A stretch of 33,792 nt of DNA from Promethearchaeota archaeon (GTDB lineage Archaea > Asgardarchaeota > Hermodarchaeia > Hermodarchaeales > Hermodarchaeaceae). Of this stretch, positions 1 through 33,792 are shown one piece after another. The stretch's first letter is position 1. The number at the start of each line of letters is the position of its first letter. The notes below the pieces were generated by a model, which was not told the origin of the DNA, made no database searches, and was given only the letters and a program-made list of their open reading frames with translations. The stretch lies in NCBI GenBank assembly GCA_048939245.1, contig JBHLPR010000024.1:1-33792 (forward strand). Reading direction: 5' to 3'. Made by a program: the position numbers and the translations under genes.

Positions 1-271
1 CTAAAAGCCATTCAACTGCGTCTGTAATCGCCCGATGATGACTTCCAAATTGAGGAGGCCATTGCACTTGAAGGCTTGGACGAGTTCCCTTTTGTACTTG
101 AATAACACGAACTGGAATCAGTGTATTATTGATGGAAAGGCACCGAGCAAATTCTCCGGGTTGCTTATAATCAGGAACGGGTTGTACATCAGAAAATACC
201 CAGCTGTCAACTGTGACATCTAAATCAAAGGGCTGTTGAAGCTCAACCTGGATGCCGTGTATCTCTGACAT
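1..271 (-). CDS. Partial (runs off window start) AlkA/OGG1-type DNA glycosylase, N-terminal domain
   Basis: Not in the ORF track. Hand-translated from ATG at 271: MSEIHGIQVELQQPFDLDVTVDSW...HHRAITDAVEWLL, open to base 1. The 'PFDL..T' start and 'AVEWLL' helix resemble AlkA N-terminal domains; the catalytic HhH part lies outside the window. Confidence 0.55.
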   Translation of the reverse strand, partial: MSEIHGIQVELQQPFDLDVTVDSWVFSDVQPVPDYKQPGEFARCLSINNTLIPVRVIQVQKGTRPSLQVQWPPQFGSHHRAITDAVEWLL

Positions 272-354
272 TCGTATACCAGTGACATCGAATACCTGAG
301 GACATATTTTATCTTATGCCTCTGAAATGCTAATTAGCGCTTAGAGTTCAAAGC

Positions 355-381
355 CGGTTGTTACAATATGTGTTACAACCG
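355..381. promoter_or_regulatory. Candidate operator, imperfect inverted repeat CGGTTGTTACA-N5-TGTTACAACCG
   Basis: 10/11 arm match, in the divergent intergenic region upstream of the HTH regulator. Confidence 0.5.
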
Positions 382-445
382 TCCACAACACTCTTAACCA
401 GCCGCACTACATAAAATAGCAAAGAATCTTGGTTGTGAATCCAAA

Positions 446-817
446 ATGGCAATGCTTGACGTTCAACGCATCCTCAACTGTCAAAACGTGGAAGCAAAGG
501 ATGTAATGCAATGTTTTCTTGGGCTCCGTTCCCTTGAAATCGATGTATATTTCTACCTCCTCAAAGGCCAATCCACAGTGAAAGAAGTTGCCGAAGCCCT
601 AGGACGAAACCGGAGTTCCGTTCAACGGGCCATCCAGAATCTTGTTCAACGAAATTTCGCCCATCGTCGTACACGCACCTTACGGAAAGGTGGCTATCTC
701 TATGTGTATGAAGCAGTCAGCATTGCCACAATGAAGAAACTCATCAAAGAGACACTGGATATGTTTTATCAACAAATCGAAGACTTCTTGGATCACTATT
801 GGGCTAAATCAACTTAA
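446..817 (+). CDS. TrmB-like winged-HTH transcriptional regulator (COG3355-type)
   Basis: HTH 'TVKEVAEALGRNRSSVQRAIQNL', wing 'RKGGYLYVYEA', N-terminal 'C..GL' motif. Confidence 0.85.
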   Translation: MAMLDVQRILNCQNVEAKDVMQCFLGLRSLEIDVYFYLLKGQSTVKEVAEALGRNRSSVQRAIQNLVQRNFAHRRTRTLRKGGYLYVYEAVSIATMKKLIKETLDMFYQQIEDFLDHYWAKST

Positions 818-830
818 ACGGATGTTCTCA

Positions 831-857
831 GTAGTGGCACTACCGATACGTTTATAT
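831..857 (+). promoter_or_regulatory. Palindrome GTAGTG-G-CACTAC (831-843) followed by TATA-like TTTATAT (851-857)
   Basis: Read directly; lies upstream of the 936 ORF, which has a GGTGA RBS. Confidence 0.5.
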
Positions 858-935
858 TTCGAGCCATAGACCCATTCTCAGAACTGCACAGGAAGGATAA
901 ATACCTCATTGCAGTATACAGGACGGTGAACTAAT

Positions 936-1166
936 ATGGCATCAATTGGCTGTCCCTTCTGCACAAAGACCGGAATCGCCATGATTATTACGGGCCTCAC
1001 CCTGGTCTTGATTAGCACTGTGATAGCACTTCCCTGGCTAGCGATCATCGGACTAGCCTTCTTACTTGCCGCATACATCGTCCCAGGACTCATGAGCGGA
1101 CAAGGTTGCCACCAAGAAGGTTGCAGCAACCCCGCACATAACCACGGAGAGGAAGAATCACAATGA
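936..1166 (+). CDS. Small two-TM membrane protein with N-terminal CPFC and C-terminal Cys/His tail
   Basis: GGTGA RBS, two hydrophobic stretches, ATGA overlap with the thioredoxin start. Confidence 0.75.
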   Translation: MASIGCPFCTKTGIAMIITGLTLVLISTVIALPWLAIIGLAFLLAAYIVPGLMSGQGCHQEGCSNPAHNHGEEESQ

Positions 1167-1582
1167 GTGATAAACCCGATCCCGAACTAGCACGATTACG
1201 TGAACAAAAACTTAAGGAGTTACAACAAAAAATGGCAATCCAAACAGAACCCAAAAAAACACCCCAAGGCAAAGTCCTTCACCTTTCCACCGCCGATTTT
1301 GATCAAACCATTAGCGAAGGCGTCACACTTGTCGACTTTTTCGCTGAGTGGTGTGGACCATGTAAAATGATGGCCCCTGTTGTGCATAAATTAGCACAAG
1401 AATATGCCGGGCGTGCCCAGGTGGCAAAATTAGATGTTGATTATAATACAGAAATCGCGATGCGGTACCGCGTGCAAGGCGTACCCACCTTTGCAATCTT
1501 CAAGGATGGCGTAATGGTCCATCGTATTGTTGGTGGTGTTGGTTATCAACCGTTGAAGACCGCATTAGACACGTTTCTGTAG
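1163..1582 (+). CDS. trxA: Thioredoxin with N-terminal helical extension
   Basis: VDFFAEWCGPCK active site, cis-Pro 'GVPT', FKDG. Confidence 0.95.
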   Translation: MSDKPDPELARLREQKLKELQQKMAIQTEPKKTPQGKVLHLSTADFDQTISEGVTLVDFFAEWCGPCKMMAPVVHKLAQEYAGRAQVAKLDVDYNTEIAMRYRVQGVPTFAIFKDGVMVHRIVGGVGYQPLKTALDTFL

Positions 1583-1648
1583 CGATAACGAAATATCCAA
1601 TTGAGAGACAGCTGCACGCAATGTTCAACCGTTTCATACTCAAGCATC

Positions 1649-1676
1649 TCCGAAAATTTTTTATTGTAATTTCGGA
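1649..1676. promoter_or_regulatory. Candidate heat-shock operator TCCGAAA-N14-TTTCGGA
   Basis: Perfect 7-bp arms around an AT-rich spacer, upstream of grpE. Confidence 0.4.
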
Positions 1677-1824
1677 ATTTCGTGAGTTGCTGGACCACCC
1701 GAACAGTGTCCGGAGTTGTTGAAATATGTTCTGGACAGGATTTGGGAATTAGGTATGAATAGATATCTCCCATTATGAGAGATTAACCCCTGCTTTGAAA
1801 CAACCAACCAGGAGGATTCGGTCA

Positions 1825-2484
1825 ATGACTGACAAATCAGCAAAATCAAGTAAACCATCAAAAGAAATGACCAGTGAGAAGCTAGTTGATGGTCCAGACC
1901 CTGCAAAGAAACATCCCAAAAAAACCACTAAGCCAAAGTTGACTAAAAAAGAACTAAAGATGGCTTTAGAAGAAGCAAAGGCGCAAGCGGAAAAATACAA
2001 GAGTCAACTTGCGTACTTACAAGCAGAACATGAGAATTATGCGAAGTCAATGCAAAGACGGGAAGCAAATGTTCGTCTTCAAGCGAATCGTGATTTGATA
2101 TTAAGCTTGTTACCTATCTTGGATGACTTAGAACGTGCCCAGCTAATGGTGCCTCAAATTGAAGTAAATGAGCCTTTCATCAACGGTTATACAATGCTAG
2201 TGGAAAATTTGAAATCCGCGTTGGAGCATGCAGGTGTGAAATTAATTGAATGCGAGGGACAGGTCTTTAATCCCTTGCGACATGAAGCGGTGGTACGCGA
2301 AGAATCTGATTCAATAGCCCCCAATACTGTCATTGAAGAGCTACGCAAAGGTTATCTTCTTAAGGGAGCGTTATTGCGTCCCTCAATGGTAAAGATTACT
2401 GTTGCACCCGCTTCATCGTCCAAAGCAGAGGCGAATAAAGATGAAACGAAAACCTCTGCAAAGAACGTATCAAGTACCGATTAA
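1825..2484 (+). CDS. grpE: Nucleotide exchange factor GrpE
   Basis: 'AEHENYAK', 'LLPILDDLERA', 'FNPLRHEAV', 'KGYLLKGALLRPSMVKI'. ATG at 1825 follows AGGAGG (track start is TTG 1795). Confidence 0.95.
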   Translation: MTDKSAKSSKPSKEMTSEKLVDGPDPAKKHPKKTTKPKLTKKELKMALEEAKAQAEKYKSQLAYLQAEHENYAKSMQRREANVRLQANRDLILSLLPILDDLERAQLMVPQIEVNEPFINGYTMLVENLKSALEHAGVKLIECEGQVFNPLRHEAVVREESDSIAPNTVIEELRKGYLLKGALLRPSMVKITVAPASSSKAEANKDETKTSAKNVSSTD

Positions 2485-2508
2485 TATCTTAAGATTCAGA
2501 AAAGCGAG

Positions 2509-4422
2509 ATGAATGAAATGGCAAAAATTATTGGAATCGACTTGGGAACGAGTAACTCAGCTGCGGCTGTAATGCGTGGAGATCGTCCGATCATCATTCC
2601 AAGTGCTGAAGGACCCACTGTTTCAGGAAAAGCCTTCCCATCGTATGTTGCCATCACAGAAGATGATACACGATTGGTTGGCGAACCAGCTCGACGGCAG
2701 GCTGTAGCAAATCCTGAGGGGACAGTGACAGCCGTAAAACGGAAAATGGGAACTCGAAAAAAGATCAAAATTCGAGATAAAACCTTCACACCAGAAGAGG
2801 TATCCTCTTTCATTTTGCGAAAGATTAAGACTGACGCGGAAGCGTTCCTTGGAGAACCGGTGAAACAAGCAGTGATTACGGTTCCTGCATATTTCAATGA
2901 CAACCAACGACAAGCCACTAAAGACGCAGGAGAACTCGCAGGACTTGAAGTCGTACGACTCATCAATGAACCGACTGCAGCATCGTTAGCCTATGGGATC
3001 GACAAACTCGACAAGGATTTACGAATTCTTGTATTCGATTTCGGGGGTGGGACTTTAGATGTCACCATCATGGAATTTGGTCCTGATCCTGATACTGGAA
3101 GTGGACTCTTCCAAGTGGTCTCTACTGCTGGTGACACCCAACTGGGTGGAACGGACATGGACCTTGTGATTGCTGAATGGTTAGCTGATGAATTCAAAGC
3201 CGAACATGGGATGGACCTTCACGGCGATCCCACTGCTTGGCGTCGTCTCCTCGAAGCCTCAGAGAAAGCGAAGATTGAATTGTCAAATGTCATTGAAACC
3301 GAAATTAACTTGCCCTATCTTACCGCCGATAAAACTGGACCCAAGCACCTTCAAAGAAAACTCACTCGGGCGAAATTGGAAGATCTTATTCGAGATATTG
3401 TGAATCGGTGTGATGGTCCCATGCGTCAGGCCATAAGTGATGCTAAACTTCGTCCCAATGATGTAGACAAGATCATTCTGATTGGTGGACCTACACGAAT
3501 GCCTATTGTTCGACAATATGTGGAGAAATTCATTGGTAAGAAAGCAGAACGAGGCGTCGACCCCATGGAAGCCGTAGCCCTTGGTGCAGCCATCCAAGGT
3601 GGAGTAATCACTGGCGACGTCAAAGATCTCCTTCTCTTGGACGTTACCCCGCTCTCATTGGGAGTAGAGACGAAAGGAGATATCATGACCCCTATTATCG
3701 AGCGAAACACAACAATTCCAGTGGAACGTAGTCAGATCTTCAGCACAGCAGCAGATATGCAAACTGTAGTTACAATACATGTATTACAAGGCGAGCGCTC
3801 CCGAGCTAGTCAGAATATCTCATTAGGTCAATTCAATTTGACTGGAATTCCACCAGCGCCAATGGGTATACCACAAATAGAGGTCACCTTTGATATTGAC
3901 GTCAACGGGATTCTTCATGTTAAAGCCAAAGACCTTGGAACCAGCAACGAACAAAAAATCACTATCTCCGCCTCAACGAAATTAACCGAGAACCAGAAGG
4001 ACCGCATGGTAGCAGATGCAGAGAAGTACGAAGAAGAAGACAAACGCTACCGTGAAGAAGTTGAAGCACTGAACAAAGCAGAAGCATTGGTCTATTCGGC
4101 TCGGAAGACGATTAAAGAGCTTGGAGATAAAATCAGCAATGACGACAAACAAAAAATCGAAGACGCCGCGAACCGGTTAGAAAACGCAATTAAGGACAAG
4201 GATCTAGCCACTGCAAAGCAAGAGGAGGAAACCCTTACAGACATCCTGCAAGGAGTGGGCACCGCCGTATACCAGCAAGTTGCTGAGGAGCAAGCCCGAG
4301 CGCAAGCGCAAGAAGGCGTTGCTGATGAATCAACCTCTGAGCCAAAGAAGAAAAAGAAGAAAGGCAAAGAAAAAGTCGTCGATGCAGATTATGAAGTCGT
4401 TGATGATGAAGAAAAAAAGTAG
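2509..4422 (+). CDS. dnaK: Hsp70 chaperone DnaK
   Basis: [37 protein letters not shown]. Lacks the ~23-aa proteobacterial insert. Start may be 2518. Confidence 0.99.
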
Positions 4423-4521
4423 ACTGCTGTTAGTAAATTATCCTTGACTTTCATCCAACCAGCTCAGCAGAAGAAATAAAAGCCCAGTTCAGATTCGGTT
4501 AGGCATTCATGGTGAGCTAGC

Positions 4522-5634
4522 GTGAGTTCTGGTAGCAACCAAAAACGAGACTACTACGAAGTCCTTAGTGTAGATAAGAAGGCTACCAAAGATGAGATAC
4601 GACGCGCTTACCGGAAACTTGCATTAAAATATCACCCAGACCGAAACAAGGAGCCGGATGCAGCAGAGAAGTTTAAGGAAATATCAGAAGCGTACGCTAT
4701 TCTCTCTGATGACAACAAACGAATGCAGTATGACCAGTTTGGCCATGCTGGCATCAGTGGACGTTATAGCGCTGAGGATATTTTTGGCGGCATCAATTTC
4801 GAGGATATTCTACGCAGTTTTGGACTTGGTGGTGGCTTTGGAGGCTTTGGAAGCATCTTCGATTTCTTTACAGGTCGAGGTGGAAGACAGGCTTCACGAA
4901 CTGATCAGCCCATCGACCTTCGTTATGACATGAAGATTTCACTCAAAGAAGCGGCTACAGGAATCGAAAGAGAAATCACCCTCAAACGCGACGAACAATG
5001 CCCCAAATGTGGCGGAACTGGAGCAGAACCCGGAACTCCCATGAAGACCTGTTCACGCTGTGGTGGACGTGGAGAACTAAGACAAGTCCAACAGACCATG
5101 TTTGGCCAAGTAATCCGCGTAGCAACCTGTCCTGAATGTGGTGGGCGTGGACAAACTATTGAGACACCGTGCTCTGAATGTAACGGAAAGCACACTGTCC
5201 GAGAGAAACGAAGCATCCGAGTTCAAATCCCCCCTGGAGTCGAATCGGGTTCCATGCTTAGACTAAAAGGTCAAGGAGCCTCACAACGTGGTGGACTACC
5301 AGGTGACCTTTATGTCGTTGTTCATATCGAACCTGATAAAGTCTTCGAACGGATGGGTGATGATATTCTGTTAGAATTACCGATATCCATAACCCAAGCT
5401 ACCCTAGGAACGGAAATAGAAGTTCCGACACTGCTCTCTAAAGCTAAACTGAAAATCCCAGCTGGCACGCAACCGGATACGATTCTTCGGCTTAGAGGAC
5501 AAGGAATGCCACGAGCGCGTTGGCGTGGGAATGGAGATCTACTCGTTCGAATTAAAGTCGAAATTCCTAAGAAGCTCAAACGGCAACAACGAGAATTGTT
5601 GAAACAACTTGCCGATGAACTGGATAAGAAGTGA
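4522..5634 (+). CDS. dnaJ: Co-chaperone DnaJ
   Basis: J-domain HPD, G/F region, four CxxCxG zinc motifs. GTG start after GGTGAG. Confidence 0.99.
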
Positions 5635-5638
5635 TTTC

Positions 5639-7015
5639 TTAATCCGCTTTAGCTACGACTTGAATATCACTAAACTGAATTGAAGGAGCGATGAAGGAAC
5701 CGCCTGCACCAACAAGGTAGCTACGAACATCACTCCCCACAACAGCTACATTCCTGATAAGGTCGAATGCGTTGCCTGCTAACATTAAACCGTGAACAGC
5801 TCCTATGAGTTCACCATCTATGATTCGAAAGGCTGGATTTCCAACGACACTATAGTCCCCTGTTTCTTGGTTCGAGGAATGAGCCCCCTGTAACCCTTTG
5901 ATGAGATAACCGGATTCTATCTCACTCAACATATCCTCAAGTGAATGCTTTCCTCCAGGAACCACCATATTGGTTGGAGCCGTTTCAACCACACCGGTAC
6001 GAAGATTGCGTTGAGCATTTCCTGTGCTAGTTAATCCGTGTCGATTTGCCCAGTAATTGTTCCACAAGAAGGAACGTAACTTGCCTTTTTCTATGATGGA
6101 TGTCTTTTGTTGAGGAACACCTTCGCCATCAAAGAGCCCCGTAGCATATCCACCATTGAATCGGCCATCATCGGTGAATGTAAGAGCTTCTGAAGCAATA
6201 TTATCATCTATCTTATCCGCAAGTTTTGATTTTTCACGAACTACATTTTCACCTTTAAGGGCTGGCATGAACGCGTATGCAAGCAAAGAACCCAAAGCAT
6301 TTGCTTCAAATAAAACAGTACCTGGACCTGTTTCTCCTTTTGCATGTTTTTTCGCAAGGAGTACGTCGTGGACTGTTGTATTGACAACATAATCCAAGTC
6401 TAACTGGAAATTACGCTTAACATCAACAGACGATACTGAAGGAGTCATCCCATTATCTGTTGGAGCCACTAAGACTGAATATGCATAAGTACCAGTTCCA
6501 CGATCTGTGACAGATATTCCATTCGAGTTAGCATATGCAGTCCACCCAAAGAAGCTACCGGATCCTGCCTCACCTATAATTATTGAAGAATCTTTTTTCA
6601 TGGTGTCCTTAGTAATTTTCATAGCCAAGTCAACGAATACACTTGGTTCCTTTTCAGGAATCGAATCATCCCAGGTTCCTGTTAATTTCGCATACTTGGT
6701 TTTCGGAGCAAAATCTTTCCATGTTTCATCAGGTGTACTTGCTTTTGCAGCCGCAATAGCTCGTTTGACGGACTCCTCAATAGCGTCGTGGTTTAGTCGA
6801 TTTGTATAAGCTGAACCTAAACGCTTCTCCGTCACGACACGAATAGAGACGCCAGCTTCTTGGGACTTTATTGCTTTGTTGATTTGTCCAAGAGCAACTT
6901 CACAGCTAATCTCATAATTATCTTGAAGAAAGATCTCTATCTGATCGACTTTCTTAGATCCGAATGCTACTGCTTTTTCTGCGAGTGTTAGAAGTGTTTG
7001 TTGTTTGTCTTTCAT
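5639..7015 (-). CDS. pmbA: TldE/PmbA family protein (non-catalytic subunit)
   Basis: 'FDGEGVP', 'STGNAQR', 'TGDYS', no HExxxH. ATG at 7015 follows GGAGG (track start 7048). Confidence 0.9.
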   Translation of the reverse strand: MKDKQQTLLTLAEKAVAFGSKKVDQIEIFLQDNYEISCEVALGQINKAIKSQEAGVSIRVVTEKRLGSAYTNRLNHDAIEESVKRAIAAAKASTPDETWKDFAPKTKYAKLTGTWDDSIPEKEPSVFVDLAMKITKDTMKKDSSIIIGEAGSGSFFGWTAYANSNGISVTDRGTGTYAYSVLVAPTDNGMTPSVSSVDVKRNFQLDLDYVVNTTVHDVLLAKKHAKGETGPGTVLFEANALGSLLAYAFMPALKGENVVREKSKLADKIDDNIASEALTFTDDGRFNGGYATGLFDGEGVPQQKTSIIEKGKLRSFLWNNYWANRHGLTSTGNAQRNLRTGVVETAPTNMVVPGGKHSLEDMLSEIESGYLIKGLQGAHSSNQETGDYSVVGNPAFRIIDGELIGAVHGLMLAGNAFDLIRNVAVVGSDVRSYLVGAGGSFIAPSIQFSDIQVVAKAD

Positions 7016-7031
7016 TTTTTTAGCCTCCGTT

Positions 7032-8483
7032 TCAAGCTTTTCCTCCAAAAGTTATTGGTCCGCTACCAAATCGAATGAGAGGACCTCCGTCACTGACGAG
7101 TGCTTCTTGCCCTTTTCCACACCGTCCAGCCCCATAGCCGAATGTGTCTTTGCCTACCCCTTCTATCTTAAGAAGCGCTTCAGTGGCAATGCCTGAAATA
7201 GACATATTAGTCACCGAGTTACCAAGTTTCCCGTCTACTATTTCAAAAGCTTCCTGGATGCCTACTTGGAAGCTTGCATTCATTTGGGCTTGACCTCCTG
7301 CAACACTGAGACAGTAGTACCCAAAATCAATGCCTTCAAAGAGTTCGTCATCAGACATGTCTCCACGCTCAAAGAAAGTGTTTCGCATTCGAATTATTGG
7401 GACGAATCGATAGTCTTCAGCTCGCGAATTCCCGGAGGTGGGCAAATTTGTCTTTTTAGCATATTCTCGATCAGTTAATAATGCAGTAAGCACTCCATCT
7501 TTGATCAGATGGACACGGCTTGTCGGAACTCCTTCATCGTCATATTTGACGGTGCCAAGGCCTTCCGCAATTGTTCCATCATCGACCATATTCACACCCT
7601 TGGGGGCAACCTCTTGATTCATTTTGCCTGCAAAGGCAGATTGTAGTGTGAGATCTGCTTCCGCGAGATGGCCTAAAGCTTCATGAGCAAGTGTGCCGAC
7701 TACTTTCGGACCGAGTACACATGGGAAGCTCCCTGGTTTAGGGGTAGCGCCTTTAAGTTGCTTTTTAACACGACCGACAATGCGTTCCGCTACGATTTCA
7801 GGGGTTTGGTTGTGTTCGTAGAATTCCCAACCATGTGCGGTGGTTCCTGTCTCATCTCGGGCACCAGTTATTTTGTTGTTTTCTTTGGCAGTCAGCCAAA
7901 CCCAGAGATGGACATGTCCAAAGCCCATCTCGAGTTGAGTTCCCTCATTCGTTACAAGATATTTCGTGCCAAACCCATCACGTTGTCGAATGGTGATGGC
8001 TTTTACCCGAGATTCAAGTTTCTGTGTTTCTTCCCAAAGCTTTGTAGCATAGGCGATTTTTTCTTTTGGATCAACATCCGATGGATTCCGACTTACCTTA
8101 AGAGGAATCGTTTTTTGAACAGGTATGATTTCAGCAAGTTCAATTGGGTCTTTTCTAGCCTGCCCTGCGCTCTTAGCAAGTGAAAAGGCATCTTTCACAG
8201 ATGTTTGTAGAGCTTTGAGAGAAAGGTCATTGGATGACACAAATCCCCATGTTCCATCAGCCAAAACCCGAATTGCCACACCCTCTTCTATACGTTGGCT
8301 GATGCTACGAACACGACCATCTTCAAATTGTGTGTTACTGCGGTTTAGGGATTCTCCTCGCAACTCCACATAAGTTGCACCGAGTTTTTCCCCGTAATCA
8401 GAAGCTTTCTGGAGCTTATCAATCAAACAAATCACTTCAAATATGTTAGAATACTGCAAGTTATAGAGCTCGATAAAATACAT
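7032..8483 (-). CDS. tldD: TldD family metalloprotease
   Basis: HEALGHLAEAD, YDDEG, RMRNT, GRCGKGQ. True start may be TTG at 8426. Confidence 0.93.
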   Translation of the reverse strand: MYFIELYNLQYSNIFEVICLIDKLQKASDYGEKLGATYVELRGESLNRSNTQFEDGRVRSISQRIEEGVAIRVLADGTWGFVSSNDLSLKALQTSVKDAFSLAKSAGQARKDPIELAEIIPVQKTIPLKVSRNPSDVDPKEKIAYATKLWEETQKLESRVKAITIRQRDGFGTKYLVTNEGTQLEMGFGHVHLWVWLTAKENNKITGARDETGTTAHGWEFYEHNQTPEIVAERIVGRVKKQLKGATPKPGSFPCVLGPKVVGTLAHEALGHLAEADLTLQSAFAGKMNQEVAPKGVNMVDDGTIAEGLGTVKYDDEGVPTSRVHLIKDGVLTALLTDREYAKKTNLPTSGNSRAEDYRFVPIIRMRNTFFERGDMSDDELFEGIDFGYYCLSVAGGQAQMNASFQVGIQEAFEIVDGKLGNSVTNMSISGIATEALLKIEGVGKDTFGYGAGRCGKGQEALVSDGGPLIRFGSGPITFGGKA

Positions 8484-8532
8484 AACAGCTTATAAGCCAA
8501 TTGGATTGCACAAATGTGGTGAGGAATAATCG

Positions 8533-9021
8533 TTGGACCAAAACCCAAAGTTCATTGCTGATGCGATGTTGGGGTCATTAGCCCGCTGGTTACGGTTCCT
8601 GGGATATGACACGTTCTACTGTGGAACTGAACCGGATGATGAAATCATATCTAGAATCGATGGGCGTATACTTCTCACCCGAGATAAGGAGCTAATCATT
8701 CGGGCGCGAAAACGAGGATACCAGGTTGTTAATCCCGGTAGTGGCTCGATTGGATCAATGCTTCATCGGCTTAAACAACAACTTGATATTCGGTTCATTG
8801 CTAATCCTGCCCAGAGCCGATGTGCGCAATGTAATTCCCCTCTTTTGGAGTGCACTCGGGAACAGGTTAAAGGCTTGGTTCCTAACGGCTCATTAAGAAG
8901 ACATGATAAGTTTTGGCGGTGTTCCAATCCACGTTGCCAACAGGTGTATTGGCTAGGGCGGCATTGGATTCGAATACAAAAAACATTAGACAAACTTGAG
9001 TCTCAGGATTTTAAAAAATGA
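8533..9021 (+). CDS. Mut7-C (PIN-like) RNase domain protein
   Basis: 'FIADAMLGSLARWLRFLGYDT', 'LLTRD', RCxxCN...C-x4-C-x-QVYWxGxHW. Confidence 0.92.
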   Translation: MDQNPKFIADAMLGSLARWLRFLGYDTFYCGTEPDDEIISRIDGRILLTRDKELIIRARKRGYQVVNPGSGSIGSMLHRLKQQLDIRFIANPAQSRCAQCNSPLLECTREQVKGLVPNGSLRRHDKFWRCSNPRCQQVYWLGRHWIRIQKTLDKLESQDFKK

Positions 9022-9027
9022 TTTGAA

Positions 9028-9555
9028 TCATTTGGGATAGAATTGCGGGAGAAGAAAACGGGGAAGTGCACAAATTACTGCATCACGGAGCATTTGAGTT
9101 CGTGTCAATCGATTTTGGGTGAGTGCTCCAATTACTCCTTCATTCTGGAAGAGATCCTTGCGCCCAAGCAATTGGTCAACGATTTTTTTGCTTTTGTCGC
9201 TAGTGGGGTCCAATTTTTCTACTAATTGTTGAGACACCTCCAGTGCAACTGAACGGGCCACATGAATTTCCTCCTGTTTCATAACTGCGGCAATAGCTTG
9301 GATATAGGTAGCGTTATTTAGTTTGCATAGGCCCCCCTCAATACCCACGCTGAAATCAGCAGAAGGTTCTATTTTTTGGGCTTTTTGAACTCGGTTAATA
9401 GCACCTTGAAGGGTTTCAGCTTGATTCATTGGGAATGCTTGCACACCTGAGATTACTTGGGCTTGGATAATTGTCACATCATTGAAATACTGGCTGAACG
9501 CTTGAAAGACTGCGTCACGTTTAACTGGGTTTTGGGATCCAACAACAACGCGCAT
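9028..9555 (-). CDS. yjjX: Inosine/xanthosine triphosphatase (YjjX family)
   Basis: 'VGSQNPVK', 'SGV..P', 'GAINR', 'VGIEGG', 'GVIGALT', 'TR'. Confidence 0.88.
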   Translation of the reverse strand: MRVVVGSQNPVKRDAVFQAFSQYFNDVTIIQAQVISGVQAFPMNQAETLQGAINRVQKAQKIEPSADFSVGIEGGLCKLNNATYIQAIAAVMKQEEIHVARSVALEVSQQLVEKLDPTSDKSKKIVDQLLGRKDLFQNEGVIGALTQNRLTRTQMLRDAVICALPRFLLPQFYPK

Positions 9556-9607
9556 AATGGCTTCGTATTCACCACTCAGCTATAAATGGTGAGGGGAAGA
9601 GCCATAC

Positions 9608-10231
9608 TCATTTCGGATGAATATCACCGAGAGGCATAAGGTTCCGTTTGAAGGCTTCGTTGAGTATTGATGCGAATCCGTAATAGATAGCAATAAACCC
9701 GCAGGCAACTCCTTCCCATCCAGCGATAAGATTTAGCAGCGTATTTGCGGTTCCAGTATTATGCCATGTGTCCCATGCAAACCAGTGCCCGAACGCAAGA
9801 AGCCAAAAGAAGATGGCTAAGAGGAAGAAGAAAATCTGAAGTACCCGATTTGTTTTCATCGAACTTAAGAAGAGCCAGAAGCTGAACACGCCCCATAGAA
9901 AGAAGTAGGGCACCTGTACGAGCATCGCGATTGCGGGTTCAGTTATAGTTGGTGCAAGCCCAAGAAATGGCAGAAAATAGATTAGAACGTAAGTAAACCA
10001 GAAAGTGGACCCGAGAATGAAAGTTGTTGCGCTGAACGAATTCCCCAGTTTTAGTGACCACAGCCCTGCAACAAACGGAACAATGCCACCAGCAATTAAT
10101 GCCGAGGCAAAAACCACACTCAACCCATCTGCTGTGAAAATTTCTCCAAAGTAGAGAGCAAGAAGGATTAAAGCAAACCCAAAACCGATTGCGCCAAACG
10201 TTGATGGATTAGCCATTTGTTCGTTACTCAT
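9608..10231 (-). CDS. GPR1/FUN34/YaaH (SatP/AceTr) family carboxylate channel, divergent
   Basis: 'ANP...G..GFG', 'GNSF', 'WGVF', 'AGW.G..CG..AIY', 'LNEAFKR..MPLG'; six TM segments. Confidence 0.88.
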   Translation of the reverse strand: MSNEQMANPSTFGAIGFGFALILLALYFGEIFTADGLSVVFASALIAGGIVPFVAGLWSLKLGNSFSATTFILGSTFWFTYVLIYFLPFLGLAPTITEPAIAMLVQVPYFFLWGVFSFWLFLSSMKTNRVLQIFFFLLAIFFWLLAFGHWFAWDTWHNTGTANTLLNLIAGWEGVACGFIAIYYGFASILNEAFKRNLMPLGDIHPK

Positions 10232-10438
10232 TCATAATCACCTTTAACTCAGTGGTTTCCTGAAGACTAATTTGGCGTGTTCTATGTTACATTATATAAG
10301 ACTTTACTGCGTCTTGAAAAGAAGCAATGAAATTACCAGATATAAGGTTATGAAACCTAAAAATGTAACAAGAACAACAAACGAATAGGAGTATTAGTAG
10401 AATCACAAATTGCATCATCTAAGTACTAGGTGTTTCAT

Positions 10439-10981
10439 ATGAAGCGTGAACTGAAAGCTGGAACCGTTTTAGTCCCTTGCCCTGCAGTAATTGTATCTGT
10501 GGGTGATGAGAAGGAAACAAATTTGATCACACTTTCCTGGGTGGCAAACCTCTGTTCTAACCCTCCACGAATGGGAATTGGAGTGGTTACAAAGCGTCAC
10601 AGTTATGGCCTGCTCAAACGTATCGGCGATTTCGTCATTAATGTGCCATCCAAGATTCAAATCAAAGAAACTGTGATATGCGGGTCAAAATCAGGCCGTG
10701 ACATCGATAAGTTCGAAGTAACGGGATTTACTCCCAAGCCCTCCACAAAGATCACTTCTCCAATGATAAGCGAGTGCCCATTAAACATTGAATGTCGGAC
10801 ATGGAAAATTATCGAGGTGGGATCGCATCATCTCTTTATAGGGGATGTTGTTGCAGCTCATATTGACGAGGAAATGCTTGATGATGAGGGAAAACCAGAC
10901 TTGGCAAAAATGGAAATCTTTACATACAATCCCCTCGTAGGTCAATATTGGGCTGTCAACGAATTTCTCCGTAACCGATGA
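10439..10981 (+). CDS. Flavin reductase-like / flavoredoxin family protein
   Basis: 'PCPAVIVS', 'FVINVP', 'CGSKSGRDIDKF', 'ECPLNIEC', 'GSHHLFIGDV'. ATG at 10439 (track GTG 10430). Confidence 0.92.
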   Translation: MKRELKAGTVLVPCPAVIVSVGDEKETNLITLSWVANLCSNPPRMGIGVVTKRHSYGLLKRIGDFVINVPSKIQIKETVICGSKSGRDIDKFEVTGFTPKPSTKITSPMISECPLNIECRTWKIIEVGSHHLFIGDVVAAHIDEEMLDDEGKPDLAKMEIFTYNPLVGQYWAVNEFLRNR

Positions 10982-11054
10982 TTGACAATATTGAACAAGT
11001 CAGAGTTAAGCCAGACTCAGTTTGTTTATGCCGAAAAGGTCAATCTTTTAATTA

Positions 11055-11093
11055 GCGTATTAATTATACGCCAATAGGATACTGGTCAGTATC
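11055..11093. promoter_or_regulatory. Two adjacent palindromes: GCGTAT-TAATT-ATACGC (11055-11071) and GATACTG-GT-CAGTATC (11078-11093)
   Basis: Read directly, between an AT-rich TATA-like stretch and the GGAGG RBS of the 11110 gene. Confidence 0.5.
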
Positions 11094-11109
11094 ATTTGGA
11101 GGAAGGGTA

Positions 11110-12093
11110 TTGCCGAAATTGAGTACCATCCAAAACATGGCCATTCTTGGCGGACTAGGAGCAGCTCTGAGTCCATTCCTTACCCTTAGTGGCGCATTAT
11201 TCTGGATGACCCCCTGGTTCTATTCCTTCTACTATTATTCTAGTTTCGGTATGGTATTGTTTCTCCTCATATTCTTAATGGGAATTTTAGCCTGTGTAGT
11301 ATCGGTTCGCGCAGCAGGATATGTTAATAAAATGCCCCAACGCGCAGCGCCTGATTTGAAATCAATGGGGATACTTCTAGTCATCGTTGGCGTTATCGCT
11401 GTATTCAATTTTCTGGTTATTTTTTCAGGAATCCTCATTTTAGTGGCAGGAACTGAATGCGATGCTGCTTGGAAACGGATTCAACGGGCTCGATCCCAAA
11501 CCGGATGGCCGTATCAGACAGTGGCTACCGCAGCAGGAAACCCTTGGACTCGACGTATCTCATGTCGATTCTGTGGAGCCCCCCTCACAATTTTGAGAGC
11601 ATCAGCCAAAGCGCATCTGGTTCATCTCGAAACCAAATGCCCCCTCGATGAGACCTATGACACTATTGCACTTCCTCTCTCACGTTTGGACTCGTGGGCA
11701 CCGGTGGTCGCTGACCGCCTCCATCGATGTGAAAAATGTGGAGACCGCACTGCAGCCCTAATTGTGGTTGGGCATACAGGAATATTTACACGATTACAAG
11801 CTTATTGTCCGAACGGGCATACTAATCCAATGTATCGAAGGATATGGACGCCCCTTTACCCCCATGTAGCCCAAACACCAAGGGTCGATGTGGGATTTCA
11901 CGGTCGACCTGCCCCAGCACAATTTCAGCCAACGTTCCAACAAATACCTCCAACTCCAGTGACACAACCCTTATCCATATCTTCTAGCAAAGTAAGAGTC
12001 ACATCCGACCGACTATCGGGATTTTGTTCCCAGTGTGGAGTAAAAGTCGGTGCATCTGACATTTATTGCTTCAGATGTGGACATCAATTATGA
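11110..12093 (+). CDS. Membrane protein (about 3-4 TM) with tandem Cys/His metal fingers and C-terminal zinc ribbon
   Basis: Hydrophobic N-terminal third; CRFC..CPLD, CEKC..CPNGH; Pro/Gln linker; CSQC..CFRC. Confidence 0.8.
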   Translation: MPKLSTIQNMAILGGLGAALSPFLTLSGALFWMTPWFYSFYYYSSFGMVLFLLIFLMGILACVVSVRAAGYVNKMPQRAAPDLKSMGILLVIVGVIAVFNFLVIFSGILILVAGTECDAAWKRIQRARSQTGWPYQTVATAAGNPWTRRISCRFCGAPLTILRASAKAHLVHLETKCPLDETYDTIALPLSRLDSWAPVVADRLHRCEKCGDRTAALIVVGHTGIFTRLQAYCPNGHTNPMYRRIWTPLYPHVAQTPRVDVGFHGRPAPAQFQPTFQQIPPTPVTQPLSISSSKVRVTSDRLSGFCSQCGVKVGASDIYCFRCGHQL

Positions 12094-12099
12094 CAGTAA

Positions 12100-12633
12100 G
12101 TGAGACACATGGTTCAAGCAGCAATCGAAGCTAACCTCACCTGTTCTTGTGGCACCCCGTTCATCGTCATGACCCTTGATCCTGCCCCGAATGATAAAAT
12201 CACTGCACTTCTCGTCTGCCCAAGACATAAGGTAGGTCACCATATTACCCTTGACCACTCCGGTCTAGATCTGTGGGTTGGAATCGTCGCCGACCATCTC
12301 TATCGATGTGCAGTATGTGGGAGGGAACTACCTCCATCCCCAACAGTGAGTTCTTCTGAAGTGGCAACAACTTTCACACTTAACTGTCCTGTCCACGGCA
12401 CCCAAAACAACACTCGAACGGTTTGGAGTGTTCTACACCGAAGACTCCTTGCTGAGATTCAGCATCGGCGCACGCTTGCAGAACCTATTCAGGTGTCTCC
12501 AAAACAAGAAGAGCCTAAAACGCGACCAGCTGTAGAATCATCTGCTCCGAAGGCGATTTTTTGTCCCCAATGTGGTAAAAAAATCCGCCCCCAAGATTTC
12601 TTTTGTTATCACTGTGGAGCTGCCATTGACTAA
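12100..12633 (+). CDS. Soluble paralog of the 11110 C-terminal region (tandem metal fingers plus zinc ribbon)
   Basis: CSC..CPRH, CAVC..CPVH, CPQC..CYHC; 6 nt after the upstream stop. Confidence 0.82.
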   Translation: MRHMVQAAIEANLTCSCGTPFIVMTLDPAPNDKITALLVCPRHKVGHHITLDHSGLDLWVGIVADHLYRCAVCGRELPPSPTVSSSEVATTFTLNCPVHGTQNNTRTVWSVLHRRLLAEIQHRRTLAEPIQVSPKQEEPKTRPAVESSAPKAIFCPQCGKKIRPQDFFCYHCGAAID

Positions 12634-12676
12634 GTTGAGGTCATCACGCCTTACAAATACACTGGCGATTGACGGA

Positions 12677-14257
12677 TTATGAGGATTCGAAAAAGGCTTT
12701 TCCAAACGAATGGAAGAGGAGCTTTTTAATCATTGGAGCAGCAGGATTCCCACGTGCATAAATAAAATATACTAAGCTTCCAAGTATGGGAACAAGAAAA
12801 CTGCTCACAAATGCTTTCCACGAGTTGAATCTTAGCCGGGGTCGCCACACATCTAAATTAAACTTCCATGCTCGAGTAAATACTTCCCATTGTAAATCTG
12901 TAAGGGCGTCGATTTCAGGTTGACTTCCCTGACTAAGTATGGAGGGTTGCAGCGGAACCCAAAGAAGAGGAGTAACGAATAATTTCATGCCTTTCATATC
13001 GTCGAGTAGTTCTAATGTGGCATTCACATCTTCTTCCTCTTCACCTGGTAATCCCACAAGCCATGTCGTAAGAGGAAACCACCGATTATCGTTTAGAATA
13101 CCCATAGCCTGCTTTACAATTTCGGGCCACTCTTTGGGTTTGAAAGGCAACGCCTTCCCTGCCATGCGTTCTTTAAATAATCGGACACTTCCAGTTTCGA
13201 TGCCTGCTTCTGCAGTAACATAGGGTTTACCTCCATGTTGGTAACGACCATGAGAAACTAAAAGTTCAGCTACTTCTTCTGTACACTTTGGATCAACCAC
13301 CACTGGCGCCAAGGCGATATGAGCCGGTTGAACATATTTCAGGTCAGGAACACTGACAAGAGTTTCTATTAAATTGACAATTGCTTTACGATTGGGTATA
13401 AAATGTGATGATTTGAGACCATAAAGAAAGAGATCTTCGGTGGCTAAAATTGCCATTTCATTTCCAGCTTCGACATTGACCTGAACCTCATTTAGAATCT
13501 TATCGATTGGAATGGAAAAGCGTCGTCGTTGTGTCGGAGAACAAAATTGGCAGCCCCGACCACAACCTCTTGTAATTTCCACTGTACCATGGAGGGACCC
13601 CCCACGAATTTGTGGAGTTTCTTCAGCAGTTCTTAGAGTTCCACCTACTGTGGTTGGAGGAAGTGGTTGACCTTTGATGGCCTTCTGAAACAGTTCCACG
13701 ACTTCTGGACCAACTTCACCTGTAACGACACAATCGATTCCTAATGTCTCTCGCGCTGCTGATCCAGCAACCTGCCATGCCCCTGCCCCTCCAGCAATCA
13801 CTTTTATTTGTCCCTGGTCGTGGGCTTTAGCAATTGCTGTCTTTCGTATTAGATTACGGAATTCGATGCGGTTCCGTGGTACGGTCCCCAAAGCAAACAT
13901 GCTTGAATAGGTTAAACTAACATAAGCGATTCCTAAGGGGTCCATACTTGATACACCGACAACACGGGTATCAGGTCCGATAAATTGATCCAAATTTTTT
14001 GGATGAACTACAGCAACTTCTGACTCATCAAAGCCATTATCGAGGAGTAACGCTTCAGCTTTACGTAAACCGTATGGTGCGATTCGGGCCTTCCCATTCG
14101 GAAGATCTGATTCTTTTGGCATGTAAAGGGGTTTGAGAAAGCTGGGAATGAGTAGAAAAGATCCTGCGAAGGCCCCGAATGGATCATCACCAAAATGACT
14201 CATTTCGATTTCAGAAGCAGTCAATACAATCTTTGTGCCGTTCTCCGTTTGACCCAT
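12677..14257 (-). CDS. Radical SAM protein with B12-binding-like N-terminal domain; resembles the GDGT-modifying Grs/Gms family
   Basis: 'EITRGCGRGCQFCSP' (CxxxCxxC), 'APYGLRKAEA', 'SSMDPLG', 'GIETGS', 'VGLPGE'. Radical SAM call is firm; subfamily is from recall. Confidence 0.85.
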   Translation of the reverse strand: MGQTENGTKIVLTASEIEMSHFGDDPFGAFAGSFLLIPSFLKPLYMPKESDLPNGKARIAPYGLRKAEALLLDNGFDESEVAVVHPKNLDQFIGPDTRVVGVSSMDPLGIAYVSLTYSSMFALGTVPRNRIEFRNLIRKTAIAKAHDQGQIKVIAGGAGAWQVAGSAARETLGIDCVVTGEVGPEVVELFQKAIKGQPLPPTTVGGTLRTAEETPQIRGGSLHGTVEITRGCGRGCQFCSPTQRRRFSIPIDKILNEVQVNVEAGNEMAILATEDLFLYGLKSSHFIPNRKAIVNLIETLVSVPDLKYVQPAHIALAPVVVDPKCTEEVAELLVSHGRYQHGGKPYVTAEAGIETGSVRLFKERMAGKALPFKPKEWPEIVKQAMGILNDNRWFPLTTWLVGLPGEEEEDVNATLELLDDMKGMKLFVTPLLWVPLQPSILSQGSQPEIDALTDLQWEVFTRAWKFNLDVWRPRLRFNSWKAFVSSFLVPILGSLVYFIYARGNPAAPMIKKLLFHSFGKAFFESS

Positions 14258-14375
14258 TCAATGACCTCAGCTGATAGACGCTGACTGTGCTCTTACACCC
14301 AATAAAGCTTCTGCACCATAAACTTGGTTCTTGGAAATGAAAAATCGCTTGCACACCTGGGTGCTCAATGGGAAA

Positions 14376-14828
14376 TTATGATTTCTCTAATTTAGCTCTG
14401 AGATTTTCAAGGGTTTGACGAGCATCAGAACGAATTTGTACATCAAGTTGTTTCCGAGTTTTTTCATCAAGTTTTCGACCTAAAAATACCTCAGGAATAG
14501 CATAAGTAATTTGATAGGTAACTCGTGTTCCACTTGCAGTGTGCTCAAAAAACCATTTAGCATCTTTAAACGGTTGTCCAGATAATGACTGCACACGGAG
14601 TGAACGCCCCAGTTGTAATTCTACAACTTCCAGTTCTTGAGTAAACCGAAAGTCATTGACACTAACGCCCATAGCAAAACGTGCACCCACACCCCACAAG
14701 GCTTCAGTTGTTGGATCATAACTTGTCACAGAGGCAATGAATTTGGATGCGTTGCGATGATTCACCGCGTATTTAAACACCTGCTCGAGTGGAGCTTTGA
14801 TTTCAATACTTTCGCTAATTTCTGTCAT
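14376..14828 (-). CDS. SRPBCC/START-fold ligand-binding protein
   Basis: 'ISESIEIKAPLEQVF', 'GVGARF', 'GTRVTY', C-terminal 'LENLRAKLE'. Confidence 0.88.
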   Translation of the reverse strand: MTEISESIEIKAPLEQVFKYAVNHRNASKFIASVTSYDPTTEALWGVGARFAMGVSVNDFRFTQELEVVELQLGRSLRVQSLSGQPFKDAKWFFEHTASGTRVTYQITYAIPEVFLGRKLDEKTRKQLDVQIRSDARQTLENLRAKLEKS

Positions 14829-14873
14829 TTTGTGTTTCCCTTGTTGTGTATCGTATCCTTCTAATTCTAAAAT

Positions 14874-16202
14874 TTAGCGATGTAAATATTCCTCCCATTC
14901 CCAATCGGTGACCGTGCCATGAGTATACTCGTACCATTCCGCTTTGCGGATTTTTTGGTATAGGTCACAGAATTCTTGACCTAATAAATTGCGGAGAACC
15001 TTATTCTGTTGAAGAGCTTGAAGGGCGCCTTTTAGAGTGTCTGGGAGCTGTTGGATTTTTAGCTGCTGCAATTGCTTGGAAGCAAGATGGTACAAATCTT
15101 GAGTAACTGGTTCAGGAGCTTGCAGATTTCGTTCAATTCCATCCATTCCAGCGCCCATCAGCACAGAGAATAACAGGTAGGGATTGGCTAGTGGATCGGA
15201 AGAGCGAAACTCTACAGCAGCTTGTTCTACCTTTGTGAAAAGGGGAATGCGAATAAGGGCAGATCGATTAAGATAGCCCCACGAGATATAGACAGGGGCT
15301 TCAAATCCAGGAACAAGTCGCTTGAAGGAATTCACCGTGGGATTAGCTAAAGCGGTTATTGCAGGGGCATTATCTAATAAGCCCGCTACAAACTTGCAAC
15401 CTGATTCGGTAAGGGTTCCATCGGGATTGCCAAGAAGGTTTTTCTTCCCCTGCCATAGTTGGAGATGACAATGAAGCCCACTTCCCGCTTGGCTGGGAAA
15501 GGGTTTGGGCATGAAACTGACTTCAACATCATAGAGGGCTGCACGTCTACGGAGAAGAAGTTTGAAGAGCATGAAATTATCAGCTGCTTGTCCAAGTTCG
15601 GTGAAGGCTAGCTCTATTTCCTGCTGACTTTGTCCATGCTCAGAATGCAACCATGCTGTTTCAATTCCAATTGCGCGTAAATCGAGAGCTGTTTCTAAAA
15701 GTAGATCCATACCCTTATTGTCTGGGAAGATATCTGCGTATCCTGCGGCATCTAGGGGAACTCCATCTTCGGTGAGGAAGTAGAACTCTGGTTCTAGTTT
15801 CACTCGTATCTGAAGCCCCTTTGAAGCGAGCATTTCTAGATTCCGCTTAAGGATGGTTCGTGGAGCAAGAGGATGAGGTATTAAATGCCCTTGCGAATCA
15901 CGTTGAAAAACATCAGCGATGACAACTGCTCGACGTGGAATACTATTGGGTAGTTCTTGGAGTGTGGAAATATCTGGAACAAGTCGAAGATCTGAAGAAG
16001 TAATAGGTGCTAATCCTTTTACCGAGGAACCATCAACCCCACAACCAGAAACGAGACTTGGATTCTTTTTTAACGTAGCAACGGAATCAACCGGGCTAAT
16101 AGGCACCGTCATTCCCTTTGATACACCATCAATATCAACAGTGAGTAATTCAACAAAATGGAGTTTACCTCGATTTTCTCTAGGAATCGTTTCTTCAGAC
16201 AT
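14874..16202 (-). CDS. glnA: Glutamine synthetase type I family
   Basis: DGSS, EPEF, HSE..QQEI, FMPKP, GSGLHCH, KRLVPGFEAP, NRSALIRIP, EFR..DP.ANPYL. Confidence 0.9.
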   Translation of the reverse strand: MSEETIPRENRGKLHFVELLTVDIDGVSKGMTVPISPVDSVATLKKNPSLVSGCGVDGSSVKGLAPITSSDLRLVPDISTLQELPNSIPRRAVVIADVFQRDSQGHLIPHPLAPRTILKRNLEMLASKGLQIRVKLEPEFYFLTEDGVPLDAAGYADIFPDNKGMDLLLETALDLRAIGIETAWLHSEHGQSQQEIELAFTELGQAADNFMLFKLLLRRRAALYDVEVSFMPKPFPSQAGSGLHCHLQLWQGKKNLLGNPDGTLTESGCKFVAGLLDNAPAITALANPTVNSFKRLVPGFEAPVYISWGYLNRSALIRIPLFTKVEQAAVEFRSSDPLANPYLLFSVLMGAGMDGIERNLQAPEPVTQDLYHLASKQLQQLKIQQLPDTLKGALQALQQNKVLRNLLGQEFCDLYQKIRKAEWYEYTHGTVTDWEWEEYLHR

Positions 16203-16350
16203 GTTTGTTACCTCTAATTGAAGCCAAGGAAGATAAAACAGGGATGTGACCTTTTAAAGCTTAATATGATATTAGCTGACCACCAATCATCTTAGATTTG
16301 GATAAGTTTATTGGGACAAACTCCACTTTGAGCATAAGAGGGTCAATTGC

Positions 16351-18288
16351 ATGAAAGGGGCGCGAACAGGATTTCTTCTTCTAATTCTTCTGTGCAGCCT
16401 TACATCATCTTTGATTCTTCATGCCCCCTCCAAGCTAATTTTCATCACACCAATAGCGGTGGCTTCTAACACCCAATCTACTGAAGTTAATTTTCTCGCA
16501 TCTCCATTAGTAAACTTCGCACCGATGACAAATGGCAATTCACCTCGAAATTGGACAGTACTTGTCTATATGGCTGCAGATAATAATGAAGAAATTGCAG
16601 CGGTCCAGAATCTCAACGAAATGGAAATTGTGGGTTCAACGCACCAAGTTAACATCCTTGTCTATGTGGATTTCCTAACAAATTACACTGGCTATGGCCC
16701 TGGCGCTTTAACTCTAAACATAACGAAAGACGACCCACCAACCAATAGTACGATCTCTTCAATGCCAGTTAATACCCCTCTTCCTCTCGAGCCGAATATG
16801 GGAGATCCTGCGACTTTGCTCGCCTTTATTCAATTCGCCCAAAATTATTCCCAAGCAGACCATTATATGCTGATTCTTTGGGGTAAAGGAACGGGCTATA
16901 CAGGCGTATGTGACGACCAAACGAGTGGTGGCGACCGACTACGTCCGCAAGAAATAGCGTGGGTGCTAGAAAACGATACGATTGAGCCAATCGACATTAC
17001 TGCCTTTGATGCATCGCTCATGGGACAGCTTGAACTCGCCTTTGAAATTCAGAACGGAACAGACTACATAATCTACTCCGAAGAAAACGTGCCCATGCAA
17101 CACTTTCCGTATCATATTATCTTAAACAGCCTTACTATTCACGAAGATTCATCCCCCATTCTGCTAGCCAAAGAAGTCGTTGATAGATATATCGAAGCCT
17201 ATTCAGCTGGGGGTACCTACTATCTAGATTTCACCCGACCGCCGACCGCCCTAAGTCTTTCCGTTATCAATACATCTCAGATAGCGGATGTGTTTCTCTG
17301 GTTCAATCAGACCATCAATTGGTTTAACACCAGTTACAATACCTATCACTACTATTCGCAAATCAGTACCGCAAGAGGTTTGACCCAGCAATTTAGCATC
17401 CCTCATTACATCGATTTGCTAGGATTTACCCAACAATTGTTTCAGCAGATACCAAACCCATCTTTCAGAAATTATGCAGGTAACCTAAGTGAGAGCATAC
17501 AAGAAGCAGTATCTTACCAACGTCATTTATCCGGCATCCCAGGGGCTAGTGGATTCGGCATCAATTTTGATTATTATCTGCCAATACCGCTCTCACTTCT
17601 TACGATGACTGCATATACCTCCTTTCTTTCAACGTTTCTGACTATTGGCGAAACTAATTCCACTTCATATACAACTTTCTCGCTTAGCAGTATCACCGGC
17701 TATCTTGACGGAGAAGCCGACTCGGTATACTATCGATTTACCCCCGAAATTGCTGCAGAACATACCATCACTCTCACTAGTTTCCAAACAGTCGATGAAG
17801 ACTTTGACCTGTATCTCTATGATGAAAATCTAAACTTGTTAGCTAGATCCATCGAATTGAGCTCTCATGAAGCTGTACAATGGGCGTTGGTTCCAGGAGA
17901 AATTTATTATCTCCAGATTTATTCAAATCCTCGACAGGACATTACCTATGGACTCGGTTCATTTGAAATCGTGATTAGCCCTGGACCACCAGTGAATCCC
18001 GTCGCGATGGTTGTTCAAATCGGGATTATTGTTACAATTGGCTGTGTCATTCTTCTTATTGGTTATATCATTTGGCGAAAACGAGAATCTATCCGACGAC
18101 AAATCCAACGATACCGAATTCGGCGTATGGCAAGGCGGCTCAGAGAAGAGGCAACAGCTGATGAGGAGAGTACGTCTCCTGCAGTCGCGACTTGTGAAAA
18201 ATGTGGTGAACAGTTACCTGAGGATGCTAGATACTGTCCGATATGTGGCGAAACTTTTACAGGCCCTGCTGACGAACCCAAGGTCTAA
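16351..18288 (+). CDS. Clostripain (C11)-fold single-pass membrane protein with substituted dyad, PPC-like domain and C-terminal zinc ribbon
   Basis: Signal peptide; 'WTVLVYMAADNN', 'EPNMGDPATL', 'YMLILWGKGTG', 'FDASLMG', 'SEE'; 'DFDLYLYD' PPC-like; TM; Arg-rich stretch; CEKC..CPIC. Confidence 0.88.
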   Translation: MKGARTGFLLLILLCSLTSSLILHAPSKLIFITPIAVASNTQSTEVNFLASPLVNFAPMTNGNSPRNWTVLVYMAADNNEEIAAVQNLNEMEIVGSTHQVNILVYVDFLTNYTGYGPGALTLNITKDDPPTNSTISSMPVNTPLPLEPNMGDPATLLAFIQFAQNYSQADHYMLILWGKGTGYTGVCDDQTSGGDRLRPQEIAWVLENDTIEPIDITAFDASLMGQLELAFEIQNGTDYIIYSEENVPMQHFPYHIILNSLTIHEDSSPILLAKEVVDRYIEAYSAGGTYYLDFTRPPTALSLSVINTSQIADVFLWFNQTINWFNTSYNTYHYYSQISTARGLTQQFSIPHYIDLLGFTQQLFQQIPNPSFRNYAGNLSESIQEAVSYQRHLSGIPGASGFGINFDYYLPIPLSLLTMTAYTSFLSTFLTIGETNSTSYTTFSLSSITGYLDGEADSVYYRFTPEIAAEHTITLTSFQTVDEDFDLYLYDENLNLLARSIELSSHEAVQWALVPGEIYYLQIYSNPRQDITYGLGSFEIVISPGPPVNPVAMVVQIGIIVTIGCVILLIGYIIWRKRESIRRQIQRYRIRRMARRLREEATADEESTSPAVATCEKCGEQLPEDARYCPICGETFTGPADEPKV

Positions 18289-20117
18289 TTCTTGATCAGG
18301 GCTTCGAGTTGATTGATGAAGGCTTCAGCTTGTTTCATGCCAAGAATCCAGAATTCCTCTTTTGAAATGTCAAAACCAAGTTCAGATGCTAGCACCCTTG
18401 GTGAGCTTGTGCTCCCGGCTGAGAGCAATCGTTTGAGTTTGGGAGCGAAATCTTTGCCTTGTTCTTTATAGAGTCGATATAGAGCAAATACAAAGAGACT
18501 GGCAAAGACGTATGGGTAGTTGTAGAGTCGGAAGCGCGGAATATAGTAGTGGCCTTTGAAGGTCCACTCCCATTTACTTTCCGGAAGCCATTCAACTGCG
18601 TCACCGAACATTCGGTCACGTCCTTTCACCCAATATTTGGAGATGGTTTCACCATCCAAATACTCCCCGCGTTCATAGGCTGCATACATATCCATTTCGA
18701 AGAAGTAACGAGCCGAAACCTGGAATACGGATTGTCCAAATTCATCTAACACTCTAACCAGTACTTCGATTTTTTCGTCTTCAGTTTTTGCTTCTTTGAT
18801 TAGCTTATCCGTGAGTAAGAGTTCACCAAAGATACTGCCCACTTCTGCAATGCACATCCCGATATCCGTGTTTATGGGTTTTTGCTTTGCAGTCATTAGA
18901 TAGTCATGGACTGCATGACCATTTTCGTGAACTAATGTGAAAACTTCACTAAGCTTTCCATTGTAACTCATCAAAATGAAAGCGGATTTACCAGCCAGCC
19001 ATGAAGCACAAAATGCTCCCTGACGTTTACCCTCTCGAATTTCGGCATCTATCCGGCGCTTATCAAACATTTCCTGTACATTTCGAGCTAAATCTGCATC
19101 AAATTCCTTGTATGTATCTATTGTCATCTGGCGAGCTTCTTTCCAGGTAAAGGTTCGTTCAGGCATATTGGGTAATGGGGCTACCACATCCCATTCTCCT
19201 AATTTTGCTAAATCCATAAGTTTCGCTTTAAATTTCAGATATCGCTGAAAGAGTGAAGAGTGGCTATCCACCGTTTTCATTAACGCATCGATGGTTTCTG
19301 CGTCCACATCATTATCAATGAGGCTTTGGGTGCGTGGGGTTGGCCATTTCCGTTTTTTGCTCATTTCAACATGGTCACCAATTAGAGCCCGAACACCACT
19401 AGCCCAAATAATCTCATCATTGCCAAGACCGGTCCAGACTATGCTTTTTGCTGCTTTACGAATATCACGGTCTGGATCATGAAAGAGTGCATGAATTTGG
19501 GTAAATGGCATTTCTTTTTTCTCGCCTTCAATTTCGATTTCGAACATCCGTGTTGACAACCAGTCTCCCCGTAATTGATACCACTGGTTTATCCCAAACT
19601 GATCTTTTTGAATAATGAGTTGTTCTTCTTCTTCACTCAGAATATGTGGGGCTCTCCGAATCGCCATTTCTAAAGCGTGCTTATATTCAGCAAGTTCTGG
19701 ATTGTCAATCAATTCTGGCTGGGTTTCAACTAATTTAGCTAGCTCGATTTCAGTGAAGGCAAGGAGCTGACCAATTTTTGAACTCATCCGCCTACCCAGA
19801 TCGGCGGCTTTTTTGGCATCAGCATCCAATGAGTTCGCATTATAACTAAGATTAGCATATTTGAAAGCGCCTTCGCGTTTCAAATATTGATCTTGCATTT
19901 TTTCAAGAAAAGTTTTCAATTCCTTAGGAGAAAGCGTACCGATTTTTCCTTTGTATTCCTTGGCGAGTTTTTCTGCAGCATTAAAGGCTTGTTTCATCTG
20001 TTTTTTTAAAGCATCAAATTTCGTTGAAGGAACCAAAGGAGTGAGATCCCATACCTCAGCATTAATCATCATGATAATTCGCCCATCCATGGAGTGAGGT
20101 TTCAGGTTAAAAGTCAA
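18285..20117 (-). CDS. pepF: M3B oligoendopeptidase F
   Basis: 'WDL..L', 'GKRQGAFC', HENGH, 'AEVGSIFGE', 'YNYPY'. True start probably an ATG near 20072. Confidence 0.93.
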   Translation of the reverse strand: MTFNLKPHSMDGRIIMMINAEVWDLTPLVPSTKFDALKKQMKQAFNAAEKLAKEYKGKIGTLSPKELKTFLEKMQDQYLKREGAFKYANLSYNANSLDADAKKAADLGRRMSSKIGQLLAFTEIELAKLVETQPELIDNPELAEYKHALEMAIRRAPHILSEEEEQLIIQKDQFGINQWYQLRGDWLSTRMFEIEIEGEKKEMPFTQIHALFHDPDRDIRKAAKSIVWTGLGNDEIIWASGVRALIGDHVEMSKKRKWPTPRTQSLIDNDVDAETIDALMKTVDSHSSLFQRYLKFKAKLMDLAKLGEWDVVAPLPNMPERTFTWKEARQMTIDTYKEFDADLARNVQEMFDKRRIDAEIREGKRQGAFCASWLAGKSAFILMSYNGKLSEVFTLVHENGHAVHDYLMTAKQKPINTDIGMCIAEVGSIFGELLLTDKLIKEAKTEDEKIEVLVRVLDEFGQSVFQVSARYFFEMDMYAAYERGEYLDGETISKYWVKGRDRMFGDAVEWLPESKWEWTFKGHYYIPRFRLYNYPYVFASLFVFALYRLYKEQGKDFAPKLKRLLSAGSTSSPRVLASELGFDISKEEFWILGMKQAEAFINQLEALIKN

Positions 20118-20173
20118 ATGGATAGATTATCTTCAGGTAAATACCCCCGCTTCATGAACGGAGTTCTGATAAT

Positions 20174-21706
20174 TTAGGTGTTGAGTTGGTAGCACACACT
20201 ACTAAACTGATTGAAAATATCACGAAAAGCTTTGTAAAGCCGATCATACGTGGCTACCCGCTCGGCATCGGGTTCCACTGTTTGGTCAAAGGTAAAGAGT
20301 CGTTCTAAAGCATCAAAGGATTTGAATTCACCCAATGCAACCGCAGCTACTAATGCAACACCAACTGTGCCTGCGTCTTGGAGAGTAGTCACTCGTTTCA
20401 AAGACACGTTAAGGACATCTGCGAAAATCTGCATCCATAGATCACTTTTAGATCCGCCCCCACAAATGTTCAGACTGCTAATAAAATGACCCATCCCCTC
20501 AAGCACCTCTTTGACCCAACGGGTATTATAGGCTACTCCTTCAAGCACCGCCCTCGCCATATGTGCGCGAGTGTGGTCAAAGCTCAGGTTAAGGAACGCA
20601 CTGCGTACAAAGGGATTGATGAAAGGACATCGTTCACCAATAGGCCACGGCAAATACAAGAGATTCCGACTTCCCGGTGGAACCTGTTTTGCTTTCTCGG
20701 TAACCAAGTCGTAGACATCGATTTTAGAAGCTGAGGCTTCTTCAAGTTCAGCAGTACACACATTGTCCACTAACCATGCTAAACACGCCCCCGCACTTTC
20801 CATATGTCCAGTAAGCAATAGCCGTCCTGGCATTGCACTTTCCACTGTGCCAGCACCCGCCAAATCAAATTGTGGCTCATCTTGATGTTGTGCAATCCAC
20901 CCTGAAGAACCCACATACAAGTGTGGCTTTTTCGGTTTGATAGCCCCCGACCCGATTGGAACAGCAACCATATCACCACAACCAACAATAACTTGAGTTT
21001 CAGTTGTTAGCCCTAATTTCTTTGCTACGTCAGGGGATAGAGCCCCCAAGTTGTCTGTGGTCTTTTTAATTTCTGCAAAATGGTCTAGTGAGAGCCCTAA
21101 GCCTTCTTCGATGATTTCTGGTTCTGCCTTGTGTTTATCAATACGGAAGTAATTCCAAAGACAGGCATGACTCCAATCGGTATAGAAGTCACCTACACCA
21201 CATTGATACAGAATCCAATCCTTAACATCCACAAACTTGACAGCTTTTTTGAAAACCTTAGGCTCTTCATGCTTCACCCACAATATCTTTGGTAGCGGGT
21301 CCTTTGCCGATACAACGGGAATGATATTCTTCTCTAACATATCCGGAATTGAAAACTGATTCATCAATGGAGTTACATAGTCAACAGAACGGACATCAAG
21401 CCATAGGATAGTTTTGCGAAGCGGACGACCTTTTGCATCCACTGGAATGACAGAAGCCATCATCGCATCGACAATAAATGCTGTAATCTCTCGGGGGTCG
21501 ATGTTTGTTTGTTCGATAATTGTTCGCGTTGTTGTGGTAATGGCATCCCAATACACCTGAGGATCCTGTTCAGCCCATCGTTCCTGAGGATATTCAACCT
21601 GATAAGCTTGTGCAGCAGTACCTTGCACACATCCTTTCATGTCAATGATGCTGGACTTGGTTGCACTGGTTCCTAAATCACATGCAAGAATGTATTTCTC
21701 TGACAA
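20174..21706 (-). CDS. FGGY family carbohydrate kinase (xylulokinase-like)
   Basis: 'DLGTSATK', 'WAEQDP', 'WLDVRS', 'GERCP', 'RAVLEGVAY', 'GGGSKS'. Confidence 0.92.
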   Translation of the reverse strand: MSEKYILACDLGTSATKSSIIDMKGCVQGTAAQAYQVEYPQERWAEQDPQVYWDAITTTTRTIIEQTNIDPREITAFIVDAMMASVIPVDAKGRPLRKTILWLDVRSVDYVTPLMNQFSIPDMLEKNIIPVVSAKDPLPKILWVKHEEPKVFKKAVKFVDVKDWILYQCGVGDFYTDWSHACLWNYFRIDKHKAEPEIIEEGLGLSLDHFAEIKKTTDNLGALSPDVAKKLGLTTETQVIVGCGDMVAVPIGSGAIKPKKPHLYVGSSGWIAQHQDEPQFDLAGAGTVESAMPGRLLLTGHMESAGACLAWLVDNVCTAELEEASASKIDVYDLVTEKAKQVPPGSRNLLYLPWPIGERCPFINPFVRSAFLNLSFDHTRAHMARAVLEGVAYNTRWVKEVLEGMGHFISSLNICGGGSKSDLWMQIFADVLNVSLKRVTTLQDAGTVGVALVAAVALGEFKSFDALERLFTFDQTVEPDAERVATYDRLYKAFRDIFNQFSSVCYQLNT

Positions 21707-21762
21707 TACTAACCCTCAATCCTACTAAAGGCGGGCATACGAAAAAAGCTTATACCCAACAC

Positions 21763-22863
21763 TCATTTGTGCTTCATAGCCTTCTCAATCGTCGCTACAC
21801 AGGCTTCATTTTGTTCTTGGGTTCCTACAGTTATTCGGATAAATTGACCAACTAACCCTGCCTTACCAGTATAATCTCGAACGATAATCCCATTTTGCAG
21901 CAATTGCTGAGCAATGATATTGGAATCCACATTAGATGTTGTATACTGTGTGAGTACAAAATTAGTTTTAGATGGAAAGGCTTTGACACCTGAAATCTTA
22001 TTGAGCGCCTTTTCAAGATACTCACGACCCGTTTGAATTTTTTCTTTCACAAAAGCGAGGTAAGCTACATCACCTAGTGCAGCCACTGCAGCAGCCGCGG
22101 TAACGCGGTTCACGGGAAAATGATGCAAAACTTTTGAGAGATATTCAGCTAATTTTGGATTAGTAAGAGCATATCCTAATCGGAGTCCTGCAAACCCAAA
22201 GGCCTTTGCCATAGTCCGTGTGATGATGAGATTGGGATAGTCGTCGATGAGATGGGCGAAGGTAGTGTCACCAAAATCAAAGTAGGCTTCATCAACAACG
22301 ATGAGCATATCCAAGTCTAATACCCGTTTAAGTTCTCGTTCAGGAAGACAATTCCCGACCGGGTTGTTGGGACTGATTAGAATGATTTCTTTGGTCTCCG
22401 CCCTTATTGTGTCAAAGACATGATCAAGATTCCATGAATAATCAGGCGGAGGACGTGGTGCTGATTGCGCAATCCCCCCAAAAATCCCAAGGCGCAATTG
22501 GTAGGGTCCATAATCCGGAGGCACAAAAAGAACAGCATCGCCGGGGCTCAGAAAACCATGGTAAAAGGCGTCAATAAAGTGAGTGGATCCATTACCAACA
22601 ACAATATGGGTGTCAGCAACCCCCGTATAGGTTGCTAACGCTTGTTTGAGATCATAATAAGAAGAGTCTGGGTAAAGATGTGCTCGTTCGAGTTCTTCAA
22701 TAGCAGCTTGCCGGGCTTTTGGCGAGATGCCAAAGGGAAGCTCATTACCCATAAGCCGGGCATAATCGGAACGGATTTCATAGAGTTTGCGCAGTAGCGC
22801 TGTCGGGCTATAAGCGATACCACTCGTAATATGTGGTTTCAGAAGACGTGAAATATCACCCAT
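21763..22863 (-). CDS. PLP-dependent class I/II aminotransferase, HisC/CobD-like
   Basis: 'YPD', 'GNGS', 'SPNNPVG', 'DEAY', 'RTMAKAFGFAGLRLGY', 'RITVGT'. Confidence 0.9.
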   Translation of the reverse strand: MGDISRLLKPHITSGIAYSPTALLRKLYEIRSDYARLMGNELPFGISPKARQAAIEELERAHLYPDSSYYDLKQALATYTGVADTHIVVGNGSTHFIDAFYHGFLSPGDAVLFVPPDYGPYQLRLGIFGGIAQSAPRPPPDYSWNLDHVFDTIRAETKEIILISPNNPVGNCLPERELKRVLDLDMLIVVDEAYFDFGDTTFAHLIDDYPNLIITRTMAKAFGFAGLRLGYALTNPKLAEYLSKVLHHFPVNRVTAAAAVAALGDVAYLAFVKEKIQTGREYLEKALNKISGVKAFPSKTNFVLTQYTTSNVDSNIIAQQLLQNGIIVRDYTGKAGLVGQFIRITVGTQEQNEACVATIEKAMKHK

Positions 22864-22890
22864 AATGTATTCCCACCCTGACCAGTAACG

Positions 22891-22904
22891 GGAAATAGCT
22901 TTCC
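22891..22904. promoter_or_regulatory. GGAA-N6-TTCC palindrome (NrpR-type nitrogen operator candidate)
   Basis: GGAAATAGCTTTCC lies between a minus-strand TTTTAAG TATA-like element (~22917-22923) and the aminotransferase ATG. Confidence 0.4.
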
Positions 22905-23016
22905 GCAGGAAGATGTCTTAAAATCGATGGTTGTACCGAAAACTGAGTCAATCGAAGGTCATGGGTTTTTCCACTAACCACCTCGCTTTTAAACTGGATC
23001 CGTGCTATCTGTCGAT

Positions 23017-24534
23017 ATGTCCATTTATGACGAAATCATGGCAAAATATCGTGAAGTAACATTAGCCCAAACTATTTTCCATCTAATCAATTGGGATATG
23101 GATTGTTACATACCACCCAAAGGGTATGCCTTACGTGGTGAACAATTAGGCTTTCTTAGCAAGATGCGTCAACGACTCGTATCAAGCCCAGAATTGGGAA
23201 AATTACTCAAGAAAGCCGAATCGGAAAGTGAATTCAAGAAATACGATGAAATACAACGACGAAATATTCACCTGTTGCGACGCGAATATGACCTCATGGT
23301 AAAAGTTCCCGAGGAACTCACCGTAGCGATTGCTAAGCAACGAGCAAAAACCGATCAGACTTGGAAAAAAGCCAAAGCGAACAATGACTGGAAAAGCTTT
23401 CAGCCAGATCTCGAAGAACTCATTACACTCCTGTGGAAATATGGCGAAATCCTGATGGACGTTCGAAACACTCCCACCGTCTATGATGCGTTGATCGACC
23501 AATATGAACCACTGATGACCCAAGACAAGATCGCCAAGGTTTTCACAAAGCTTCGAAATGACCTCATCCCATTAGTCGATAAATATACAAAAGCAGCAGA
23601 ACACATGGATTTCTCGTTCATGAACCGTAAAGTAACTGTTGACCAACAACGGAAAATCTCAACTGCACTGTGTAACTTCGTCCAATATGACACCACCTCA
23701 GAGCAGGCTGGAGGGCGTATTGACGAAACCGAACACCCGTTTACAACGGGATATTACGATGATGTCAGGATAACTACTCATTACCACGAGGACAAATTCG
23801 CAGCCTCATTCTATTCAGTACTCCATGAAAGTGGTCATGCATTATATGAACAAAATTATCCACCCGAAGGAAAATTTCAACCCTGGGGCGACGCACCCAG
23901 TTATGGGGTGCACGAATCCCAGTCCCGATTTGTAGAAAATATGTTGGGTCGATCGAAGGAATTTATCACCTACTTCCTTCCGACCCTGAACAAACTAACC
24001 AATAATACTTTCAAAGACATCAGTGCCGACCAGATGACCAAAGCCGTCAATAAGGTTGAACGCTCAAAAATACGAATTGAAGCCGACGAAGTCACCTATT
24101 CTCTGCACATTATTATTCGCTTTGAGATTGAAAAAGACTTATTCGCAAACAAGATCGGAATCACAGATTTACCCAGTGTATGGAACGAGAAATACAAAGA
24201 GTATCTAGGCGTGGTTGTCAAAAACGATTCAGAAGGGGTCCTGCAGGATACCCATTGGGCTTCAGGCTATCATGGCTATTTCCCCAGTTATGCACTTGGG
24301 AACGTTTATGGTGGCCAATTTCTCACAACGATGGAAAAGACGCTCCCCAACTGGCTTGACCTCGTTGCTGATGGTAAATTTGGACCAATTAAACAATGGT
24401 TAGTGGATAATGTTCACCGGAAGGGCGACCTATACGATCCCGAAGACTTACTTTATCGTGTTACAGGGGAAAAACTCAATGCCCGACCCTTCATCCAGTA
24501 TCTTACAGGCAAATACAAGAGAATCTTTGGCTAA
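23017..24534 (+). CDS. M32 family carboxypeptidase (Taq/Pfu type)
   Basis: HPF, DVRITT, HESGHALYEQ, HESQS, IRIEADE, QDTHW, YFPSY. ATG at 23017 (track GTG 23002). Confidence 0.96.
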   Translation: MSIYDEIMAKYREVTLAQTIFHLINWDMDCYIPPKGYALRGEQLGFLSKMRQRLVSSPELGKLLKKAESESEFKKYDEIQRRNIHLLRREYDLMVKVPEELTVAIAKQRAKTDQTWKKAKANNDWKSFQPDLEELITLLWKYGEILMDVRNTPTVYDALIDQYEPLMTQDKIAKVFTKLRNDLIPLVDKYTKAAEHMDFSFMNRKVTVDQQRKISTALCNFVQYDTTSEQAGGRIDETEHPFTTGYYDDVRITTHYHEDKFAASFYSVLHESGHALYEQNYPPEGKFQPWGDAPSYGVHESQSRFVENMLGRSKEFITYFLPTLNKLTNNTFKDISADQMTKAVNKVERSKIRIEADEVTYSLHIIIRFEIEKDLFANKIGITDLPSVWNEKYKEYLGVVVKNDSEGVLQDTHWASGYHGYFPSYALGNVYGGQFLTTMEKTLPNWLDLVADGKFGPIKQWLVDNVHRKGDLYDPEDLLYRVTGEKLNARPFIQYLTGKYKRIFG

Positions 24535-24546
24535 GCTCTTTGTGAT

Positions 24547-24604
24547 AGAGAAAAGGAAAAGGGACCCGTGCTCAATGCCCGAGCCCCCAAGAGTTAGGAG
24601 CACG
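24547..24604 (-). terminator. Stem-loop CGTGCTC/GAGCACG followed by a pyrimidine/U tract on the minus strand
   Basis: 7-bp arms at 24567-24573 and 24598-24604; the minus strand continues CCCTTTTCCTTTTCTCT. Confidence 0.55.
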
Positions 24605-24626
24605 TTCAACCCACCCAGCAAACGTT

Positions 24627-24719
24627 TTAGTTACGACAAGCAAACCAGTAAAGATACTTGACGCGACGTGCCTGCCTTTGGGGGTTGTCCGCGCCATTGG
24701 AATAATGATATTTGTGCAT
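24627..24719 (-). CDS. Unannotated 30-aa small protein MHKYHYSNGADNPQRQARRVKYLYWFACRN
   Basis: Hand-translated. GGTGA RBS at 24728-24732 (8 nt spacing), TTATATAA at 24755-24762, downstream stem plus U-tract. Confidence 0.55.
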   Translation of the reverse strand: MHKYHYSNGADNPQRQARRVKYLYWFACRN

Positions 24720-24985
24720 TTTGTGTGTCACCAATGAAATCAAAAGATACCGCGTTATATAAGGCGGACTCACCATTTGGGCTCACTTTGAGAGGTCACC
24801 TGATGTTACTAACAGAAAGCACAATATTGTGGCTAAACCTGACTTAAAGAGCAGTCCGATTTTAACGTCACAGAAAAACTTACAAAAAAATCGATTTTTA
24901 CCTGTTCACTGGAGCTTTCTTAAGGGCAATTTTGTCAATGTTCATTTGGAGTAAGATAGTCAGTTGGTAGGGCTGGCGAAATAAA

Positions 24986-25834
24986 ATGATCCATCACGTC
25001 TTCATCATCGATGCACGAGAAATTATTGTAGTGCAGAAGAAATTCTGGATCATTGACATCGATCACAAGGAAATGAGACAATTTGCAGCGCGGGTTAAAG
25101 CAAACCAAGCACTCCTAATAGAACAAATCGGGACCACAAAATACATTGGACAACCACTCGGTCGTGGCGTTGTGATTCTTGGTGCCGAGAATGTGGATGA
25201 AGATACCACACTTCTTGAAAAAATTGATACAGTAACTTTCGAGTTCCGCCGGGTTATTAGTCATGAGGAAGACTTTGATGCCTTCATGCAAAAACTAGAC
25301 AGATATGTGACAACTAAATTGAAAGTTAGTCTATTAGGTTATGGAGGCGTCGGCAAAACCACTATCCTCCATCTCCTCAATGGCGGCAAAATGCCCCAAA
25401 CTTATATCCCAACAATTGGAATTGATATCCAGAAAGTAGAAGGGGCCCGAATTGGTACCTATGAGCTCCTTGTTTGGGATTTCGCTGGTCAAGAAAGGTT
25501 CCGAAAATTATGGAAGATGCTCTTTTCGCGGAGTCGCATCGTCTTTATTGTCACCGATTCCACTTTAGAAAATGTATTACAAAGTAAGGACATTCTCGAA
25601 TTCCTAAAAGAACAGGGCTTAACAAGCGATATCGTTGTTATTGCCAATAAACAGGATTTGACAGGGGCTCTTCAACCGGGTCTTGTTCAACGCCTGTTGG
25701 GAGTGAAGGCATTTGGTCTCACTGCTATTGATCCTAATGACCGAGAAAAAGCGTTGGACATCATTCGAATAAGCTTGGAACGTACGATAGATTGGGGTAG
25801 GATGGAAATCGAAACCGTTGATTTTCTTCCATAA
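24986..25834 (+). CDS. Small GTPase (Ras/Arf/Rab-like) fused to an N-terminal longin-like domain
   Basis: G1 GYGGVGKTT, G2 PTIG, G3 WDFAGQ, G4 NKQD, G5-like TAI; N-terminal 'MIHHVFIID' domain of about 110 aa. Confidence 0.9.
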   Translation: MIHHVFIIDAREIIVVQKKFWIIDIDHKEMRQFAARVKANQALLIEQIGTTKYIGQPLGRGVVILGAENVDEDTTLLEKIDTVTFEFRRVISHEEDFDAFMQKLDRYVTTKLKVSLLGYGGVGKTTILHLLNGGKMPQTYIPTIGIDIQKVEGARIGTYELLVWDFAGQERFRKLWKMLFSRSRIVFIVTDSTLENVLQSKDILEFLKEQGLTSDIVVIANKQDLTGALQPGLVQRLLGVKAFGLTAIDPNDREKALDIIRISLERTIDWGRMEIETVDFLP

Positions 25835-25922
25835 GCCGATAGATAACACAGCTTTAATTTCCAGTAGATTACCAGGGTTGAAAGGGCAACGAATTTAATT
25901 ACCACAACCTTGCTTTGAAGTT

Positions 25923-26804
25923 ATGGTGCAAGACATGGTAAGCCAAACGGACGTATCGAGAGAATCTCAATCTAAAAAATATCTGGTTAGTAAAATTACA
26001 GCTTCGAAGAATCTCCGTGCAGATATCCAAAAGGCGGTTGAACTCATTGGTGGATTCGACGATTTGATTCAACCGGGGGATTTGGTTACCATCAAACCGA
26101 ACATGAACACCGCGGATCCCTATCCCGCTTCTAGCGATGCCGACTTTATTCAAGCGCTGGGCGAAGTCTTGTTTGATGCGGGAGCGGAGAAACTTCAGAT
26201 TATGGATGCATCTACCCAACGGGTCTGCACACGCGATGTCGGAGAGGCAATCGGACTCTGCGATGTAGCATTGGAGTTGGATGCTAACTTTATTTCATTG
26301 GATGAGCATCCATGGATTAATCAGACCTTTCCCCAAGGAAAATACCTAAAGACTGGGCACATCGGTAAACCCGCTCTGGAAATGGGAAAACTCGTGGTTG
26401 CCCCTTGTTTGAAGACACACTTTATAGCAAAATTCACTGCCAGCATGAAACTCCTCATGGGGTTATTGAAACGCCAAGACCGGCTGAAAATGCATATGCG
26501 AAAACTCGAATACAAGATTGCCGACCTCGCCTCATATTTTAAACCAACCCTTATCGTAATGGATGCTCGAAAAGTCTTCGTAACAAAAGGCCCCTCCTCA
26601 GGACAAATCGAGACACCTAACTTCATTTTAGCCAGCCAGGATATGGTTGCCATTGATGTAGAAGGTGTTCGCATCCTACAAAGTTATGACGCGAAAAATA
26701 AACTCGATAAACCAGTCTGGGAACTGGGACAAATCGCTCGAGCAAAAGAAATCGGATTCGGTGCAACAGGCGATGAAGACATTAACGTCATCGAGGACAC
26801 TTAA
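25923..26804 (+). CDS. DUF362 domain protein
   Basis: 'V.IKPN', 'PCLKTH', 'TASMK.LMG', 'GP..G', 'ASQDMVAID'. Confidence 0.85.
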   Translation: MVQDMVSQTDVSRESQSKKYLVSKITASKNLRADIQKAVELIGGFDDLIQPGDLVTIKPNMNTADPYPASSDADFIQALGEVLFDAGAEKLQIMDASTQRVCTRDVGEAIGLCDVALELDANFISLDEHPWINQTFPQGKYLKTGHIGKPALEMGKLVVAPCLKTHFIAKFTASMKLLMGLLKRQDRLKMHMRKLEYKIADLASYFKPTLIVMDARKVFVTKGPSSGQIETPNFILASQDMVAIDVEGVRILQSYDAKNKLDKPVWELGQIARAKEIGFGATGDEDINVIEDT

Positions 26805-26884
26805 GCACGATTCAAGTTCCCATATTATTCTGAACGTGCTTCTTACTCACCCGAGCATTGATAATTACCGTAAGTATGGCTCTT

Positions 26885-27355
26885 TCAGTTCGATACAGAA
26901 ATAATATCATCATAATATCTGTCACGGATTTTATTTAGAACCACAAAGGATCGCGTTTTTTCAATGAAGTCTTGGTTGCGTATTTGTTCGATGATTTCTT
27001 CAAAACAGCGGATATCCTGGCAGATGATTTTCAGGACTAAGTCAAATTCTCCAGTGACCGTGTAGATTTCAACGATATTATCGATACCTTGAAGCGCTTG
27101 TGCAACTTCAGGACCTGGCATTCTTCCTGCATTGACACCCACGAGGACGGTGATGGGATTAGCAGCCTTCTCATAATTGATAGCAATAGTAAACCGTTGG
27201 ATGACACCCGTTTTGTAAAGGCGATCGACTCGACGACGAATCGTAGATTCAGACAAACCAAGGGTCCGCGCTAAACGGGCAGTGGATTGACGGGCATCAC
27301 GTACAAGGTGCCGGAGAATCCGACGGTCAGTTTCATCGAGATCAGATGAAGCCAT
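26885..27355 (-). CDS. Lrp/AsnC family transcriptional regulator
   Basis: 'LDETDRRIL..L..DAR', HTH, 'GVIQRF', 'VTGEFD' RAM domain. Confidence 0.96.
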   Translation of the reverse strand: MASSDLDETDRRILRHLVRDARQSTARLARTLGLSESTIRRRVDRLYKTGVIQRFTIAINYEKAANPITVLVGVNAGRMPGPEVAQALQGIDNIVEIYTVTGEFDLVLKIICQDIRCFEEIIEQIRNQDFIEKTRSFVVLNKIRDRYYDDIISVSN

Positions 27356-27530
27356 ATTGTCACTTCCATAACACTTTAAGGGGGTTTAGTAATCGCCCAA
27401 AATCCTATGGTTTCTGGGCGTTTTTAGCCTCTTTCCGATATTTCTTTAAAAGGTATTGGTGGTTTCATCCTCTCATTATTATATTTTTGACGCATTCTTA
27501 TGAACCCTTATATTATATTGGTGGATTCTA

Positions 27531-28430
27531 ATGGCAAAGGATCCAGTTGTGTATATTGATGGTGATTATATACCGAGTCAAGAGGCGAAGATCTCGGTGT
27601 TCGACCATGGCTTGTTATACGGTGATGGCATCTTTGAAGGCATTCGCGTATACGATGGCGTGGTATTCAAACTAGACGCGCACTTGGATCGGTTATATCG
27701 AAGTGCCAAGGCGATGTCATTGACAATTCCCCTGGAGAAAGCTGCGATGAAGACAGCGCTCTTAGAAACGCTGCAGCGCAACGGGTATCGGGACTCGTAT
27801 ATCCGATTACTTGTTACACGGGGAAAGGGTGATCTGGGAGTAAACCCCAAGAAATGCTCCAAAGCGTCCATAGTGATTATCAATGTTCAGGTAGAGCCTA
27901 TGCATGGGCATAGCTCAAAGAATGGAATCTCCACGATAATTTCTAGCATGAGACGTCAGGCTCCTGACTCCACGAGCCATGAAATCAAATCATTGAATTA
28001 CCTGAACAGCGTACTGGCCACAATCGAAGCAAATCGACAGGGCGTTGATGATGCCATTATCTTAGATCAACGAGGTTTCGTTGCAGAAGCAACTGGCACT
28101 ACTTTGATTGCTGTGTGGGATGGAGCTCTACATGCCCCCCCTTTGACCGCTAGTATTTTAGACAGCATTACTCGTCGGTTTGTCTTGGAATTAGCTAGGG
28201 ATTTAGGCTTCCATGTCTTTGAAAGAGATATGACCCCATTCCAGTTGCTGATGGCCGACGAAGTGTTTCTGTGTGGAACGATGGGCGAGATCACCCCCGT
28301 GAAAAGTATCAATGATCAACCGATTGGTCAGATGACACCGGGTCCAGTGACAAAGAAGCTTTTAGAAGCCTATATTGAACAGCGTAAGAAACCGGAAAAT
28401 GGTACTGTAATATATCCAAAATCTGAATGA
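27531..28430 (+). CDS. ilvE: Branched-chain amino acid aminotransferase
   Basis: 'FDHGLLYGDGIFEGIR', 'KSLNYLN', 'IL.SITR', 'DEVFLCGT'. Confidence 0.95.
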   Translation: MAKDPVVYIDGDYIPSQEAKISVFDHGLLYGDGIFEGIRVYDGVVFKLDAHLDRLYRSAKAMSLTIPLEKAAMKTALLETLQRNGYRDSYIRLLVTRGKGDLGVNPKKCSKASIVIINVQVEPMHGHSSKNGISTIISSMRRQAPDSTSHEIKSLNYLNSVLATIEANRQGVDDAIILDQRGFVAEATGTTLIAVWDGALHAPPLTASILDSITRRFVLELARDLGFHVFERDMTPFQLLMADEVFLCGTMGEITPVKSINDQPIGQMTPGPVTKKLLEAYIEQRKKPENGTVIYPKSE

Positions 28431-28536
28431 GAAGTATTTTTGCCCTTTTGACTGTCATCTTGAAATGCATATCTTCTTTACTGTAAAGCAGGCTAGATAT
28501 CCTAGAGGTTTGAGAGGCCTCAGTAGGTGAAATCTC

Positions 28537-28788
28537 ATGAAGAAGGAACCATTCAAGGTATCGGGAAGCACTCTAGAAACTTGGGGACCTAAATTACGGA
28601 TGCGTCCATTAGACTTCATTGACTTGGTTACGACTCGAACACTAACGGTTTTTTATCAAAGAGTAGGAAGTTTTACAAAAAAACACAAGTACACTACATT
28701 CGAACATGGAGTTAGATTCCAGACTGAAACCAAGGAACCACTTACAAAATTACAGGCTGATTTTGAATTACCACACTCTTGGTCATAA
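28537..28788 (+). CDS. Hypothetical 83-aa protein
   Basis: AGGTGA RBS before the ATG; fills the gap without overlap; no family recognised. Confidence 0.55.
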   Translation: MKKEPFKVSGSTLETWGPKLRMRPLDFIDLVTTRTLTVFYQRVGSFTKKHKYTTFEHGVRFQTETKEPLTKLQADFELPHSWS

Positions 28789-28791
28789 GTT

Positions 28792-30243
28792 CTAAATTGG
28801 CACAATTGTCCCTTTCAGTGTCGAATGGACCGGGCTGTGTTTCTCAAAGTATTGTTTGAGTGCATCGATGGCGGTGATATGAAGTTCGCGTCGATTATTA
28901 CCAAAATGGGCGGGAATACTTTGGACGGTGAGGAAGCAAGCGTGATAGGTTCTTTTGGGATCAAGACGGTGACCCCCAATGAAGAATTCGTGAATACGTT
29001 TGCGGTAGGGATTCTCGATTTTGAAGTATATGTTGAGCCCAAGACAGCGTTTGACGTAACCGCCTTGTTGGCGATAGGGGTCGCGTGAGAAAGTGTTTTC
29101 GAGGTTGTCCTCCATCATTTGCCACAATTCCTTACCAGTAATATCGCACACTGAGAGTGGGGGGTTTTGGGGAATGATATTGTAAAGGTCATTTATGGTC
29201 ACATCCCCTGGTGGAATCGGAGCACCATAACGCCAACCGTTTGAAAAGACCAGCTCAGCCCCACTGACTTCTTGGGCAGCTTCGAGGAGCAGATTATCCA
29301 TTGAAGAACCAAGAACTTGCCAGCGGCTGAGGGTGCTGCGAGTCTGCCCGATGGTTGTATCGAGCATGGACTGTTCTGATTTGGATAGGATTTTGCTTAT
29401 CATATCTTCAATGGCTGGATTGGGAGGTGTGACCTCTTCTATGGTGACAAGTTTATGCTGAAAAGTTTTGACTCGATTATTAACGATTTTTAGGTCCAGT
29501 TTGCCCAGAAACGAAGCCTGACTCCCTGATTGGATAATAACGGTTCGGTTTGTCACCACGGGTTGGTATAAGCGGTTGTGCGTGTGACCACTGAGAAGAA
29601 TATCGATGCCATCGACTTCAAAAGCAAGTTTGAGATCTTGCGGATAACCAAGATGAGATAAAACAAACACCAGATCAACACGTTCTTTTTCCCGGAGATG
29701 GGTGATATAATCGGGGAGCTCTTCACTACCGAGGGTAAAGTAGACGCCTTCGCTAAAGGATGAAGGCATAGTTTTATCAACAATGTTAGAAGCGATCCCG
29801 ATGACCCCAATGTGTAAGCCATTGCGTTCAATGATGGTTCCCGGTGGAAAGATTGGGGTTTTAGTATCTTTGGAATAGCAGTTAATAGCAAGCATAGGGT
29901 AGTTGAGTTGGTGGGTGAGGTTTTGGAATTGAGCGGGACCATAGGCAAATTCCCAATGGGCGGTCATGGCGTCGATTGCTAAGGCATTCATGATTGGTGT
30001 CATGGCTTTGCCGTTATTTTTCATGGCAGTATAGGTGCCGTGGAAAGTATCGCCATTATCAAAGGTGAGTACCTGGTTAGGATGGTCAACTCCAAATTGT
30101 CCAAGTAGTGTCGCTAAACGGGCAAATCCCCCAACTTTACGAGTGGTGGTTCGTCCACTTTGCCAAAAGAGTTCATGATGGGGAGTCAAGTACCCATGAG
30201 TGTCATTAATTTGAAGAATTGTTAAGTTACGTTCTTCGGACAT
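28792..30243 (-). CDS. SoxB-like metallophosphoesterase / 5'-nucleotidase family, no signal peptide
   Basis: NDTHG, GDTFHG, HWEF, SHLG, GHTH, 'GWRYG', 'DPYRQQGG'. Confidence 0.88.
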   Translation of the reverse strand: MSEERNLTILQINDTHGYLTPHHELFWQSGRTTTRKVGGFARLATLLGQFGVDHPNQVLTFDNGDTFHGTYTAMKNNGKAMTPIMNALAIDAMTAHWEFAYGPAQFQNLTHQLNYPMLAINCYSKDTKTPIFPPGTIIERNGLHIGVIGIASNIVDKTMPSSFSEGVYFTLGSEELPDYITHLREKERVDLVFVLSHLGYPQDLKLAFEVDGIDILLSGHTHNRLYQPVVTNRTVIIQSGSQASFLGKLDLKIVNNRVKTFQHKLVTIEEVTPPNPAIEDMISKILSKSEQSMLDTTIGQTRSTLSRWQVLGSSMDNLLLEAAQEVSGAELVFSNGWRYGAPIPPGDVTINDLYNIIPQNPPLSVCDITGKELWQMMEDNLENTFSRDPYRQQGGYVKRCLGLNIYFKIENPYRKRIHEFFIGGHRLDPKRTYHACFLTVQSIPAHFGNNRRELHITAIDALKQYFEKHSPVHSTLKGTIVPI

Positions 30244-30360
30244 ATTTCAGGTTCCTCCGGTAAACCCAAAGTGTCCAAGCTGTATGAGTCTATAATTATA
30301 ATAGCACTTGAGGTTTCCGTTATTGGGGATGAATGAGCTTACAGGAAAAATTATAGACGG

Positions 30361-30627
30361 CTAGCCTGAGGGGGTTCCTTTTGTCTGAGTTGTTTTCGAA
30401 CCAGGTAATGGACAGGGGTTCATTGAGGCGTGGATTCCTTTTACAGCCTCTTTAATGAGAAAATTCCATGTTAAAGGTCCAAGGTCAAGAAGAGCGTTCA
30501 GGAAATTATCCCAGGTTTGAGAGCCCATGCCCAGGCTTTTCTCATAGGCGTTCTTCATGGTTACAAAGCGATTCTTCGTAGTGACAGTCATACCAATAGC
30601 TGTCCATTTTTCTTTTGATTCTGGCAT
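30361..30627 (-). CDS. Small protein with ribbon-helix-helix / archaeal antitoxin-like pattern
   Basis: AGGAG RBS; 'WTAIGMTVTTKNRF..MK...TWDNFLNALLD' fits strand-helix-helix. Confidence 0.6.
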   Translation of the reverse strand: MPESKEKWTAIGMTVTTKNRFVTMKNAYEKSLGMGSQTWDNFLNALLDLGPLTWNFLIKEAVKGIHASMNPCPLPGSKTTQTKGTPSG

Positions 30628-30726
30628 TGTAGTGTCTCCTGAATCTGACGCACTCGTCCTGACTTTAAGTGGATTCGCTTTTGAAGTTGTCGGAGATAAA
30701 ATGGAATAGAAAAAAAGTGAAGTTGA

Positions 30727-31008
30727 TTATGCTCCAGATGTGGGTATATACCGGCTAAGAATAAGGGATAAGAGGAGTGCTCTTCGACGTGCTTTGAGCG
30801 CATCACGATCGGTGAAGACCTGTTCTTCGGCTCTTAAGCGCGCAAAACGGGTGTCGGCTTTATTCACAGCCATGGGATGGCTAGAGAGATATCCACGCAT
30901 TGCAGCAATATATGCTTCCTAGCGTTTTTGGTCTCTAGCTTTGTCAGCATCAGCTGTGTGCAAAAAATCGTTTTCGATTCCAATCTTGTTAAAGTTGGAT
31001 TGATACAT
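30727..31008 (-). pseudogene. 93-codon ORF interrupted by an in-frame TAG (codon 30, 30919-30921); paralog of 31058..31303
   Basis: Hand-translated: MYQSNFNKIGIENDFLHTADADKARDQKR*EAYIAAMRGYLSSHPMAVNKADTRFARLRAEEQVFTDRDALKARRRALLLSLILSRYIPTSGA. GAAGGGGT RBS-like sequence upstream. Confidence 0.65.
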
Positions 31009-31057
31009 TGGACCCCTTCAGATAATTTCTACATAGGAGATTGATATAACCGTTGGT

Positions 31058-31303
31058 TTATCCTGATTGCCGTTTGAGCATTTTGGTTAAATGCAAGACC
31101 GAACGGTTTACAGAACGCTGATTGCTTCCCTGAAAGAACCGTGTCTCAGCTGGTTTTTGAGCAACCATAGCATCCACCTTTTGCTTGTCTATAGGAATAC
31201 TAGAAAGTGGTCCACGCATGGCTTCAATGTAAGCAGCCCATCGTTGATTTGAACCCTTCCCATTATGGTTTAGGAGAGAATGGTTGATAGCTTTCGCCCC
31301 CAA
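31058..31303 (-). CDS. Hypothetical 81-aa protein, paralog of the amber-interrupted ORF
   Basis: Shares the motif R-W-x-AYI-x-AMRG-x-LSS-x-P and A[ED]TRF; TTG start. Confidence 0.6.
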   Translation of the reverse strand: MGAKAINHSLLNHNGKGSNQRWAAYIEAMRGPLSSIPIDKQKVDAMVAQKPAETRFFQGSNQRSVNRSVLHLTKMLKRQSG

Positions 31304-31380
31304 GATAGTTGAGAGTAATTGCCGAATAAATAATTAATGGAATCGAAGTACAGAATGAATAGTGATTAGGTGTTCGATCG

Positions 31381-31932
31381 ATGCGAATTAAAAGTCTAGT
31401 TGCAGGACTAACTGAATTAGTTGCTGAACTTGGTGTTGAGGGATGGCGAGAATTTCGAACACCAGATCGTACTCGTATCGATTATGCGATTACTAAGGGA
31501 TCGCAACGACTGTTGGCTGTGGAATTTGAACGCTCGCGGAAATGGCTGTTTGCCCGAGTGCTGTATAACGCGGTGAAGGCGCAGCGTGCAGAGTTTCCAG
31601 CAATTCTCTTTGTCTATCCCTTCTATGATTTACCTAGGGCGGGTCGTTCGTGGGTTCCCAACTATGTGGAGGATACGTTGGGATTACGATTAGCATTATG
31701 TCATCCGCGAGATTGTATGTCTGCGACCCGGGCCCTGGTCTGTGAGCAATTGAATTTACCTGTATCTTCGGATATCGTGGAAACTGATTGTGTGATTTCT
31801 ACAACTGCTGGAACTGATGTCAGCTCGTTGAAAATAGGAGCGGCAGCCTGGAAAGTTACAACATCAACAAAGAAAAAAAAGGGTAAGAAACAGCGAACAA
31901 AAAAATCGGCTTCGAAAAAGAAAACTAGCTAA
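31381..31932 (+). CDS. PD-(D/E)xK-superfamily nuclease-like protein with Lys-rich tail
   Basis: 'EFRTPDRTRIDYAI...LLAVEFERS' (D...ExE variant); C-terminal KKKKGKKQRTKK. Confidence 0.65.
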   Translation: MRIKSLVAGLTELVAELGVEGWREFRTPDRTRIDYAITKGSQRLLAVEFERSRKWLFARVLYNAVKAQRAEFPAILFVYPFYDLPRAGRSWVPNYVEDTLGLRLALCHPRDCMSATRALVCEQLNLPVSSDIVETDCVISTTAGTDVSSLKIGAAAWKVTTSTKKKKGKKQRTKKSASKKKTS

Positions 31933-32584
31933 AGAAATTAAGCCCGATTTGGAAGGCTTTTTGATTCATAGTTCGAATTTCTTTTAGTTTGAATTGTGTT
32001 TGAAGAGAGGTCTCGAAGGAAGATTGAGAGATGGGAGTGATCTGCAAACCTGCCAGTGCTCCAATCATTACCGTGTTAGCTGTTCGGATTTCTCCTGCTT
32101 TTCTTGCAAGCGCAAGGGCGTTTACGATCCAGAGTTTGGGTACTAAGTTCGAGAGACGTGATTGAATTTCTTTAAACGAGGGTACGATTGCTTTATTGGC
32201 AATAACGTCAACGGGTGGTTGGAGATGTTCATTTAGTAGTACTTGGCTATCGGGGTTCAGAAAATGGGCTGCCCGAAGCGCTTCAAGCGGTTCCAAACCA
32301 ATTAGTACATCTGCCATGTAGTGTGGCACTAATGATCCCGTATTAGTGCTTTTTCGGGAGCTAACTCCTTTTTTGGGGGGGTTGGTTAAGCGGATGTGGG
32401 AAAGAACGGTGCCTCCACGACGAGATGCGCCGAATGTTTCACCGACACTTACTGTGAATCCGTCATGTATTGCGGCTTGTGCAATAACCCGGGCTGCAAG
32501 AAGTATTCCCTGTCCACCCACACCTGCAACGATGAGATTGAAAGGACGATTCGTTGGAATTTTTACTCTACTCTTTGGTGTCAT
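31925..32584 (-). CDS. iorB: Indolepyruvate:ferredoxin oxidoreductase beta subunit
   Basis: 'AGVGGQGI', 'RGGTVLSHIR', 'LEPLEALR', 'NTVMIGA'; overlaps the iorA stop. Confidence 0.9.
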   Translation of the reverse strand: MTPKSRVKIPTNRPFNLIVAGVGGQGILLAARVIAQAAIHDGFTVSVGETFGASRRGGTVLSHIRLTNPPKKGVSSRKSTNTGSLVPHYMADVLIGLEPLEALRAAHFLNPDSQVLLNEHLQPPVDVIANKAIVPSFKEIQSRLSNLVPKLWIVNALALARKAGEIRTANTVMIGALAGLQITPISQSSFETSLQTQFKLKEIRTMNQKAFQIGLNFFS

Positions 32585-33792
32585 GGTGGGTCCTCCGAAT
32601 GGGTTCTAGGTATTGAAGTGATAGCCTTATGAGGACATACTTGAATGCAGACATTGCATCCAACGCAAAGCGCTTCATCTATTATTACAAGCTTGTTCTG
32701 AGAATCCCAACTAAGTGCGGGGCAATTGAGCTCCGTGAGGCATAGAAGACAGTCTTCTCCACGGCAATTCGATGCATCGATCTGTACTATGGATTGGAGC
32801 TTTGTAGTGGGTTGTTTTACTGAAAGGGGGCAGGCGCGACGAAAGATAATCACGTGGCTTCCCTTTGAAGTGATGGCTTTGTACACTGTATCGGTGGCAA
32901 CTTTGAGATTGAAAGGGTCGACGACGGACACATTAGCAATTCCAATGCCTTGAAGAAGTTTTTCCACATCAATTTTTGGAGCGGTTTTTCCTTCAGCGTT
33001 GATTCCTGTTCCAGGATGTGGTTGGAATCCAGTCATCGCAGTGGCTTCATTATCTAGGATACAGATTGCCGCGTTCGACTTAGAATAGGCTATATTTACA
33101 AGCGCCGGCAGACCGGCGTGGAACAGAGTTGAGTCACCAATCACTGCAATGACCGGGTCGTCAAGCCCATAGCGTTGTAGATGCCCAAAGCCACTTGCTA
33201 GTCCTACTCCTGTTCCCATCGCATGTTGGTTCCGCATGAGATCATGATAAAATGCCCCGAGAGAATAGCAACCGATATCCCCGGTGACAAATCCTTTGTT
33301 TTTATTTCGTTTTAAGGCTCGGTGAATCGCTAGATAAGCAGCACGATGCGGACATCCCGCACAAAAAGTAAGGGTGCGGGGTGGTAGATCTTGAGTAGCC
33401 TGAACAATGGCAGCTTTAAACTTCTGAGTAACAGGTGAAAAGGAGAGATTAAGAAGTTGCGCTACTGCGTGAAGCGTATCGTCGATAGTAAGTTCACCGA
33501 CCGACGGTATATCTCCGGTTATTTTACCATATAGTTCAGGTCGCTGTGGTTCAGAGAGATCATAGATAGATGCCCGAATTTGCGTTTCGAGAAAAGGATC
33601 AATCTCTTCGAGGAATAAAATTTTCTTTGCGCGACCAAAAATTTTCTTTATGAGTCTGATTGGAAGAGGAGAAACGGTGGCAATTCGAAGAATGCCAACC
33701 CGCTCTTTCAACTTCAGAAGATTAAGCGTTTCATTAGCGTAAAGCCAGCCGGTACCCGTAGTAACGATGATAAGCTCAGGTTGTTCGGGACC
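32581..33792 (-). CDS. iorA: Indolepyruvate:ferredoxin oxidoreductase alpha subunit (5'-truncated by window end)
   Basis: 'FCAGCPHR', 'GDIGCY', 'IGDSTLFHAG', 'LDN..TAMTG.QP', C-terminal ferredoxin. Frame stays open to base 33792 (GPEQPELIIVTTGTGW...). Confidence 0.95.
   Translation of the reverse strand, partial: GPEQPELIIVTTGTGWLYANETLNLLKLKERVGILRIATVSPLPIRLIKKIFGRAKKILFLEEIDPFLETQIRASIYDLSEPQRPELYGKITGDIPSVGELTIDDTLHAVAQLLNLSFSPVTQKFKAAIVQATQDLPPRTLTFCAGCPHRAAYLAIHRALKRNKNKGFVTGDIGCYSLGAFYHDLMRNQHAMGTGVGLASGFGHLQRYGLDDPVIAVIGDSTLFHAGLPALVNIAYSKSNAAICILDNEATAMTGFQPHPGTGINAEGKTAPKIDVEKLLQGIGIANVSVVDPFNLKVATDTVYKAITSKGSHVIIFRRACPLSVKQPTTKLQSIVQIDASNCRGEDCLLCLTELNCPALSWDSQNKLVIIDEALCVGCNVCIQVCPHKAITSIPRTHSEDPP

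Follow-up and report, generated by a model that had tools for sequence, protein, structure and literature searches.

The window, by which we mean the whole stretch of 33,792 nucleotides that was analyzed (GCA_048939245.1, JBHLPR010000024.1:1-33792, from a Promethearchaeota archaeon), carries a gene for a predicted single-pass surface protein with a clostripain (peptidase family C11) fold, flanked by a glutamine synthetase gene and an oligoendopeptidase gene. An Arf-like small GTPase is also encoded in the window. The features of the gene and its neighbors are as follows:

14874-16202, minus strand: glutamine synthetase (GlnA), divergent neighbor, a conserved flank of the locus
16338-16343, plus strand: putative ribosome-binding site GAGGGT, 7 nt before the ATG, from reading of the sequence
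16351-18288, plus strand: the whole gene, 645 aa plus stop, frame open
16351-16431, plus strand: N-terminal signal peptide, residues 1-27; basic n-region and hydrophobic core at 5-27 (hydropathy), helix at 3-20 in the model
16432-16536, plus strand: linker, residues 28-62, disordered (pLDDT <30) and fast-evolving
16537-17655, plus strand: clostripain (C11) fold including the helical C-terminal subdomain, residues 63-435 (Pfam, HMMER, Foldseek)
16885-16887, plus strand: K179 (AAA) at the catalytic-His position (HMMER alignment), variable among orthologues
17008-17010, plus strand: D220, two residues before S222 and matching PmC11 Asp177, the Asp that sets S1 specificity; invariant
17014-17016, plus strand: S222 (TCG) at the catalytic-Cys position (HMMER alignment), Ser in nearly all orthologues
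17101-17103, plus strand: H251 (CAC), where 98-100% of His/Cys relatives have Gly (group-wise comparison)
17656-17994, plus strand: PPC or collagen-binding-domain-like beta sandwich, residues 436-548 (Foldseek; Pfam PPC in orthologues)
17995-18078, plus strand: single transmembrane helix, residues 549-576 (model and hydropathy)
18079-18159, plus strand: Arg-rich juxtamembrane cytoplasmic helix, residues 577-603 (translation and model; positive-inside)
18184-18252, plus strand: cytoplasmic four-Cys zinc ribbon (C615, C618, C629, C632), residues 612-634 (Pfam)
18285-20117, minus strand: M3B oligoendopeptidase F (PepF), convergent, overlapping the stop of the C11 gene by 4 nt, a conserved flank of the locus

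A preliminary description of the sequence had proposed this architecture of a C11 fold with a signal peptide, 12 N-x-S/T sequons, a PPC domain, one transmembrane segment, an Arg-rich segment, and a zinc ribbon, and Pfam, Foldseek, and hydropathy agree with it. Pfam assigns residues 72-390 to Peptidase_C11 (PF03415, E 1.7e-40) and residues 615-633 to Zn_Ribbon_1, and hydropathy finds only two hydrophobic segments in the protein, 5-27 (signal) and 548-577 (transmembrane). The AlphaFold2 model, built on 31 orthologues, has a mean pLDDT of 80.4 that exceeds 90 across most of the C11 core, and it has a beta sandwich at residues 440-545 followed by one long helix at 550-603. The top Foldseek matches are C11 structures (6n9j, E 1.8e-19; clostripain 9cip, E 8e-19), while residues ~440-545 match PPC and collagen-binding domains (5sv5, E 1.4e-6; 1nqd; 2o8o) with a TM-target of 0.74-0.79. 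The Pfam PPC model (PF04151) has no match in the window's protein at E <= 1, but passes in the orthologues P0030 and P0021.

Every one of the 12 sequons lies within residues 67-436, and shuffled sequences contain 5.7 +/- 2.1 of them (p ~0.004). Orthologues keep 6-7. The sequons N123-I-T, N208-x-T, N307, and N378 are among the positions conserved in the Ser-bearing clade alone (described below), which suggests that this clade gained fixed N-glycosylation sites.

Loss of the catalytic dyad

In C11 enzymes, a His-Cys dyad is expected where strands beta5 and beta6 end. In the window's protein that dyad is absent and K179 and S222 are there instead, within the motifs LILWGKG (residues 174-180) and FDASLM (residues 219-224), so both catalytic residues of the C11 dyad have been lost. 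When the protein and the profile of its family were aligned with HMMER to the solved C11 enzymes 6n9j, 9cip, 6mzo, and 4yec/3uws, K179 fell at the site of the catalytic His and S222 at that of the catalytic Cys, and in the model strands 169-177 and 214-220 stop just ahead of the two sites. By residue counting the PmC11 counterparts are His133 (K179) and Cys179 (S222); the count along PmC11 chain B yields Cys179, Asp177, Thr204, Met205, and Asp207, in agreement with the published structure. The same alignment makes site 251 the equivalent of PmC11 Gly208, next to the S1-loop Asp207. The S1 determinants are still present, D220 corresponding to PmC11 Asp177 and N78 to PmC11 Asn50, the two residues that determine Arg/Lys preference at S1 in PmC11 (PMC4850288). 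In PmC11 itself, replacing the nucleophile (C179A) abolished autoprocessing, and this mutant served as the inactive control (PMC4850288). C11 enzymes can have an autoprocessing site or a linker behind the His strand, as with the nonapeptide of clostripain or Lys147 of PmC11. The excised nonapeptide linker of clostripain is a gap in our alignment. Orthologues with an intact His/Cys pair also have no linker, so its absence alone is no sign of inactivity.

The codons read as the preliminary description gave them, AAA for K179 at 16885-16887 and TCG for S222 at 17014-17016, and its view that a sequencing error is unlikely is confirmed by L008, an independent assembly at 87% identity that carries the same AAA and TCG. 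Its further point, that each change needs two nucleotide substitutions, needs correction for the second site: from Cys to Ser only one substitution (TGY to TCY) alters the amino acid, and the other difference there is synonymous.

Residues 179, 222 and 251 among the relatives

We gathered 164 full-length C11 domains from 1.8 billion representatives, comprising 27 orthologues and 137 other relatives. The 137 other relatives carry the His/Cys pair. In the orthologues, residue 222 is Ser in 25, Ala in one, and Asp in one, while residue 179 can be His, Lys, Glu, Leu, Ile, or Val, with Tyr in one further locus. One orthologue is thus Tyr/Ser at 179/222, another (P0019) is a His/Asp variant, and the one with Ala at 222 bears Lys at 179. 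Cys-to-Ser or Cys-to-Asp replacement is also seen in a few unrelated multi-domain proteins.

In the trees, the Ser-bearing proteins form one group with an SH-aLRT of 100 and a long stem, nested among His/Cys proteins; the base of this clade is a polytomy in our quick trees. The window's protein sits in a 14-member subclade with Lys or Glu at 179 (the K/E clade). Lys179 is encoded by both AAA and AAG in this subclade, and within it the sister group has three Glu179 members beside one Lys179 member, the nested Glu indicating that Lys was replaced by an acidic residue among close relatives. Codons at 179/222 in other genomes include AAG/TCC and CAT/AGT. If Lys and Ser worked as a pair, as the preliminary description had suggested they might, they would be expected to co-vary. 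Across ~30 orthologues, which share the GlnA/C11/PepF locus, they do not: Ser222 is found with His, Lys, Glu, Leu, Tyr, Ile, or Val at 179, seven residues in all, and Lys is also found with Ala.

A third site follows a pattern with the other two. Active relatives have H179, C222 encoded by TGY, and G251. The orthologues fall into two types: type A, to which P0021 belongs, has H179, S222 encoded by AGY, and G251, and type B, which includes the window's protein, has a drifting residue 179, S222 encoded by TCN, and His251. The Ile/Val lineage of type B has Arg251 plus His181. Every orthologue without His179 has His or Arg at 251, and each member retains one His in the active-site loops, at 179, 181, or 251. 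The loss of His179 is therefore coupled with the change of Gly251 to His or Arg and with the Ser codon class, a pattern that is new here. The AGY and TCN codons for Ser cannot be interconverted in one step, and each is one step from TGY. The presence of both classes therefore implies either two independent Cys-to-Ser events or selection that kept Ser across a switch of class. Monophyly of type B is absent from the maximum likelihood tree, yet an AU test (IQ-TREE, LG+G4, with monophyly of the group that lost His179 as the constraint) does not reject it (delta lnL 18.6, p-AU 0.12), so the coupling between 179 and 251 may be a single event.

Rather than decaying, the gene is under purifying selection, as its neighbors are. 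In the comparison with L008, the C11 domain has a dN/dS of 0.14 and the PPC domain one of 0.16, compared with 0.13 for GlnA and 0.09 for PepF in the flanks; the linker (residues 28-62) has a dN/dS of ~2, based on few sites. A group-wise comparison indicates which parts of the fold are held. The Ser clade has relaxed or replaced L80, D87, P168, H179, C222, and G251, six positions that are 93-100% conserved in close His/Cys relatives and 86-100% in distant ones. D77, D107, G180, D189, D220, S243, and E244 are invariant in it, and N78 is conserved in at least 93%. The protein thus combines C11 homology, lost catalytic residues, and purifying selection, as expected of a pseudoenzyme.

Locus, paralogues and the likely fate of the protein

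We searched 301 sampled genomes of the phylum with a cut-off of E <= 1e-40. Matches were found in 16 of the 18 genomes of the family to which the window's genome belongs and elsewhere only in 6 genomes in three families. Of the 15 genomes of one genus-level group, 13, among them the window's genome, carry the Ser-bearing form, and intact orthologues are present in 13 genomes as well as on many metagenome contigs. Relatives that have a name are MAGs labeled Promethearchaeota, Hermodarchaeota, or Hodarchaeota, which, with the Arf-like GTPase of the window, points to an Asgard archaeon.

Gene order at the locus is conserved: radical SAM, SRPBCC, GlnA, the C11 gene, PepF, FGGY kinase, and aminotransferase. 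The metagenomic relative P0030 also lies between GlnA and PepF, but has the canonical WDHG and FDAC motifs, suggesting that the form without the dyad arose at this locus from an enzyme in which the dyad was complete. A functional linkage to PepF, GlnA, or M32 was rejected: over 10 genes keep their order as one block in close relatives, so the gene order may reflect relatedness only.

A second C11 gene, P0043, is present in the same genome on contig C46. It encodes 1079 aa with WNHG and FDAC motifs, and its domain order (C11, PPC, transmembrane segment, C-terminal zinc ribbon) is that of the window's protein. In other genomes of the group, too, the Ser form occurs together with a His/Cys paralogue, which has ~640 or ~1080 residues. 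Given that these His/Cys paralogues share the transmembrane segment and ribbon, the tail predates the loss of catalysis. The ribbon is also widespread: a crude scan of the genome found 34 ORFs with CxxC...CxxC in their last 40 residues, ~25 of which, many of them unrelated membrane proteins, share the form [FY]CxxCG...[FY]CxxCG; the two ORFs at 11110-12633 of the window are among these. In this genome the zinc ribbon is a general-purpose tail on the cytoplasmic side and no mark of a dedicated signaling receptor. The preliminary description had included it in the architecture and proposed a peptide-sensing receptor. The ribbon itself stands, while the receptor argument drawn from it is weakened, because active paralogues and orthologues and ~25 other proteins carry the same module.

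We think that the window's gene probably encodes a dead, membrane-anchored C11 pseudo-peptidase, most likely a ligand-binding surface protein, that has been fixed in one Asgard genus-level group. The preliminary description had offered a dead protease as one of its two readings, and the lost dyad, the variety at site 179, the maintained selection, and the His/Cys paralogue in the same genome all support it. The ancestor would have been a membrane-anchored extracellular C11 cysteine endopeptidase directed at Arg/Lys. Its nucleophile Cys would have changed to Ser first, after which the general-base His would be dispensable and free to drift, the Lys seen here being one of seven states with presumably no essential role and no function as a catalytic base. 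Purifying selection would have retained the fold, the acidic S1 pocket (Asp220 and Asn78), the oxyanion-side Gly180, the PPC domain, the transmembrane helix, and the ribbon. A thioester intermediate would no longer be possible, and the surface that recognizes Arg/Lys-specific substrates would be kept, so that the ectodomain may bind basic peptide or protein ligands uncleaved, as a natural Cys-to-Ser substrate trap. Alternatively, it may serve as a glycosylated scaffold. Any connection between the ectodomain and the cytoplasmic ribbon would be conjectural. Judging from the residues present, the basic residue at 251 or 179 could fill, plug, or neutralize the acidic S1 pocket. One observation counts against a dead protein: Ser222 is held more tightly than a merely tolerated residue would require. 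With Gly180 and Asp220 intact and one loop His kept, the sequences also allow that some residual or altered hydrolysis may persist.

The dead domain might instead act as a regulatory partner, pairing with the active His/Cys paralogue (P0043 in this genome) or competing with it for substrates. Among the loci examined, 7 of the 13 genomes with the Ser variant, the window's genome included, have a His/Cys paralogue with the transmembrane segment and ribbon; this count covers typed loci, and several more genomes had a second, untyped match. The S1 pocket is common to both proteins. However, the paralogue is of different types in different genomes (~640 aa or ~1080 aa), the two genes are unlinked and on different contigs, and PmC11 is a monomer (PMC4850288), and we regard such a partnership as doubtful. 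It would resemble cFLIP with caspase-8, or an iRhom with its client.

A serine hydrolase, in which Ser222 works with His179 in type A and with His251 (or His181) in type B, would account for the three-site pattern, H179/S(AGY)/G251 against X179/S(TCN)/H251 or R251 plus H181, and for the fact that 251 is held as His while 179 drifts. Site 251 also adjoins the S1-loop Asp in PmC11, and Gly180, Asp220, and Asn78 are retained. Migration of catalytic residues has been reported as a phenomenon (PMC10211241). On the other side, one lineage has Arg251 instead of His, no acidic third residue is evident, and a bulky residue in place of a strictly conserved Gly is more likely to remodel or plug the pocket. 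Type B may be a single event (AU p 0.12), in which case the coupling may be a historical coincidence, and SERA5, a studied example of Ser for Cys, is reported to play a non-enzymatic role. We consider such a hydrolase unlikely, and we give little credence to the more specific idea that the clade is alive with a changed catalytic type, its Ser222 nucleophile served by a His that moved from 179 to the S1 loop (His251). If that were true, a caspase/clostripain scaffold would carry a serine hydrolase whose Ser had replaced Cys by way of both codon classes. Brenner reportedly proposed a route from Cys to Ser through both codon classes for serine proteases.

The other reading in the preliminary description was a Ser-Lys peptidase, with S222 as a nucleophile activated by K179, a switch of catalytic type on a caspase-like scaffold. 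K179 and S222 do fill both dyad positions, the 14-member K/E clade keeps Lys with AAA as well as AAG as its codon, and the gene is under purifying selection. The variety at residue 179 in close homologues contradicts it: Glu, a reversal of charge, replaces Lys in three members nested in the sister clade, the remaining orthologues have Leu, Tyr, Ile, Val, or His at 179 with Ser kept, and one Lys-bearing member has Ala222, with no co-variation of the two residues. Gly251, invariant in active enzymes, is also replaced, and we find this reading very improbable. Finally, loss of both catalytic residues could in principle come from a decaying pseudogene or an assembly artefact, which is hardly credible with 645 open codons, intact orthologues in 13 genomes and many metagenome contigs, a dN/dS of 0.14, and identical codons in an independent assembly.

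The dead pseudo-peptidase that we favor matters for annotation. MAG annotation pipelines label these genes "clostripain-related cysteine peptidase", and Asgard metabolic reconstructions tally C11 genes toward the capacity to degrade protein outside the cell (bioRxiv 10.1101/2025.03.11.642519). Given that one of the two C11 genes in this genus-level group is without the dyad, such counts overstate proteolytic potential. The locus also offers a natural series for the birth of a pseudoenzyme, from an intact dyad, to Ser with His, and on to Ser beside a variable 179 with a new His or Arg at 251, and this series could test whether Cys-to-Ser substrate traps become surface binding proteins.

Comparison with known systems

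In the literature that we searched, we found no description of C11 or Asgard pseudo-peptidases, and a survey of orthocaspases found no archaeal pseudo-variants (PMC6426788). The kind of protein, a clan CD pseudo-protease, is already known.

With the C11 family (clostripain 9cip; PmC11 3uws/4yec; thetapain/iotapain 6n9j and 6nag; 6mzo), the window's protein shares the fold and helical C-terminal subdomain, the motifs that flank the dyad, the S1 Asp in D-A-x, Asn78, Gly180, and an extracellular location. It differs in having Lys for His, Ser for Cys, and His for Gly251, and in its membrane anchor, PPC domain, and cytoplasmic zinc ribbon; in comparison with clostripain, it also does not have the nine-residue excised linker, which appears as an alignment gap.

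In its replaced dyad, the protein resembles the pseudo-orthocaspases and the pseudo-metacaspase TbMC4 (clan CD, family C14), in which Tyr/Ser is the commonest pair and the acidic pocket is conserved (PMC6426788). They belong to the same clan, have Ser at the Cys position, and keep the fold and acidic pocket, and their Tyr/Ser dyad recurs in one orthologue of the window's protein. In contrast to them, the clade described here belongs to C11 rather than C14, is extracellular, membrane-anchored, and predicted to be glycosylated, and has a variable residue 179.

A natural Cys-to-Ser change is also found in the papain-like SERA5 of Plasmodium, for which an essential, non-enzymatic role is reported (PMC4671257). 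SERA5 has an unrelated fold (clan CA), comes from a eukaryotic parasite, and retains its His. CspC of C. difficile and the iRhoms are reported as dead proteases under selection that are used for ligand sensing or client binding. Their folds are different, and the ribbon of the window's protein is also found on active paralogues.

The Ser-Lys peptidases, such as signal peptidase I (S26), LexA (S24), and Lon (S16), have only the residue types in common with the window's protein, and their folds are unrelated. Both residues are strictly conserved in each of those families, whereas Lys is not conserved in the window's clade. The window's protein is therefore a C11 homologue without the dyad of active C11 enzymes, and it lies outside all of the Ser-Lys peptidase families.

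Gene neighbourhood of the probable pseudo-peptidase

The gene at 16351-18288, for a probable C11 (clostripain-like) pseudo-peptidase, lies within a conserved block. This block and other genes of the window around it are:

11110-12093, ORF ending in a zinc ribbon
12100-12633, ORF ending in a zinc ribbon
12677-24534, gene block: radical SAM, SRPBCC, GlnA, C11, PepF (M3B), FGGY kinase, aminotransferase, M32 carboxypeptidase
24986-25834, small GTPase of the Arf/Roc type, extended at its N-terminus

The order from radical SAM to aminotransferase is unchanged in relatives whose C11 protein identity is as low as 42-50%, and the M32 carboxypeptidase is next in order in the nearest locus checked (L001). 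In one relative (L003), PepF is duplicated in tandem. The small GTPase is an Asgard signature gene and served purely as an indication of taxonomy.

Zinc-ribbon tails and a His/Cys paralogue

Across the whole genome, about 25 ORFs, among them the two at 11110-12093 and 12100-12633, share a C-terminal zinc ribbon of the form [FY]CxxCG-x(6-9)-[FY]CxxCG; many encode membrane proteins whose architectures are unrelated. The ribbon resembles a cytoplasmic tail module used repeatedly in this Asgard genome. The genome also encodes a second C11 protein, P0043:

C46:21071-24268 (L095:1492-4560), minus strand, C11 paralogue

Both of its dyad motifs are intact (WNHG and FDAC), and its tail of PPC domain, TM segment and zinc ribbon is the same as in the 16351-18288 protein. 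The N-terminal extension of P0043, approximately 500 residues, has no Pfam match.

Active-site and linker variation among orthologues

At the nucleophile site (position 222), we compared the Ser codon at 17014-17016 with those of L002, L015, L016, L019, L069, L078, L079 and L081, and found that it is AGY wherever His179 is present and TCN wherever His179 is gone. The Cys codon is TGY in living relatives, so both Ser codon classes would have been reached from Cys. Unlike all other orthologues, P0016-P0018 (L013, L014, L076, L077) have Ile or Val at the catalytic His site (179) and Arg at position 251, and in this lineage a His is found two residues past 179, in the motif WD[IV]GHGY.

The Tyr/Ser orthologue (L102, G110:C48, 5479-7467) is in two pieces about 175 nt apart, and the adjoining GlnA is likewise split. 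Because the coverage of this contig is low (~2.7x by contig name), the splits are likely assembly errors, and gene decay is a less likely cause.

Two further segments of the protein were considered:

16432-16536, linker between signal peptide and C11 domain (residues 28-62), predicted to be disordered
16909-16917, Cys-x-Asp motif (C187 and D189), just past the position of clostripain's excised linker

For the linker, dN/dS is approximately 2.2 against L008, an independent assembly, a tentative estimate based on few sites. C187 and D189 are invariant in the clade of presumed dead orthologues; in active C11 enzymes they are conserved in 67% and 99%, respectively.

Follow-up and report, generated by a model that had tools for sequence, protein, structure and literature searches.

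The minus strand of the window, by which we mean the whole stretch of 33,792 nucleotides analysed here from a Promethearchaeota archaeon of the Hermodarchaeales, bears at 24811-24546 a small-gene unit flanked by M32 and GTPase genes. Judged from sequence comparison and folding models, it is on a modest balance of probability an autonomous small-peptide gene whose mRNA carries a translation-sensitive RNA switch of three helices, behind an operator-bearing promoter shared with other genes, and found only in Hermodarchaeales. The region appears to be one member of a family of autonomous units of ~180 nt each, for which transcription is predicted; by comparison across genomes the family is a new one, of gene and RNA alike, and confined to Hermodarchaeales. 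The whole evidence base for the micro-gene and its switch is comparative and thermodynamic. The unit lies between a convergent M32 carboxypeptidase gene (23002-24534, plus strand) and a divergent Arf/Roc-type GTPase gene (24986-25834, plus strand), and comprises the following elements:

24795-24810, minus strand: operator-like palindrome AGTAACATCAGGTGAC (family consensus AGTCACAnnnTGTGAC), kept in all copies and forming the 5' edge of the conserved unit.
24766-24786, minus strand: two direct GTGAG half-site-like repeats, GTGAGCCC and GTGAGTCC, with 13 nt spacing, immediately upstream of the TATA box.
24750-24767, minus strand: TATA box TTATATAA (24762-24755) within CCGCC/CGCGG flanks; the copies keep CCGCC-TTWWATAA.
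24728-24732, minus strand: Shine-Dalgarno-like GGTGA, 8 nt upstream of the ATG; its G, G, T and G are invariant in alignment A2 (see below).
24627-24719, minus strand: 30-codon ORF plus TAA (ATG at 24719, TAA at 24629-24627), with product MHKYHYSNGADNPQRQARRVKYLYWFACRN.
24683-24695, minus strand: region 1, the 5' arm of helix C (GGCGCG..CAACC), within codons 9-13.
24598-24611, minus strand: region 2, the 3' arm of helix C (GGUUG..CGUGCU), which includes the box CGUGCUC (24604-24598) that is also the 5' arm of helix A.
24580-24588, minus strand: 5' arm of the terminator-like hairpin B, GGGGGCUCG, from the RNAalifold consensus.
24567-24573, minus strand: region 3, the 3' arm of helix A (GAGCACG), in the apical and 3' part of hairpin B.
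24547-24568, minus strand: 3' arm of hairpin B, CGGGUCCCU (24568-24560), then the U/C-rich tract UUUUCCUUUUCUCU (24560-24547).

These include every element of the complete minus-strand unit that the first-pass annotation had described (a palindrome-wrapped TATA box, a GGTGA ribosome-binding site, a 30-aa ORF, and a stem followed by a U-tract); the palindrome about the TATA box, CCGCC-TTATATAA-CGCGG at 24767-24750, is an imperfect one, the stem pairs 24588-24580 with 24568-24560, and the unit proves to be multi-copy. Because the usual archaeal spacing from TATA box to start is ~26 nt, transcription of the window copy would begin near 24732. A scan for sigma-70 promoters and simple terminators did not call hairpin B and is uninformative for an archaeon. 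The Shine-Dalgarno/start region (24712-24731) also forms a 20-nt inverted repeat, 75% complementary, with 24805-24824 just upstream of the operator, and this upstream arm probably lies outside the transcript.

One to three copies of the unit occur in 17 of 19 Hermodarchaeales genomes. The conserved stretch is 265 nt long and has copies in 16 of the 18 other genomes of the family; searched as 24811-24546, it gave one to four matches per genome in 13 of 14 further members of the genus, while three of the four sister-genus genomes had weaker ones. A covariance model of the 3' element (R1) was run on the 19 genomes of the order and on 132 genomes of the phylum's other families: the unit is absent from the latter by this model, and in the 17 positive genomes of the order R1 matches always coincide with small-ORF units. 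Within the window genome, the 3' element is present at its two units and nowhere else. Pattern scans for family members, built on the promoter block (GTGAG repeats), gave matches confined to MAGs labelled Hermodarchaeota/Hermodarchaeum, or generically Promethearchaeota, Thorarchaeota or uncultured archaeon, and to 17 metagenome contigs. The second copy in the window genome (C36:17739-18002, 78% identity) has TTG in place of ATG, with ORF (LHKYHYPQAANRTQMQAKVVKYLHWFACRN), promoter and 3' element otherwise kept. At another locus (L018, G007:C82) the promoter block and Shine-Dalgarno sequence are intact, but they precede a different 39-aa ORF with no recognisable 3' element, and this may be a decayed or re-purposed unit.

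Two syntenic settings were found. In one, which includes the window, a GTPase gene diverges from the unit and an M32 gene converges on it; in the other, a 2-hydroxyacid dehydrogenase gene diverges and a zinc-finger GNAT gene lies further downstream in the direction of the unit. Sister-genus units have unrelated neighbour genes. A convergent gene (M32 or a 241-aa gene) follows ~12 copies at 12-56 nt beyond the U tract, and a co-directional GNAT gene follows others at 49-373 nt; by eye, the alignment shows what looks like a separate TATA-like box for the GNAT gene. No consistent same-strand downstream gene was found across the copies and genera compared. The 241-aa gene (L005:732-1457, L011:773-1498), which converges on the unit in several GNAT-type loci, weakly matches ATG17-like and BORCS8 profiles below threshold and probably encodes a coiled-coil protein, and the GNAT acetyltransferase (L004:2340-2954, L007:2096-2719, L008:765-1418) has a weak N-terminal HIT/B-box-like zinc-finger signal below Pfam cut-offs. 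A mobile element or MITE was considered and rejected, given the two syntenic locus types, conservation that ends at the operator and the U tract, and the lack of terminal repeats. Peptide modification of the RiPP kind, to which carboxypeptidase and GNAT neighbours might have pointed, was also rejected: the link is synteny within one genus, and the sister-genus neighbours differ. About nine of roughly 35 copies lie less than 500 bp from a contig end (G000:C36, G003:C59, G005:C222, G006:C14, G006:C34, G014:C34, G015:C212, G004:C48 and G016:C257), and two contigs break inside or at the unit. Apart from the unit and ~45 nt of sequence next to the promoter, no repeat was found that these contig-end copies share; the metagenome assemblies probably break at the promoter and 3' modules, which are near-identical between copies.

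By its pattern of substitution the 30-codon ORF is coding, because its indels are in frame and three residues stay invariant despite synonymous codon changes. It is open in 30 of 30 copies, at 28-30 codons with start and stop aligned, and its length differences are whole codons; the same span in the other two frames is open in 14 and 4 of the 26 distinct main-genus coding sequences. For closely related pairs pN/pS is ~0.2-0.3. Phe(-5), Cys(-3) and Arg(-2) are invariant in the 26 sequences and give the peptide a C-terminal F-x-C-R-x motif, the Cys being encoded by TGT (10) or TGC (16), the Arg by CGT (6), CGC (15) or CGA (5), and the Leu/Ile at -8 by nine different codons. An upstream in-frame GTG is excluded as the start since the copies have 2-nt indels in the spacer from GGTGA to ATG. 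The peptide is basic and hydrophilic (six Lys/Arg, two His, no hydrophobic stretch), and an AF2 (AlphaFold) model of modest confidence (pLDDT 69) has a single helix at residues 7-29. It has no Pfam match. An exhaustive profile search of 1.84 billion representative proteins returned two relatives (P0001, P0002), both family members, and a word-index protein search returned one match, again a family member. Codons 4-7 hold scattered Tyr, Asn and His that vary between subfamilies, and no run of regulatory codons for a sensed amino acid was found within or just before region 1. The sister-genus peptide has a different C-terminus. A selected peptide with conserved residues before the stop, as the alignment indicates, would fit a functional micro-protein or a regulatory nascent peptide alike.

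Helices were counted on alignments A1 and A2, the latter of 27 copies of the whole mRNA. The order of ORF, terminator-like hairpin and U/C tract is kept in 29 copies, across which the 3' element is conserved in sequence as well as structure. Hairpin B (GGGGCUCG/CGGGUCCC plus two inner pairs) pairs in 98.3% of cells, with G-U swapping with A-U or G-C. Its stem has G-U at two positions in most copies and hence works only as minus-strand RNA, as had been claimed from the window alone. Helix C joins codons 9-13 (GGCGCG..CAAGG) to the 3'UTR (CCUUG..CGUGCC), in the window 24695-24683 to 24611-24599. It pairs in 90.2% of cells, with changes on both sides in 7 of 11 pairs; none of 500 shuffles did as well, and slid pairings reached at most 51%, a control inflated by RNAalifold having proposed the helix on the same alignment. 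At least five lineage versions of its inner part stay complementary (CAAGG/CCUUG, CAUGA/UCAUG, CAACC/GGUUG, CAGGG/CCUG-type and AUGGCUC/GAGUCGU).

In helix A the partner of the box CGUGCCC(A) is (U)GGGCACG, from the upper 3' half of hairpin B (window 24604-24598 with 24573-24567). In this case 94% of cells pair, double changes occur at five pairs and 0 of 500 shuffles are as good, with no excess over shuffles in the 'further pair types' measure (101/500). The sequence is nearly invariant, with about three independent compensations: in the window lineage, where a U-A pair stands for the C-G of other copies; in L021; and at the eighth pair, which alternates between A-U, U-A and G-U. At least six of the eight positions pair in 26 of 27 copies. 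Helices A and C compete for one box, CGUGCC(C). Helix A also overlaps the 3' arm of hairpin B by two nucleotides, with the 5' arm of hairpin B in its loop; a pseudoknot of A and B was considered and rejected, as zero nucleotides would separate the two 3' arms and such a geometry is sterically implausible. Given the shared box and the abutting arms, helix A would exclude both C and B. The sister genus has a helix-C analogue in its MFE folds, in which no analogue of helix A was found.

Folding models behaved in line with this arrangement in many copies, though not in the window copy. In the partition function of the free mRNA, a probability above 0.5 was reached by helix C in 18, hairpin B in 23 and helix A in 2 of 27 copies. 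When the ORF plus 10 nt was held single-stranded to mimic a ribosome, A exceeded 0.5 in 12 and B in 5 of the 27, the mean for B falling from 0.83 to 0.24 and that for A rising from 0.04 to 0.44. When the 3'UTR is folded by itself, states A and B differ by no more than ~3 kcal/mol in most main-genus copies, and in transcripts ending just before the 3' arm of hairpin B the MFE has at least six of the seven helix A pairs in 18 of 29 copies. The window copy has a stronger hairpin B, which stays at 0.95 with the ORF blocked, so the switch is weakest there.

The first-pass annotation had proposed a different competitor of the terminator stem, a ~127-nt hairpin pairing 24666-24699 with 24573-24605. 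Its inverted blocks (CCCCCAA/TTGGGGG and GCACGT/ACGTGC) are indeed there in the window copy. In L094, the closest relative, the outer helix carries a single compensatory substitution (CAAUG/CAUUG to CAACG/CGUUG), although the GCACGU arm has been lost. Across the 27 copies, however, the fraction of paired cells is 49.9%, compared with 48.8% for shuffles and 48.6-51.5% for versions shifted by +1 or +2, and its 7-bp CCCCCAA/UUGGGGG core pairs in 31% of cells (A2, 18 pairs tested). Even in the window copy it lies at -43.6 kcal/mol against an MFE of -58.8, that is 15 kcal/mol above, with a pair probability of 0.00. Hence, we give it almost no credence as a selected structure. What holds of the proposal is that coding and terminator folds exclude each other, an exclusion conserved among copies; the helices it named are copy-specific, and the conserved ones are C and A, of which C makes use of the ACGUGC box that the proposed hairpin also used. 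Measured against shuffles, folding of the 221-nt region is modestly more stable on the minus strand (z = -2.0, 8/200), whereas the plus strand shows no such advantage (z = +0.27). No Rfam family matched the window at gathering thresholds (best sub-threshold E values 0.59 or worse, with scores well short of the thresholds), and no tRNA or tmRNA genes were found.

Set together, these elements would work as follows. An archaeal promoter, with the upstream palindrome and GTGAG repeats as an operator shared with a few other genes, would drive a short Shine-Dalgarno-led leader and the 28-30-codon ORF, encoding a basic, probably helical peptide that ends in F-x-C-R-x; the 3'UTR would then offer one box, CGUGCC(C), to two conserved partners. 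With the box paired back into codons 9-13 (helix C), hairpin B and the U/C tract would be intact, and with the box paired forward to GGGCACG (helix A) hairpin B could not coexist. Untranslated RNA would take the C plus B fold. A ribosome on the ORF would block helix C and free the box for helix A, and the terminator-like hairpin would be weakened. Candidate outputs are read-through into neighbour genes, which at the window locus might possibly give antisense RNA to the M32 gene, or the fate and stability of the mRNA's own 3' end. The archaeal RNA polymerases characterised to date need no hairpin to terminate at oligo-U; for this reason, hairpin-dependent attenuation may not apply here and the output could be either read-through or mRNA stability and 3'-end state.

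Of the functions offered at first pass, an attenuator-like, translation-coupled switch has the logic that fits best, through other helices than those proposed. In its full form, with a leader- or arrest-peptide attenuator in which the ribosome on the 30-codon ORF decides the terminator hairpin and sets read-through into the neighbours, antisense to M32 included, with a regulon under an ArsR-type repressor that has the operator in common with it, and as the first such system described in Archaea, we consider it doubtful. We know of no archaeal leader-peptide attenuator, and a literature search found no description of this micro-gene family or of leader-peptide attenuation in archaea. The sequences would thus suggest a variant of the attenuator-type switch in a domain without described examples, to our knowledge.

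Bacterial leader-peptide attenuators (trpL, pheL, hisL, ilv/leu) likewise place a GC-rich hairpin and a U-rich tract behind a short Shine-Dalgarno-led ORF, and have one segment with two partners, in the ORF (1:2) and in the terminator hairpin (2:3), 3:4 being the terminator. With partners so placed, formation of the terminator (3:4) can depend on where the ribosome stands. The micro-gene differs in its Asgard archaeal host, in having no run of regulatory codons and a peptide whose own sequence is selected, in lacking a consistent downstream operon of regulated structural genes, and in matching no Rfam leader family. Moreover, region 2 begins ~17 nt past the stop codon, so that a terminating ribosome would not cover it, and the predicted logic, in which translation disfavours the hairpin, is nearer to pyrBI-type coupling than to trp-type attenuators. 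Like the arrest peptides TnaC and the fungal arginine attenuator peptide (AAP), the product is 24-30 aa, about the length of the exit tunnel, with strictly conserved residues in the last 5-7 positions before the stop and a variable N-terminal part overlapping an RNA helix. The profile search revealed no homology to arrest peptides of the TnaC/SecM/AAP type, having returned family members only, and the C-terminus differs in the sister genus. Hairpin B shares with intrinsic (Rho-independent) and archaeal oligo-U terminators a GC-rich stem of 8-9 bp directly followed by a pyrimidine/U tract; unlike them, its stem is almost invariant across paralogs with diverged ORFs, its 12-nt loop contains inner pairs, and C residues break up its short U runs.

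The main competitor of the switch is a plain small-protein gene, in which the 30-aa peptide is the sole functional product, C and B compact, stabilise and terminate the mRNA, and the complementarity of helix A follows from similarity between region 1 and the top of the hairpin. Strong amino-acid-level selection on the C-terminal motif is what such a gene would show, and it would account for the dominance of B with the ORF blocked in the window copy and several others, for the little variation in helix A and for its absence from the sister genus. It does not account for the 7-8-nt match to the box that main-genus copies keep (26 of 27 pairing at six or more of eight positions), nor for the compensated changes in the window lineage and L021 and the switching eighth pair. 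The near-isoenergetic A and B states of most copies once the ORF is excluded would be unexpected if helix A were accidental, and the 3' element is conserved in sequence far beyond what a terminator needs. On this evidence a plain gene is a lesser possibility, albeit one to be taken seriously.

That same sequence conservation of the 3' element (GGGGCUCGGGC..GGGCACGGGUCCC), in a unit that stands alone without an operon, would also suit a dual-function or trans-acting RNA, with the element as a protein-binding or target-pairing module and the transcript acting as both sRNA and mRNA. Bacteria provide a precedent for sRNAs that derive from attenuators and have functional leader peptides (PMC7298713, PMC7968998): rnTrpL/peTrpL of Sinorhizobium meliloti is likewise an independent small transcript with attenuator-type folds and a functional tiny peptide, although that peptide is of 14 aa with Trp codons and there is no sequence relationship to ours. 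Complementary 11-13-mers elsewhere in the window genome are chance-level, one-mismatch matches, however, and no Rfam family matches, which leaves this reading unlikely. Two others had been put forward at first pass, a type I toxin-like self-silenced mRNA and a structured ncRNA with an incidental ORF. A small ORF within a structured RNA, beside a convergent neighbour that could supply antisense transcription, might invite either. A basic, hydrophilic peptide with no hydrophobic segment, predicted as a soluble-type single helix, does not resemble such toxins, protein-level selection on the ORF and its residues argues against an incidental one, and the predicted folds leave open the A-rich stretch that holds the Shine-Dalgarno sequence and start codon; both readings are highly improbable. 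The translation-sensitive switch therewith remains our preferred reading.

The promoter block, most conserved of all and upstream of the ORF, consists of tAGTCACAnnnTGTGACC, then GTGAGCCC, 5 nt, GTGAGTCCGCC and then TTWWATAA, and its GTGAG-repeat segment is the best-conserved block of the alignment. The full block (palindrome, GTGAG repeats and GTCCGCC-TATA) also stands upstream of bactofilin-like and MFS-like genes in the window genome and others. In the window genome these encode a 397-aa bactofilin-domain protein and a 523-aa MFS-like membrane protein (C94:1514-2707 and C23:14607-16178, both minus strand, in G000; further block-bearing loci are L027, L030, L045, L051, L057 and L063). The palindrome without the rest of the block precedes TrmO-like, DinB-like and ArsR-type genes. 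The upstream palindrome and GTGAG repeats are thus best read as a putative operator common to a few other genes, and the micro-genes together with the bactofilin-like, MFS-like, TrmO-like and DinB-like genes look like a small regulon. A gene for an ArsR/HTH_20-type regulator is present in 19 of 19 family genomes (window genome C28:57133-57669, L095; orthologs L096-L110), with a conserved palindrome, TTACTCACAnnnTGTGACTAAC, ~23 nt before its TATA-like box and a second one, GTCACTAACAnnTAGTGAGT, downstream. From this arrangement we infer that the small-ORF promoters may be regulated by the ArsR-type protein, which would also control its own gene.

Asgard annotations miss small genes of this kind: two of ~30 copies are present among the 1.84 billion proteins. 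The family offers a compact test case for whether in Archaea, as in bacterial attenuators, the position of a ribosome can direct how a transcript folds and how its 3' end is formed, and the shared operator, with a conserved ArsR-type gene that carries it, points to a testable small regulon of micro-genes, a bactofilin-like protein and an MFS-like transporter. If the attenuator reading is true, the position of an Asgard ribosome would set a terminator hairpin and hence read-through and antisense RNA to the M32 gene.
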